Shown here piece after piece: positions 1-64,000 of a stretch of 64,000 bases of DNA; within the stretch, counting starts at the first letter, position 1, and each line of letters begins with the position of its first letter. The notes under the pieces are model-generated. The model did not search any database. It saw only the letters and a program-made list of their open reading frames with translations, and was not told where the DNA came from. Position numbers and translations under genes: made by a program. Location: NCBI GenBank assembly GCA_024650045.1, contig JANKMU010000004.1, positions 78,379 through 142,378 of the forward strand, in the 5' to 3' direction. The stretch is from Mycoplasmatota bacterium (GTDB lineage Bacteria > Bacillota_I > Bacilli_A > Acholeplasmatales > Acholeplasmataceae).

Positions 1-3000
1 TCTTTAAAATTATCGGAAGAAGCATTAAATGCCCTCATCCTAGCTGGTATTGACCAGTTAGAAGATTTTAATACATTTAATTTAAAAGAATTAAGATTAT
101 TATTAGGTGATAACTTCGAAGAAATTAAAACAATTCTTCGTCGTTATACATTACCTAGATATCTTGAAAACTTAAACTTAAGTGATGAAGTGATTGAAGT
201 CTTAGAGAAAGCAAGTATCCGTGATTTAAAAGAGTTATTAGAGTTTGATCGACATGCATTATATCACTTGTTTGAAGATGATGCGATACTTCGTCAAGAA
301 GTTAACAATATTTTAGAACTATATGGTTTCGATCCATTAAAGGAACATGCACATCAACCAGAAGCTGCATTTATTGCTGAAGAAGAAACTGAATCATTAC
401 TTGATATTGATTTATCAGAACGTATTCATAGACATGTACAACCAATTCGTAAAGGATATGGAAGTAGAACATATAGCCATTTAAAGATTCGTTTAGCATC
501 GCCTGAAGAAATCAGACAATGGTCATATGGTGAAGTTAAAACACACGAAACTATTAACTATAGAACATCTAAACCTGAAGAGGGTGGATTGTTCTGTGAA
601 CGTATTTTTGGTCCTACTAGAGATTACCAATGCGCTTGTGGTAAAAAACAAAGCGGCAATAAAGGCCAAATTTGTTTGAAGTGTGGTATTGAAATAACAG
701 AATCCAAAGTTCGTAGAGAACGCATGGGTCATATTGAGTTAGAAGCACCTGTTGTTCATACTTGGTATTTAAAAAACTCTCCATCACGTTTAGCTATTCT
801 TTTAGGCATTAAAGCAAAAGCATTGGAAGAAGTTGTTTATCATGCATCTTATATTGTTACAGATCCAGGAACTGCACCATTATCTAAAAAACAGATTTTA
901 TCTGAACAAGATTTTAGTGCTTTAACTGAAGAATATGGTAGTAGATTCCAAGCATTAACTGGTGCTGAAGCAGTTAAGAAATTATTACAAGAACTAGACT
1001 TAGATAAAGAAGTTAAATCTTTACGTAAAAAACTTAAAACAAGTTCAAAACAAAAAAGAGATCGTATTATCAAACGTTTAGAAGTTGTTGAAGCATTCAA
1101 CAATTCAGATAATAAACCAGAATGGATGGTTATGGATGTTATTCCTGTCATTCCACCTGATTTAAGACCTATGGTTGCGCTTGATGGCGGACGTTTTGCT
1201 ACTACAGATCTAAATGACTTATATCGTCGTATATTAAACCGTAACAACCGTTTGAAAAAACAAAAAGAACAAATGGCACCTCGTTTGATTACGAAAAATG
1301 AAAAACGTATGCTTCAAGAAGCTGTTGATGCATTATTTGATAATGCAAAACGTGGAAAGAAAGCGGCAGTTGAAAGAAATAGACATTTAAAATCATTATC
1401 AGATATGTTGCGTGGTAAACAAGGTCGATTTAGACAAAACTTACTTGGTAAACGTGTTGACTATTCAGGTCGTTCAGTTATTATTGTTGGACCAGACCTT
1501 GAAATGTATCAATGTGGTATTCCTAGAGAGATGGCTATAATTTTGTTTAAACCATTTATCTTAAGAGAATTACAAAAGCTTTCAGGTAATGATGCAAATG
1601 CAAAGAAAAATGCAAATAGTAAATACGAGAAAATGGATGATGATGTATGGGCAGCATTAGATAAGGTTGTTAAAGAACATCCTGTACTATTGAACCGTGC
1701 ACCTACACTACATAGACTTGGTATTCAAGCATTCGAACCTAAATTGATTGATGGTAAAGCGATTCGCCTTCACCCACTTGTTACTCCAGCGTTTAATGCT
1801 GACTTTGACGGTGACCAAATGGCGGTCCACGTTCCATTATCAAATGAAGCGCAAGCAGAAGCAAGGTTGTTAATGCTTGCATCAAATAACATTTTGAATC
1901 CTAAAGATGGTAAGCCTGTCGTAACACCTTCACAAGATATGGTATTAGGTAACTATTATCTAACAATTGAGGAAAATTTAAGCAGACAACTTTCTAAGGG
2001 TTATCGTTCTGAAATAAGACAAGATGAGCATAATGATAGACATCGACATGAAGGACATTTCTTTACGAATTATGATGAAGCTTATTTAGCTTATCAAAAC
2101 CAAGAAATAGGTCTTCATACAAGAATTATTATCGATCCTAAATCAATCAATCAAAAATTCACTGATGAACAAAGAAATAAATATTTAGTAACAACTTTAG
2201 GTAAGCTGATATTTAATAGAATTTTACCTCCAAGTTTCCACTATTTAAATGAACCAACTTTGGAAAACTTAGAAATAAAAACTCCTGATAAATACTTCTT
2301 AGCAAAAGGTGTTAATCCATATGATGCTTTAAAAAATATACAATCACCAGATCCATTTAAGAAAAAATTCTTATCACAAATCATTGCTCAAGTATTTAAA
2401 GACTTACATATTAGTGAGACATCAAAAATGCTTGACAGATTAAAGGACTTAGGATTTAAGTACTCAACGGTTGCTGGTATTACTGTATCGTTTGCAGATA
2501 TTAATGTATATTCCAAAAAACATGAACGTATTGAATTAACTAACAATAATATTGATGAAATAACTTCATGGTTTGAAGATGGTATGTTAACTGATAAAGA
2601 ACGTCGTGATCTTGTTGTTAAACAATGGCAAGATGCCCGTGATGACATTCAAAAAGGCTTAATGGCTGAATTTGATGAAGATAACAATATTTATATGATG
2701 TCAGACTCTGGTGCCCGTGGTAATGCATCTAACTTTGCTCAGCTAGCTGGTATGCGTGGTTTGATGAATAATCCTAAAGGTGAAATTATTGAAGTTCCAG
2801 TTCAAGCATCATTTAGAGAGGGCTTGACTGTATCTGAATTCTTTATTTCCACACATGGTGCACGTAAAGGTTCTACAGATACAGCTTTAAAAACAGCTGA
2901 ATCAGGATACTTAACTCGTCGTTTAGTCGATGTCAGCCAAGATGTAATTGTTGTTGATGAAGACTGTGGAACAGAACGTGGTGTATTCATGGAAGCAATC

Positions 3001-4119
3001 ATGGATGACACAAAAGAAATCGTTCCATTATATGATCGCATCGTAGGACGTTATGCTAGTAAAGATATTGTTCATCCGAAATCTAAACAAGTTCTTGCTA
3101 AGAGAAATGAATTGATAACAGAAGAAGTTGGACAAAACATATTAAAAGCTGGTATTGAAGGTGTTGAAATTAGAAGTAACTTAACATGTATTTCTGAAAA
3201 TGGAGTGTGTGCGAAATGTTATGGACGAAATCTTGCAACCAATACTAGAGTTGAAGTTGGAGAAGCTGTCGGTGTTGTTGCTGCGCAATCAATTGGTGAA
3301 CCTGGTACTCAGTTAACCATGAGAACCTTCCATACTGGAGGGGTTGCATCTGCATCAGATATTACCCAAGGTCTTCCACGTATTCAAGAGTTATTTGAAG
3401 CGAGAAATCCAAAAGGTAAAGCTATCCTAAGCGAAGTTGATGGTAAAGTTAAGTCAATTGAACGCCAACGTGGTGGATCTTCAATCATTACGATTGTTGA
3501 TGCTAGTGATAAAGACTATAAGTACACCATTGATCCAAACGTAGAATCATTAGTTAGAAAAGGTGCTACAGTAAAAGCAGGACAAAGACTAACACTTGGT
3601 TCAATTAATCCAAAAGAATTATTACGTATCGTTTCAACACAAGCAGCAGAAACATACATCTTAGAAGAAGTTCAAAAAGTGTATCGTGCGCAAGGTGTTG
3701 AAATTAGTGACAAGCATATTGAGTTAATCATTCGTCAAATGCTTAGAAGAATTACGATTGTTACTGAAGGAGATACAGAATTGCTTCCAGGTACTGAAGT
3801 GTCCGTCTCTGATTTCAAGAGAGCGAATAAAGAAGTATTCAAGCAAATGAAACGACCAGCAGTTGGTAGACCTATTTTATTAGGTATTACTAGAGCAAGT
3901 TTAAGAAGTGATTCATTCTTATCTGCAGCATCATTCCAAGAAACAACTAGAATTTTGACTGATGCAGCAATTCGCGGTAAGACAGATGAACTTCATGGGT
4001 TAAAAGAAAACGTCATCATTGGCGGTTTAATCCCAGCTGGTACAGGTATATTGAGAGAATCAAATTTTGAATATGATCGCTCAAATACTTATACTGAGGA
4101 AGAAGAATTAGATTATTAA
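1..4119 (+). CDS. rpoC: DNA-directed RNA polymerase subunit beta-prime, with an in-frame N-terminal extension that runs off the left edge of the window
   Basis: Frame 1 is open from base 1 and continuous with the track ORF 190..4119. The canonical beta-prime N-terminus ([19 protein letters not shown]) begins near nt 481. It also has the Zn-finger cysteines (YQCACGKK...CLKCG) and the catalytic [12 protein letters not shown] loop. No SD precedes GTG190, so the true start is probably upstream of the window. Confidence 0.95.
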
Positions 4120-4126
4120 TCCAATA

Positions 4127-4156
4127 AAGGGCATGTTGAATGCCCTTTTTGTTTTT
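4127..4156 (+). terminator. Intrinsic terminator after rpoC
   Basis: 8-bp stem AAGGGCAT/ATGCCCTT with loop GTTGA, followed by TTTTTGTTTTT. Confidence 0.8.
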
Positions 4157-4192
4157 CTGTTGTTTAATTAAATAAGATATATATCTTATATT

Positions 4193-4203
4193 TGTGATAA
4201 AAT
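4193..4203 (+). promoter_or_regulatory. Extended -10 promoter (TGTGATAAAAT) for psuK-psuG
   Basis: Matches the Gram-positive TRTGnTAAAAT extended -10 and lies 30 nt upstream of the ATG at 4234. The same 11-mer occurs upstream of tatD (12929..12939). Confidence 0.5.
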
Positions 4204-4233
4204 ATAGGCACAGTATTGATTAGAGAGGTTTCT

Positions 4234-5139
4234 ATGAAAAAAATAGTTGTAATTGGTGGGTCTGTTATTGATATATTTGCTTATCCACATCATAGAATGA
4301 TCATGAACGATTCAAACCCTGGATATTTAAGAAAATCGATGGGCGGTGTTGGTAGAAACATTGCTGAAAATTTGGTTCGCCTAGGATTAGACACAACATT
4401 AATCACTGTTTTAGGTGATGATGATGCTGGCATGTTCATCAAAGAAACATGTAGGAATCTTGGGTTAAAATTATCTATCGTTGAGGTATCAACAACTCCT
4501 ACATACTTATGCATTATGGATGAACATAATGAAGATTTAATAAGTGTAGCTGCTATGGATCAAATAGAAGCATTAAATGAGAATTCGCTTAATGAAAGAA
4601 GAATCATTATTAATCAAGCAGATATATTAATCGTTGATACTAACTTATCTATCGAAACACTCACTTACATTTTTGAAACCTATGATAAAGATATATATGT
4701 TGATACAATTTCTAGTCAAAAAGCAATTAAAATTAAACCATTTTTGTCTAAAATTAATACTCTAAAACTTAATCGTTTAGAGGCGGAATTACTTTCAGGT
4801 ATTCATTATGAGGATGAAAAAGATATTTATAAAATAGGCGACTATTTTATTTCTCACGGCGTTAAAGAAGTATTTATTACATTAGGTTCAAATGGTTCAT
4901 TATATATGAGTAATAAAATATCTCGCTATAAACCTTCATATAGAGTTCCTATCTTGAATTCTACTGGTGCAGGTGATGCATTCTTTGCAGGCGTCATTTA
5001 TGCAAAATTAAACAACTTAGATCCACTTGTTTATGGATCTGCATCAGCAATTGTTAATTTGCAAGATGAGAAAGCAGTTGCATCTGATTTAACAGTTGAA
5101 AAATTACATGAAACAATTAAGGAGTACAAATTATCATGA
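4234..5139 (+). CDS. psuK: PfkB-family carbohydrate kinase, probable pseudouridine kinase
   Basis: Ribokinase/PfkB fold motifs: N-terminal [10 protein letters not shown] and C-terminal [11 protein letters not shown]. It is translationally coupled (ATGA overlap) to the psuG-like gene. The start is moved to ATG 4234, which follows AGAGAGG; the track start TTG 4216 has no SD. Confidence 0.7.
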
Positions 5140-6047
5140 ACCAATATATTGATATTCATCCAGATGTTGAAAAAGCACTTAAAGAAAAAAAACCCGTTGT
5201 TGCACTCGAATCAACAATCATTTCCCATGGGATGCCATATCCACAAAATGTCGAAATGGCAATCAATGTTGAAAACTTGATTAAAGAAGAAGGTGCTGTG
5301 CCAGCAACGATTGCTATATTGGATGGCAGAATCAAAGTTGGTTTAACTCATAGCGAAATTGAACTTCTAGCAAAAGCTAAAGATGTTCATAAAGTAGGAA
5401 AAAGAGATTTTTCATATGTAGTTTCACAAAAAAGAAATGGAGCTACTACTGTTTCTGGGACTGCACTTGTTGCTGAAATGGTAGGTATCAAAATATTTGC
5501 TACAGGTGGGATAGGCGGTGTTCATCGTGGTGCTGAAAACACATTTGACATTTCTAGAGATCTTGAAGAGGTGTCACTTGTTAATGTTGCAGTGATTTGT
5601 GCTGGTGCTAAATCTATTTTAGATTTGGGGTTAACGCTTGAATACTTAGAAACAAAAGGCGTTGAAGTTATCGGTTATCAGACAAAAGAATTACCGGCTT
5701 TTTATACTAGAGAAAGTGGATTTCAAGTTAACTATCAACTTAACACACCAGAAGAGATTGCACAACTTTTACATGCAAAATGGTCACTCAATTTAACAGG
5801 TGGTATTATCGTTGCTAATCCAATTCCGAAACCATATAGTATGGATTCTACTCAAATTAACCAAGCAATTGAGCAAGCAGTTGAAGAAGCAAATCTGAAT
5901 GGAATTAAAGGTAATGAAGTAACTCCATACTTATTATCTAAAATAAAAAATATAACAGAAGGCTCAAGTTTAGAATCAAATATAGAACTTGTGTACAATA
6001 ATGCAAGATTAGCTGCAAAAATCGCATGTGCATATGCATTATTATAA
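5136..6047 (+). CDS. psuG: Pseudouridine-5'-phosphate glycosidase (YeiN/PsuG family)
   Basis: Family-typical N-terminus [19 protein letters not shown] and GGIGGVHRG motif, about 300 aa, paired with the PfkB kinase. Confidence 0.85.
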
Positions 6048-6070
6048 TAACTATATTTTATCCCTAAAAT

Positions 6071-6094
6071 AAGGATATGAAATATCCTTTTTTT
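6071..6094 (+). terminator. Intrinsic terminator after psuG
   Basis: Stem AAGGATAT/ATATCCTT with a 3-nt loop and a T7 run. Confidence 0.75.
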
Positions 6095-6185
6095 AACAGA
6101 TAGTTAAAAAACGTTCGAAAATACTATATAATTCGAGTAAAATATAATATAATAGATTTAAGTGGTTTTTTGAAAAGAGGAATTT

Positions 6186-7376
6186 ATGATGGATATATTT
6201 AAGAAATGTTATCAATTTGATACAGCCAAAAAAGCACGTGAAGGTGGATACTATCCATATTTTCACGAATTAACAAGTAAACAAGATACAGTCGTTCACA
6301 TGGAAGGCAAAGAGATGATTATGATCGGGTCAAATAATTACCTGGGATTGACATCACATCCAGAAGTTATTCAAGCAGCTGTAGAGGCGACTTTAAAATA
6401 TGGAACTGGGGTTTCTGGTTCGCGCTTTTTAAACGGTACATTGAATTTGCACAAGGATTTAGAAAGAGAACTAGCAGCATTTTTAAATAAAGAAGACTGC
6501 ACAATATTTTCAACTGGTTTCCAAAGTAATCTTGGAATTATTTCTGCTGTTGCAGGACGTAATGATATCATATTCTCTGATAAAGAAAATCATGCAAGCA
6601 TCTACGATGGCACAAGATTGAGTTATGCTGAAATTATTAGATACGAACATAGCAATATGGAAGACTTAGAAGAAAAGCTTTCAAAAGCGCCAGATAATAA
6701 AGGTAAAATTATTATTACTGATGGTGTCTTTTCAATGAGTGGCGATATCGCAAAGCTACCAGAAATAGTTGTTCTAGCTAAAAAATATGGAGCACGAATT
6801 ATGGTGGATGACGCTCATGGTTTTGGTGTTATGGGACCTACAGGAAGAGGAACAGCTGAACATTTTGGTTTAGAAGACGAGATTGATATTATTATGGGAA
6901 CATTTTCTAAATCATTAGCTAGTTTGGGTGGATATGTTGCTGCTGAAAGTGATGTTGTAGATTATATAAGACACAATTCACGTCCTTATATTTTCTCAGC
7001 TGCAATTCCAGCTGCAAATACAGCTGCAGCTCTCGCTGCACTACGTATTTTAAAGCGCGAACCTGAAAGAGTACATGCACTACATGATATTGCAGACTAT
7101 ATGCGACAAGGATTAAAAAATAAAGGATTAAAAATTAGAGATTCTAGAACACCAATAATACCAATATTTACGTATACGCAATTAAGAACTTTGGTTGCAT
7201 GTAATACATTATTCGAACAAGGTGTATATGTTAATCCTGTTGTTCCACCTGCAACCCCAGTTGGGGAATGCTTGATCAGAACAAGTTATACGGCTACACA
7301 TACAAAAGAACAAATGGACATTGCAATTGAAAAAATTGCAGAAGTTCTAAAGAATTTAGAAGATTTTGAGGAATAA
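6186..7376 (+). CDS. PLP-dependent alpha-oxoamine synthase, serine palmitoyltransferase-like
   Basis: Fold-type I AOS family (GSNNYLGL, DDAHGFG). The PLP-lysine context is GTFSKSL, and the N-terminal GGYYPYF, GSRFLNGT and C-terminal NPVVPPATP loop match bacterial SPT (Bacteroides/Sphingomonas type) rather than Kbl (GTLGKAL) or BioF. SD AAGAGGA lies upstream. Confidence 0.65.
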   Translation: MMDIFKKCYQFDTAKKAREGGYYPYFHELTSKQDTVVHMEGKEMIMIGSNNYLGLTSHPEVIQAAVEATLKYGTGVSGSRFLNGTLNLHKDLERELAAFLNKEDCTIFSTGFQSNLGIISAVAGRNDIIFSDKENHASIYDGTRLSYAEIIRYEHSNMEDLEEKLSKAPDNKGKIIITDGVFSMSGDIAKLPEIVVLAKKYGARIMVDDAHGFGVMGPTGRGTAEHFGLEDEIDIIMGTFSKSLASLGGYVAAESDVVDYIRHNSRPYIFSAAIPAANTAAALAALRILKREPERVHALHDIADYMRQGLKNKGLKIRDSRTPIIPIFTYTQLRTLVACNTLFEQGVYVNPVVPPATPVGECLIRTSYTATHTKEQMDIAIEKIAEVLKNLEDFEE

Positions 7377-7378
7377 AA

Positions 7379-8179
7379 ATGAAAGTAATTATAATTACGG
7401 GAGCATCCTCAGGTATCGGATTATCAATTGCACAATATCTTGCTACAAAAGGCAATAATGTGTATGGGATATCACGAACTAAAATACATGAGAAGAATAT
7501 TAAAAGTATTCAAGCGGATGTAACCCAGTTTGAACAACTTCAAAAAGCATATGAAGACATTTTCGAGGTTGAAGGAAAAATTGATATTTTAATTAACAAT
7601 GCAGGTATGGGTATTTCCGGTAGTATCGAAGATACATCATATGATGATGCTCAATATTTGATGAATGTCAATTTTATGGGTGTTTTTAACTCTACAAAAG
7701 CAGTACTTCCATTGATGAGAAAAAGCGGTGGTGGAAAGATTTTAAACATGAGCTCTGTAGCATCAAAACTATCGATTCCATTTCAATCATTTTATAGCAG
7801 CTCAAAGGCTGCAGTAAATGCTTTTACTGATGCATTAGCTAACGAAGTTGCCCCATTCAATATTCAAGCATGTTCAATTATGCCCGGTGATATAAAAACT
7901 GGTTTTACAAAAAATAGAAAGAAAAATGATATTGATAGTGAAGCTTACAAAAAACGCGTGGATAAATCTGTTGCTGTTATGGAAGAAGATGAAAACAACG
8001 GTATGGATCCTGAAGTTGCAGCAAAAGCAATACATCGTTTAGTTAAACGGAAAAGAATACCTTTATATAAAACAGTTGGTGTACAATATAAACTGATTGT
8101 GCTTTTAGCAAAAATTTTACCCGCAAAATTTGTCAATAATATTGTTGGATCAATTTATGGTTTTAAGAAAGATAAATAA
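7379..8179 (+). CDS. Classical short-chain dehydrogenase/reductase, candidate 3-ketosphinganine reductase
   Basis: Motifs TGASSGIG, NNAG and S...YSSSK catalytic residues. It starts 2 nt after the SPT-like stop, so the two are co-transcribed. Confidence 0.6.
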   Translation: MKVIIITGASSGIGLSIAQYLATKGNNVYGISRTKIHEKNIKSIQADVTQFEQLQKAYEDIFEVEGKIDILINNAGMGISGSIEDTSYDDAQYLMNVNFMGVFNSTKAVLPLMRKSGGGKILNMSSVASKLSIPFQSFYSSSKAAVNAFTDALANEVAPFNIQACSIMPGDIKTGFTKNRKKNDIDSEAYKKRVDKSVAVMEEDENNGMDPEVAAKAIHRLVKRKRIPLYKTVGVQYKLIVLLAKILPAKFVNNIVGSIYGFKKDK

Positions 8180-8211
8180 ACAATACATCTAAAGATAAAT
8201 CAAAAACAATA

Positions 8212-8237
8212 ATCGATGGAAACATCGATTTTTGTTT
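8212..8237 (+). terminator. Intrinsic terminator after the SDR gene
   Basis: Stem ATCGATG/CATCGAT with loop GAAA, followed by TTTTTGTTTG. Confidence 0.7.
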
Positions 8238-8290
8238 GCCATATCCACCAAATTATTTGTAAATAATTATCATAATTTATGTTAAAATCA

Positions 8291-8319
8291 TTGACATTAC
8301 ACCGAATGTATTATATAAT
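8291..8319 (+). promoter_or_regulatory. Consensus sigma-A promoter of the str operon (TTGACA-17-TATAAT)
   Basis: Perfect -35 at 8291..8296 and perfect -10 at 8314..8319 with a 17-nt spacer, about 120 nt upstream of rpsL. Confidence 0.8.
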
Positions 8320-8440
8320 AAAAACGCTGCGTGAAATACACGCGATACAAATGAATTTTTTGGCCCAATAAAGCCAAAAATAATTTTTAAACCAAAAAAT
8401 GAAACACTTGGATATGTGTTTGAAGAAAGGAGAACTATAA

Positions 8441-8866
8441 ATGCCAACAATTCAACAACTTGTAAAAAACGGAAGATCAAGCAAAAAGTATAAATCAAAA
8501 TCACCTGCACTAGGCTATGGTTACAACAGTCTAAAGAAAAGTGAATCAGACTATACTTCACCACAAAAACGTGGAGTTTGTACACGTGTAACAACAATGA
8601 CACCTAAGAAACCTAACTCTGCACTACGTAAGTATGCTCGTGTTCGCTTAAGCAACCAAACAGAAGTAACTGCTTATATTCCTGGTATTGGACACTCTTT
8701 GCAAGAACATAGTGTGGTACTTATTCGCGGTGGTCGTGTAAAAGACCTTCCTGGAGTACGTTATCACGTTGTTCGCGGTACATTAGACGCATCTGGCGTA
8801 GCAAATCGCCAACAAGCTCGTTCTAAGTATGGAGCAAAACGTCCAAAAGCTGCAGTTAAAAAATAA
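8441..8866 (+). CDS. rpsL: 30S ribosomal protein S12
   Basis: MPTIQQLVK start, [10 protein letters not shown] and [13 protein letters not shown] motifs. SD AAAGGAG lies upstream. Confidence 0.97.
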
Positions 8867-8920
8867 TAAATAATAAATCAGAAAAAGAAACATTCGAAAA
8901 GAAAGGAAGTAGGTGAACTC

Positions 8921-9391
8921 ATGCCACGTAAAGGACACATTGTAAAACGCGATGTTTTACCGGATCCAATTTATCAATCAAAACTTGTGACTCGTATTGT
9001 TAATACAATCATGGTTGATGGTAAAAAAGGAACAGCCCAAGGCATTTTATATGGCGCATTTAACCGCGTCAAAGAGGCAACTGGCCGCGAGCCAATTGAT
9101 GTTTTCAACGAAGCGTTGAATAACATTATGCCAGTATTAGAAGTTCGTTCACGCCGTATTGGTGGTCAAAACTACCAAGTACCAACTGAAGTTAGAGCTT
9201 CAAGAAAAACAACATTAGGATTAAGATGGTTAATTAATTACGCACGTTTGCGTAATGAAAAGACTATGGAAGAGAGATTAGCGAAAGAAATCATTGATGC
9301 ATCACAAGGATTAGGTGCAGCAGTGAAGAAACGTGAAGATGTCCATCGTATGGCTGAAGCAAATAAAGCATTTGCTCACTATCGCTGGTAA
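8921..9391 (+). CDS. rpsG: 30S ribosomal protein S7
   Basis: MPRKG...DPIY N-terminus, 156 aa, located between rpsL and fusA. Confidence 0.97.
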
Positions 9392-9406
9392 GTTAGGAGA
9401 ATTATT

Positions 9407-11479
9407 ATGCCTCGTGTATTCCCATTAGAAAAAACTCGTAATATTGGCATTATGGCCCATATTGATGCGGGTAAAACAACAACAACAGAAAGAATTTTAT
9501 ACCACACAGGAAAAATTCATAAAACTGGTGAAACGCATGATGGTGCTTCTCAAATGGACTGGATGGCTCAAGAGCAAGAACGCGGTATTACAATCACTTC
9601 AGCAGCAACTACTGCTTACTGGAATGAACACCGCATTAACATCATTGATACTCCAGGACATGTCGACTTCACGGTTGAAGTTTCAAGATCACTTCGTGTA
9701 TTAGATGGCGCTGTCGCTGTTCTTGATGCACAAGCAGGGGTTGAACCTCAAACTGAAACAGTTTGGAGACAAGCCACTGAATATAAAGTTCCAAGAATCG
9801 TTTATGTAAACAAAATGGATAAAATTGGCGCAGATTTCGCTCGTGCTATCAAGACCATGCATAATCGTTTAGGTGTTAAAGCATATGCAATTCAATGGCC
9901 AATCGGTGCTGAAGCAGATTTTAAAGGCATCATCGATATAATTGAAAAGAAAGCATACATCTATGATGGATCTGATGATGAAGCAAAGAAAGAAGTACCA
10001 ATCCCAGCACATTTAGTTGACATCGTTGAACAAAAAAGAAACGAATTGATTGAAGCAATCGCAGATTTTGATGAAGAAGTAATGATGCAGTATCTTGAAG
10101 GTGAGGAAGTAACAATTCCTCAAATCAAGAAAGCTATCCGTATTGGAACGCTAGCTGTTAAATTTTTCCCAGTTGTCTGTGGTACATCATTTAAAAACAA
10201 GGGTGTCAAGATGATGCTTGATGCAGTCGTTGACTACTTGCCAGCACCTACAGATGTTGCAGCAGTCATCGGACATAACAGTTATGGTGAAGAAGTTGTT
10301 CGTCATCCAAATGATAACGAACCATTTACTGCCTTAGCATTCAAAGTTATGACTGACCCATATGTAGGACGTTTGACATTCTTTAGAGTCTATTCAGGTA
10401 AAATTACTTCAGGCTCTTATGTATTAAACACAAATAAAAATAACAAAGAACGTTTTGGTCGTGTTCTTCAAATGCACGCAAATCACCGTGAAGAAATTAA
10501 AGAAGTCTATGCAGGTGATATTGCAGCAGTTGTTGGATTAAAAGATACAACGACAGGTGATACATTAACAGGAGAAAGAGATGACATTATTCTAGAAACA
10601 ATGATATTCCCAGAACCAGTTATTAACGTCGCTATCGAACCAAAAACAAAGCAAGATCAGGACAAGATGGGTATAGCACTTACAAAACTTGCTGAAGAAG
10701 ATCCAACATTTAGAACATTTACTGATCATGAAACGGGTCAAACAATTATCGCAGGTATGGGTGAACTTCACTTAGATATTATTGTCGATCGTATGAGAAG
10801 AGAATTTAAGGTAGAAGCAAATGTAGCTGAACCTCAAGTTTCTTATCGTGAAACATTAGCTGGAGAAGCTGATATCGAAGGAAAATTCGTTCGCCAATCT
10901 GGTGGTCGTGGTCAATATGGACACGTTCAAATTAAGTTTGAACCAAATCCTGGTAAAGGCTTTGAATTTGTTGATAAAATTGTTGGTGGTGTTATCCCAA
11001 GAGAATACATTCCAGCAGTTCAAAAAGGAATTGAAGAAGCACTTCCAAATGGTATCATCGCTGGTTATCCTGTAATTGATATTAAGGCAACTCTACATTA
11101 TGGTTCATACCATGATGTCGACTCATCAGAAATGGCATTTAAGATTGCTGCATCGATGGCACTTAAAGAAACAAAAAATAAGGCAAACCCTGTCTTATTA
11201 GAGCCTATTATGGACGTTGAAGTCGTTGCTCCAAATGATTATATTGGTAACGTTATTGGGGATTTAACATCTAGACGTGGTCGTCTTGAAAGTCAAGAAG
11301 GTCGTGATAACGCGGTTGTTATTCGTGCACTTGTGCCTTTAGCAGAAATGTTTGGATATGCGACATCACTTAGATCTAACACTCAAGGACGCGCAACATT
11401 CATCATGCAATTTTCAAGCTATGAACGTTGTCCAAAATCTATTATGGAAGAAATTATGAAAAAGCGTGGGACTAATTAA
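9407..11479 (+). CDS. fusA: Elongation factor G
   Basis: G-domain motifs [17 protein letters not shown] and NKMD, 690 aa, in str operon context. Confidence 0.97.
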
Positions 11480-11484
11480 TCCGC

Positions 11485-11513
11485 TTGCAAAAATGTATAT
11501 TTTAATATACAAT
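11485..11513 (+). promoter_or_regulatory. Candidate internal promoter for tuf (TTGCAA-17-TACAAT)
   Basis: -35 at 11485..11490 and -10 at 11508..11513. A second extended -10 (TGGTAAAAT) lies at 11520..11528. Confidence 0.5.
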
Positions 11514-11581
11514 GAATTATGGTAAAATGAAAGTAATAAAAAAATAAAAAAAACAAATCTCATATAGGAGGAAATATTAAA

Positions 11582-12766
11582 ATGGCAAAACAAAAATTTG
11601 AAAGAACTAAACCACATGTTAACGTCGGTACAATCGGACACGTTGACCATGGTAAAACAACTTTAACAGCTGCAATCACAAGCTTATTTTCAAAACAAGG
11701 CTTAGCAGAAATTAAAGATTATGCATCTATTGATAGTGCACCAGAAGAAAAAGAACGCGGTATTACAATTAATACAGCACACGTTGAATATGCAACAACT
11801 AAACGTCACTATGCACACGTTGACTGCCCAGGACATGCTGACTATGTCAAGAACATGATTACTGGTGCTGCTCAAATGGATGGTGGTATTCTTGTTGTAT
11901 CAGCTGCTGATGGTCCTATGCCACAAACTCGTGAACATATTCTACTTGCTCGTCAAGTTGGGGTTCCTAAGTTAGTTGTATACATGAACAAAGCAGATAT
12001 GGTTGATGATGATGAATTACTAGATTTAGTTGAAATGGAAATTCGTGAATTATTATCAGAATACGGATTCCCAGGTGATGACATTCCTGTTATTCGTGGT
12101 TCAGCACTAGGTGCATTGAATGGCGAAGAAAAATGGGAAGCTACAGTTCAAGAATTAATGGATTATGTTGATAGCTATATCGATACTCCAGTTCGTGAAA
12201 CTGACAAGCCTTTCTTAATGCCAGTTGAAGACGTATTTACAATTACTGGTCGTGGTACAGTTGCTACAGGTCGTGTTGAACGCGGTCAAGTTAAGAGTGG
12301 TGACCAAGTAGAAATTATTGGTATTACTGACACTAAAACAACAGTTGTTACTGGTGTTGAAATGTTCAGAAAAATCTTAGACTATGCAGAAGCTGGAGAC
12401 AATATCGGTGCGTTACTACGTGGTATCAACCGTGATCAAGTTGAACGTGGTCAAGTATTAGCTAAACCAAAATCAGTGAACCCACACTTCAAGTTTGAAG
12501 CACAAGTTTACGTATTATCAAAAGAAGAAGGTGGACGTCATACTGCATTCTTCTCAAACTATCGCCCACAATTCTATTTCCGTACAACTGACATTACAGG
12601 TGTTATTACACTTCAAGAAGGTACAGAAATGGTTATGCCAGGTGACAACACAGTTATGAACGTTGAATTGATTCACCCAATCGCAATCGAAGAAGGAACT
12701 AAGTTCTCTATTCGTGAAGGTGGACGCACAGTTGGTGCAGGTTCAGTTGTTAAAATTGTTGAGTAA
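11582..12766 (+). CDS. tuf: Elongation factor Tu
   Basis: Motifs [17 protein letters not shown] and NKAD, 394 aa. A strong SD (AGGAGG) precedes it. Confidence 0.98.
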
Positions 12767-12775
12767 TTAAAATTT

Positions 12776-12800
12776 AAGAGGCGAAAGCCTCTTTTTTTTT
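12776..12800 (+). terminator. Intrinsic terminator after tuf
   Basis: Stem AGAGGC/GCCTCT with loop GAAA, followed by T9. Confidence 0.85.
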
Positions 12801-12928
12801 GGAGTTAGTTCAAAGAATGTAATCTTTATATGTATTTAGAGTTTATTATAGAATAATGTTTTTAAAAACCATCATAAATGATGTTATTTTTTGTGAATGA
12901 GACTATTGACATAATTTTTTCTTTATAT

Positions 12929-12939
12929 TGTGATAAAAT
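12929..12939 (+). promoter_or_regulatory. Extended -10 promoter (TGTGATAAAAT) for the tatD operon
   Basis: TRTGnTAAAAT match 25 nt upstream of ATG 12964. A TTGACA hexamer at 12906..12911 sits at a non-optimal distance. Confidence 0.5.
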
Positions 12940-12963
12940 ATGATTAATTAAAGGTGATGAAAT

Positions 12964-13731
12964 ATGATTGTAGATACACATGCACATTTGAATACTGAAG
13001 AATACGTACATGACATTGATGAAGTACTAGTAGAAGCGCAAATTCATGGAGTTTATAAAGTCATTGTGATTGGGATGGATGAAGCATCTAATCGTAGAGC
13101 TATTGAACTCGCTAATGAACATGAAATGCTTTTTGCTACCGTTGGAGTTCATCCTGCATATGTTGATGAAACAACAACAACTCATCTTGAAGAATTACTT
13201 GAACAGGAAAAAGTTGTTGCTATCGGTGAATGCGGATTAGATTTACATTGGAAGCAAGATAACTTGAAAAAGCAAAAAGAAATTTTCATTCAGCAGATAG
13301 AACTTGCTGTAAAAACTAAACTGCCTCTTATAATTCATACAAGAGATTCATTTGAAGAAGCATACCAATGTCTGTTGCCTTACAAAGGTCAAGTAACTGG
13401 CGTATTTCATTGCTTTAGTTCGCATCTTGAAGATGCTAAAAGAGCTGTTGATCTTGGATTTTATATTGGTATAGATGGTCCAATCACTTTCAAGAAAGCT
13501 CATGATTTGGTTGATATAGTTAAAAATATAGACTTAAAACATATACTTGTAGAAACAGACTCACCATATTTATCTCCGATGCCATATCGAGGTAAAAGAA
13601 ATGAGCCAGCGTATACAAAACATGTGGTTAAAAAAATTGCTGAATTAAAGAAAATGACATATCGCGAAGTCAGTGATCAAACGACCATTAATGCACACAA
13701 ATTATTTAATCTAGGAGGATTAGAAACATGA
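12964..13731 (+). CDS. tatD: TatD-family metal-dependent hydrolase/DNase (YabD-like)
   Basis: IVDTHAHL start motif, GECGLD and ETDSPYL motifs, 255 aa. Confidence 0.9.
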   Translation: MIVDTHAHLNTEEYVHDIDEVLVEAQIHGVYKVIVIGMDEASNRRAIELANEHEMLFATVGVHPAYVDETTTTHLEELLEQEKVVAIGECGLDLHWKQDNLKKQKEIFIQQIELAVKTKLPLIIHTRDSFEEAYQCLLPYKGQVTGVFHCFSSHLEDAKRAVDLGFYIGIDGPITFKKAHDLVDIVKNIDLKHILVETDSPYLSPMPYRGKRNEPAYTKHVVKKIAELKKMTYREVSDQTTINAHKLFNLGGLET

Positions 13732-14804
13732 GAAAAAGATTGTTAACTTTATTTCTTATTATATTTTCAGTTTTGTTACTAACTGGTTGTACCCTATCTT
13801 TAAGAGCTGAAGTACCTTATCAGTCACCAACACCTTATGAACAATTAAGAATTGATATGATTGCAACTGTTGAACCTTCGGTTGTTGTTGTTAAAACTGA
13901 AACTGGACATGGTTCTGGTATTATATATAAAAGTGAGCCTGTTCAAGGAACTAGTTTAACTCGTTATTATGTCATGACCAACTATCACGTAGTTGAAGAT
14001 GGTGGTGAAATGACAATTCATTTTGGTAAAGATAAAGTCGATATTCCTGTTAAAGATTACGCAGGATATAAGCTTTACGATATCGCAGTTGTTCGTATTG
14101 AAACAGAACGCCAGTTAAGAGCTCATCCTGTATCACCAATCAATGATAATACAGTGACTGAAATTATAAAAGGTCAAGATGTATATGCGATTGGAACACC
14201 ACAAGAAATTGACAAATTTAATTATGTAACACAAGGAATTGTCAGCATGACTTCTTATCCGTATAATGGTGTTACCGGTTTAGCAATTATGCATGATGCA
14301 GAACTTAATCCCGGAAATAGTGGGGGACCTTTGTTTAACTTAAACGGTGATTTAATAGGAATCAATGTTGCTAAAGTTGCGAACGTATCATCAAAGGATG
14401 GAACGATGGCTGCTGAAGGCTTGAATTATTCATTAAGTATTAACAAAATTGCGCCAACAATACGTAGTTTTACTGAAAGTAGTTATACTGCTGTTGTACG
14501 TAGACCAAGACTTGGTATCACAGTACAAGAAGTTAGTGTTTTCTTAGAAGAAAATGATGCATCATTGTTACCTCCAAATCCAGTAGGTGTAGTTGTTATT
14601 GATTTCGACTTAACTAGAAATGCTTACGAAGTTTTGGAAGAATTTGATTTGATTATTGAAATGAACGGAACCGCTATAACTTCGATTGCAGATATTGCTG
14701 CACAGCTTGAAGGTGCAGAGTTTGGTGATCCACATGTTATAAAAGTGATGCGAAATGTTGACGGATCATTTGTAGAAGTTACGGTAACTATTGAACTATC
14801 ATGA
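13728..14804 (+). CDS. Lipoprotein trypsin-like serine protease with a PDZ-like C-terminus (HtrA/DegP-like)
   Basis: Lipobox LLLTGC. Catalytic context TNYHVV ... D ... GNSGGPLFN. ATGA overlap with tatD. Confidence 0.8.
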   Translation: MRKRLLTLFLIIFSVLLLTGCTLSLRAEVPYQSPTPYEQLRIDMIATVEPSVVVVKTETGHGSGIIYKSEPVQGTSLTRYYVMTNYHVVEDGGEMTIHFGKDKVDIPVKDYAGYKLYDIAVVRIETERQLRAHPVSPINDNTVTEIIKGQDVYAIGTPQEIDKFNYVTQGIVSMTSYPYNGVTGLAIMHDAELNPGNSGGPLFNLNGDLIGINVAKVANVSSKDGTMAAEGLNYSLSINKIAPTIRSFTESSYTAVVRRPRLGITVQEVSVFLEENDASLLPPNPVGVVVIDFDLTRNAYEVLEEFDLIIEMNGTAITSIADIAAQLEGAEFGDPHVIKVMRNVDGSFVEVTVTIELS

Positions 14805-15262
14805 GTTCAAAAAAATTATTTAAAAAACTTGTTGAAAAAGGCTTAACTATAGCATTTGCTGAAAGTATGACTGGTGGTAGAGTAACCTTTGATTTGATAA
14901 AAAATCCAGGCTCATCTAAAGTTATTCAAGGTAGTATTATTGCATATAGTAATGAGCAAAAACATAAGTTATTAAATGTCAATTTGGACACAATAATAAC
15001 TCACGCAAGTGTTAGTAAAGAAGTTGCAGCTGAAATGGCAATCAATATAAAAAATATTATGAAATCATCAATTGGTGTAGGAATTACCGGTAATGCTGGT
15101 CCTTCACTTCAAAATGACACATATAAGAAAGAAGTGTTCGTTGCGATTGCAACCAACACTGGTATTGAGTCATATCATTTAGATTTAAACAGTTATACCA
15201 GACTTAAATCAATTCAAAAGACCAATCATTTTATCTATGAAAAACTTAATCAACTCTTATAA
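14801..15262 (+). CDS. CinA C-terminal-domain protein / nicotinamide-nucleotide amidohydrolase PncC-like
   Basis: AFAESMTGG motif and about 150 aa, typical of a stand-alone CinA-CTD. ATGA overlap with the upstream gene. Confidence 0.8.
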   Translation: MSSKKLFKKLVEKGLTIAFAESMTGGRVTFDLIKNPGSSKVIQGSIIAYSNEQKHKLLNVNLDTIITHASVSKEVAAEMAINIKNIMKSSIGVGITGNAGPSLQNDTYKKEVFVAIATNTGIESYHLDLNSYTRLKSIQKTNHFIYEKLNQLL

Positions 15263-15302
15263 ATAAAACAAGTTAAAAAGCGTTGTATAATCATATTATA
15301 TA

Positions 15303-15311
15303 TGATATAAT
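15303..15311 (+). promoter_or_regulatory. Extended -10 promoter (TGATATAAT) for rpsF-ssb-rpsR
   Basis: Exact TGnTATAAT about 60 nt upstream of rpsF ATG 15372. Confidence 0.55.
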
Positions 15312-15371
15312 GATTTGGCATAAGATAATCCTTGTCTTATAAAGACCATAGACCAAAAGGAGGTGGAACAG

Positions 15372-15659
15372 ATGAAAAAATACGAAGTAATGTATATCAT
15401 CCGTCCAACTGTTGAAAGCGAGAACATTAAACAAATTGTGAATAACTTTAACGATATATTCGTTAATTACAATAGCCAAGTTCTAGAGCTCAAAGAGTTG
15501 GGGCTAAAAGATTTAGCATACGAGATTGAGCATCACAAAAAAGGCTATTATGTTTGGTTACTAGTTCAAGCAACTCCAGAAGCAATTGCTGAATTTAACC
15601 GTGTTGTTAGAATTACTGAACAAGTAATTCGATTTATTGTTGTAAAGGAAGGCGAATAG
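15372..15659 (+). CDS. rpsF: 30S ribosomal protein S6
   Basis: [13 protein letters not shown]-terminus. The start is moved to ATG 15372, which is 9 nt after GGAGG; track start GTG 15363 abuts the SD. Confidence 0.95.
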
Positions 15660-15660
15660 T

Positions 15661-16086
15661 ATGATCAATAGAGTCATTCTGGTCGGTAGAATTACCAAGG
15701 ACCCAGAGATGAAATCTACACAATCAAATATTGCTGTCGTAAGCTTTACACTTGCGGTCAACCGTCAATTTACTGATCAATCAGGAGAAAGACAAGCTGA
15801 CTTTATACAATGCGTCGTTTGGCGCAAACAAGCAGAAAATTTAGCACGCTATGTAAAAAAAGGTGCACTTTTAGGTGTCGAAGGACGCATTCAAACGAGA
15901 ACGTATGAAGCTGATAACGGCACACGTTATGTTACTGAAGTTGTATGTGATACCATCCAATTTTTGGAAAGTAAAGGCGACACAGAGGATGAACCAATTA
16001 GTAACGTAGAAGACAACACTGCAGATAACGATGAGTTTTATGAAACAAGTAAACAACTCGCTGCAGAAGAAGATTTACCATTTTAA
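15661..16086 (+). CDS. ssb: Single-stranded DNA-binding protein
   Basis: [18 protein letters not shown]-fold N-terminus and an acidic C-terminal tail ending EEDLPF. Confidence 0.95.
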
Positions 16087-16101
16087 GGAGGAGAAAACAG
16101 T

Positions 16102-16341
16102 ATGCAATATAATAGACGTGGTGGCGGTTTTAAGAAGCGCCGTAAAGTATGTTATTTTACACAAAACAAAGTGGAACACATTGATTTTAAAGATGTTGAG
16201 CTATTAAAGCGTTTCATTACCGATCGTGGGAAGATTTTACCAAGACGTGTAACAGGAACATCAGCAAAATGGCAACGTCCACTTGCAGTCGCTATCAAAA
16301 GAGCACGCCATATGGCATTGTTACCATTTGTTAAAGACTAA
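16102..16341 (+). CDS. rpsR: 30S ribosomal protein S18
   Basis: 79 aa, [17 protein letters not shown] motif, rpsF-ssb-rpsR context. Confidence 0.95.
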
Positions 16342-16354
16342 AAACATAAAAATC

Positions 16355-16383
16355 AAAGCCCACATCAGTTGATGTGGGTTTTT
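16355..16383 (+). terminator. Intrinsic terminator after rpsR
   Basis: Stem AAAGCCCACATC/GATGTGGGTTT with loop AGTT and a T-run. Confidence 0.85.
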
Positions 16384-16484
16384 AATTTATATTAAAACTT
16401 ATTGTGGTATCAATTTAATCAACTTTAAAGATTACTATCTTTATATTGATATCGTATCGTGATATAATATCTTTAAAGTGGGTG

Positions 16485-18926
16485 ATGCTGTTGAAGCGTT
16501 GGATTTTAATTATTACTGCGCTTGTTGTTTTCTTAATCAGCGTGTATTTGTATGTACCCTATTTTAATTTTCAAACAGGCGGACAATTAGTCGCATTTTT
16601 CCTATTATTAGGTAGTATCATTTTTGTTTTCTTTGCAGTATATGTTAATTTAAACTTTCAATCAAGACAAAAAGTTAAAACACTTCAAAATCGACTTTCA
16701 ATGTGGACGAAGTTATCGTATCATGTGAATCAGGTTGGTGATGAAGTTTTTAATGAGTTGCCTATTGGTATTATTGCTCTTGATGAAGATTTTGAAATTA
16801 AATGGGCAAATCCGCATGCTAAAACTATTTTTGATGCAAAGATTATGGGAAAACCATTAAAAGATGTACATCCACAGCTTCATTTGGCTGCGATGAATAA
16901 TAAAATACAATTTTCAATTCAAGTGAAAAACGATAGTTATGATGTGACTTATAGATCAGAGTTTAAGTTCTTTTATATTTTTAATACAACCGAAAGAGAA
17001 GTTGTTAAACAAAAATATCACGATCAAATACCAGCTTTAGGTATTATCTTTTTAGATAATTTGGATGAAGCATTGGGGTCAATGGATGTATCTGAACAAT
17101 CTGCTTTAAAAGGTGAGTATTTAGCAGCTTTAGCAGATTGGGCAAATAAATATGATGGATTTCTTAAACCATATGGTGATGAACGTTTAATCGTTGTTGT
17201 TTCTAGAAAACAATTAAATTTAATGATTCAAGATAAGTTTGATATCTTAGATAAAATTAGATCAATATCCACTCGAACGCAAGTTAGGGTTAGTATTTCT
17301 ATGGGTATAGCTTCATGGGATGTAAATTATGAAGAACTTGGAATATATGCTCAAAACGCAGTTGAACTTGCTGAAAAACGTGGTGGAGATCAAGTCGTTG
17401 TAAATATTCAAGACCAAAAGATTGTTTATTTCGGAGCAAAAAATGATGCATCTGCAAAAAGTTCACGCGTTGGCGTTAGAATTAATGCACAAACAATCAA
17501 GGATTTTATTGATAAGTCTGAAAATGTACTTATTATGGGACATAATCAAGCTGACCTAGATGCATTTGGGTCAATGATTGCAGTTTATCATATGGCAAAA
17601 GCAAGCAAGAAAACAGCATACATGATTATTGATGAATCCAAATTAGACAACACTGTTAGTAAGGTTCTAGATATTGTAAATAAAGAAATGCCAATATTTA
17701 AAGATTACTATGCTTCACCTGCTCAAGCAGAGAAAATGATTACGGAAAACACTTTATTATTTGTTGTAGATTCACAATCACCAAAGATTGTTATGAATCC
17801 GGAAATATTAGAAAAAATTAAACGTCTTATTGTTATTGATCATCATCGTGTTGGTGAAGATAGTTTTAATTCAGTTTTCTCATTCATAGAACCATATGCA
17901 TCATCTACAATTGAATTGATGATGGAACTATTGAGTTTTTATAACCTTGGAGAAGAGGTGAAAATTTCTCCTCTTGAAGCAACCGTTATGTATGGTGGCT
18001 TAATTGTAGATACGAATAATTTTTCATATCGTACAGGTTCTAGAACTTTTGAGGTTGCATCCAAATTAAAAGATTTAGGTGCTGATATTACAGTTGTTAA
18101 ATTATGGTTAAGACGTGATTTAATGAGAACACTAGAGATTAATAAATTACTTGGACAAGTCGAAGTTTACTTAGAGAAGTTTGCATTTGTTGTCACTAAA
18201 GATATATATGAAGATCGTATTTTACTAGCACAAGTTGCTGAAGCAGCTTTACAAATCAATGGCATAGATGCTGCTTTTATGATAGCTCGAATGGATAAAG
18301 ATACCGTTGGAGTATCAGGACGATCATACCAAAATGTTAATGTACAAATCCTTATGGAAGCATTTGGTGGTGGGGGCCATTTAAACAGTGCTGCTGCACA
18401 AATTGAAAATAAATCGGTTCAAGAAGTTTATGACCAATTAAAAAATTATATTGAATTAGAATACGGTGGAGGAGGAGAACGCGTGAAAGTTATATTATTA
18501 GAGGATGTTAAAGGAAAAGGTAAAAAGGATGAAGTTATTGATGTTGCTTCAGGTTTTGGACAATTCCTTGTCACACAAAAGAAAGCATTATTAGCAACAG
18601 AAGAAAATCTTTCAACACTTAACAAAGCGAAGGAAGAAGCTTTACAAGAAACGCAAAGACATATCGATTTTATGAAAAAATTAAAAGCAGAGATCGACAA
18701 TAAAAAAATTACTTTGGGTATTCAAATTGGACAAGATGGAAAATTATTTGGTGCTGTAACAACAAAACAAATTGTTGAAGAATTTGAAAAAGAAAATGGT
18801 ATACTGATTGATAAGAAGAAAGTTGAACTATCAAGTGATATCAACTCTGTTGGAATCTATACTGCAACAGTGAATTTGCATAAGGATATCAAGGCTCAAT
18901 TTGAAGTACATATTGTTGAAAAGTAG
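16485..18926 (+). CDS. gdpP: GdpP-type c-di-AMP phosphodiesterase (2 TM + PAS-like + degenerate GGDEF + DHH/DHHA1), reading in frame into ribosomal protein L9 with no stop codon
   Basis: Two N-terminal TM helices, DHH motifs (IMGHNQADLDAFGS, VIDHHR) and DHHA1 GGGGH. The ORF continues ...YIELEYGGGGE-R-VKVILLEDVKGKGKK (L9) without a stop. The probable start is ATG 16485, because an extended -10 TGATATAAT sits at 16460..16468 inside the track ORF. Confidence 0.8.
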   Translation: MLLKRWILIITALVVFLISVYLYVPYFNFQTGGQLVAFFLLLGSIIFVFFAVYVNLNFQSRQKVKTLQNRLSMWTKLSYHVNQVGDEVFNELPIGIIALDEDFEIKWANPHAKTIFDAKIMGKPLKDVHPQLHLAAMNNKIQFSIQVKNDSYDVTYRSEFKFFYIFNTTEREVVKQKYHDQIPALGIIFLDNLDEALGSMDVSEQSALKGEYLAALADWANKYDGFLKPYGDERLIVVVSRKQLNLMIQDKFDILDKIRSISTRTQVRVSISMGIASWDVNYEELGIYAQNAVELAEKRGGDQVVVNIQDQKIVYFGAKNDASAKSSRVGVRINAQTIKDFIDKSENVLIMGHNQADLDAFGSMIAVYHMAKASKKTAYMIIDESKLDNTVSKVLDIVNKEMPIFKDYYASPAQAEKMITENTLLFVVDSQSPKIVMNPEILEKIKRLIVIDHHRVGEDSFNSVFSFIEPYASSTIELMMELLSFYNLGEEVKISPLEATVMYGGLIVDTNNFSYRTGSRTFEVASKLKDLGADITVVKLWLRRDLMRTLEINKLLGQVEVYLEKFAFVVTKDIYEDRILLAQVAEAALQINGIDAAFMIARMDKDTVGVSGRSYQNVNVQILMEAFGGGGHLNSAAAQIENKSVQEVYDQLKNYIELEYGGGGERVKVILLEDVKGKGKKDEVIDVASGFGQFLVTQKKALLATEENLSTLNKAKEEALQETQRHIDFMKKLKAEIDNKKITLGIQIGQDGKLFGAVTTKQIVEEFEKENGILIDKKKVELSSDINSVGIYTATVNLHKDIKAQFEVHIVEK
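18483..18926 (+). CDS. rplI: 50S ribosomal protein L9, nested independent start inside the gdpP reading frame
   Basis: GTG 18483 is preceded by GGAGGAGGAG (18470..18479) at a 3-nt spacing. The product VKVILLEDVKGKGKKDEVIDVASGF... (147 aa) is a full-length L9. The gdpP-rplI-dnaB order matches Bacillus. Confidence 0.8.
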   Translation: MKVILLEDVKGKGKKDEVIDVASGFGQFLVTQKKALLATEENLSTLNKAKEEALQETQRHIDFMKKLKAEIDNKKITLGIQIGQDGKLFGAVTTKQIVEEFEKENGILIDKKKVELSSDINSVGIYTATVNLHKDIKAQFEVHIVEK

Positions 18927-18935
18927 GGGTATATT

Positions 18936-20288
18936 ATGGCAAAAAGTTTACCGCATCACCACGAGGCTGAACAATCCGTATTAGGAACTATATTTTTAGA
19001 TCCTAAAGAAATTGTTTCAGTTGTCGATCAATTGAATAATGAAGATTTCTTTGATCAAAGCCACGCTTTAATCTATCAAGCAATGAAAGATTTGCATATT
19101 GATAATCAAAAAATAGATTACACTTCAGTAGCATCAAGATTGGAACAATCTCAAAATCTTGCAAAAGCTGGAGGGATGAAGTATCTTTTGGCTTTATCTG
19201 AAGCAGTACCATCAACTGCACATCTTGAAACATATATTGATTTGGTTAAGGATGGTTCTGTAAAAAGACAGGTTATTCATTTGGCAGGTCAAATCCTTGA
19301 AAGTGGTTATCAAGGTGAGATGGATGCTGGTGACTATTTGACAATGGCTGAAGAAAGTATTTTTGCGCTTGCTCAAAAAAGAAAAACATCTGCATTTGCA
19401 CAATTAGCAGATGTTATTAGAGAAGTTAAAGAAAAGACAGAGAAAAATAGAGATAAAAAAGGTGGAATTACAGGCCTTAGAACTGGTTTTTCAAATCTTG
19501 ATTCTCTAACATCGGGTCTCCAACCAGAAGAATTAATTATTTTAGCAGCACGTCCATCAATGGGTAAATCTGCGATGGCAATGAACTTAGCGATCAACGT
19601 TGCCAAAAGAAATAAAGATGGTCAAGCAGGTGTTGCAATTTTCTCTCTTGAAATGAGTAATGAGCAACTTGCTGCTCGTATGTTGAGTTCTGAATCAAAT
19701 ATTGAAAATACGAAAATCAAAACTGGGCATTTAACATCAAGAGAATGGCAATTTTTGGAAGGTGGTATGCAATCACTTTCTAAGCTAAATATTTCGTTTG
19801 ATGATTCATCAGCTGTTACAGTTGCTGAAATTCGTGCTAAATGTCGTAAGTTAAGTCAAGAAGGCAAACTTGATTTCGTTGTTATTGACTACTTACAATT
19901 AATTAAAGGTGACGACCGTTCAGGTAACCGACAAGAAGAAGTTGCTAAAATTTCAAGAAGTTTGAAACAAATGGCAAGAGAATTAAAAATTCCAATTCTT
20001 GCGTTATCACAATTATCGCGTGAAGTTGAAAAAAGAGAAGATAAACGTCCAGTACTTGCGGATCTTAGAGAATCGGGATCTATTGAACAAGATGCAGATA
20101 TCGTTATGTTCTTATATAGAAATGATTATTATGTTCATAATCCAGAAAATAAAACAGGTGAAGTTGAACTTTCAATAGCAAAAAACCGCCAAGGTATGGC
20201 AGGCATTCGCTTAGGATTTAGATTTGATACTGAGTTTAGTAGATTTACTGCTCAAACAGATCGTGAAGAAGAAGCTTATAAAGATTAA
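18936..20288 (+). CDS. dnaB: Replicative DNA helicase (DnaB family; DnaC in B. subtilis nomenclature)
   Basis: N-terminal PHHHEAEQSVLG motif and Walker A ARPSMGKSA, 450 aa. Confidence 0.95.
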   Translation: MAKSLPHHHEAEQSVLGTIFLDPKEIVSVVDQLNNEDFFDQSHALIYQAMKDLHIDNQKIDYTSVASRLEQSQNLAKAGGMKYLLALSEAVPSTAHLETYIDLVKDGSVKRQVIHLAGQILESGYQGEMDAGDYLTMAEESIFALAQKRKTSAFAQLADVIREVKEKTEKNRDKKGGITGLRTGFSNLDSLTSGLQPEELIILAARPSMGKSAMAMNLAINVAKRNKDGQAGVAIFSLEMSNEQLAARMLSSESNIENTKIKTGHLTSREWQFLEGGMQSLSKLNISFDDSSAVTVAEIRAKCRKLSQEGKLDFVVIDYLQLIKGDDRSGNRQEEVAKISRSLKQMARELKIPILALSQLSREVEKREDKRPVLADLRESGSIEQDADIVMFLYRNDYYVHNPENKTGEVELSIAKNRQGMAGIRLGFRFDTEFSRFTAQTDREEEAYKD

Positions 20289-20321
20289 AAAAATAGAGGC
20301 GCTCAGCGAGCGCCTCTTTTT
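20289..20321. terminator. Bidirectional intrinsic terminator between dnaB and dps
   Basis: 10-bp GC-rich stem AGAGGCGCTC/GAGCGCCTCT, flanked by an A-run on the left and a T-run on the right. Confidence 0.85.
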
Positions 20322-20324
20322 ACT

Positions 20325-20759
20325 TTATTTAAGTGTGTAAGTAAGCATCCAAATATGTTTTTCAAAACTAGTTAAAGTTCCGATAATCATATCAGCAGTT
20401 ACTTCATCGTTTTCATCTTGTGAAACAACGAGTAATTCTTTTAGTTCTTTGACTAATAGTTTTAAGTCATCAATAATGTGTTGAACCATATCTTCTGGTT
20501 TTTCTAATCCTGATGCCTCACTCAATGTTGTTGTTGCTAAATAACTCTTTAAGTTAGATGCTGGTTTTCCACCAATCATTAACAATCTTTCTGCATATGC
20601 ATCATACAATTCATTTACTTCATCATATAATTCTTCAAATTTTGCATGTAATTGGAAGAATGTAGGTCCTGTTACGAACCAATGAAAATGATGTAATTTT
20701 GTAAAAAATACACTAAAATTTGCTACTTGCTTGTTTAAGCCTTGAAATAGTTTTTCCAT
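20325..20759 (-). CDS. dps: Dps-family DNA-protection / ferritin-like protein
   Basis: HWFVTGPTFFQLHAKFEELYDE ferroxidase-region motif, 144 aa. Confidence 0.9.
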   Translation of the reverse strand: MEKLFQGLNKQVANFSVFFTKLHHFHWFVTGPTFFQLHAKFEELYDEVNELYDAYAERLLMIGGKPASNLKSYLATTTLSEASGLEKPEDMVQHIIDDLKLLVKELKELLVVSQDENDEVTADMIIGTLTSFEKHIWMLTYTLK

Positions 20760-20787
20760 AATTTATTACCTTTCCTTTCTTAATTCT

Positions 20788-20802
20788 ACATAATAATTAT
20801 AA
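20788..20802. promoter_or_regulatory. Candidate PerR/Fur-type 7-1-7 box upstream of dps
   Basis: ACATAAT-A-ATTATAA matches 12 of 14 positions of TTATAAT-N-ATTATAA and lies 29-43 nt upstream of the dps start. The AT-rich background lowers specificity. Confidence 0.35.
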
Positions 20803-20972
20803 CATAAAATTATGATAAATAACAACATTACGACTTATCGTAATCCCCTTTAAAATATCGATTTATTTGTGTGAATGGTCACATAAATATTTCCATTTTG
20901 TTTCACTTATTAATACTTAATATATAGATAAATCAGCAAAAATATGGTAATATTATTTAGCGGGTGATATAT

Positions 20973-22037
20973 ATGTTTGAACGATTAGAAATATTAGAAA
21001 AACAGTATCAAGAAATGCAAGATAAGTTAGCCTCAGGAAAACTTGAAGTTAAGGAAATGACAAATTTATTAAAAGAAACAAGTGCCATTTCAGAAACGGT
21101 TGAAACATATCGTTTTTTTAAGATTAAATCACAGGAATTAAAAGATTTAGAAGAAATGATTGAAGATGAAAAAGATCAAGATTTGATTGATATGGCACAA
21201 ACAGAAATTGAAAAGCTAAAAGAGATATTGGATAAAACAGAAGAAAAATTGAAGATATTGCTTTTACCAACCGATCCTAACGATGAGAAAAACGTTATTA
21301 TGGAAATCAAAGGTGCAGCTGGTGGAGATGAAGGCAACATTTTTGCTGGAGATCTTTTTAGAATGTACGCTAAATATGCAGAATCAAAAGGTTGGAAAAT
21401 TGAGGTTCTTAGTTCTATGGAAGGATCAATGGGTGGTTACACATCAATTGAATTCATGATATCAGGAAAACGGATTTACTCATTTTTGAAGTATGAATCA
21501 GGAACACATAGAGTTCAAAGAGTTCCAGAAACTGAATCAATGGGACGTGTACACACTTCCACAGCAACAGTATTAGTTATGCCTGAAGCAGAGGAAATTG
21601 AATTAGATATTAAATGGGAAGATATTCGTTTTGATACATATAATTCAAGTGGTCCAGGTGGTCAATCTGTAAACACAACAAAATCCGCTGTAAGACTTAC
21701 ACATATCCCTTCAGGGCTTGTTGTAGCCTGCCAAGAGGGTAAGAGTCAACATGAAAATAAAGATAAGGCATTTCGTTTATTAAAGACAAGACTCTTTGAT
21801 TCTATTGTCCAAGAACAGATGGATAAGGAAGGTGCTGAACGTAAAGCACTTGTTGGACGTGGAGATCGTAGCGAAAAAATAAGAACATATAATTATCCAC
21901 AAAATAGAGTGTCTGATCATCGTATCGGACTAACTCTTCAAAGATTGGATGCAATTATGGAAGGTAGATTAGATTTAATTATTGAACCACTATTAAATGA
22001 ATTCCAAAAACGTATGCTAACAGGTGAAGAACAGTGA
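20973..22037 (+). CDS. prfA: Peptide chain release factor 1
   Basis: MFERLE N-terminus and GGQ motif (SGPGGQSVNTT). The start is moved to ATG 20973. Confidence 0.95.
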   Translation: MFERLEILEKQYQEMQDKLASGKLEVKEMTNLLKETSAISETVETYRFFKIKSQELKDLEEMIEDEKDQDLIDMAQTEIEKLKEILDKTEEKLKILLLPTDPNDEKNVIMEIKGAAGGDEGNIFAGDLFRMYAKYAESKGWKIEVLSSMEGSMGGYTSIEFMISGKRIYSFLKYESGTHRVQRVPETESMGRVHTSTATVLVMPEAEEIELDIKWEDIRFDTYNSSGPGGQSVNTTKSAVRLTHIPSGLVVACQEGKSQHENKDKAFRLLKTRLFDSIVQEQMDKEGAERKALVGRGDRSEKIRTYNYPQNRVSDHRIGLTLQRLDAIMEGRLDLIIEPLLNEFQKRMLTGEEQ

Positions 22038-22888
22038 CGTACGAAGCACTTCTAAAAATCGCATATAAGAAAACAAATACACATAACAAAGAAGAAGAGG
22101 CTGCAAAGCTTCTTTTAATGGAACTATCAAATCAAGAACCTCATCAATTTTTTACAAATTTGAAATCTGAAGTACCTAAAACATTAGAGATAGATTTTTT
22201 GAATAAGTTGGATCAGTACTTAGTTTCAAATATACCCGTTCAACATTTGATTGGGCATTCATATTTTTATGGATATAAATTCAAGGTCAATCAACACGTT
22301 TTGATTCCAAGGGGAGAAACTGAACAACTCGTTGAACATGTACTATATTATTATGACAAGTATTTTATTGATCAAAAAATAATTGTTTTAGATCTAGGAA
22401 CGGGTAGTGGATGTATAGGCATTGCGTTATCACTTGAAGAAGAAAACATGAATGTAACAGTTAGTGATATTAGTGAAGAAGCTTTAAAAGTTGCTAAAGA
22501 TAATCAACATGATTTAAAGGCTAATGTGAAAATCATCCAGAGTGACTTATTTGAAAACATCAGCGATGCATTCGATATTATAGTTTCAAATCCCCCATAT
22601 ATACCAGATACAGAATCTGTTCAAGATATTGTTTCAAAAGAACCAAAGGTAGCATTATATGGTGGTTTGTTAGGTGTTGATTTTTATGAGAAGATCATTA
22701 CAAACTCAAAAAACCATTTAAAAGAACATTCACTCATTGCATTTGAGCATGGATTTCAACAAAAACAAAGAATATTTGAAATAGCAAAAAAGCATTTTCC
22801 AAATGCTCATATTGTCCAAGTCAAAGATTTAGCCGGGAAAGATCGATTTACATTTATTGGGTTAGGTAATGTATTAGATTTGGAATAA
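22034..22888 (+). CDS. prmC: Release-factor glutamine N5-methyltransferase (HemK/PrmC)
   Basis: SAM motif LDLGTGSG and NPPY motif (SNPPYIP). GTGA overlap with prfA. Confidence 0.9.
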   Translation: MTYEALLKIAYKKTNTHNKEEEAAKLLLMELSNQEPHQFFTNLKSEVPKTLEIDFLNKLDQYLVSNIPVQHLIGHSYFYGYKFKVNQHVLIPRGETEQLVEHVLYYYDKYFIDQKIIVLDLGTGSGCIGIALSLEEENMNVTVSDISEEALKVAKDNQHDLKANVKIIQSDLFENISDAFDIIVSNPPYIPDTESVQDIVSKEPKVALYGGLLGVDFYEKIITNSKNHLKEHSLIAFEHGFQQKQRIFEIAKKHFPNAHIVQVKDLAGKDRFTFIGLGNVLDLE

Positions 22889-22896
22889 AAAATTAG

Positions 22897-22932
22897 ACGT
22901 TAACCAGCATATTAAAGGGTTAATGTTTTTTT
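22897..22932 (+). terminator. Intrinsic terminator after prmC
   Basis: 9-bp stem ACGTTAACC/GGTTAATGT (one G-U pair) followed by T7. Confidence 0.6.
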
Positions 22933-23022
22933 ATAATCAAGATGATAATTTGGGCTTATATGTTTTATACGCTATAATAAAAGTATATAATTATATTTTT
23001 AAATTAACTATGGAGTGATATT

Positions 23023-24999
23023 ATGTCAAAGAAAAACAATGAAAATCATCAACACCATAACCATCATCAATCTATGATTAATGATTTCAAAAAAAGATTG
23101 ATTGTATCATTAATATTAACAATCCCAATCCTACTTTTATCCTCGATAATCCAAGAATTTTTGGGATTTAATCTAGAATTTTTGGGAGATAAATATGTTT
23201 TATTTGGTTTATCATCCATTATTTTCGTATATGGTGGTTGGCCATTTATAAAAGGTTTAATTGATGAGATTAAAGAAAAAAATCCAGGTATGATGACTTT
23301 AATTGCATTAGCCATAACGGTTGCATATGTTTATAGTAGTGCAACCATTTTCGGCCTAGAAGGTATGGACTTTTTCTGGGAACTTGCAACACTCATTGAC
23401 ATTATGTTATTAGGACATATTATTGAAATGAAATCAATTATGAGTGCTTCGAATGCACTCGATGAACTTGTTAAGCTGATGCCAGATGAAGCTCATCTTC
23501 TAAAAGATGGAGATGTAAAAGATATAAATGTTTCAGAAGTAAAAGTAGATGATATCATTCTGATTAAACCAGGAGAGAAAATACCGGTAGATGGTATTAT
23601 TATTAAAGGTGAAGGACAAGTGAATGAATCAATGGTTACTGGTGAATCCAAACCTGTTAAGAAACAAACGGACTCTAAAGTTGTAGGTGGTTCGATTAAT
23701 GGCGACTCATCACTTGAGGTTCGTGTTTCTAATATCGGATCAGATACATATCTTTCCAAAATTATCAATTTGGTTGATGAAGCTCAAAAATCAAAATCAA
23801 AAACTCAAAATATAGTTGAAAAAACAGCAAGGATACTGACTTTTGTTGCTATAACAGTTGGAGTTATAACTTTTCTAACATGGTCATTTATAACAAATGA
23901 TTATAGTTTTGCCCTTGCCAGAATGGCAACAGTTATGGTTATTACATGTCCACATGCTTTAGGCTTAGCTTCACCTCTTGTTGTTGCACGATCAACATCC
24001 ATTTCTGCACAGAATGGTCTATTAATCAAGAACAGAACACCATTTGAGAATTCGAGAAAAATAGATGTTATCGTATTTGATAAAACAGGAACATTGACAT
24101 ATGGGAATTTTGGTGTCAATTTTATAAAAGTTACACATGATGATTACGATGAAAAAAAAGCTATACAATATGCAGCATCCATTGAAAAGGGTTCTGAACA
24201 TCCGATTGCTAAAGCAATTATTGACAAAGCAGAAAGTGAAAAAATAAAAACAATTGATGTAAGTAATTTTTCAGCCATTAAAGGAAAAGGTGTAAAAGCA
24301 AAAATAGAAAATAAAGAATTTCAGATAGTTAGTCCTAAATATCTTAAAGAATTAGGGATTGATCTACCTGATGATCTTCCGGATCACGATATATCAACAA
24401 ATGTTGTTTTAATTACCAATAAAGAAGTTATAGCAGTTTTTGGACTTAGTGATAAAATCAGAGAAGAATCTAAAGAGGCTATAGAAGTGCTTCGACAAAT
24501 GAATATTGAGTCTTGGATGTTAACAGGTGATAATGAGAAAACAGCAAAACAAGTTTCTGAAGAATTAGGGCTAGATGGGTATTTTTCTGAAGTTTTACCT
24601 GATGAAAAGCAAGATAAAATTAAAGAACTTCAGAAGTCAGGGAAATTTGTTGCAATGACAGGTGATGGTATCAACGACGCACCAGCACTTGCACAAGCTG
24701 ATGTGGGTATTGCAATCGGTTCAGGAACGGATGTAGCTGCAGAAACTGCAGATATCGTGCTAGTTAAAAGTAACCCACTAGATGTTGTTTCTTTGATTAA
24801 ACTAGGGAAAGCATCATATAACAAAATGGTTCAAAATCTAGGATGGGCAACTGGATATAATGTAATTGCAATTCCTTTGGCTGCAGGTGTGTTATCTTCA
24901 TATGGTATTTTATTATCACCAGCGATAGGAGCGGTATTAATGTCATTAAGTACAGTCATAGTTGCAATCAACGCAAAACTATTAAAACTAAAGGATTAG
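23023..24999 (+). CDS. copB: P1B-type heavy-metal ATPase, CopB-like (His-rich N-terminus, CPH motif)
   Basis: N-terminal NENHQHHNHHQ, TM6 CPH (VITCPHALGLASP), DKTGT phosphorylation site and GDGINDAP hinge. Confidence 0.85.
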   Translation: MSKKNNENHQHHNHHQSMINDFKKRLIVSLILTIPILLLSSIIQEFLGFNLEFLGDKYVLFGLSSIIFVYGGWPFIKGLIDEIKEKNPGMMTLIALAITVAYVYSSATIFGLEGMDFFWELATLIDIMLLGHIIEMKSIMSASNALDELVKLMPDEAHLLKDGDVKDINVSEVKVDDIILIKPGEKIPVDGIIIKGEGQVNESMVTGESKPVKKQTDSKVVGGSINGDSSLEVRVSNIGSDTYLSKIINLVDEAQKSKSKTQNIVEKTARILTFVAITVGVITFLTWSFITNDYSFALARMATVMVITCPHALGLASPLVVARSTSISAQNGLLIKNRTPFENSRKIDVIVFDKTGTLTYGNFGVNFIKVTHDDYDEKKAIQYAASIEKGSEHPIAKAIIDKAESEKIKTIDVSNFSAIKGKGVKAKIENKEFQIVSPKYLKELGIDLPDDLPDHDISTNVVLITNKEVIAVFGLSDKIREESKEAIEVLRQMNIESWMLTGDNEKTAKQVSEELGLDGYFSEVLPDEKQDKIKELQKSGKFVAMTGDGINDAPALAQADVGIAIGSGTDVAAETADIVLVKSNPLDVVSLIKLGKASYNKMVQNLGWATGYNVIAIPLAAGVLSSYGILLSPAIGAVLMSLSTVIVAINAKLLKLKD

Positions 25000-25038
25000 T
25001 AATCAATTATCAGCTATTTTAGCTAATTCATATAAAAT

Positions 25039-25060
25039 AAGTCTTTTAAGACTTTTTTTA
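25039..25060 (+). terminator. Intrinsic terminator after copB
   Basis: Stem AAGTCT/AGACTT followed by T7. Confidence 0.6.
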
Positions 25061-25117
25061 TTTCTTATTTAGCACTAAATGGTATATAATAGTAAAGGTT
25101 ATGAAAAGAGGAAATAT

Positions 25118-26935
25118 ATGGAAATACGAAACATAGCAATCATTGCTCACGTCGATCACGGTAAGACGACATTAGTGAATCAATTGCTTAAACACAGTGA
25201 AAGATACGATGCTCATGCACAACTTGATGATCGTGTCATGGATTCTAATGATATTGAAAGAGAACGCGGAATAACAATTCTAGCTAAAAATACTGCAATC
25301 ATTTATAAAAAATATCGAATCAATATACTAGATACACCAGGTCATGCTGACTTTGGTGGCGAAGTAGAACGCATTATGCATATGGTTGATGGCGTTTTAT
25401 TACTTGTTGATGCATACGAAGGCGTTATGCCACAAACAAGATTTGTTCTAAAAAAAGCATTAGAAGCTAAACTATTACCAATCGTTGTTGTTAATAAAAT
25501 TGATCGCAAATTTGCGGATATACAAAGAACAGTTAATGAAATATATGACTTGTTTATTGACTTAGGAGCTGACGAACATCAGCTCGATTTTCCTGTGCTT
25601 TATGCATCGGGAATTCAAGGTTTAGCTAATTATAAACCACATCTTGATATGGATATTAAAATGGAACCAATTTTAGATACAATTATTGATTTCATTCCAC
25701 AACCAAATCAAGATGAAACAGGACATCTTCAATTCCAACCAGCATTAATTGATTATAACGATTATGTTGGTCGTATGGGTATTGGCAAAATTTATAAAGG
25801 TAAAATGACTGTCAACGACACAGTATCATGTGTACGTATGGATGGTTCAATTATTCAATTTAGAATTCAAAAAATATTCCAAAGTATGGGCATGGAAAAG
25901 ATTGAAGTTGATTCAGCCGATGCTGGAGATATTGTATCGATTGCTGGGCTTCCTGATATCCATGTTGGTGAAACGATTACTGAAGTTGGATATGAAGATG
26001 CACTACCACACTTACACATTGATGAGCCAACTGTTCAAATCACTTTTTTAACAAATAATAGTCCTTTTGCAGGTAAAGAAGGTAAATTTGTTACAGCATC
26101 TAAAATAGATGAAAGACTTTTTAAAGAAACACAAAAAGATGTTAGTTTAAAAGTTGAAAGAATTCAATCCAGCGAAGCATGGACAGTATCTGGACGTGGT
26201 GAACTTCACCTAGGTATTTTAATCGAAAATATGAGAAGAGAAAACTATGAGTTTCAAGTATCTCGTCCACGTGTTATTGTAAAAGTTATTGATGGTGTAA
26301 AACATGAACCATATGAAGATGTACAAATTGATTGCCCATCAGAATTTATGGGAACTGTTATTGAAATGCTTGGTGAACGTAAAGGTGACTTAGTCACAAT
26401 GAAGCAAATCGGTGACTACAGTCGTATCCATTACACAATGCCATCAAGAGGACTTATTGGTTTTATGACGCAATTTTTAACAGCAACAAAAGGATACGGA
26501 ATTATTTCACATATCTTTCTAGAATATCGTCCAGTAGTATATGATACAGTAGGTAATCGAAGAACTGGTTCATTAGTATCTTTAAACTCAGGAATGACGA
26601 CAGCTTATGCAATCGGTAGACTTGAAGATCGCGGCCAAATGTTTTTGGAACCAAGAGTTCATGTTTATGAAGGTATGATTATTGGAGAAGCCAATAAAGA
26701 TACCGATATGGTCGTTAATGTGACTCAAGAAAAACAATTAACGAATATGCGTTCAGCCGGTAAAGATTCGACTGTTGTCTTAAGAAAACCAAGACTTATG
26801 AATCTTGAAGCATGCCTTGCTTTTATAAATGATGACGAGTTAATTGAAATCACACCAAAAAATATTAGATTACGAAAAGCATTGCTAAGAGCAAACGATC
26901 GTAAAAAAGCATTTTATAATGAAACAAATGAATAA
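25118..26935 (+). CDS. typA: Translational GTPase TypA/BipA
   Basis: [24 protein letters not shown] and NKID motifs. The start is moved to ATG 25118 after AAGAGGA, because track ATG 25079 lies inside a TGGTATATAAT -10 element. Confidence 0.93.
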   Translation: MEIRNIAIIAHVDHGKTTLVNQLLKHSERYDAHAQLDDRVMDSNDIERERGITILAKNTAIIYKKYRINILDTPGHADFGGEVERIMHMVDGVLLLVDAYEGVMPQTRFVLKKALEAKLLPIVVVNKIDRKFADIQRTVNEIYDLFIDLGADEHQLDFPVLYASGIQGLANYKPHLDMDIKMEPILDTIIDFIPQPNQDETGHLQFQPALIDYNDYVGRMGIGKIYKGKMTVNDTVSCVRMDGSIIQFRIQKIFQSMGMEKIEVDSADAGDIVSIAGLPDIHVGETITEVGYEDALPHLHIDEPTVQITFLTNNSPFAGKEGKFVTASKIDERLFKETQKDVSLKVERIQSSEAWTVSGRGELHLGILIENMRRENYEFQVSRPRVIVKVIDGVKHEPYEDVQIDCPSEFMGTVIEMLGERKGDLVTMKQIGDYSRIHYTMPSRGLIGFMTQFLTATKGYGIISHIFLEYRPVVYDTVGNRRTGSLVSLNSGMTTAYAIGRLEDRGQMFLEPRVHVYEGMIIGEANKDTDMVVNVTQEKQLTNMRSAGKDSTVVLRKPRLMNLEACLAFINDDELIEITPKNIRLRKALLRANDRKKAFYNETNE

Positions 26936-26956
26936 AGACGCCGTGCGCCTTTTTTC
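26935..26956 (+). terminator. Weak intrinsic terminator after typA
   Basis: Imperfect stem AAG(A)CGC/GCG(C)CTT followed by T6. Confidence 0.4.
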
Positions 26957-26999
26957 ATGTCAAAACATACACATAATAGAAGATAAAAACATGTTTTTA

Positions 27000-27008
27000 T
27001 GTTATAAT
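27000..27008 (+). promoter_or_regulatory. Extended -10 promoter (TGTTATAAT) for rpiB-upp-atp
   Basis: Exact TGnTATAAT 30 nt upstream of rpiB, directly preceded by a perfect 14-nt palindrome AAAAACATGTTTTT (26985..26998). Confidence 0.55.
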
Positions 27009-27038
27009 ATTTAATAGTTCAAATAGAGGAGGATTACA

Positions 27039-27479
27039 ATGAAAGTTGTTATCACAAGTGACCATGGTGGTTATTTGCTTAAAGAACAAATTAAAAAATA
27101 TTTAGCCTCTAAGAAAGTCGATTATGTAGATTTAGGGACACATTCAGTTGATTCTGTAGACTATCCTGATTATGGAAAAAAAATCGGTTTGGAAATCACA
27201 AATAATAACTATGATTTTGGTATTGCATTATGTGGTACAGGAATAGGAATCAGTATATCAGCTAATAAAATTAAAGGTGTTCGCGCAGCTTTAGTTTATG
27301 ATGAAAATACTGCAAGACTTGCAAAAGAGCATAATAATGCAAATATTATTGCAATAGGTGGAAGAACAACAACAAGAGAAAAAGCTATACAAATAATAGA
27401 CTCCTTTATGGAAGCAACGTTTGAGAATAGACATCAAACGAGAATCAATAAAATCAAAGAGATAGAGGAGAACACATAA
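27039..27479 (+). CDS. rpiB: Ribose-5-phosphate isomerase B (RpiB/LacAB family)
   Basis: 146 aa with a [13 protein letters not shown] active-site loop. Strong SD GAGGAGG. Confidence 0.9.
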
Positions 27480-27480
27480 T

Positions 27481-28107
27481 ATGAACAAAGTCGTGATACT
27501 TAATCATCCACTTATTGACCATAAAATGGCGAAGATTAGGGATAAAAGAACGGGAACTAAAGAATTTAGAGAAAGTGTATCTGAAGTCGGTGGGTTAATC
27601 ACTTATGAAATCACACGTGACTTTAAGACAAAACCTAAATCAATTGAAACACCTATTTGCGAAATGACAGTACACGAGTTGGCAAAACAAGTTGTTATTG
27701 TACCTATTTTAAGAGCTGGTTTAGGTATGGTTGATGGCATCCATAATATTATACCAACTGCTAAAATCGGTCATATTGGTTTGTATAGAGATGAGGAAAC
27801 ATTACAACCTCAAGTCTATTATTCTAAGTTTCCAAAAGATATCAAAGATAGCGTCGTATTGGTCGTAGACCCTATGCTTGCAACCGCAGGATCTGCATGC
27901 AAAGCTATTGACATATTAAAAGAACATGGAGCAACTGATATTAGATATGTTGGTTTGGTTGGTTGTCCCGAAGGTATTGATAGACTTCAAAAAGAACATC
28001 CAGATGTAAATATATATCTCGCAGCACTCGATACACATTTAGACGAAAATGGATATATCGTTCCTGGTCTTGGAGATTGTGGGGATCGTTTATTTGGAAC
28101 CAAATAA
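27481..28107 (+). CDS. upp: Uracil phosphoribosyltransferase
   Basis: HPLIDHK N-terminal motif and PRPP loop [11 protein letters not shown], 208 aa. Confidence 0.95.
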
Positions 28108-28141
28108 AAAAGATAAGCAAAATCGCTATAAAAAAATATTT

Positions 28142-28351
28142 ATGGGTTATATGCTCGCTATGCAGTTTATTTTTACTATTTTTGGACTTGCACTTATTGG
28201 ATATTTTATAGGTAGAAGAATAAATCCCGATTCAAACTTGTCAACAACTCTAACAGCAATTGGCGTTGGTATTGGTGTAGTTGCGGGTTTTATATTACTC
28301 GTTCGGATGATACAAAGTGAGGATAGACATGAAAGAACTTCACGTCATTAG
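28142..28351 (+). CDS. Small AtpZ/AtpI-like membrane protein preceding the F0F1 operon
   Basis: Two-TM protein of about 69 aa (MGYMLAMQFIFTIFGLALIGYFIGRR...) in the position of ATPase gene 1. The track start 28049 overlaps upp and was rejected. Confidence 0.55.
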   Translation: MGYMLAMQFIFTIFGLALIGYFIGRRINPDSNLSTTLTAIGVGIGVVAGFILLVRMIQSEDRHERTSRH

Positions 28352-28742
28352 CTTAATTGCTCTTATATTTGCAATTTTATATACACTAGTATGCTTTATC
28401 TTCTTTAGAGAATATGTTTTTTATGCAATATTAGGTGCAACAACTTCATTATTTTCTAATAGTTTAGCTATAGCTGCAACTAAAGGAAAATTCACAACAG
28501 AAAAACTTGTTGTGAACTTAATGCAAAGATATTTATTTTATATTGTTATTATTGTGTATGTTTACTTTGACACAAAAGATCAAAGTATGACTTTTGCAAC
28601 CAACAGTTATATATTTTTAGTCATCGGAATGTTTTCAACTAAAATTGGAATATTTGTATATAGTACCCCATTGATTAAAAAGTCATATAACGAAAAATTA
28701 GATGAAAAGGAAGATGATCATGATGACCATGTTTCTAGATGA
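28329..28742 (+). CDS. atpI: ATP synthase protein I-like membrane protein
   Basis: Four predicted TM segments immediately upstream of atpB. ATG 28329 follows GAGGA. Confidence 0.55.
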   Translation: MKELHVISLIALIFAILYTLVCFIFFREYVFYAILGATTSLFSNSLAIAATKGKFTTEKLVVNLMQRYLFYIVIIVYVYFDTKDQSMTFATNSYIFLVIGMFSTKIGIFVYSTPLIKKSYNEKLDEKEDDHDDHVSR

Positions 28743-29409
28743 TTTATTATTAACATTGAAAAACCCACCTACATATCTAATTGTTTCCTTTGGCATCATG
28801 ATTGCTATTGCTATCATTGCAACCATTATCGGGTTTAAAGTTGAAAGAATGGATGTTAAGGCGAAGCCAAACAAGACAATGACTGCCGTTTTAGAAGGTG
28901 TCGGAGAGTTTAATGATTTTGTAAAAAGCTATGTTGGTAGACAGTATGGATTTATTACACCAATTGTTTTAACGATGGCGCTATATGTTTTCATATCAAA
29001 TATTTCAGGGCTCATTGCGTTGGATACACCAACAAAATATGCAACAATTACATTTTCAATGTCAATAACAGCATTCTTAGTTATTCAATTAGTGGGTCTT
29101 AAATCTAAGGGATTAAAACATTTCAAAGGTATATTTGAACCACTGTGGCCAATGTTTCCTTTGAATCTTGTGTCTGAGTTTGTTCCAATTTTATCAATGG
29201 CACTCCGTTTGTTTGGGAATATCGCTGGTGGAGCACTTATCTTAACTTTAATTTATGGTATCACCGGATGGGCAGCTGTAGTTATAACACCTGCATTCCA
29301 TTTAATTTTTGATATTGGGTTTGGATTTATTCAAACCATCGTTATCGTTTTGTTAACCATCATATTTGCTTCGATGAAAATTGATGAAGCAGATCTTGAT
29401 ATAATATAA
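28720..29409 (+). CDS. atpB: F0F1 ATP synthase subunit a
   Basis: Polytopic protein with the conserved LRLFGNIAGG motif. Several in-frame ATGs lie between 28702 and 28729; 28720 has the best spacing after AAGGAAG. Confidence 0.9.
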   Translation: MMTMFLDDLLLTLKNPPTYLIVSFGIMIAIAIIATIIGFKVERMDVKAKPNKTMTAVLEGVGEFNDFVKSYVGRQYGFITPIVLTMALYVFISNISGLIALDTPTKYATITFSMSITAFLVIQLVGLKSKGLKHFKGIFEPLWPMFPLNLVSEFVPILSMALRLFGNIAGGALILTLIYGITGWAAVVITPAFHLIFDIGFGFIQTIVIVLLTIIFASMKIDEADLDII

Positions 29410-29418
29410 AAAAAATAA

Positions 29419-29718
<300 letters not shown>

Positions 29719-29739
29719 TTTAAAAAAGGACTGATATAC

Positions 29740-30279
29740 GTGGTTTATGCAAATGTATTTGATGATGTTATTCAAGCAATTGAGGACGGTTTATATTCGA
29801 TTATAAACAATCCAAGCGTTGTGCTTTTAAACATCATTGCTTTTCTTGTTTTGGTTCTCATCATTAAAAAATTCTTTTGGGCTAAAATTACTTTGTTTCT
29901 TGAAAAGAGACAAGCTGTGATGATGGAAGCTCTTGAGCAAGCGGAAACTGAAAAAAAGCGTGCTCATGAACTTCAAGTTAAATCTCAAAAAGATTATGAA
30001 AAGATGAAGTCTGAAACACAAGAAATAAGAGAAAAATTAATGGCTGAAGCTCAAAAAGAACAAGAAAATCTTATTCAAAACGCTAAGAATGAAGCAAAAA
30101 GACGTTTAGAGCAAGCTGAAAAAGACATTGAGTTTGAAATCAATAAAGCCAATGAAGATATTAAGCAATCCATAAAAGAGGTTGCTTTTGCTGCTGCACA
30201 AAAAATTGTGAAGCGTGAAATTGATGAATCTGTTCATCAAGACATTATTGATGAAATATTAGGAGAGCAAGATAAATAA
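29740..30279 (+). CDS. atpF: F0F1 ATP synthase subunit b
   Basis: One N-terminal TM helix followed by a long charged coiled coil. Operon position fits. Confidence 0.88.
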   Translation: MVYANVFDDVIQAIEDGLYSIINNPSVVLLNIIAFLVLVLIIKKFFWAKITLFLEKRQAVMMEALEQAETEKKRAHELQVKSQKDYEKMKSETQEIREKLMAEAQKEQENLIQNAKNEAKRRLEQAEKDIEFEINKANEDIKQSIKEVAFAAAQKIVKREIDESVHQDIIDEILGEQDK

Positions 30280-30791
30280 TGAGTATATCAAATTATGCCA
30301 AAGCACTCTTTTCGATTGCTAAGGAAAATAATAAAATAGATCTTCTTACTTATCATTTTGATGACTTTAAAAACACAATGGAAAAGAATCCTAATTGGAT
30401 TAAACTTATGGATTCTCCGATGGTTTCTCATCAAGAGAAAATAAAAATGATTGATGAGTTGGAATATGATGATTCATTTTTAGCCTTTTTAAAGATGTTA
30501 TCAGAGAAGAACCGTCTACATTATTATCATGAAATTTATCCTGAATGGATTCAATTATCACGTACGTACCAGAAAATTGCACACCTGCATCTTTATGCTG
30601 CAAAACCATTGTCAGAAAAACAAGAAGAACTTTTGAAAAAAGTTGTTCAACCAAGATTTCCAAATCAAACCATTTCATTTCACATCACAGTCGATGAAAG
30701 CTTAATTGGAGGATTAAAAATCGTTTACCAAGGACAGTCTTTAGATCGATCGATTGCACGTGAACTTGAAGAATTATATACAACTATTTAA
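30279..30791 (+). CDS. atpH: F0F1 ATP synthase subunit delta
   Basis: 170 aa, OSCP-like, C-terminal GGLKIVYQGQSLDRSI motif. Operon position fits. Confidence 0.88.
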   Translation: MSISNYAKALFSIAKENNKIDLLTYHFDDFKNTMEKNPNWIKLMDSPMVSHQEKIKMIDELEYDDSFLAFLKMLSEKNRLHYYHEIYPEWIQLSRTYQKIAHLHLYAAKPLSEKQEELLKKVVQPRFPNQTISFHITVDESLIGGLKIVYQGQSLDRSIARELEELYTTI

Positions 30792-30804
30792 GGTGGTGTA
30801 GAAA

Positions 30805-32310
30805 TTGTCAAAAATAAAAGTCCAAGAAATGACTGAAATTATTAAAAAGCAAATTCAGTCATATGAACAGGACGTTAAACTTGAAAATATAGGAAAGGTC
30901 TTAAGCGTTGGTGATGGGATTGCAATCGTTTATGGTCTTCAACAAGCTATGCTTGGAGAACTTTTGGAATTTCCGAAAGATGTCAAAGGGCTTGTTTTTA
31001 ACCTTGAAGAACATCATGTTGGTGTTATTCTTCTTGGACGTAGTGAATTAATTAAAGAAGGCGACTTAGTCAAAACCACCAAACGTATTTTTGAAGTACC
31101 TGTTGGTGAAGAACTATTAGGTAGAGTAGTTAATCCATTAGGAGAACCCTTGGATGCTGGTGGTGCGATTAATGCTAAAAAATATCTTCCAGTTGAACGA
31201 AGAGCACAAGGTGTTATGCAACGTGGTTCAATTAATGCCTCAATGGAAACAGGTATCAAAGTTATTGATGCATTAGTTCCTATTGGACGTGGACAAAGAG
31301 AACTTATTATTGGTGATAGACAAACTGGTAAAACGACTTTAGCAATCGATACGATCATTAATCAAAAAGGTAAAGATACAATTTGTATCTATGTTGCTAT
31401 TGGACAAAAGGAGTCTAGTGTTTCTGCGTTAGCTGAATTATTTAGCCAACATCAAGCTCTAGAATATACCATTATCGTTAGTGCTGGAGCTTCAAAAGAA
31501 GGAACAATGTTATATCTTGCGCCTTTTGCTGGTGTTACGATGGGCGAGTATTTCATGGAACAAGGTAAAGATGTTTTAATTGTCTATGATGATTTATCAA
31601 AACATGCTGTTGCTTACCGTGAGTTATCATTACTACTACGCAGACCACCAGGAAGAGAAGCTTACCCAGGGGATGTTTTCTATCTTCACTCAAGATTACT
31701 TGAACGTTCTGCACGTTTAAGTGATAAATTAGGTGGAGGTTCTATTACAGCACTACCAATTATTGAAACTAAAGCGGGAGATATATCTGCTTATATTTCA
31801 ACAAACGTTATTTCAATTACTGATGGACAAATATTCTTAGAAGCTGAATTATTCTATTCAGGCATTCGTCCTGCAATTAATGCAGGGTTATCTGTATCAC
31901 GTGTCGGTGGTGCAGCACAATGGAAAGCAATGAAAAAAGTTGCTGGTACTATTCGTATTAATTTAGCAAACTACCGAGAACTAGAGTCTTTCGCACAATT
32001 TGGATCTGATCTAGATGCAAGTGCTAAAAAGAGACTTGAACGTGGTCGTAAGACTGTAGAGATACTTAAACAAGATGTTCACGAACTTATTGATATGCCT
32101 ACACAAATTCTAACAGTTTATGCCTTATCAGAAGGACATATGGATGATTTAAATATTGAACAAGTTAAACAACTTGAATCAGAAATTAATCAAGCACTAC
32201 ATATGAATAATCTTGGTAAAAAGATTCACAAACATTTGGTAGAAACCAAAAACTTACCTGATAAAAAAGATTTGGATGACTTTATAACCGGTCTTAAGAG
32301 GTTAGTGTAA
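30805..32310 (+). CDS. atpA: F0F1 ATP synthase subunit alpha
   Basis: Walker A GDRQTGKT, 501 aa. TTG start follows AAGGTGGTG. Confidence 0.97.
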
Positions 32311-33152
32311 TGGGATTAAAGGATATTAAGCTTAGAATGACAGCTATTAATAAAACAGCTGCAATTACTCAAGCAATGCATAATATTGCTTTATCCAAAA
32401 TTAGAAAGTCATCTACACTTTTAGAACACACAAAAACGTTTGTTTCTAAAGTGCATTCCATTTTGGTTTATGCAAATGAAAATACGACTGAAATAAGTCG
32501 CATAACCACAATGAATGATGCTCGCACAAAATTGTATGTTTTAGTAACAAGCGATCGAGGGCTAGCGGGAAGTTATCACAACCAATTATTTAAAGCATTC
32601 TTAGAAGAAACGAAAGATATATCAAAATCAGATTATAAAGTTTTCGTTTTAGGGAAAAAGGGATATTATTTTGCTAAAAAGAAAGATTTACCAATTGTAA
32701 ATGAAGAGATTATTTACAATCGTGATGACATATCAACCATGTTTTATAGACCCTATGCATCATTAATCAAAGATGTCTTTATGTCAGGACATATTGATGA
32801 AGTTATTATTTATCATAACCACTACATCAATACAGCAACACAGGTTGTAAAAAAAGAAACGATTCTTCCTGTCTCAATTGAAAAAAAGACAGTTTATAAA
32901 GAAGAATATATTTATGATGTTGCCCCTGAAGTTGTTTTAGATCAAACAGTTGATATTTATATTGAAAGCAAAATATTCAGTGCAGTTGCTGATGCTAAAC
33001 TTAGTGAACATGCTGCCCGTATGGTTGCTATGAAAAATGCAACTGATAACGCAAATGAAATTGTCGAAAGATTACATACTATGTATCATCGAGCTAGACA
33101 ACAAGAAATAACAAATGAGCTGATTGACGTCGTCAATGGCTCTAGCGTATAG
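32310..33152 (+). CDS. atpG: F0F1 ATP synthase subunit gamma
   Basis: N-terminal IKLRMTAINKTAAITQAM and C-terminal ARQQEITNELIDVVNG motifs. Confidence 0.95.
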   Translation: MGLKDIKLRMTAINKTAAITQAMHNIALSKIRKSSTLLEHTKTFVSKVHSILVYANENTTEISRITTMNDARTKLYVLVTSDRGLAGSYHNQLFKAFLEETKDISKSDYKVFVLGKKGYYFAKKKDLPIVNEEIIYNRDDISTMFYRPYASLIKDVFMSGHIDEVIIYHNHYINTATQVVKKETILPVSIEKKTVYKEEYIYDVAPEVVLDQTVDIYIESKIFSAVADAKLSEHAARMVAMKNATDNANEIVERLHTMYHRARQQEITNELIDVVNGSSV

Positions 33153-34936
<1,784 letters not shown>

Positions 34937-34947
34937 GAGATGATTCT

Positions 34948-35157
34948 ATGGATGAACTTATTTATTTTGTATCTTTAGTTGTGTTCTTTGCAGTTAGTTT
35001 AAGAGTACTTAGAGCACTGCATATCGAGAACAAGTTTGAAAAAATGAAGCTGTGGGAAATTAAAACAGCATACTTTTTAGTTGCTTTGATTGCAGGACAT
35101 ATTTTAGCTGAACTTATGGTTAGAATCTCACAATTATTCACAGGCTATTTGTCATAA
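34948..35157 (+). CDS. Small two-TM membrane protein, YwzB/DUF1146-like
   Basis: 69 aa with two hydrophobic helices, located directly after atpC like B. subtilis ywzB. Confidence 0.5.
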   Translation: MDELIYFVSLVVFFAVSLRVLRALHIENKFEKMKLWEIKTAYFLVALIAGHILAELMVRISQLFTGYLS

Positions 35158-35163
35158 AAAACA

Positions 35164-35190
35164 AACATAGGTATACCCTATGTTTTTTTA
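35164..35190 (+). terminator. Intrinsic terminator closing the atp operon
   Basis: Stem AACATAGG/CCTATGTT with loop TATAC, followed by T7. Confidence 0.85.
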
Positions 35191-35207
35191 TCAAAAGGAG
35201 AAGACAC

Positions 35208-36749
35208 ATGAAAAAAATATCAATTTTAATAATGCTTCTCATGATATCAATTTTTCTGGTTTCATGCGATCAAGAAATATTCACTAGTACTGATTACACA
35301 GAGCAAATAGAAAGTTTAGCTTTAGAAATTGAGCAATTGATTCCAGATACAATCAATGCTGATTTTGATTTGCCAAACTATAATGATTACGATATTGTAT
35401 ATACATTAGGAGATCAGTCATATACCGATGAGTATATTTATAACTCACCGTTTTTTGACGTAGATCAAGAATTCAAGTATCAAATAACACGAGGACAGAC
35501 CTCCCTTGAATTTTCTAAACAAGTTAGGCATTTATCATATGAATCGGGTCACAACTTTAATAAAATATATCTAGATTTGCCGGTAACTATAGAAAACATA
35601 TCCAGAGATATTTACACTCAAGTTGATGTTACTGTCCTAACAACTAAAAACAAAGAAGAAGTTGTTGAACATTCAACATCAGATGCGCAAATACGAGGTA
35701 GAGGCAATTCAACTTGGTTTTCATTCGAGAAAAAACCTTATCGTTTACGTTTTGACAAAAATACTTCAATTCTAGGTATGCCAGAAGCTAAAAATTATGT
35801 TTTGCTTGCTGAATATAGTGATAAATCATTAATGAGAAATACGATTACTCACAAAATGAGTACATTTTTTAATAACATTCCATATCATCTTCAAATAAGA
35901 TATGTGGAATTGTATGTAAATCAAGAATACAGGGGTTTATATGTTCTAACAGAACAAGTTGAAATTCACCCAAATAAATATTATATCGAGTCAACACCGG
36001 GAAGTTTTAATACAGGATACTTTCTAGAGTTGGATTGGAGATTAATGGAATCTGGTACACAACCAGGTTTCGATTGGTTTAGAGTCAGTGAAATCCCATA
36101 TGAGATAAAAGAACCCGATTCTAGTGATCTAGCATATACCACAGCACATGTTACTTATATATCGCAATATCTAAAAGATATAGAAAATGCATTGATTGCT
36201 AAATCTGGATATGAAGAATTAGTTGATATTGATAATTTTATCGAACATTTTATTATTCATGAATTTGTTAAAAATGTCGATGTTGGTTGGAGTAGTATAT
36301 TCATGTCAAAAGAAAAAGATAGTAAATTACTATATCCAATGATTTGGGATTTTGATCTCGCCATTGGAAACGCAGATTATATTGATTATGGTCCAGAAAA
36401 CTTTTACGGATTTGCATCTAATAAAAATCGATTTTTTCATTTGATGATGCAAATACCGGAAGTTCGTTTAAAATTTAGAGAACGATTTAATGATTTCTAT
36501 TTTGATGAGTTACCTATATTGCTCGAAATGATTCCTGTATTGGCAACATCTTTAAGTACGCAAGTTAATGCTAATTTTAGCAAATGGAATATATTGAATC
36601 ATTATGTTTGGCCAAACCCACCAGAGATGCTGGAAGCAAACACTTATGAAAAACAAATTCAATATCTTATGGATTACATGAATGCTCGCGCATCATGGAT
36701 GCTTGAAACTATGTTAACTGAAGATTATGAAAATGGATATTTTGATTAA
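35208..36749 (+). CDS. CotH-family (atypical kinase fold) lipoprotein
   Basis: Lipobox FLVSC. CotH-like motifs KKPYRLRFDK, LMRNTITHKMS, YVELYVNQEYRGLYVLTEQVE and WDFDLAIGN. Confidence 0.65.
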   Translation: MKKISILIMLLMISIFLVSCDQEIFTSTDYTEQIESLALEIEQLIPDTINADFDLPNYNDYDIVYTLGDQSYTDEYIYNSPFFDVDQEFKYQITRGQTSLEFSKQVRHLSYESGHNFNKIYLDLPVTIENISRDIYTQVDVTVLTTKNKEEVVEHSTSDAQIRGRGNSTWFSFEKKPYRLRFDKNTSILGMPEAKNYVLLAEYSDKSLMRNTITHKMSTFFNNIPYHLQIRYVELYVNQEYRGLYVLTEQVEIHPNKYYIESTPGSFNTGYFLELDWRLMESGTQPGFDWFRVSEIPYEIKEPDSSDLAYTTAHVTYISQYLKDIENALIAKSGYEELVDIDNFIEHFIIHEFVKNVDVGWSSIFMSKEKDSKLLYPMIWDFDLAIGNADYIDYGPENFYGFASNKNRFFHLMMQIPEVRLKFRERFNDFYFDELPILLEMIPVLATSLSTQVNANFSKWNILNHYVWPNPPEMLEANTYEKQIQYLMDYMNARASWMLETMLTEDYENGYFD

Positions 36750-36753
36750 AAAA

Positions 36754-36767
36754 AAGCCTTTCGGCTT
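36754..36767. terminator. Short bidirectional hairpin between the CotH gene and yigZ
   Basis: Stem AAGCC/GGCTT with loop TTTC, flanked by A8 on the left. The stem is only 5 bp. Confidence 0.4.
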
Positions 36768-37371
36768 ATTCATCAATATAAAGTATTTGTGGATTTAGTT
36801 TTTTATAACTAAGTAGTTGATATTCAATATCTGAGATAATATCATATTGATCATCTAGAGATACAATTTTATAAGTGACATGTGTTAGAAATTCTTTTTC
36901 TAAGACTGTCGCTTTTTTTTCTAGGTATGAATCCATTTGATTAATTAGATTATAATCAAATGAAATCTCATATGATGGTACCATTTTCTTTTGATAAAAT
37001 TTAGCCTTCTTTAATGCATCAGCTGTTGCTTTTGTATAAGCTCTAACTAAACCACCAGACCCTAATTTAACACCACCAAAATAGCGTATAACAACACAGA
37101 GGATGTTGGTTACATCATGATGCTTTAAAACCTCTAAAATAGGCACACCGGCTGTTCTCGAAGGTTCTCCATCGTCGCTAGCAGTAGCATGCTCTCCTGT
37201 TTGACCAAATAATGAAGCATTACAGTAATGGCTGGCTTTTGGATAAGCTTGTTTAGCCTCATTTAAATATAAAGATATATCCTCTATATTTTGAAGAGGG
37301 TATAAGATAGCGATAAATTTCGATTTATTCATTTCAATTTGATGTGTCGTTTGATCTTTTAAGTAACGCAT
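36766..37371 (-). CDS. yigZ: YigZ/IMPACT-family protein (UPF0029)
   Basis: NKSKFIA..., HYCNASLFG and SDDGEPSRTAGVPILEVL motifs typical of YigZ. Confidence 0.85.
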   Translation of the reverse strand: MRYLKDQTTHQIEMNKSKFIAILYPLQNIEDISLYLNEAKQAYPKASHYCNASLFGQTGEHATASDDGEPSRTAGVPILEVLKHHDVTNILCVVIRYFGGVKLGSGGLVRAYTKATADALKKAKFYQKKMVPSYEISFDYNLINQMDSYLEKKATVLEKEFLTHVTYKIVSLDDQYDIISDIEYQLLSYKKLNPQILYIDE

Positions 37372-37405
37372 AGAATCACCAAGACTAGTATAACATAATT
37401 GAAGT

Positions 37406-37927
37406 TTATTTTTTTAAGTAAGTTAGCATAACAATCTCATCCATTTTCTCTACTTTTTCGAGTTTCAGTTTTGCTTCTATTTCCGACAAAGTAAACAATT
37501 TTTTCCCTTTACCGATAAACTTTGGGATGATTGCTATTTGATATTCATCAATCAAGTTATGCTTAAGAAATGTTTCTATTAAGACACCACCACCAACAAG
37601 CCAGATGTCCTTACCTTCTACTTGTTGAAGATCTTTCAAAAGTGACTCGAGGTTATTTCTAAAAAGTACACGAGAATCTGAATACTGATCTGCTTGTTTA
37701 GTCATAACATAAGATTGATAATCTTTATAGGGCCATTCATTTATATCTTTAAGAACATCATAAGTCACTCTACCCATGATTAATGTATCAATTCGATTTA
37801 TGAAGAGCGAATAAGAGTTTTGTATAGACTCTAAGTTGTCATATTCGTTTAAAAATGAAAACCCATCGTTTTCATCAGCAATGAAACCATCAAGTGTCAT
37901 TGCAATGTATAAAATAATTTTTCTCAC
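37406..37927 (-). CDS. Dihydrofolate-reductase-family protein (RibD C-terminal domain-like)
   Basis: MRKIILYIAMTLDGFIAD N-terminus and WLVGGG motif, 173 aa. Confidence 0.75.
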   Translation of the reverse strand: MRKIILYIAMTLDGFIADENDGFSFLNEYDNLESIQNSYSLFINRIDTLIMGRVTYDVLKDINEWPYKDYQSYVMTKQADQYSDSRVLFRNNLESLLKDLQQVEGKDIWLVGGGVLIETFLKHNLIDEYQIAIIPKFIGKGKKLFTLSEIEAKLKLEKVEKMDEIVMLTYLKK

Positions 37928-38010
37928 TCAATCACCTCAAATTTATCTTATCATTTGGTTTTGAAATCTTTAAGATATACGCACTTAAAGTTTAAAAATA
38001 CATGAACTCT

Positions 38011-38019
38011 TGGTATAAT
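38011..38019 (+). promoter_or_regulatory. Extended -10 promoter (TGGTATAAT) for cca-yhaM
   Basis: Exact TGnTATAAT. It overlaps track start ATG 38018, which argues for the downstream ATG 38036. Confidence 0.55.
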
Positions 38020-38035
38020 GGTTATGGTGAATAAA

Positions 38036-39184
38036 ATGAGCACATTAAACAGCGCAAAAAAAGTAATATACGAACTAAAAAAACAAGGATATGAAGCTTA
38101 TATTGTTGGTGGTGCCGTTAGGGATCATCTTTTAAAGCATCAAACGACAGATATCGATATTACAACAAATGCGAAACCTTATCAAGTATCAAAAATTTTT
38201 AAGACGAAGCCGACTGGTATAAAATATGGTACAGTTACAGTTTTTATGGGTGATGAAACATTTGAAGTAACGACATACCGTATTGATGGAGAGTATTTAG
38301 ATGGAAGACACCCTGATATGGTTGTTTTTGCTGAAACCGTTGAAGAAGATGTAAAAAGAAGAGATTTTACGATAAATGGATTGCTGATGACTGAGCAAAA
38401 TAAGATAATTGATTATGTCAAAGGTCAAGAAGACATACGTATGAAACTAATACGAACAATAGGGAATCCTGAAGACCGGTTTAATGAAGATGCCTTAAGG
38501 ATGATGCGTGCTTTTTATTTTCAAGCAAAATTAGGATTTCAAATAGATCGCAGTACAAGAGATGCAATTGCTGAACTCAAATATAAACTAAAAGATATTG
38601 CTATGGAGAGAATTCTTCAAGAAATCATTAAATTACTAAAAGGAAAATATGCTAAACAAGCAATTCAATCTATGGTAACAACAGGGGTTCATGAAGTCTT
38701 ACCAGGATTGAAAAAAGGAATCTTACATATTCAAAATATGGAAGATATTCCATTTGTTGATGCATTCTTCACTCTATGTTTTACATTAAATGGTTCAATT
38801 CCTGATGAATGGCCATTTTCTAATAAACATAAACATCGATATGAAACAGCTAGTATGTTAGCAAACACATATAAAGAATACGATGCTCAAATACTATACA
38901 CTTATGGATTGGATTTGTGTTTGCTTGCAAATAAGGTCAACTTCATGTTAAATCGATCTAAAAATAATAAATCAAAGATTGAAGAAGATTACAAAAATTT
39001 ACCAATTCAAAGCGACCTAGATTTAAAACTAAGAGCATCAGATATGATTAAGCTTGCTAACAAAAAGGCTGGATCATGGGTAAAAACATTACAAACACAA
39101 ATGGTTCAAGAAATATTGAGTAATAAATTAAAGAATGAAAAAAGTGTACTAGAAGCTTATGTTCTAGAACACGTAAAAGAATAG
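38036..39184 (+). CDS. cca: CCA-adding tRNA nucleotidyltransferase
   Basis: YIVGGAVRDHLL and DIDITT motifs of the class II nucleotidyltransferase head. Start ATG 38036 follows GGTGA. Confidence 0.88.
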   Translation: MSTLNSAKKVIYELKKQGYEAYIVGGAVRDHLLKHQTTDIDITTNAKPYQVSKIFKTKPTGIKYGTVTVFMGDETFEVTTYRIDGEYLDGRHPDMVVFAETVEEDVKRRDFTINGLLMTEQNKIIDYVKGQEDIRMKLIRTIGNPEDRFNEDALRMMRAFYFQAKLGFQIDRSTRDAIAELKYKLKDIAMERILQEIIKLLKGKYAKQAIQSMVTTGVHEVLPGLKKGILHIQNMEDIPFVDAFFTLCFTLNGSIPDEWPFSNKHKHRYETASMLANTYKEYDAQILYTYGLDLCLLANKVNFMLNRSKNNKSKIEEDYKNLPIQSDLDLKLRASDMIKLANKKAGSWVKTLQTQMVQEILSNKLKNEKSVLEAYVLEHVKE

Positions 39185-39193
39185 GAGTATATA

Positions 39194-40120
39194 ATGGAAT
39201 TAAATGTAAATGAAAAATATACCGTAGTAGCAAAAGTTGAAAGTATCAATCACGGTGTTCACTTTTGTAATACAACAGTCTTAACTCAAGAGGGAGAACA
39301 CATTAATCTCAAACTTGAATTTGAACAGCTTGACCAATTAGCAATGGGTAAAGTGTACCAATTTGAAGCTCAAGCAATCGTTAAGATAGAAGATGAATTG
39401 GTTTTAAAATGTACGTCAATTAAACCCGTAGAAGATGCTTTGTCAAATGAAGAACTAGCGCAAGTGTTAGAACATTTTTATGTTTATGCACCAGTGCCCA
39501 TGATGACAATCAAAAAAGGTATAGAATCATATCTAAATAAAATTAACAACAAGATATTAAAAGAAGTTACTAAAAAGATTTATAAACAAAATGAAAAATC
39601 TTTTTATATGCATCCTGCAGCTACCAAATTTCATCATGCGTATGTTGGTGGATTGAGTCATCATACATATACAATGCTTAATATGATTGATCCTTTTATA
39701 AAAATATACCCATATTTGAACGCTGATTTATTATATGCAGGAACCATTTTGCATGATATGTCAAAAATTGATGAAATCAGCGGGGTAGATGGAGAATATA
39801 CTAAAGAAGGTTTGTTAGTAGGACATTTAGTGATGCAAACTGTTGATATCGATCATGCAGCCCATGAGTTAGGTTATGAAAACTCAGAAGAAGTTTTAAT
39901 GTTAAAACATATGATAATATCACATCATGGACTTTTCAATTTTGGATCACCCAAAAAACCACAGACTGGTGAAGCATTATTACTTTGGTATATGGATACG
40001 ATTGATTCAAAGCTTACCGTATTAGGTGAAACACTTAAAGATACAGCAGATGGTTCATTTACATCGATGATATCAGTGTTAGATAAAATGCGTTTTTATA
40101 AACACTCAATTAAAAAATAA
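39194..40120 (+). CDS. yhaM: 3'-5' exoribonuclease YhaM-like (OB-fold + HD domain)
   Basis: N-terminal OB-like segment and an HD domain (HHAYVGGLSHH ... LHDMSK ... SHHG), 308 aa. Confidence 0.75.
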   Translation: MELNVNEKYTVVAKVESINHGVHFCNTTVLTQEGEHINLKLEFEQLDQLAMGKVYQFEAQAIVKIEDELVLKCTSIKPVEDALSNEELAQVLEHFYVYAPVPMMTIKKGIESYLNKINNKILKEVTKKIYKQNEKSFYMHPAATKFHHAYVGGLSHHTYTMLNMIDPFIKIYPYLNADLLYAGTILHDMSKIDEISGVDGEYTKEGLLVGHLVMQTVDIDHAAHELGYENSEEVLMLKHMIISHHGLFNFGSPKKPQTGEALLLWYMDTIDSKLTVLGETLKDTADGSFTSMISVLDKMRFYKHSIKK

Positions 40121-40136
40121 CATCAAAATCAAAAAA

Positions 40137-40166
40137 AAGAGGTTACTCATTCGAGTAGCCTCTTTT
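40137..40166. terminator. Bidirectional intrinsic terminator between yhaM and the large lipoprotein gene
   Basis: 12-bp stem AAGAGGTTACTC/GAGTAGCCTCTT (one G-U pair), with A-run and T-run flanks. Confidence 0.85.
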
Positions 40167-40181
40167 ATCGTTTTTATTGGA

Positions 40182-43124
40182 TTATAATCCACTTTCCAAA
40201 ATTGTAAACCATGAACCATATAAGTCATCATAGTTTTGATCATAAACACCAATTGTTGATAATAGATACTCATTCATTTGACGTCTATTGATTTCTCTTA
40301 CAACTTCATATCTAGCTTCGCCTTGAGTATTTCCCCAAGTTGCATCTTCTAATAATTTGAAGATTAATTCACGTTGCATGTATGTATTGTTGTAGCGAGT
40401 TAATACTGGAGTTAAGTAATTGTTAACTGCTGTTTGTACTACTGAAGGTAATACAACACCTTCATCAGTTTTTTGTTCTTTTAAATAGAACTCGATTTGT
40501 GAAGCAGTCAATGTATCTGAATCTTCATTATATACATTTAGTGTTTCATCAGCAGAAACGTATTTACCATCTTCATCTTCATCAGCACTAAAGATTGCGC
40601 TTGTTGTCTTTCTTACATTAGTAGCAAGAATTAAATGCCAACCGAATGATGACTTAACTTCATCTAATGCACTTTCAGTAATAACTGTTCCATATAAATC
40701 AAGGTATGGGAATTTAGATGCATCGTCTTCAATTTCTGCAAGTTGTGCATGAAGTTCCATTGCACGATCGTAGAAGACAGGATCTAATACTGTTTGGCCA
40801 GTGATTTTGTTAGAAGTATTTGTAATAGCAGAAGAGATGTTTTCAAACTTTAAGTAGAAACCTAATTGACGGTATTCAGCCCATAACAATTCGATTTGAT
40901 AATCAAATGGTGGGGTTACACTACCACGTTCAATACGTCCTGAGTTATTAAACTCTGTTGCCATTGCAGATAAACCTTCAGTAAATCCTCTATAGTCTCC
41001 AACCTTGTTATAAATTAATTCAACTAAATCAACGAGTCCATCAAGAACTTGTTGAGCACCAACCTCACCTAAACTTTCAAGATATTCAGTTGGATTATCA
41101 GGCGTACCATCGCCATTTTTATCGAAATAAACGAGTAAGTGACTAACTGTTATTGATTTGAAGTTATTATATTGTAGTTCTGCTAAGTCAGCTAGTTTTT
41201 CATAAATTGTGTAATCTTCAGTTCCGAAGTGTCCTTCGATATCTTCAAGATATTGTTCTCTTAATGCTGGGTAAACGTATAATTGATTTACAGCTTCAGT
41301 GTTTGTTCTTGCACCAAATGCAGTTAATAAGAATTTTTCTCTACCCATACTTGCGGGGAATCCAGAAGTTTCAAAGTTATTTGCAGAAAATTGACTAATT
41401 ATATCTTCAAATTGACTCTTATAATCTTCAAATTCTTCATCTGTAACTGCGTAGTCTTCATTAGCCATTAAGATTTTGTTAGATGCGATATCTAACGCTA
41501 AGTTGATACCATAAGATCTTTCAAGACGTTGATAGAATTCATCAACAGTAATCTCTGCATCTGAGATATCAGCAACAACATCACCAGTCTTAGTATTAGT
41601 TGTTCCTTCATATCCAAATGATTGTTCATAGAATATACGAATAACTGAGTCGTAAATATTTAAATTTAAATCTTCGTATAATTCATTTATTTTTGTTGAA
41701 ATATAGTTGTTGTTCAATTTACCATTGAAGATTCTTTCATATATTTCAGCTTTGATATCCAATGCTTCCTTTGAATCACCAAATATTTGAACATTTTCAT
41801 TTTGTGGATCATCGACAAGGATTCCATCTTCAGAATCACTGTCATCATCTAGTTTGAATACTAAATAACGTGATGAACCAAATGTTTGAACGCGTGCTGA
41901 ATATGGTTTACCTTCAGTTACATCTTCAGGATCATCCATTTGTGCTTCAGCAGTTAATGTTGTGTAAATATGAATTCTTAAACTTGAATTTTGTGTGTTT
42001 AAATCATCATAAGTAATTGTTGAGTTAAAAGTTGAACCACCAACGCCGACGATGTCTCCATCAACATTAATTTCAACTTGAGAAGCAGGGTTTAACATAT
42101 TATAGATATTGACAAATTCTGCTTTAACTTGTGCTGTTGTTAAAGCTTCATCAGCTAAACCTGTATCTCTACTAGTGCTAATTGAGTATTGTTTGTAGTA
42201 GTTTTCATAATCAGCTACAGTGATTTGATCACGATCTTCAAAGTCATTTCCCAATTTACCTAAAATATTCAAATTTTCTAAAATAGATTTAACATGTCCA
42301 TAACCTGTTTGGCTTAAGTCATTCAAATCTATGTAACCAGGGTTACCTGGTAAAATTCTTATATCAGGAATTTTATACCAAAGACCTCTAGAGTCTGATT
42401 TAATACTTGCTTGATATAATGCAGCGTTTGCTTCGTTTAAGTTAATAAAACGAACAACTAATGCATTAACATCATAACGACCTTGCATTGAGTTTTTATA
42501 AGAATTGACAAGATCAGCTTCTTTAATGTAATTTGCATGATCTTCATCAATAACTTCTTCTTCAAGAATTTGTTGTGCATAGTATCTTTGAGTTACTCTT
42601 AATCCATAGCGTTCTACTAAAACAGGAATGCTAGAATAACCTTCATAAATACCAGACAAACCTTGAATGCTATTAATTACTGCTGCAATTTCTATGCTGT
42701 TATCCAATAGGTATAATGAATCTGCAAACTGCTCAATATTTCTAACCCATCTTTCAGGATTTTCGTTGTACATTTTTTCGAGAGACTCTAAATCTGTACC
42801 TCCATGAATGGCGTTATTGATTGTTTCATCTAAATATTTGTTTAGATCTTCATCTCCACTTGCTAGTAAGCCTTTTACAGTTACTAACTCTTCAGCAAAG
42901 ATTTTTTCATCTACCATAGTTGCTAAAACAGAAGCACCTTGCAAACGTAATTGATCATATAATTCTTTTTCCGTTACTACGATATCTCCGATGGTTAAAT
43001 ATGGGTCATCAGAAATACTTCCATAAGGGGTTTTTTCACCGCTCTTGCAAGCAGCCAGTGTAAGTAAACCTGTCAATATTAGCACAAATATGGCAAGTTT
43101 TCTTAAATTTCTTAGTTGATTCAT
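40182..43124 (-). CDS. 980-aa surface lipoprotein with SurA-N-like start and a split parvulin-like PPIase domain (giant PrsA-like foldase)
   Basis: Lipobox LTLAAC. N-terminal chaperone-like segment (TIGDIVVTEKELYDQLRLQGASVLATMVDEKIF). Parvulin signature pieces ITVSHLLVYF ... SSFGWHLILATN lie about 170 aa apart. Confidence 0.5.
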   Translation of the reverse strand: MNQLRNLRKLAIFVLILTGLLTLAACKSGEKTPYGSISDDPYLTIGDIVVTEKELYDQLRLQGASVLATMVDEKIFAEELVTVKGLLASGDEDLNKYLDETINNAIHGGTDLESLEKMYNENPERWVRNIEQFADSLYLLDNSIEIAAVINSIQGLSGIYEGYSSIPVLVERYGLRVTQRYYAQQILEEEVIDEDHANYIKEADLVNSYKNSMQGRYDVNALVVRFINLNEANAALYQASIKSDSRGLWYKIPDIRILPGNPGYIDLNDLSQTGYGHVKSILENLNILGKLGNDFEDRDQITVADYENYYKQYSISTSRDTGLADEALTTAQVKAEFVNIYNMLNPASQVEINVDGDIVGVGGSTFNSTITYDDLNTQNSSLRIHIYTTLTAEAQMDDPEDVTEGKPYSARVQTFGSSRYLVFKLDDDSDSEDGILVDDPQNENVQIFGDSKEALDIKAEIYERIFNGKLNNNYISTKINELYEDLNLNIYDSVIRIFYEQSFGYEGTTNTKTGDVVADISDAEITVDEFYQRLERSYGINLALDIASNKILMANEDYAVTDEEFEDYKSQFEDIISQFSANNFETSGFPASMGREKFLLTAFGARTNTEAVNQLYVYPALREQYLEDIEGHFGTEDYTIYEKLADLAELQYNNFKSITVSHLLVYFDKNGDGTPDNPTEYLESLGEVGAQQVLDGLVDLVELIYNKVGDYRGFTEGLSAMATEFNNSGRIERGSVTPPFDYQIELLWAEYRQLGFYLKFENISSAITNTSNKITGQTVLDPVFYDRAMELHAQLAEIEDDASKFPYLDLYGTVITESALDEVKSSFGWHLILATNVRKTTSAIFSADEDEDGKYVSADETLNVYNEDSDTLTASQIEFYLKEQKTDEGVVLPSVVQTAVNNYLTPVLTRYNNTYMQRELIFKLLEDATWGNTQGEARYEVVREINRRQMNEYLLSTIGVYDQNYDDLYGSWFTILESGL

Positions 43125-43238
43125 AGTGTGTTCACTCCTTCAATGTATTTCATACAAGCAAATATAATATAGCATTTTTTAGGGGGTAATGCAACCACTT
43201 TCATTTTATTTGTTAATCTCACATATTTTTATGTTATC

Positions 43239-44027
43239 ATGAAAGAAGGTGATACAGTGGAAATATTCGTTTTGGCCAGTGGATCAAAAGGGAATATGAC
43301 CTACTTAAAAGTAGGTGATATTAAACTCTTTATTGATGCAGGAATTAGCTATAAAAAAATTAAAGATAAGATGACGATGTATCAAGAAAATATCTATGAT
43401 GTTAAGAGTTTATTGATTACTCATGAACATCATGATCACACAACGGGTTTAAAGATGCTTTTGAAGCAAGGCTTTGTTGAAGATGTTTACTTAACAAAGG
43501 GAACATATGATGCACTACCTATTGATGTTGTTAACTTATTTCAAAATACACATATTATAACTATAGATTTAGCATTTATGATTAGTGATGTAACCATCAC
43601 TCCTTTTATGGCATCTCATGATGCTGCAGAACCAGTTGGTTATGTAATTCAACACGACGATAAGAAAGTTGTCATATTAACGGATTCAGGTTATGTTGAT
43701 CAGTCGTACTATGAATTGTTAAGTAATGCGAATTTATATCTATTAGAAGCGAATCATCATCCGACAAAATTAATGAATTCACCAAGACCGTTTTTATTGA
43801 AAAAAAGAATCCTAAGCGAACTTGGGCATTTGTCAAATGATGATGCAGCATGGCTCATGAACGTTTTAGTTAAGAATATCGTGAGCAAATGGGTGGTTGC
43901 TCATATTTCGGAAGATTGTAATTCAATTATTGATATTGAAGAAGCCATTGTAAAGGCATTTGATGACCCTACAAAAATTGAAGTTTATTATACAACTCAA
44001 GATGGGTTACCAGGTATAAAAATATGA
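43239..44027 (+). CDS. MBL-fold metallo-hydrolase, YycJ/WalJ-like
   Basis: VLASGSKGN N-terminus and HEHHDH metal motif. An alternative start at GTG 43257 after AAGGTGA is at least as likely. Confidence 0.8.
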   Translation: MKEGDTVEIFVLASGSKGNMTYLKVGDIKLFIDAGISYKKIKDKMTMYQENIYDVKSLLITHEHHDHTTGLKMLLKQGFVEDVYLTKGTYDALPIDVVNLFQNTHIITIDLAFMISDVTITPFMASHDAAEPVGYVIQHDDKKVVILTDSGYVDQSYYELLSNANLYLLEANHHPTKLMNSPRPFLLKKRILSELGHLSNDDAAWLMNVLVKNIVSKWVVAHISEDCNSIIDIEEAIVKAFDDPTKIEVYYTTQDGLPGIKI

Positions 44028-44467
44028 TAAAAATAATAGTTGTTGGGAAACTAAATCAGAAGTACTTAAATCAAGGAATTCAGTACTATGAAAAGCAAAT
44101 ACCTTCCAAAATTGATTTTATAGAAGTGAGTGATGAATCAACCGAACAAGGAATAACTATTGAAGGTGAGCGTATTTTATCAAAAGTAAAAGACTCTGAT
44201 TATGTTATTGCCTTAGCAATTAACGGTAAGATGATGGACAGTGTTGATTTTTCTAAATTACTAGACCAAAACTTAACATATCATCAAGGTGATATGGTTT
44301 TCATTATTGGAGGGTCATATGGACTTAGCGAAGAGGTTATGAGTAGAGCTAATCAAAAAATCTCTTTTTCTAAACTGACTTTCCCACATCAACTGATGAG
44401 ATTAATTTTAATTGAACAAATCTATAGGGGTTTTATGATCCTAAAACATCACCCCTATCATAAGTGA
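44024..44467 (+). CDS. rlmH: 23S rRNA (pseudouridine1915-N3)-methyltransferase RlmH
   Basis: SPOUT fold, 147 aa, IIGGSYGLSEEV motif. ATGA overlap with the upstream gene. Confidence 0.88.
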   Translation: MIKIIVVGKLNQKYLNQGIQYYEKQIPSKIDFIEVSDESTEQGITIEGERILSKVKDSDYVIALAINGKMMDSVDFSKLLDQNLTYHQGDMVFIIGGSYGLSEEVMSRANQKISFSKLTFPHQLMRLILIEQIYRGFMILKHHPYHK

Positions 44468-44475
44468 GATAGCAT

Positions 44476-45099
44476 ATGGTTAAATATATATTTTGGGATT
44501 TTAATGGAACAATTTTAGACGATGCTCATCTTTGTTTTGATATTTTAAACGAGATGTTAAAAGAAGAAAAAAGACCATCAGTGACTTTTGAAGAGTATTT
44601 GATGATTTTTACTTTTCCCGTAGAAGATTATTATGCAAAAGTCTATGATTTTAACCAAACCAGTTTTAAAGTATTAGCACATCGTTTTATCGAAAGATAT
44701 CAGCCAAGAAGTTTTGAACTATCTCTTCATCAAGATGTTGTTAATACCATTAAACAATTTGAAAAAGAGGGGAAAACTAATATTTTATTATCAGCTTCCG
44801 AAGAAAATAATTTAAACGAACAATTGAGACATTTTAAAATAGACCATTTATTCTCACATGTTTTGGGAACATCAAATGTTTATGCAAACAGTAAAGTTGA
44901 CGTCGCAAAACAATTTATTAAGAAACATAACATCAATCCAAAAGAATGCGTGATGATAGGAGATACACTACACGATGCAGAAGTAGCAAAAGAACTAGGA
45001 CTAGATATTATCTTATACACAAAAGGACACCAACATCCCAAACGTTTAACAAAATATAAAAATATCGATACTTTTATTGAATTAATTGGTAAAATATAA
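44476..45099 (+). CDS. HAD-superfamily phosphatase (phosphoglycolate-phosphatase-like)
   Basis: DxD motif in IFWDFNGTILDD and motif IV GDTLHD. Confidence 0.75.
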   Translation: MVKYIFWDFNGTILDDAHLCFDILNEMLKEEKRPSVTFEEYLMIFTFPVEDYYAKVYDFNQTSFKVLAHRFIERYQPRSFELSLHQDVVNTIKQFEKEGKTNILLSASEENNLNEQLRHFKIDHLFSHVLGTSNVYANSKVDVAKQFIKKHNINPKECVMIGDTLHDAEVAKELGLDIILYTKGHQHPKRLTKYKNIDTFIELIGKI

Positions 45100-45139
45100 A
45101 TACTAGATATATTTTATATAAAATATAAGGAGAGAGAAA

Positions 45140-45991
45140 ATGAAAAAGATAGCGATATTGACATGCAGTAATGCAGGGCTTGACTATTTGGATTATCCAA
45201 AAGACATACGTATTTTAAGATCTGTCATTCACTTTGGAACTGACGAGTCTTATGATGATTTTGTCCAAATGGATGCTAAAACTTTTTATGAAAGAATATC
45301 AAAAGATCCAAATGACATCCCTAAAACATCCTATGTGTCTCCAGGACGTATGATTGAAATTTTTGAAGAACTAGAAAAAGAAGGTTATGAGGAAGCTTTA
45401 GTTATAACAATATCTTCCCAACTTAGCGGTTTATATGAAGCAGTAAAAAGAGTTGCTAAAGATGTTAACTTAAAAGTTACCGTTTTTGATTCCCTTACGT
45501 TAGCATATGCTGAAGCATACATGGTGCTTGAAGCACATCGTTTAGTCGAAGAAGGAAAATCAGTTGAAGACATAATTAAATATCTTGAGAAAATCAGAGA
45601 TAACGATTGCGTTTATGTCGCCGTAGATACACTTTTATATCTTGTTAAAAACGGTAGACTGTCCAAACTACAAGGTACTTTAGGAACTATGTTGCAATTA
45701 AAACCATTATTAGTTTTAGGTGATGATGGGAAAGTTCAGTCATTAGAAAAAATAAGAACAACACATAAAGCACAGCAACGTGTTTTGGAAAAATATATTG
45801 AAGACACAAAAGACTTAAATGTTCTTACCTTTATCTCGCATGCACATAATGAAGAAGCTGTACAATGGTTTAAAGATGAAATAAAAAAAGTATTCCCAGA
45901 AAGAGACGTTATTAGTGCGTATCTAACACCGGTTGTCGGGGCACATACCGGTCCTAAAGGTATTGGGTTAGGATACATTAAATTAGGCTAA
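45140..45991 (+). CDS. DegV-family fatty-acid-binding protein
   Basis: MKKIAILTCSNAGLDY start and SSQLSGLYEA motif, about 280 aa. Confidence 0.85.
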   Translation: MKKIAILTCSNAGLDYLDYPKDIRILRSVIHFGTDESYDDFVQMDAKTFYERISKDPNDIPKTSYVSPGRMIEIFEELEKEGYEEALVITISSQLSGLYEAVKRVAKDVNLKVTVFDSLTLAYAEAYMVLEAHRLVEEGKSVEDIIKYLEKIRDNDCVYVAVDTLLYLVKNGRLSKLQGTLGTMLQLKPLLVLGDDGKVQSLEKIRTTHKAQQRVLEKYIEDTKDLNVLTFISHAHNEEAVQWFKDEIKKVFPERDVISAYLTPVVGAHTGPKGIGLGYIKLG

Positions 45992-46007
45992 TCATAAGTA
46001 AATATAA

Positions 46008-46038
46008 AGTTAGAGATAACAATCTTTAACTTTTTTTA
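46008..46038 (+). terminator. Intrinsic terminator after degV
   Basis: 10-bp stem AGTTAGAGAT/ATCTTTAACT (one G-U pair) followed by T7. Confidence 0.75.
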
Positions 46039-46081
46039 TTAGCAATAATAAGTGATATAATAATTAAAAGGAGATATAAAA

Positions 46082-46558
46082 ATGAGAAAATTTGCAAATG
46101 ATTTCAAAGTGTTCATAACACGCGGGAATGTATTAAATTTAGCAGTTGCAGTCATTATTGGTGGGGCATTCGGGAAAATCATCACGAGTTTAGTTAAAGA
46201 TATATTAATGCCTATTATTAGTTTGATTATAGGTAAAGATGGTTTTGCAAACTATAAATATATTATTACTGAAGCTAATCCAGACTTAGGTATAGCTGAA
46301 AATGCTATTAATTACGGACTATTTATCCAAAATATTATAGATTTTGTTATTATTGCCTTTATCATTTTCTTGATTGTTAGATTGGCAGCGAGAGCAACCT
46401 TGTTAGCAAATCAAAAGCAAATTGAAGAAGAAAGAATTAAAAAAGAAGAGGAAGAAAGAATTAAAAAAGAAAAAGAGGCACTCGAAGCTAAGAAACCTAA
46501 AGCTGAAGATCTATTAGCTGATATCAAGCTTTTGTTAGAGAAAAATTTAAAAAAGTAG
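46082..46558 (+). CDS. mscL: Large-conductance mechanosensitive channel with an extended charged C-terminal tail
   Basis: FITRGNVLNLAVAVIIGGAFGKIITSLVKDILMP is the canonical MscL TM1 region. At 158 aa it is longer than my recollection of typical MscL (about 130 aa). Confidence 0.9.
   Translation: MRKFANDFKVFITRGNVLNLAVAVIIGGAFGKIITSLVKDILMPIISLIIGKDGFANYKYIITEANPDLGIAENAINYGLFIQNIIDFVIIAFIIFLIVRLAARATLLANQKQIEEERIKKEEEERIKKEKEALEAKKPKAEDLLADIKLLLEKNLKK
46427..46471 (+). repeat. In-frame 24-nt tandem duplication inside the mscL tail
   Basis: GAAGAAAGAATTAAAAAAGAA occurs at 46427..46447 and again at 46451..46471, encoding EERIKKE twice. Confidence 0.9.
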
Positions 46559-46595
46559 CATAAAAATATAGTATATTTAATATTTCAATAAAACA

Positions 46596-46628
46596 AGGGC
46601 TGAATTCCAAAAAGGAATCAGCCCTTTT
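46596..46628. terminator. Bidirectional intrinsic terminator between mscL and pdxT
   Basis: 12-bp stem AGGGCTGA(A)TTCC/GGAATCAGCCCT with loop AAAAA. T-runs are present on both strands. Confidence 0.8.
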
Positions 46629-46672
46629 ACATACGTGAATAATATATGACTGTTCACGTATCGTGGATCCAA

Positions 46673-47254
46673 TTATGCTTTACTTAAATTTTTCTTCACT
46701 AATTCAAGAAAGTATTCATGAACATAGGTGCTATCTGTTAATTCAGGATGAAATGCAGTAGCAATTTGATTACCTTGTCTGCTTGCAACAATGTGATCAT
46801 TAACAACAGATAATACCTCAACATCATCTCCGCATGAAGCGATAAATGGAGCTCTAATAAAAGTCATAGGAATATCGATATTATTGAATTTTGCAAATGT
46901 GAAGAAACTTCCCAATTGTCTGCCATACGCATTTCTTTCAACAGCAATGTCCATTGTTTTAAAATACTCTCGCTCGTCATTTGTTAGTTTTTTAGCTAAT
47001 AAAATCATACCAGCACATGTACCTAAAACTGGAAGTCCATTATTAATCTTTTCTTGAAGTAGATCAAACATTTTTAAATCTTTCAATAATTTTCCCATGG
47101 TCGTACTTTCTCCACCAGGTAGAATCAAACCATCCATAGGAAGTGATAAATCTTTTAATTGTCTGATTTCAAATGATTTAACATTGAGTTTATCAAAAAT
47201 ATGTCTATGTTCAATAAATGCACCTTGAACCGCGAGGATGCCAATCGTTATCAT
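46673..47254 (-). CDS. pdxT: Pyridoxal 5'-phosphate synthase glutaminase subunit
   Basis: IGILAVQGAF N-terminus and catalytic Cys in LGTCAGMILLA, 193 aa. Confidence 0.95.
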   Translation of the reverse strand: MITIGILAVQGAFIEHRHIFDKLNVKSFEIRQLKDLSLPMDGLILPGGESTTMGKLLKDLKMFDLLQEKINNGLPVLGTCAGMILLAKKLTNDEREYFKTMDIAVERNAYGRQLGSFFTFAKFNNIDIPMTFIRAPFIASCGDDVEVLSVVNDHIVASRQGNQIATAFHPELTDSTYVHEYFLELVKKNLSKA

Positions 47255-48138
47255 TACTTGCCTCGTTCTGCCATTAACAATTCAATTTCTTGTTCGTTAA
47301 TACCAACCATGGCTTCACCTAGGTTTTCAGAAATTTCAGCTAAAATTTTTGGGTCGTTAAAATTAGTTACTGCTTTTACGATGGCTTCAGCACGCTTTTT
47401 AGGATCACCTGATTTAAAGATACCTGAACCAACAAATACACCTTCAGCCCCTAGTTGCATCATGAGTGCTGCATCAGCAGGAGTAGCAACTCCTCCAGCT
47501 GCAAAATTTACAACTGGTAATTTCCCATGATCATGAACATATTTTACTAAATCATATGATACACCCATTTGTTTTTGTAAAACATAGAGTTCATCTTCTC
47601 TGAGCGATTGAATTGATCTAATCTCTTTTTGGATTGCTCTCATATGTCTAACTGCTTGGATAATATCTCCGGTTCCTGGTTCACCTTTTGTACGAATCAT
47701 TGCTGCACCTTCCGCAATTCTTCTGAGTGCTTCACCTAAATCTTTTGCTCCGCAAACAAATGGAACCTTAAACTCTTGTTTATTTATATGGTGAACATCA
47801 TCAGCAGGTGATAAAACTTCACTTTCATCAATATAATCAATTTCGATTGCTTCTAATATTTGTGCTTCTACAAAATGTCCAATACGCACCTTTGCCATAA
47901 CAGGAATTGATACTGCCTTTTGAATTTCTTTAATCATTTTTGGATCACTCATGCGTGATACACCACCTACAGCACGAATATCTGCTGGAATTCTTTCCAA
48001 AGCCATAACTGCAACCGCACCTGCAGCTTCAGCTATTTTAGCTTGTTCAGCATTTGATACGTCCATTATGACGCCACCTTTAAGCATTTGTGCTAATTCT
48101 TTGTTTAATTTATATCTTTCGTTATTCATCATTTTCAT
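47254..48138 (-). CDS. pdxS: Pyridoxal 5'-phosphate synthase lyase subunit
   Basis: [24 protein letters not shown] and [13 protein letters not shown] motifs, 294 aa. Confidence 0.97.
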
Positions 48139-48179
48139 TCCTTTCTTGTTTTTTCCTCACTATTATTATAAAATAATAA

Positions 48180-48224
48180 CTGGTATATATAAATAGTCAG
48201 ATTAAGAAAAACAAAGCATACCAG
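48180..48224. promoter_or_regulatory. Candidate PdxR operator: inverted CTGGTAT / ATACCAG half-sites in the pdxS-pdxR intergenic region
   Basis: CTGGTAT at 48180..48186 and its reverse complement ATACCAG at 48218..48224, 38 bp start-to-start. MocR regulators bind spaced ATACCA-like repeats. Confidence 0.4.
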
Positions 48225-48242
48225 ATAAGTTGTGTGATACGA

Positions 48243-49625
48243 ATGAAAATTGGAAAATCAAAATCACCTTTATATGTAGAACTTTATGAGCAAATCAAAA
48301 AAATGATTCAAGAAGGTAAATATCTTGAAAATGAAAAATTGCCATCAAAAAGAAAATTAGGAGCTTCACTAAAAATTAGTCCCTTAACAGTTGATGCAGC
48401 TTATCAACAGTTGATTGCTGAAGGGTATGTTTATTCTATTGAGAAAAGCGGTTATTATGTGTCAAAACAAGTAGAAGTTTTAGAAAACATTAAAAAAGAA
48501 AAATACAAAGTCTCTTATGATACAAATAAAAAAGCGATTAATTATCAATATGAATTTAAAACAAACGTTGTGGACACATCGTTATTTCCAAATGCGACAT
48601 GGGCGAAACTATCTCGTGAAGTTTTATCTGAAAATCATCACGAGATGCTAAACATAACAAATCCTAAAGGTATGGAACCCTTAAGAAAAGAGATTGCTAA
48701 GTATTTAGAGCTTTATCGAGGGATGAAAGTCAATGAAGAACAAATCATTATTGGTTCTGGTACGACATCTTTAATCAGTATGCTCATTGAGATTTTAGGA
48801 AGAAATAAACATTATGCAATTGAAGATCCAGGTTATTCTAAAATTTATCATCTATATAAAGGGAATGATGTAGAACTATCATTGGTCTCTGTTGATGATG
48901 GAGGGCTTCGTGTAGATGCCCTCATTCAATCGAAAGCTAAAATCGTTCATATTACACCATCACACCAATTTCCAACAGGTGTAGTCATGCCTATTCAAAG
49001 AAGAAGTGAATTACTCAATTGGGCGATATCATCAAATAATCATTACATCATTGAAGATGATTATGATTCTGAATTTAGATTTCAAGGAAAACCTATCCCC
49101 GCTCTTCAAGGACTAGATGAACATCAAAAAGTCATCTATATGAATACATTTACTAAAACTTTAGCACCATCTTTTAGAATGAGCTATATGGTTTTACCAG
49201 AAAAGCTACTCAATGATTATCAAGAGATATCATCTCATCATGGATGTACAGTACCTAACTTTGAACAATATATTATGTATAAGTTCATGCATGGAGGATA
49301 TTTTGAAAGACACATCAATCGCATGAAAAATCACTACAGACAAAAAATTGATATCATTTTGAAGACGCTTCAAAATGAACCTCATCTTCAAATCAAAGGG
49401 CATGAAACAGGGCTTCATTTTTTGATGACTATTGATACAGATAAATCAGAAAAAGAAATCATAGAAGAAGCTAAAAAACATGAAATCAATGTATCAGGAC
49501 TCAGTATGTATTATATGAATCAAAAAAACAAGAATACAAAACCTACTCTTGTCATTGGATACTCAGGTATAAAAACCCAAGATATCAATCTATACATGTC
49601 AAAGTTAATTACATTACTGAAATAA
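48243..49625 (+). CDS. pdxR: MocR/GntR-family regulator with an aminotransferase-like effector domain (PdxR-like)
   Basis: N-terminal wHTH (LPSKRKLGASLKISPLTVDAAYQQLIAEGY) plus a fold-type I AAT domain with lysine context FTKTLAPSFRMSY. Divergent from pdxST. The start is moved to ATG 48243. Confidence 0.85.
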   Translation: MKIGKSKSPLYVELYEQIKKMIQEGKYLENEKLPSKRKLGASLKISPLTVDAAYQQLIAEGYVYSIEKSGYYVSKQVEVLENIKKEKYKVSYDTNKKAINYQYEFKTNVVDTSLFPNATWAKLSREVLSENHHEMLNITNPKGMEPLRKEIAKYLELYRGMKVNEEQIIIGSGTTSLISMLIEILGRNKHYAIEDPGYSKIYHLYKGNDVELSLVSVDDGGLRVDALIQSKAKIVHITPSHQFPTGVVMPIQRRSELLNWAISSNNHYIIEDDYDSEFRFQGKPIPALQGLDEHQKVIYMNTFTKTLAPSFRMSYMVLPEKLLNDYQEISSHHGCTVPNFEQYIMYKFMHGGYFERHINRMKNHYRQKIDIILKTLQNEPHLQIKGHETGLHFLMTIDTDKSEKEIIEEAKKHEINVSGLSMYYMNQKNKNTKPTLVIGYSGIKTQDINLYMSKLITLLK

Positions 49626-49672
49626 AATGAAAATGAGAATGCTTTTATTTTCATGTTCAAAGTATATTTTTT

Positions 49673-49693
49673 TATAGTATAATTGATACTATA
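49673..49693. promoter_or_regulatory. Palindromic operator candidate overlapping a TATAAT -10, upstream of the polysaccharide locus
   Basis: TATAGTAT-AATTG-ATACTATA has perfect 8-bp arms. The TATAAT hexamer (49678..49683) lies inside it, 38 nt before ATG 49731. Confidence 0.4.
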
Positions 49694-49730
49694 GTATACG
49701 TTTTTATGACACAAATAAACGAGGTATAAC

Positions 49731-51905
49731 ATGAAAAAACTGATTTTAGGTCTGATTATTTTCTTTGTTTTATTTCTAGTGAGCATTGGTATTCAATTTG
49801 TTATCAACATGCGTATCGATCCAATTCCAATGCGTCCATTGGAATCTTTTAATTCTGGAGGAAGTGACAGATTAATCTATTATTTCGATAAACATTTAAA
49901 AGATGAGGATTTACCTGAAGGTATAGAACTAACCGATGATTTTATCAATCAAGAACTTGAAGGTACATTTAGATACATCAACGGACGTTATGATGTTGCT
50001 GATTTTAGAGTCAATTCTTTAGTTCGCTTATATTTAGGATATAAAGATCACTTGCACCAAGATACACAAGATGATATTAAAGAAGTATTGTTAAACTTTA
50101 AGTATTGGATGGATCAAGGTGGAGAAGACAGCATGTGTTACTGGTCTGAAAATCATCAGATTCTTTTTGCTGTTGAAGAGTATTTAGTAGGACAAACATT
50201 TCCTAATGAAATCTTTACTGTGGATGGAAAAACCGGATTAGAACATATGGAAATGGCAAAAAATAGAATCAATATTTGGATGGAACAACGCTTTACTTAT
50301 GGTTTTACAGAATGGTATTCAAATAACTATTATCCAGAAGATATTTCTCCGATGTCTAATTTCATACAATATTCTGATGATCCAGTTATGGTCAACCGAA
50401 TGAAAATGATTATGGATTTATTGTGGTTTGACATGGCAAGTCAAAGTTTTAAATATGAAGGAAAAGATATGACCAGTGACCTAGATCGAACATATTATAT
50501 ATTTAATTCATCTATGGGTCGTGCATATTCAGATAATAGAGTAAGCGATGATACTGGCAATAGAATGCGCAATTATATTGATTTTGTAATGCAACCAGAA
50601 GAAACCAAGGATTTTGAAAACAGTTGGTTTACTTCAAGTAATGGATTTTTCAATTGCTTTAAACAAATGATGGAAGCTGTTGATGGAAATAATGAACCTT
50701 ATTATCAAATCCCTGATGTCATTAAAGAAATTTTTGATGACTCATCTGAAGAAAAAATATTGAAATCAAGTCAATCATTAAACGTTGAAGATCTTGAAAG
50801 TGAAGGCTTGCTAGGTCTTGAAGATCATCAAATTATGATGCAATGGAATATGGAAGCATTTAGTAATCCTGAAGTTGTTGATAATACAATTCAATATATG
50901 TCAAATCACAACATGTTTAAAAACGAATTTTTAAATGATTTTAAAATGGTCAATTTATGGCCACTTAGAGCATTTAATCTTTTATATATGGTAAGTGATA
51001 AATTAGAGCCAGTAACCAATGGAGTAGCAATAGAAAGAGCAAATGTCTATACATATAAAACACCTTACTACTCAATGCATACAGCTCAAGCTTATCAACC
51101 AGGAGAGTATGCAGATCAACATGCTATATCTTCAGTAAATTTGAGTAATCAAGTATCTGTGTTTTCAACGCAACCTGCTAAGATTCCTAGAAGAAGCGGA
51201 ACTCCAACTTACTGGACAGGAAACGGTAGACAACCATATAGTGTACAAGAAAAGAATGTTAATATTAGTATTTATCAACCACCAACAAAAACAGGTTTTA
51301 TGGAACCGATGATTATAAAAGAAACAACACATGTTTTTTTCCCATATCAGTTATTTGATGAAGTCAATGAATCTTACTTAGATCAAGGGTTCATTTTTGG
51401 ACGTGTTGGCTCAAGTATGATTGGAATAAAGGCTAGATATGAACTAGAGTTTGTTCCATATAGTGTAAGCAGTAATCCCGATGATATGGATGATATGTTG
51501 AAACGTGGAAGCGTTGGTAATGTTTTAACTGAGAAGTATGATTTGGTACAAATAGGTAGTGGAGACCATTATTATGTAACAGAATTATCAAATATAGAAA
51601 ATGAAACTTTTTCTCAGTTCATTAACAGAATGATGGATAATGATCTTAACTATGATGAAACAAATCATTCAATAGTTTATGAAACAGTGTTAAATAATGA
51701 GACTACAGCATCAGAACTTGTAGCAATTTATGATACAAGTTTCTCAGTTAATGGAATGATAAAGGATTTGGAATATCAACGTTATGAAAATGAATATGTT
51801 AAAAACGGAATCATCAATCGTAAACCAGATGAAATAGAATTTTCTTTTAACGGCAAATCTTTATTATTAAATTTCGTAAATCATACTAGAACCGTGGGTA
51901 ATTAA
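49731..51905 (+). CDS. Membrane-anchored/secreted 724-aa protein of unassigned family (paralog A), candidate polysaccharide lyase
   Basis: N-terminal signal-anchor MKKLILGLIIFFVLFLVSIG. It shares motif blocks with ORF 54123..55976 along its whole length (DFRxxxLxRxYLGYK, FKYWMDxxGEDxMCxWSENHQxLF, YGFxEWxSNxYYxEDI, GVAIERANxYTYKTxYY, FSTxP, WxGNG, QxKN). No family recognised by eye. Confidence 0.45.
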   Translation: MKKLILGLIIFFVLFLVSIGIQFVINMRIDPIPMRPLESFNSGGSDRLIYYFDKHLKDEDLPEGIELTDDFINQELEGTFRYINGRYDVADFRVNSLVRLYLGYKDHLHQDTQDDIKEVLLNFKYWMDQGGEDSMCYWSENHQILFAVEEYLVGQTFPNEIFTVDGKTGLEHMEMAKNRINIWMEQRFTYGFTEWYSNNYYPEDISPMSNFIQYSDDPVMVNRMKMIMDLLWFDMASQSFKYEGKDMTSDLDRTYYIFNSSMGRAYSDNRVSDDTGNRMRNYIDFVMQPEETKDFENSWFTSSNGFFNCFKQMMEAVDGNNEPYYQIPDVIKEIFDDSSEEKILKSSQSLNVEDLESEGLLGLEDHQIMMQWNMEAFSNPEVVDNTIQYMSNHNMFKNEFLNDFKMVNLWPLRAFNLLYMVSDKLEPVTNGVAIERANVYTYKTPYYSMHTAQAYQPGEYADQHAISSVNLSNQVSVFSTQPAKIPRRSGTPTYWTGNGRQPYSVQEKNVNISIYQPPTKTGFMEPMIIKETTHVFFPYQLFDEVNESYLDQGFIFGRVGSSMIGIKARYELEFVPYSVSSNPDDMDDMLKRGSVGNVLTEKYDLVQIGSGDHYYVTELSNIENETFSQFINRMMDNDLNYDETNHSIVYETVLNNETTASELVAIYDTSFSVNGMIKDLEYQRYENEYVKNGIINRKPDEIEFSFNGKSLLLNFVNHTRTVGN

Positions 51906-51907
51906 AG

Positions 51908-59853: not shown

Positions 59854-60680
59854 AGATTTTTATTGTAGGTTTAGGGTTAATTGGAGCATCCTATGCTGAA
59901 GGATTACATAAAAATGGACATATCGTTTATGGTTATGATCAAAAACAAGAAAACATTAAAGAAGCAATTGAATTAGGATTTATCGAAAAAGATAACGAGT
60001 TAGATAAAATCAGCAAAGTTGATTTAGTCATTCTTTCACTTTATCCTAAAGATAATGTAGCATTTATAAAAGAACATAAATCGTTATTAACACCTGGGCA
60101 GATGATAACTGATGTAAGTGGAACAAAGGTATGGATGATGGAAGAAATAGAAGAAATACTTCCAGAAAAAATATCTTATACTTCACATCATCCTATGGCA
60201 GGAAAAGAAACCAGTGGTTTCCAGCATAGAGATTATAGAATGTTTCGTCATGCTAACTTCTTAATTGTTACAGGCAAAAAAAGTATTAAAAAAGACCAAG
60301 AAGTCTTAAGACTTATCGCAAACAACTTAAAATTTGGTAAAATAACAGTAGTAGACGCGAAAACACATGATGAACTCATCGCTTTCACGAGCCAATTAAC
60401 TCATATATTAGCAATATCACTTGTGCAAAGTGATCATTTAAATGAAACCAAACATGCAACAGGTGATTCTTATCGAGACTTAACAAGAATTGCGAAAATC
60501 AATGAAAACATGTGGACTGAGTTATTTCTTGAAAATAAAGATGCATTAATTAAAAAACTTAATGACTTTATTAAAGAACTCAAACATGTTAAGGAACTCA
60601 TATTAGTTGAAGATAAAGAAAGTTTAACAACATATTTAAAGGAAGCTAAAGAGAAGAGGAAATCTTTTGACGTTCATTAA
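59850..60680 (+). CDS. tyrA: Prephenate dehydrogenase
   Basis: Rossmann N-terminus MKIFIVGLGLIGAS and SHHPMAG catalytic His region. ATGA overlap with aroF. Confidence 0.88.
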   Translation: MKIFIVGLGLIGASYAEGLHKNGHIVYGYDQKQENIKEAIELGFIEKDNELDKISKVDLVILSLYPKDNVAFIKEHKSLLTPGQMITDVSGTKVWMMEEIEEILPEKISYTSHHPMAGKETSGFQHRDYRMFRHANFLIVTGKKSIKKDQEVLRLIANNLKFGKITVVDAKTHDELIAFTSQLTHILAISLVQSDHLNETKHATGDSYRDLTRIAKINENMWTELFLENKDALIKKLNDFIKELKHVKELILVEDKESLTTYLKEAKEKRKSFDVH

Positions 60681-61680
60681 AATGCCAGATTACTCCATTT
60701 ACATCGAAGATAAAGGATTAGAAAATCTTTCCAAGTATATCGAAGAAGTTTATGATTATAAAGATGTTTTTGTTGTTACTGATCAAACAGTTTACAAACT
60801 ATATCATCAAAGACTTATCGATGCACTACCAGATTTTAGAATCTCTTTTGTCATTATCGAGGATGGAGAAAAATCCAAATCAATAGAAGTCTACCAACAA
60901 ACGATTGAAAAATTAATCGAACAAGGGATGAAACGTAACCATTTATTGATATCTTTAGGTGGAGGCGTTGTTGGTGACCTTGCTGGTTTTGTTGCTGCAA
61001 CACTTTATCGTGGAGTTTCTTATATACAAATCCCAACAACTTTACTCGCTCAAGTAGATAGCAGTATAGGAGGCAAAGTAGCAATCGATTTAAAAGAAGG
61101 TAAAAATCTAATTGGTGCTTTCTATAATCCTAAATTTGTTCTTATAGATATTAATTTTTTAAAAACTCTAGAAAAAAGAGAATATGCAAATGGTCTGGCT
61201 GAAATGATAAAAGCTGGCTTAATTGGTGATAAAAAACTATATAACTACATACTAGAAAATGAAACAGTTGGTATTGAAGAAATCACCAGAGCTATACATG
61301 TAAAAAGAGAGGTAGTTTTAGCAGATCCCTTTGATCATAAAGAAAGAATGTATTTAAACTTTGGACATACATTTGGACATGCTATAGAAAAAACACACGG
61401 ATATGATTTATATAAGCATGGCGAAGCAATTAGTTATGGCATGCTTATAGCACTTGAAATTGGAGTCCATTTAAACGAAACTAAACCTGAATTATATGAA
61501 GAAGTTAAAAACCTTCTTATCAAGAGAGGTTTAGTAAAAGAACCTTTGTTACAATTAAATGATTATAAAGATGAAATTAAAACTGATAAGAAAAACTTAG
61601 CTGATGGTTTTCATTTTATTCTAGTCACTAGAGTAGGAGAAGTTAAAATTAAAATATTGAAGTTGAGTGATCTCTCATGA
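60667..61680 (+). CDS. aroB: 3-dehydroquinate synthase
   Basis: GGGVVGDLAGF, PTTLLAQVDSSIGGK and NFGHTFGHAIE motifs. The start is either TTG 60667 (after GAAGAGGA) or ATG 60682. Confidence 0.92.
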   Translation: MTFIKMPDYSIYIEDKGLENLSKYIEEVYDYKDVFVVTDQTVYKLYHQRLIDALPDFRISFVIIEDGEKSKSIEVYQQTIEKLIEQGMKRNHLLISLGGGVVGDLAGFVAATLYRGVSYIQIPTTLLAQVDSSIGGKVAIDLKEGKNLIGAFYNPKFVLIDINFLKTLEKREYANGLAEMIKAGLIGDKKLYNYILENETVGIEEITRAIHVKREVVLADPFDHKERMYLNFGHTFGHAIEKTHGYDLYKHGEAISYGMLIALEIGVHLNETKPELYEEVKNLLIKRGLVKEPLLQLNDYKDEIKTDKKNLADGFHFILVTRVGEVKIKILKLSDLS

Positions 61681-62936
61681 ATATAACCATAACACCTAAA
61701 AAACTTTCAGGACAAGTTTTAGTTGTTTCATCTAAATCATTATCGCATCGTTATTTGATTGCTGCTGGTTTAGCAAATGGTACGAGTACAATCAATAACA
61801 TTTTAGATTCTGATGATTTAGAAGCTACTAAAGAAGCATTAAAGTCTTTAGGAGTTTTAATTGATAGAAACTATATAACAGGTGGGAATCTTAAAAAGGT
61901 CAACGAAACAATAGACGCTAAAGAATCTGGATCAACACTGAGGTTTATGATTCCAATCGCAATGCTTTTAAGAGATAAAATAACTTTTACTGGACAAGGA
62001 AGGTTACCAAAAAGACCATTAGATGTCTATTTTGATATCTTTAAACAAAAACATTGTTACTATAAACAATTGTCAGATGACTATTTACCACTCGAAGTCA
62101 AAGGACAATTGAAAGCAGGTTTTTATCAAGTTCAGGGAGATATCAGTTCTCAGTTTTTAACAGGACTTTTATTCGCATTACCGTTATTAAAAAAAGATTC
62201 GGTTATAGAACTTATTACACCATTAGAATCTAAAGGTTATATTGATTTAACAATGGACGTTTTAAAATCTTTTGGTATTGAAATTGTCCATGTAGATGAG
62301 TTTATTTACATTAAAGGTAGTCAATCATATTTACCACAAAATGTAACCGTAGAAGGTGATTATTCTCAAGCTGCATTTTGGATGGTTGCCGGATTAATTG
62401 GAAACAATATCGAACTACTTAATTTAGCACTAGACAGTAAACAAGGTGATAAAAAAATAATTGAAGTCATCAAAGAAATGAATGGAAATATTACCTATAA
62501 AAGTCTATCGAAATCTTATGTAATAGAACCAAGTCTAACCAAAGAGGCAACAATTGATTTGAAGCATGTACCCGATCTTGGACCTATACTAATGGTGCTA
62601 GCTGCACTTAGTGAAGGAACAACAAAATTTATTAATACAAGCCGTCTGAGAATTAAAGAATCTGATCGCCTTCAAGCGATGTATGACGTTTTAACGAAGT
62701 TTAATGTAGATATGGAAATATTGGGTGATGAAGCGATAATCCATGGTAGAAGGATTTTAAAAGGTCATCAAAGCTTTGATTCATATGGCGATCATAGAAT
62801 TGCGATGGCAATCGCAATTGCAGCAATTAAAGCAGATGGACCTGTTACTATAATAAATGCTGGAGTAGTCAGCAAATCGTACCCAAATTTTTTCAAAGTA
62901 TATGAATCTTTAGGAGGTATCATTCATGAGTCTTGA
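61677..62936 (+). CDS. aroA: 3-phosphoshikimate 1-carboxyvinyltransferase (EPSP synthase)
   Basis: SSKSLSHR, ESGSTLRF, KESDR and GDHRIAMA motifs, 419 aa. Confidence 0.93.
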   Translation: MNITITPKKLSGQVLVVSSKSLSHRYLIAAGLANGTSTINNILDSDDLEATKEALKSLGVLIDRNYITGGNLKKVNETIDAKESGSTLRFMIPIAMLLRDKITFTGQGRLPKRPLDVYFDIFKQKHCYYKQLSDDYLPLEVKGQLKAGFYQVQGDISSQFLTGLLFALPLLKKDSVIELITPLESKGYIDLTMDVLKSFGIEIVHVDEFIYIKGSQSYLPQNVTVEGDYSQAAFWMVAGLIGNNIELLNLALDSKQGDKKIIEVIKEMNGNITYKSLSKSYVIEPSLTKEATIDLKHVPDLGPILMVLAALSEGTTKFINTSRLRIKESDRLQAMYDVLTKFNVDMEILGDEAIIHGRRILKGHQSFDSYGDHRIAMAIAIAAIKADGPVTIINAGVVSKSYPNFFKVYESLGGIIHES

Positions 62937-63180
62937 TAAATATAGAAAAATGATTGACGATATCGATATCAAAATGATGGACTTGTTTGAGAAAAGAATG
63001 CAAGTCTCTTTATTGATAGGCAAATATAAGAAAGATCATCAACTACCTATATTAGATAACAGTAGAGAAATAGAAATCTTAAACAAGAGAAAACAACAAT
63101 TAAACAATGATGAACTTTGGCCACACTATGAATCATTCATTAAAGAAATTATGCGTCTATCTAAGGAGTATCAAAAGTGA
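62926..63180 (+). CDS. Monofunctional AroQ-type chorismate mutase
   Basis: 84 aa, helical. R...IDDIDIKMMDLFEKRM and SREIEIL patterns match the AroQ class. Confidence 0.8.
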   Translation: MSLDKYRKMIDDIDIKMMDLFEKRMQVSLLIGKYKKDHQLPILDNSREIEILNKRKQQLNNDELWPHYESFIKEIMRLSKEYQK

Positions 63181-63965
63181 AGATGCGCTATGGCTTAATA
63201 GGTAAAAATATTCAATACAGTAAATCTCCTAAAATTCATGAGTTCATGGCTAAAAAACTAAACATTGATTTACGCTATGATTTGTTTGATATCGATGAAT
63301 CTGACATTCCACATTTGTTTAAACATTTGAGAAATAATGTTTTCAAAGGTTTCAATGTAACGATTCCATTTAAACAGATTATGATGAAACATGTTGATGT
63401 TCTCACTTCCAAGGCAAAACGAATTAAGGCAGTAAATACCATTTATTTAAAAGATGGAAAAATAGTTGGAGATAACACTGATTATGACGGCTTCTTAGGT
63501 TTGATTAAGATGAGTAAAATTAATGTTGAAAATCAAAAGATCTTTATTTTAGGAACTGGTGGTGCAGCAAAAGCTGCATATGTAGTTTTAACTGATCTCG
63601 GAGCAGACGTTACTGTCGTGACTAGGAATACAAACAGTATAGATCCTATGTTTAATAAGGTTGTTACTTATAATAAGTTATTCTCTGATCAAGTTGATAT
63701 CTATGTTCAAGCAACACCAATTGGAACGTATCCAAAAGTAACAGAATCTGTTTTAAATCAATCATTGGTTGCAGGTAAAACAGTTATAGAACTAATTTAT
63801 AATCCACCAATCACACAAATCATGAAGTATGCTAGTAAAAGTTATGGTGGTGTAAATATGTTAATATTACAAGCTTTAAAAAGTGAAGAAATATGGTTTA
63901 ATCAAAAAATCAGCATAAGCAATCAGTTAATAGAAGAATTAAAGGAAGTGATTTATAGTGAATAG
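63177..63965 (+). CDS. aroE: Shikimate dehydrogenase
   Basis: YGLIGKNIQYSKSP N-terminus, NVTIPFK, NTDYDGF and GTGGAAKA motifs. Confidence 0.92.
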   Translation: MKMRYGLIGKNIQYSKSPKIHEFMAKKLNIDLRYDLFDIDESDIPHLFKHLRNNVFKGFNVTIPFKQIMMKHVDVLTSKAKRIKAVNTIYLKDGKIVGDNTDYDGFLGLIKMSKINVENQKIFILGTGGAAKAAYVVLTDLGADVTVVTRNTNSIDPMFNKVVTYNKLFSDQVDIYVQATPIGTYPKVTESVLNQSLVAGKTVIELIYNPPITQIMKYASKSYGGVNMLILQALKSEEIWFNQKISISNQLIEELKEVIYSE

Positions 63966-64000
63966 TTATGGTCGTTTATTTCAAGTAACATTATATGGAG
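63958..64000 (+). CDS. aroC: Chorismate synthase, 5' end only (truncated by the window edge)
   Basis: GTG 63958 overlaps the aroE stop by 8 nt. The product VNSYGRLFQVTLYG... fits the xFGxxFxVTxxGESHG N-terminus. Only 14 codons are visible. Confidence 0.5.
   Translation, partial: MNSYGRLFQVTLYG

Follow-up and report, generated by a model that had tools for sequence, protein, structure and literature searches.

A two-gene unit of a Peloplasma species, located in a 64 kb window (the whole stretch of DNA analysed), is likely a bicistronic operon for the synthesis of a sphingoid long-chain base. The unit includes: (i) a spt-like gene (6186..7376, + strand), which encodes a PLP alpha-oxoamine synthase (AOS) predicted to function as a serine palmitoyltransferase (SPT), and (ii) a kdsR-like gene (7379..8179, + strand), which encodes a classical SDR predicted to be an NADPH-dependent 3-ketosphinganine reductase. 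The AOS is assigned from its ORF, Pfam, NCBIfam and PDB matches, a tree and a residue comparison, and the SDR from its ORF and its Pfam, NCBIfam and PDB matches. The operon reading draws on sequence homology, conserved residues, the position in the tree, the layout of the locus and synteny, both between the two genes and, in relatives, to GNAT genes; the substrates, cofactor, order of steps and final lipid of the pathway are inferred. Public databases annotate homologs of the two proteins as 'aminotransferase family protein', '8-amino-7-oxononanoate synthase' or generic SDR, and the pair is an addition to already known enzyme families that is not annotated as such.

The AOS gene encodes the 396-aa PLP enzyme that the preliminary description had proposed, with all four of its motifs (GGYYPYF, GSRFLNGT, GTFSKSL and VNPVVPPATP); the ORF stands, but its length is corrected. 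The AOS of relatives starts with MDLFKKC, and the Shine-Dalgarno sequence read upstream of the gene (AAAGAGGAA, 6174..6182, + strand) is better spaced for the second ATG (6189) than for the ATG at 6186, favoring a protein of 395 aa. The Pfam domain Aminotran_1_2 (PF00155) matches the protein as a whole (residues 43-384, 206 bits, E = 1e-60). The catalytic residues of alpha-oxoamine synthases are present, as Lys242, His136, Asp208 and His211 align to K244, H138, D210 and H213 of the Sphingobacterium multivorum SPT (SmSPT). These residues serve, respectively, as the Schiff-base lysine, the histidine that stacks on PLP, the aspartate to the pyridine N1 and the histidine to O3' (PMC10196870).

The claim that the AOS has affinity to SPT rather than to Kbl or BioF is borne out by profile, structure and residue comparisons. 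The best-scoring NCBIfam model is NF047600, serine palmitoyltransferase of the CFB type (544.6 bits), followed by TIGR01825 (419 bits), Kbl (415 bits) and BioF (400 bits). The score lies below the equivalog cut-off of NF047600 (640), as do those of AOS proteins encoded within CerR/GNAT clusters (519-579), while SmSPT reaches 732 and E. coli Kbl 348; thus, the cut-off appears tuned to Bacteroidota. Among PDB entries, SmSPT (3A2B/8GUH) is the top match (434 bits), ahead of Sphingomonas SPT (293), Thermus BioF/Kbl (286), Kbl (282) and the cysteate acyltransferases (276 and 254). Like SmSPT, the AOS is soluble and ~395 aa in length; the two are 50.4% identical end to end, compared to 36.7% for E. 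coli Kbl and 29.1% for E. coli BioF. The PLP- and serine-binding residues, the compared N-terminal acyl-pocket residues and the GSRFLNGT and GTFSKSLASLGG motifs are shared with SmSPT. Of 24 active-site, PLP-contact and acyl-pocket positions, mostly those described for SmSPT (PMC10196870), 23 are conserved in the AOS; the sole mismatch, M271I, is at a position where contact is via the backbone. Kbl departs from SmSPT at nine of the same 24 positions. The residues that surround the serine side chain (N50, G78, S79, T239, S241 and K242) are identical between the AOS and SmSPT. By contrast, a C-terminal loop reads PPATP in the AOS, as in Sphingomonas SPT, and SPAVP in SmSPT.

Placement of the AOS in a family phylogeny, the check that the preliminary description had proposed, gives a consistent result for the SPT, Kbl and BioF references. 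In a neighbor-joining tree (100 bootstraps), the AOS falls within a 29-sequence clade (support 90) that includes SmSPT and AOS genes whose neighbors are CerR-like and GNAT genes. Outside of this clade are SpSPT, E. coli Kbl, four Kbl-like homologs (one of which was checked against Kbl structures) and BioF, the outgroup. The placement is partial, as cysteate acyltransferase (CFAT), ALAS, CqsA and Bacteroides SPT were left out of the tree; PDB scores of the AOS classes left out are 160-300 bits lower. Within the clade, the AOS belongs to a separate Bacillota/Mycoplasmatota subclade, and the node that links SmSPT directly to the clade of the AOS itself has a support of only 40%. Overall, the prediction that the AOS is an SPT is supported.

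The SDR is a protein of 266 aa that carries the three classical-SDR motifs ascribed to it earlier (TGASSGIG, NNAG and YSSSK). Its Pfam match to adh_short (175 bits, E = 2e-51), together with the Aminotran_1_2 match of the AOS, places both ORFs far beyond chance. The expected identity of the SDR as a 3-ketosphinganine reductase is favored by NCBIfam, in which NF049977 (KdsR, the Bacteroides 3-ketodihydrosphingosine reductase) is the best model, aligned end to end at 263 bits, yet below its cut-off of 400. The lead over the next, generic SDR model (210 bits) is a modest 53 bits and, for a Clostridia ortholog, only 9 bits. PDB matches of the SDR are to generic SDRs only (best 3M1A, 112 bits). The cofactor is probably NADPH, hinted, by general SDR rules, by the Ser-Arg that follows strand beta-2 (GISRTK). 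Similarly to the SDR, BT_0972 of B. thetaiotaomicron (NF049977 KdsR; PMC9278070) is a classical SDR of ~267 aa with a Gly-rich motif and YxxxK, a likeness that is drawn via the KdsR model only (full-length alignment, 263 vs. the cut-off of 400). BT_0972 has been studied by heterologous expression in E. coli (PMC9278070). The two systems differ in gene arrangement: the SDR gene adjoins spt and is translationally coupled to it, whereas the SPT and reductase genes of Bacteroides have locus numbers that are far apart (BT_0870 and BT_0972).

The anatomy of the locus is consistent with an operon. The stop codon of the AOS gene (TAA, 7374-7376) and the ATG of the SDR gene (7379) are separated by 2 nt, as first described, and a Shine-Dalgarno sequence for the SDR (GAGGAA, 7368..7373, + strand, identified by reading of the sequence) lies within the 3' end of the AOS gene, an arrangement of translational coupling. 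Past the SDR stop codon by 32 nt, a hairpin scan detects a terminator-like hairpin (8211..8230, + strand) with an 8-bp stem followed by TTTGTTTG, which is predicted to close the two-gene unit; the AOS and SDR genes form a predicted operon of their own in the interval from rpoC to rpsL. On the 5' side, after psuG, an AT-rich hairpin read from the sequence (AAGGATAT-gaa-ATATCCTT, then TTTTT; 6071..6094, + strand) probably terminates the upstream psuK-psuG unit. Its G-C pairs are too few for detection by the hairpin scan. A promoter-like site (TTAAAA, 17 nt, TATAAT; 6104..6132, + strand) precedes the AOS gene with 10 of 12 consensus matches; it is a consensus match only, of a type no more common in the region than in shuffled sequence.

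The pair is conserved well beyond this genome. Each of the 31 Mycoplasmatota loci whose downstream sequence is available has the SDR gene directly after the AOS gene, mostly at a gap of a few nt, and the two are adjacent in every Acholeplasmataceae locus of this kind. More broadly, of 78 loci, 37 have a KdsR-like SDR gene adjoining an SPT-like gene; these are spread over Acholeplasmataceae, Izemoplasmatales and Clostridia. The AOS locus is fixed between rpoC and rpsL in ~30 species, and the median identity of the AOS across 30 Acholeplasmataceae loci (87.6%) is close to that of RpoC (89.1%) and EF-G (87.5%). Other recurrent neighbors in Mycoplasmatota, their sequences read by eye, look like GntR-type regulators, a GGDEF protein, a TetR regulator, a PEP carboxykinase and an NYN protein; no likeness to lipid enzymes was seen among them by this reading.

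In Clostridia, a GNAT gene joins the AOS and SDR genes in one cluster at locus L039, where it spans 3771-4895, and at locus L083. The GNAT protein of these clusters appears to resemble those that flank SPT genes in ceramide-type clusters; no solved relative was found for it in the PDB, and the named sources among its best 120 protein database matches are Clostridia. In the deeper relatives of the AOS (~50% identity; FCPU426, Nitrospirae and Eubacteriales), the flanking genes encode a reductase of the epimerase family and a GNAT protein of ~380 aa; by domain and context only, these are called CerR-like and bCerS-like.

Several other functions can be considered for the pair, of which the use of a different amino acid by an SPT-like enzyme fares best, although it is unlikely. 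The AOS would condense Ala or Gly to form 1-deoxy bases, or cysteate to form capnine-type sulfonolipids, and the SDR would reduce the resulting keto-amine. Bacterial SPTs accept Ala and Gly at low efficiency (PMC10196870), and deoxy- and sulfono-ceramides are widespread among anaerobes (PMC11334938). The cysteate acyltransferases are close homologs of the AOS and are likewise paired with a reductase; the capnine pathway (SulA/CapB and dehydrocapnine reductase) follows the same logic, in which an AOS and then a ketoreductase generate a sphingoid-like base. The identity with SmSPT of all residues around the serine side chain argues against another amino acid. In addition, Lys281 of the sulfonolipid enzyme SulA is at a position that is Ala in SPTs (PMC9304779), and the AOS has Ala (Ala272) at this diagnostic site. 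In PDB scores, the cysteate acyltransferases also trail SmSPT by ~160 bits.

A diffusible amino-ketone or amino-alcohol, made as a signal or secondary metabolite by a CqsA-like or natural-product AOS in place of a membrane lipid, is very unlikely. While AOS enzymes act in autoinducer and alkaloid pathways, and the CqsA model scores 225 bits, the fixed core-genome site of the locus and the RpoC-like conservation of the AOS do not fit such a role. The acyl-pocket residues are, moreover, those of the long-chain enzyme SmSPT, and relatives add a GNAT protein typical of ceramide-type clusters. Slightly less probable still is BioF and a role in biotin synthesis. This function is the label of many homologs at JGI (8-amino-7-oxononanoate synthase), and the BioF model scores 400 bits. 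Against it are the cut-off of that model, which at 426 is not reached, the 29% identity to E. coli BioF and the position of BioF as tree outgroup, the absence of bioA, bioB and bioD from the 64 kb window, and a conserved SDR partner with no role in biotin synthesis.

The least probable of the alternatives, a glycine C-acetyltransferase (Kbl) that with a dehydrogenase would function in threonine catabolism or form aminoacetone/aminopropanol, is disfavored, as the two Kbl models that still score 415 and 343 bits are below their cut-offs (460 and 493), the AOS is outside of the Kbl clade, and nine compared positions differ, with signatures of GS, FSKS and an N-terminal Y/Y/F in the AOS vs. SV, LGKA and F/E/E in Kbl. 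The lysine context of Kbl had been given correctly as GTLGKAL, which is that of the E. coli-type enzyme. E. coli kbl also adjoins a dehydrogenase gene (tdh), but in the reverse gene order. Tdh is of the medium-chain zinc dehydrogenase family, not a classical SDR, and at 341 aa is unlike the SDR in size. No threonine dehydrogenase model is among the 25 best matches of the SDR.

In the proposed sphingoid-base pathway, the AOS would form an external aldimine with L-serine, which would react with a C16/C18 acyl thioester and lose CO2 to yield 3-ketosphinganine. Acyl-ACP is the probable acyl donor, since mollicutes are not known to base their lipid metabolism on acyl-CoA. The translationally coupled SDR would then reduce the 3-keto group to generate sphinganine, probably with NADPH. 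A subsequent N-acylation that yields ceramide, for which 3-hydroxy fatty acids may be used, would have to be encoded outside of the window, and any addition of a head group would likewise be encoded elsewhere. In line with the earlier remark that no ceramide synthase or ACP gene is adjacent, no gene for a ceramide synthase, ACP or lipid kinase is recognizable among the ORFs considered in the window, which go down to 60 aa over the first 16 kb and to 110 aa over the rest, where an ACP-sized gene could escape notice. The proposed search for ceramide synthase homologs, made here in the 64 kb window by tblastn with 11 GNAT and 12 reductase sequences, finds nothing better than E = 0.28. No N-acyltransferase, ACP or head-group enzyme is found in the window or adjoining the pair in any Mycoplasmatota locus.

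Ceramide clusters of the Caulobacter type encode Spt, bCerS (a GNAT acyltransferase) and CerR (an NDUFA9-like reductase of the epimerase family). The condensing step is the same as that predicted for the AOS, and the architecture is matched by the flanks of the deeper AOS relatives. By contrast, neither the GNAT protein nor the epimerase-family reductase is encoded in the window, which has a classical SDR instead. This difference implies that reduction would precede acylation, which is the eukaryotic order and the one proposed for Bacteroides.

The source of the DNA is a Peloplasma species, a wall-less member of the Acholeplasma family, with 91% nucleotide identity to P. aerotolerans; thus, the suggestion that sphingolipids of Acholeplasma axanthum offer a clue to the organism does not hold. 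The cultured P. aerotolerans DSM 112561 has the same pair (97% identity for the AOS and 92% for the SDR). P. aerotolerans M4Ah contains 3-OH C18:0 (4.1%) and 3-OH C16:0 (1.8%) fatty acids (PMC11122141), which are an only circumstantial phenotype hint for sphingolipids. This strain is without a cell wall and presumably without LPS. An SPT gene is linked to Acholeplasma by no paper found in the literature searched, and a pattern-based scan of genome contigs returned no classical Acholeplasma species among its matches, which is weak evidence. Around 1970, sphingolipids were reportedly described by chemical means in a sterol-nonrequiring mycoplasma that was later named A. axanthum; A. laidlawii is not known to contain them. 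A review also has the entry 'Mycoplasma spp. sphingophospholipid' (PMC10626005). The pair is probably the genetic basis, missing until now, of the sphingolipids reported decades ago from mycoplasma-like bacteria.

A broader and tentative proposal, one that is doubtful at present, is that spt-kdsR forms the core, passed on by vertical descent, of a sphingolipid pathway in which reduction comes first and which is specific to a Bacillota/Mycoplasmatota SPT clade, with an N-acyltransferase unrelated or distantly related to bCerS, and that sphingolipids may be near-essential membrane-ordering lipids in the wall-less, sterol-independent Acholeplasmataceae. If true, such a role would account for the conservation of the AOS at a level equal to RpoC. 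Bacteroidota would, in addition, not be the sole gut producers of sphingolipids, since the same clade and a GNAT are found in gut Christensenellales and other Clostridia. The clustering of spt, a KdsR-like SDR and a GNAT in Clostridia also lends genomic weight to a KDSR-first route in bacteria, which is a matter of debate. The assignment provides a concrete two-gene candidate for sphingoid-base synthesis that is directly testable in P. aerotolerans, and suggests that Bacillota have sphingolipid producers, among them Christensenellales, a group of relevance for host-microbe lipid exchange in the gut.

The two genes proposed as a sphingoid-base module are present as the preliminary description gave them: (i) an alpha-oxoamine synthase (AOS) of 396 aa at 6186..7376 (+), with the motifs GGYYPYF, GSRFLNGT, GTFSKSL and VNPVVPPATP, and (ii) a 266-aa SDR at 7379..8179 (+), with TGASSGIG, NNAG and YSSSK. 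The 2-nt gap is the AA between the AOS TAA stop (7374-7376) and the SDR ATG. Pfam matches to Aminotran_1_2 (E=1e-60) and adh_short (E=2e-51) indicate that both ORFs are genuine and not chance reading frames. Two ATG codons open the AOS ORF (6186-6191); as the proteins of relatives start from the second, with MDLFKKC, and ATG 6189 is better spaced from the Shine-Dalgarno, the true length is probably 395 aa. G+C content across the window is low (about 31-37%), and GC skew is steadily positive. The AOS shares 97% identity with its counterpart in Peloplasma aerotolerans M4Ah, a cultured relative with the same gene pair, and positions 4213-12775 are collinear with an M4Ah contig at 90.9% nucleotide identity. 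These matches point to a second Peloplasma species (Acholeplasmataceae) as the source, and the earlier suggestion of Acholeplasma axanthum is not borne out.

The best curated NCBIfam model of the AOS is NF047600, the Bacteroidota-type serine palmitoyltransferase (SPT), at 544.6 bits, followed by TIGR01825 (419), Kbl (415), BioF (400), ALAS (277) and CqsA (225). Its top solved structure is the Sphingobacterium multivorum SPT (SmSPT, 434 bits), ahead of Sphingomonas SPT (SpSPT, 293), Thermus BioF/Kbl (286), Kbl (282) and cysteate acyltransferases (276 and 254). Pairwise identity falls from SmSPT (50.4%) through SpSPT (40.5%) and E. coli Kbl (36.7%) to E. coli BioF (29.1%). Most of the 24 positions at which residues were compared come from the SmSPT crystal study (PMC10196870); the set spans the PLP contacts, the serine carboxylate/hydroxyl network, the Gly80-Asn85 loop and the N-terminal pocket. 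The AOS matches SmSPT at 23 of these, the sole change being M271I at a backbone contact, while E. coli Kbl differs at nine, including GS to SV, FSKS to LGKA and Y/Y/F to F/E/E. The enzyme is thus SPT-like rather than Kbl- or BioF-like, as first described. The most serious rival, use of Ala, Gly or cysteate in place of serine, is unlikely: the serine pocket is conserved, and Lys281, which distinguishes the sulfonolipid enzyme SulA from SPTs (PMC9304779), is replaced by Ala272. The NF047600 score lies below the equivalog cut-off of 640, on a scale where SmSPT scores 732 and E. coli Kbl 348 bits. Three AOS proteins whose genes have an epimerase-family reductase gene on one side and a GNAT gene on the other also have NF047600 as their best model, at 519-579 bits. 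Since these cluster-borne proteins share the score band of the window AOS, the cut-off seems tuned to Bacteroidota orthologs, and the sub-640 score is therefore not counted against a predicted SPT function.

The AOS-family phylogeny that had been proposed as a check was built by neighbor joining (37 sequences, 393 columns, 100 bootstraps) from homologs at 78 genome loci, SmSPT and SpSPT from PDB alignments, and E. coli Kbl and BioF, with CFAT (a cysteate enzyme), ALAS, CqsA and Bacteroides SPT left out. The window AOS falls within an Acholeplasmataceae clade (support 100) that joins Izemoplasmatales (94) and next a group of Clostridia, other Bacillota and Kiritimatiellia (94). A 29-sequence clade (support 90) unites it with SmSPT and with AOS genes that have CerR-like and GNAT neighbours; the node linking SmSPT directly to the window subclade has only 40% support. 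Outside lie SpSPT, BioF and a Kbl clade of E. coli Kbl with the homologs of loci L072-L075, that of L074 being verified as Kbl. Kbl with a partner dehydrogenase is accordingly a very improbable reading of the pair, and a BioF function hardly more credible.

The downstream protein is a classical SDR, with generic relatives only in the PDB. Among NCBIfam models it scores best against NF049977, the 3-ketodihydrosphingosine reductase KdsR, which we take to be the family model of BT_0972; the end-to-end alignment reaches 263 bits, where the top generic SDR model scores 210 and the cut-off is 400. BT_0972 is a characterised 3-ketodihydrosphingosine reductase (PMC9278070). A Ser-Arg after strand beta-2 (GISRTK) suggests, by general SDR rules, use of NADPH. 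The earlier call of a 3-ketosphinganine reductase is thus only moderately secure from sequence alone and is made stronger by gene context, as adjacency to the AOS adds weight.

A sphingoid-base pathway is proposed from homology, shared residues, position in the tree, the layout of the operon and synteny; its substrates, acyl carrier, cofactor, step order and end product are predictions. The AOS would condense L-serine with a C16/C18 acyl thioester to 3-ketosphinganine, which the coupled SDR would reduce to sphinganine; N-acylation and head-group steps would be encoded elsewhere. Consistent with the preliminary description, which saw no adjacent ceramide synthase gene, no genes for these later steps are found in the 64-kb window, nor does any Mycoplasmatota locus have one next to the pair. 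That the pair instead makes a signal or a natural product is given very little credence.

Genes here run in the order rpoC, psuK-like kinase, psuG, AOS, SDR, rpsL, rpsG, fusA, tuf. An AT-rich hairpin with T-run (6071-6094) follows psuG, and a promoter-like site (6104-6132) and the Shine-Dalgarno AAAGAGGAA precede the AOS gene. The SDR Shine-Dalgarno (GAGGAA) lies inside the final AOS codons, a hairpin with T-run (8211-8230) follows the SDR, and the rpsL operon has its own perfect sigma-70 consensus promoter (TTGACA-17-TATAAT, 8291-8319). These signals make the AOS-SDR pair look like a two-gene unit of its own, with translational coupling. The rpsL leader of ~120 nt includes two hairpins (8329-8343, 8357-8380). 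The PfkB pseudouridine kinase-like gene and psuG (pseudouridine-5'-phosphate glycosidase, PF04227) between rpoC and the AOS (4216-6047) are missing in some relatives. Elsewhere, the window encodes a 513-aa lipoprotein-like protein (35208-36749) whose CotH kinase domain (PF08757, E=1e-40) is unusual in a mollicute, and a predicted lipoprotein of 980 aa (40182-43124, minus strand) that has a signal peptide followed by Cys but no Pfam match. An apparent sugar-utilisation cluster (49731-57021) includes two large paralogs of 724 and 630 aa, also without Pfam match, which could be novel polysaccharide-processing enzymes; between them are a xylose-isomerase-like TIM-barrel protein, an MFS_2 glycoside transporter and a GH88 unsaturated glucuronyl hydrolase.

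Acholeplasmataceae-type loci share the rpoC-rpsL slot, and the SDR directly follows the AOS, usually within a few nt, wherever downstream sequence is available. The pair also occurs in Izemoplasmatales (L030, L032, L054) and some Clostridia (L031, L033, L039, L046). Across 30 Acholeplasmataceae loci, median identity is 87.6% for the AOS, close to RpoC (89.1%) and EF-G (87.5%); the AOS is thus under housekeeping-level constraint. The corresponding values are 72.5% for the SDR, 71.7% for PsuG and 50.9% for PsuK. In 19 Acholeplasmataceae loci (e.g., L009 11994-12620; L005 12001-12624), a third operon gene, starting at or overlapping the SDR stop codon, encodes a formate/nitrite-transporter-family membrane protein (about 208 aa; PF01226, 91 bits). 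This gene is absent from the window, where rpsL lies 260 bp after the SDR, and from L001. In L030 and L032, a D-2-hydroxyacid/phosphoglycerate-dehydrogenase-family gene (PF02826; e.g., L032 10578-11510) lies downstream of the SDR; it could relate to serine supply or may be coincidental.

Wall-less organisms without LPS have few sources of 3-hydroxy acids, and the sphingolipid of A. axanthum reportedly contains them in amide linkage. The major fatty acids of M4Ah are C16:0 and C18:0, and acid methanolysis releases 3-OH C18:0 (4.1%) and 3-OH C16:0 (1.8%) (PMC11122141). A review includes the entry 'Mycoplasma spp.: sphingophospholipid' (PMC10626005). The 3-hydroxy acids and the review entry are circumstantial evidence.

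Three-gene AOS-SDR-GNAT clusters are present in Clostridia MAGs (L039 1785-4895; L083 3945-7119), with 66-67% (AOS) and 44-45% (SDR) identity to the window proteins. The ~373-aa product of the third gene matches GNAT weakly at its C-terminus and aligns full-length (25% identity, E=1e-29) to the GNAT protein encoded beside AOS genes of FCPU426, Nitrospirae and related loci; these loci also carry an NAD-epimerase-family reductase. In the Caulobacter ceramide cluster, bCerS is a GNAT acyltransferase. The cluster reductase, CerR, is described as NDUFA9-like (PMC11087976). Compared by domain and description rather than with Caulobacter sequences, the FCPU426/Nitrospirae-type clusters appear to match this architecture. 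In one Christensenellales genome (L084 5113-7128), the GNAT gene is not beside spt and directly follows a DegV-family (fatty-acid-binding) gene, which hints that the GNAT family handles fatty acyl substrates. AOS homologs at 64-70% identity occur in MAGs labelled Christensenella/Christensenellaceae (L033, L038, L040, L042) and, with the Clostridia clusters, suggest that sphingolipids are made in the gut by Bacillota as well as by Bacteroidota.

Sphingolipids from a mycoplasma-like organism are said to be old chemistry. SPT-like genes are predicted in about 40 bacterial phyla (PMC11334938). For both reasons, the AOS-SDR pair is not of a new kind. New is the gene-level assignment of a predicted SPT and KdsR in Mollicutes, as the literature searched holds no link between SPT and Acholeplasma and database labels of the homologs are generic or BioF. 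The compact spt-kdsR operon, with its fixed position in the core genome, is likewise new, as are the Clostridia clusters in which a GNAT gene joins spt and kdsR, which support a reduce-first route.

Follow-up and report, generated by a model that had tools for sequence, protein, structure and literature searches.

Organization of the locus

The window analysed here is a stretch of 64,000 nucleotides from a Mycoplasmatota bacterium of the Acholeplasmataceae (contig JANKMU010000004.1, positions 78,379 to 142,378 of the forward strand), and all coordinates are counted from its first letter. It contains two related open reading frames, referred to as A and B, in the following arrangement:

49656..49683, + strand: promoter-like site TTCAAA-16-TATAAT, a consensus match and the sole such site in the 105-bp PdxR-A gap upstream of A
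49731..51905, + strand: copy A, membrane-anchored (or exported) member of an unannotated lyase-like family, 724 aa
51908..52666, + strand: xylose-isomerase-like TIM-barrel enzyme (AP_endonuc_2), 252 aa, after a 2-bp gap
52679..54112, + strand: GPH-family (MFS_2) glycoside/uronide:cation symporter, 477 aa (PF13347, TIGR00792)
54123..55976, + strand: copy B, cytoplasmic member of the same family, 617 aa
55966..57021, + strand: GH105/GH88-type unsaturated uronyl hydrolase, 351 aa, overlapping the end of B by 11 nt, with the ribosome-binding site GAAAGGAG before its ATG at 55966
57035..57064, + strand: intrinsic terminator with a 13-bp stem and a downstream T run, at the end of the operon

The extents of A and B are those given in a preliminary description of the locus. 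An AAGGAGG ribosome-binding site lies just 5′ of the ATG of B, and homologs begin at the same MAVKEDVGM. Because a promoter-like site precedes A, the genes are separated by gaps of at most 12 bp or overlap, and a terminator follows, A, the TIM-barrel enzyme, the GPH symporter, B and the GH105-type hydrolase form a single five-gene operon. PdxR was considered as the regulator of this cassette and rejected, since its equivalog assignment makes it the regulator of the divergent pdxST genes.

The functions of the genes accompanying A and B can be assigned with varying precision. The putative symporter matches the MFS_2 and TIGR00792 profiles over its full length, scoring 222.6 bits against PF13347 (cut-off 27) and 213.1 bits against TIGR00792, just below the cut-off of 231, and thus belongs to the glycoside-pentoside-hexuronide family. 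The last gene is assigned to GH105/GH88 by its match to PF07470 (E 1.8e-49) and by retention of the catalytic Asp, D143 of YteR corresponding to D133 (56362-56364; WLD143GL in YteR, IWVD133SL here). With YteR-type GH105 enzymes as its nearest solved relatives, this Asp kept and 9O4U absent among its sequence matches, its identification as a GH154 dehydratase was discarded. The TIM-barrel enzyme has as its best PDB relative 8BVK, an Agrobacterium O-glycoside beta-eliminase acting on 3-keto-glycosides (E 1.6e-13). The idea that it replaces KduI was abandoned, since TIM barrel and KduI occur together in 8 of the 10 loci of the family that contain KduI.

A and B represent two ancient clades of a widespread family

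A and B had been described as paralogs alignable along their whole length, and this is borne out by BLASTP, which aligns 638 columns at 35% identity and 55% positives; the E-value of 7e-128 places the relationship far above chance. All shared blocks that had been quoted are found in the two proteins, including ADQHA/GDQQH, FSTQP/FSTHP and HVFFP/HFYFP.

The most evident difference between both copies is found at their N-termini. As anticipated, A carries a hydrophobic anchor (Kyte-Doolittle maximum 2.8), consisting of MKK followed by a 22-residue hydrophobic stretch, and B has none (0.94). The corresponding segment is:

49734..49811, + strand: residues 2-27 of A, a hydrophobic helix at the N-terminus that would serve as signal anchor or as signal peptide, according to hydropathy and the helix of the AlphaFold2 (AF2) model

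By the positive-inside rule, we infer that the catalytic domain of A would lie outside the cell. The additional length of A had been estimated at about 90 aa; it amounts to 107 aa, some 40 of which form the anchor and its linker, the rest being distributed over several insertions.

The proposed split into one anchored and one cytoplasmic form extends to the whole family. When subtypes are assigned by N-terminal hydropathy, which replaced an unreliable classification by bit scores, an anchor is present in 39 of 102 family genes. In the family tree A and B fall into two ancient clades, anchored and cytoplasmic, each covering several phyla. The pair therefore consists of one member of each clade, which rules out a recent tandem duplication at this locus. 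A location outside the cell would suit a depolymerising role of the anchored forms.

At a clustering threshold of 50% identity the family comprises about 1,800 clusters, all annotated as hypothetical. It is carried by Mycoplasmatota, Bacillota, Spirochaetota, Chloroflexota, Actinomycetota, Bacteroidota, Pseudomonadota, Planctomycetota and Archaea; the pseudomonadotal carriers include Rhizobium megaplasmids. Among the genetically tractable carriers are Rhizobium leguminosarum, Sinorhizobium fredii NGR234 and a Paenibacillus sp. Searches of A and B against Pfam and NCBIfam gave only noise and no family match. Likewise, neither phmmer with A and B nor hmmsearch with family profiles built from 38 and 101 sequences matched any PDB chain. 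Across Pfam, NCBIfam and the PDB chains, the sequences thus join none of the existing toroid-plus-beta-sheet lyase families (PL8/12/15/17/21/23/35/39). A literature search found no paper on this enzyme family, and a search on the PL family numbers PL43-48 returned only noise. In Peloplasma aerotolerans M4Ah this cassette is present at 85-86% identity; the description of Peloplasma reports no polysaccharide tests.

Predicted fold

The AF2 models of both proteins are confident, with pLDDT values of 90.9 for B and 89.7 for A and a pTM of 0.91-0.93. Each consists of a helical domain followed by a beta-sandwich, the helical part of B spanning approximately residues 33-352 and its beta domain residues 360-617. 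When the B model is compared with the PDB by Foldseek, all ten matches at E≤1e-3 are toroid-plus-beta-sheet lyases (PL12, PL15, PL21, PL8, PL17 and PL35). The A model yields four significant matches, namely heparinase III (probability 1.00), dermatan sulfate (DS) epimerase 1, Atu3025 and GAGase VII. The alpha-toroid lyase fold suspected from the sequence is therefore supported, in that the sole strong PDB matches of both models are uronate lyases of this architecture and the mechanistically related DS-epimerase 1. Folds of glycoside hydrolases and phosphorylases match weakly (E>0.1, probability <0.3), and a search of a viral structure library was uninformative, its only three matches being proteins without a name or characterisation. 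Both models thus have the fold of toroid-plus-beta-sheet polysaccharide lyases, at low TM-scores (0.2-0.36) and 8-9% identity. As modelled, the fold of the family is a shortened alpha/alpha toroid joined to an antiparallel beta-sandwich, the class that contains PL8, PL12, PL15, PL17, PL21 and PL35.

The best fold match of both A (E 3e-5) and B (E 6e-6) is the PL12 heparinase III of Bacteroides thetaiotaomicron (4FNV/4MMH; probability 1.00), which combines an incomplete alpha/alpha toroid with a beta-sheet domain and uses an Asn-Tyr-His triplet (N240, Y294, H424). Nevertheless, the resemblance is distant, with 9% identity, no relationship at the HMM level and TM-scores of 0.31-0.36. Furthermore, the candidate Asn-His and Tyr of A and B lie much earlier in the helical domain, and the family possesses an extra subdomain of short helices of about 140 aa. 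PL15 (Atu3025, exoHep) and PL17 (Alg17c) belong to the same fold class and carry an Asn-His dyad with a Tyr 53-57 residues later. These are intracellular or periplasmic exo-lyases that finish imported oligomers, the role proposed below for B, but they show no sequence similarity to A and B. Oligoalginate lyases set the unsaturated monomer free directly and are not known to require GH88/105, in contrast to the close linkage of the present family with these hydrolases. The PL35 GAGases and BcPL35, represented among the matches by 8KHV and 8KHW, share with A and B the toroid-plus-beta-sheet fold, and they combine an Asn/Tyr/His triplet with functional pairing to GH88. In contrast to the present family, with its anchored/cytoplasmic split and no sequence match to PL35, they can be identified from their sequences and act as secreted endo-lyases in the PULs of Bacteroidota.

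Candidate catalytic residues

The conserved motifs that may contribute to the active site are the following:

50142..50159, + strand: WSENHQ of A (residues 138-143; E140, N141, H142), containing the candidate carboxylate-neutralising Asn-His; invariant in alignment A3
54411..54428, + strand: WSENHQ of B (residues 97-102), at the N-terminus of helix 99-115
50310..50333, + strand: EWYSNNYY of A (residues 194-201; E194, Y200, Y201), containing the candidate catalytic Tyr
54579..54602, + strand: EWHSNTYY of B (residues 153-160; E153, S156, Y159, Y160)
55284..55298, + strand: GDQQH of B (D389, Q390, H392), with H392 as the best candidate, by position, for the distal catalytic His

Among 101 diverse sequences with identities down to 25%, E99 (B numbering) is invariant and N100, H101 and Y159 are conserved in at least 90%; an archaeal member of 27% identity retains all four residues. 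Conserved acidic residues are numerous in the family alignment (D47, D50, E99, E153, D188 and D473 of B).

The preliminary description had invoked an arrangement in which Asn-His is followed some 55 residues later by a catalytic Tyr, and such an arrangement does exist in published lyases (Table 4 of PMC12088678). The pairs reported there are N336-H337/Y390 in PL15 exoHep, N201/Y258 in PL17, H202/Y257 in PL21, N186-H187/Y239 in PL39 and N192/Y246 in PL35 (PMC12088678). In this class of lyases the Asn, often an Asn-His pair, the Tyr and a distal His from the beta domain line the groove between the two domains. The distance of 54-59 residues claimed for A and B stands only at its upper end, at 58-59 residues (N141/H142 to Y200 in A, N100/H101 to Y159 in B), compared with 52-57 in the known lyase families; a spacing of 54 would point to Y196 of A, which is a His in B. 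In the B model, the Asn-His pair and Y159, which opens helix 157-173, occupy the N-termini of helices i and i+2. Within the helical domain the two sites come at about 22% and 40% of its length, whereas those of known lyases are found at 50-76%, so that their mapping onto the known catalytic residues is tentative. Y253 or Y211 may serve as catalytic Tyr in place of Y159. The candidate for the distal His is ambiguous between the conserved H392, placed about 40 aa into the beta domain of B and proposed by position alone, H408 and H464.

Gene neighbourhoods across the family

The gene neighbourhoods connect the cytoplasmic type to the consumers of unsaturated uronates (GH88/GH105, KduI and KduD). 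A GH88/105 gene is situated within 150 bp of, or fused to, 45 of the 63 cytoplasmic-type genes (71%), and a GPH symporter adjoins 53 of them (84%). Fusions to GH88, in both domain orders, are present in five of the eight long family members, and a Rhizobium member sits directly 5′ of an annotated GH88 gene. KduI is encoded in 10 loci, all of which also contain GH88, and a KduD-like SDR in 12. Together, the frequent adjacency or fusion to GH88/105 and the recurrent KduI and KduD point to unsaturated uronates. The core triad of GPH symporter, B and GH105 mostly occurs without any other glycosidase, and in 42 loci the cytoplasmic type is found alone, without an extracellular partner. On the anchored side, an OGE/IolE-like TIM barrel adjoins 18 of the 39 genes. 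Some members, including one on an archaeal plasmid, have genes for Gfo/Idh/MocA, ThuA and TIM-barrel proteins alongside and no GH88.

Proposed function of A and B

The combination of a lyase-like predicted fold with adjacency or fusion, across phyla, to a hydrolase of lyase products indicates that the proteins probably form a new lyase-type family. The most likely reaction of A and B is beta-elimination at a uronate to give a 4,5-unsaturated product. Our favoured reading, to which we assign a probability of roughly 0.6, is that A and B constitute a new family of uronate beta-eliminases in which A would cleave extracellularly and B would generate the unsaturated ends on which GH105 acts; the chemistry, the substrate and the assignment of exo and endo roles are all inferred. 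In such a mechanism, the Asn-His pair would neutralise the C6 carboxylate, a Tyr/His pair would take H5 and the substituent at O4 would leave, generating the 4,5-unsaturated uronate. Anchored on the outer side of the membrane, in a mollicute that lacks a cell wall, A would cut an acidic glycan into oligosaccharides, which the GPH symporter would bring into the cell. B would then act as a cytoplasmic exo- or oligosaccharide lyase exposing an unsaturated uronate at the non-reducing end, and the GH105-type hydrolase would take it off. By working in alternation, both enzymes could convert an oligomer of alternating uronate and neutral sugar into monosaccharides with no need for a further glycosidase.

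The reaction proposed for B has a functional parallel in PL42 FoRham1 (PMC8377490) and PL27, exo-lyases acting on L-Rha-alpha-1,4-GlcA. These enzymes remove a neutral sugar from O4 of the uronate and leave an unsaturated uronate for a GH105-type enzyme, and their likeness to B is mechanistic only. PL42 adopts a beta-propeller, and both families are unrelated to A and B in fold and in sequence.

An alternative to be considered is that B, and possibly the entire cytoplasmic clade, dehydrates uronates at the non-reducing end instead of cleaving the glycosidic bond. Water, or methanol from a 4-O-methyl uronate, would be removed across C4-C5 of the saturated terminal uronate of an imported oligosaccharide of the aldobiouronic type, priming it for GH105 as GH154 BcGDH and PL37 P29_PDnc do. 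Both known non-hydrolase families that, like A and B, habitually co-localise with GH88/GH105 proved to be dehydratases (GH154, PMC12269599; PL37 P29_PDnc, PMC8511951), their leaving group being water and not a sugar. Dehydration would proceed by C5 deprotonation and elimination at O4, the very chemistry for which this fold is suited, the usual lack of other glycosidases around the triad fits a disaccharide substrate, and the 42 solitary cytoplasmic genes have no extracellular partner to create unsaturated ends. On the other hand, the strong fold matches are all true lyases, and the family is unrelated to GH154 in sequence and domain layout: GH154 (BcGDH, 9O4U) consists of one (alpha/alpha)6 domain of some 380 aa, A and B have two domains in 617-724 aa, and 9O4U is reached by model A with an E of only 0.22 (probability 0.47) and has no sequence match to the family. 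Judged from the published residue list, the family does not appear to use the Asp248/Lys303 set proposed for P29_PDnc (WP_038530528.1), its own candidates being Asn-His and Tyr. Moreover, every conserved residue of the cytoplasmic members is also found in the anchored ones, for which dehydratase activity outside the cell would be hard to rationalise. On balance, dehydration by B seems rather unlikely.

With similar caution, a broader proposal can be made, which we hold as a minority view: the family would fall outside both the conventional lyases and the two known dehydratase families, either as a 'priming' eliminase of a third, independent origin or, more broadly, as an eliminase scaffold used in two routes. 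The cytoplasmic clade would supply unsaturated ends to GH88/105, and the anchored clade, together with the OGE/IolE-like TIM barrel and, in certain lineages, Gfo/Idh/MocA and ThuA, would act in a keto-sugar elimination route.

A less probable reading, and a doubtful one in our judgement, is that the family is not specific for uronates and acts as a C5-epimerase, a hydrolase or an eliminase of the 3-keto-sugar route, the link to GH105 reflecting a shared substrate and not sequential beta-elimination. The second-best fold match of A is human DS-epimerase 1 (6HZN; E 4e-5, TM-score 0.18), which shares with lyases the first step, abstraction of the C5 proton from a uronate, but is a eukaryotic biosynthetic epimerase that forms no unsaturated product; an epimerase would be difficult to accommodate in a compact operon for catabolism. 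The TIM barrel beside nearly half of the anchored-type genes, whose nearest solved relative is a 3-keto-glycoside beta-eliminase, and the loci with Gfo/Idh/MocA and ThuA in place of GH88, the archaeal plasmid among them, are consistent with the keto-sugar option, and the many conserved acidic residues are unusual for an anion-binding enzyme. Against this stand the close association of the cytoplasmic members with GH88/105, KduI and KduD and, for a hydrolase, the weakness of the glycoside hydrolase and phosphorylase matches. Finally, it is very improbable that A has lost or changed its catalytic function and serves as a surface binding protein of enzymatic origin, with B alone active: A, like all A-types of 720-730 aa in Acholeplasmataceae, has Gln for the widely conserved His of FSTHP (H408 of B), and in these proteins, which a long branch sets apart in the family tree, the His of DQQH has moved by one position, but it remains within the DQ(Q)H motif, E140, N141, H142, E194, Y200, R264, Y266, Q463 and H534 are all kept, and the sequence of A is conserved at 58-86% identity among its relatives.

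Implications

In either form of the broader proposal, the family, with its approximately 1,800 sequence clusters, would merit a new family at the CAZy level. If the activity proposed for A and B, uronate beta-elimination, is correct, those 'hypothetical' clusters would gain a function, and the scaffold could be employed to produce or analyse uronate oligosaccharides. A missing step of acidic-glycan catabolism would also become predictable from genomes, as the source of substrate for the many 'orphan' GH88/GH105 genes without a recognisable lyase in their vicinity. For wall-less bacteria, the operon would represent a minimal, transporter-coupled route composed of an anchored enzyme, a GPH symporter, a cytoplasmic enzyme and a GH105 hydrolase, operating without PUL or ABC machinery.

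Organization of the operon

A and B belong to a five-gene unit, which is composed as follows:

49731-51905, + strand: A, ORF of 724 aa, anchored family member
51908-52666: TIM barrel, xylose-isomerase-like (PF01261)
52679-54112: GPH symporter (PF13347, 222 bits)
54123-55976, + strand: B, ORF of 617 aa, cytoplasmic family member
55966-57021: GH88/GH105-type hydrolase (PF07470, E 1.8e-49)

From A to the hydrolase, these genes are separated by gaps of 2, 12 and 10 bp and then by an 11-nt overlap. A promoter-like site lies within the 105-bp gap 5' of A, and the last gene is followed by a terminator whose stem measures 13 bp. The sequence AAGGAGG is found upstream of the ATG of B, whose start, MAVKEDVGM, is common to B and its homologs. 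Regarding the hydrolase, its assignment as a GH154-type protein was rejected, since its closest relatives are YteR-type GH105 enzymes and the catalytic Asp is kept (D143 of YteR, here D133). The TIM-barrel gene is closest to the Agrobacterium 3-keto-O-glycoside beta-eliminase 8BVK and to IolE.

The MocR-type regulator encoded upstream was ruled out as a member of the cassette, as it represents the PdxR equivalog (570 bits to the equivalog model) of a divergent pdxST pair (pdxT and pdxS on the - strand; 46673-49625 with pdxR). The sugar cassette lies immediately next to PdxR and, within the window, lacks a dedicated regulator; an antisense ORF inside pdxS (47201-47530) looks spurious. A PadR regulator (58172-58522, - strand) is apparently co-transcribed with a 366-aa membrane protein (pair at 57082-58522), and five related loci keep both of them next to the cassette. 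The N-terminal part of the membrane protein is a HAAS domain; behind it, a transmembrane hairpin of ~45 aa occurs as four internal repeats (...SPF(V/I)...LW(H/N)P(G/A)WLVFL(L/I)IP...). The window also contains, at 58834-63965, a row of shikimate-pathway genes identified from their translations alone (DAHP-synthase-like, prephenate dehydrogenase, aroB, aroA, aroE) and, at 40182-43124 on the - strand, a protein of 980 aa whose N-terminus is of the lipoprotein type (...LTLAAC...).

A widespread family with anchored and cytoplasmic clades

All the motifs quoted in the preliminary description were found in A and B where expected, and the two proteins align by BLASTP over 638 columns with 35% identity (E 7e-128). 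A exceeds B by 107 aa, of which ~40 aa correspond to an N-terminal hydrophobic helix and linker and the rest to several internal insertions. Neither protein matched Pfam, NCBIfam or PDB chains, profiles built from 38 and 101 family sequences found no solved relative, and a literature search found no paper describing the family. A word-indexed search recovered 1,311 family proteins, all named ones being called 'hypothetical', and an exhaustive search yielded 1,799 clusters at 50% identity. Species-representative genomes contain at least 583 matching stretches, from taxa that include Mycoplasmatota, Bacillota, Spirochaetota, Chloroflexota, Actinomycetota, Bacteroidota, Gammaproteobacteria, Planctomycetota and one archaeal MAG, the closest named carrier among them being Peloplasma aerotolerans (85%). 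The family also appears in 199 plasmid records, chiefly Rhizobium and Sinorhizobium megaplasmids, together with Haladaptatus plasmids.

The division into one anchored and one cytoplasmic copy, first suggested for A and B, extends to the whole family, as two clades are resolved both by the hydropathy of the N-terminus and by a maximum-likelihood tree. Anchored forms (650-730 aa) display one N-terminal hydrophobic helix and, after it, the conserved segment N..I...P.RP, and cytoplasmic forms measure ~610-625 aa. Since each clade spans several phyla, A and B represent one member per clade and not a recent duplicate. Duplication also happens inside the anchored clade, because two anchored copies are found in each of two loci, one from a Paraglaciecola MAG (in tandem, L075:3291-7251) and one from a Clostridia MAG (L066).

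Genomic neighbourhood

Among 80 distinct loci surveyed over ±7 kb, many being incomplete, a GPH symporter lies near the family gene in 66, a GH88/105 gene in 55, a TIM barrel in 29 and a second family member in 24. Less frequent neighbours are a KduD-like SDR (12 loci), KduI (10), Gfo/Idh/MocA (8), an IclR regulator (7) and ThuA (6). When only direct neighbours on the same strand are counted, the two clades differ: GPH symporters adjoin 53/63 cytoplasmic-type versus 11/39 anchored-type genes, GH88/105 42/63 (plus 3 fused) versus 4/39, and TIM barrels 2/63 versus 18/39, in the last case following the anchored member. The pairing of an anchored member with a TIM barrel is also seen on a Haladaptatus plasmid (TIM barrel at L085:10830-11720), where Gfo/Idh/MocA genes are numerous and GH88 is absent.

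The gene order of the window is found again in a spirochaete, and the B-MFS-GH88 order in an Anaerolineae genome. In Rhizobium leguminosarum, an intact family gene stops 10 bp 5' of an annotated GH88 gene. Of eight long family members, five carry a fused GH88 domain, in both orders.

Fold and candidate catalytic residues

Confident AlphaFold2 models built with family alignments (B, pLDDT 90.9, pTM 0.93; A, pLDDT 89.7, pTM 0.91) comprise an N-terminal helical domain and a C-terminal beta-sandwich. In B, seven long helices span residues 33-196 and are followed by ~140 aa of short helices. The likeness to toroid lyases proposed from the sequence is borne out at this level. All 10 PDB fold matches of B at E<=1e-3 are toroid-plus-beta-sheet polysaccharide lyases, namely heparinase III (PL12), Atu3025 (PL15), heparinase II (PL21), chondroitinase ABC (PL8), Alg17c (PL17), and GAGase II and VII (PL35). 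The best matches of A are heparinase III, human dermatan-sulfate epimerase 1, Atu3025 and GAGase VII; glycoside-hydrolase folds match at E>0.1 only. As identities are 8-9% and TM-scores 0.2-0.36, these matches denote a relationship of fold class and not family membership.

Across 101 sequences, down to 25% identity, E99, W142 and P433 (B numbering) are invariant, and conservation is 90% or more at N100, H101, E153, S156, Y159, D188, R209, Y253, Q390 and H464. None of these residues varies between anchored and cytoplasmic forms, and they are retained in a haloarchaeal member at 27% identity. It has been established that the catalytic triplet of this fold class consists of a neutralising Asn (often N-H/H-N), a Tyr 52-57 residues on and a distal beta-domain His (PMC12088678, Table 4). 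In the B model, helix 99-115 starts with N100-H101 and helix 157-173, the second one further on, with Y159; the spacing in A and B is 58-59 residues, and H392 is reached after ~40 aa of the beta domain, as is usual for the distal His. Helix positions and spacing thus support the N-H/Y assignment of the preliminary description, which falls short of proof because known lyases carry the motif further along the helical domain and because Y211/Y253 and H408/H464 are alternative candidates.

A and all the 720-730-aa anchored forms of Acholeplasmataceae bear Gln at the H408 position, with the DQQH His displaced by one residue. These copies read FSTQP (A residues 478-482, 51162-51176), and nearly all other family members F(S/T)THP (B residues 405-409, 55335-55349); both changes may reflect a lineage-specific change of catalytic base or specificity.

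Proposed function

When tested by sequence the family grouped with none of PL12, PL15, PL17 and PL35, and it therefore stands outside them, although it would act in the manner of such lyases. It is a sequence orphan whose toroid is shortened and which has an additional helical subdomain, marked by an ancient division into anchored and cytoplasmic forms and by systematic coupling to GPH and GH88/105.

B could instead be a third non-reducing-end uronate dehydratase accompanying GH88/105, given that the two other non-hydrolase companions of these enzymes, GH154 (BcGDH; PMC12269599) and PL37 P29_PDnc (PMC8511951), are habitual partners with that activity; nevertheless, the strong fold matches are all true lyases and the conserved residues are all common to the anchored enzymes. 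The DS-epimerase match, the pairing of anchored forms with the TIM barrel and the contexts that have Gfo/ThuA but lack GH88 leave room for epimerase or keto-sugar elimination chemistry in part of the family. That A is a degenerate binding protein is unlikely, as most conserved residues are kept.

The fold class, conservation, operon structure and context are shown by the data; from them we infer a lyase pathway of five steps. A, its catalytic domain outside the single membrane, would cleave an acidic glycan by beta-elimination, and the GPH symporter would take up the oligomers. B would then act as an exo- or oligosaccharide lyase, leaving a 4,5-unsaturated uronate at the non-reducing end that GH105 would hydrolyse, with KduI and KduD carrying the product onward elsewhere in the family. 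Rhamnose-uronate glycans (rhamnogalacturonan-I, ulvan-like glycans, gum-arabic caps) are attractive candidate substrates because the operon hydrolase is YteR-like. Acting in turn, B and GH105 would completely break down an oligomer in which uronates and neutral sugars alternate, with no need for a further glycosidase, and this would account for both the minimal GPH-B-GH105 triad and the fusions.
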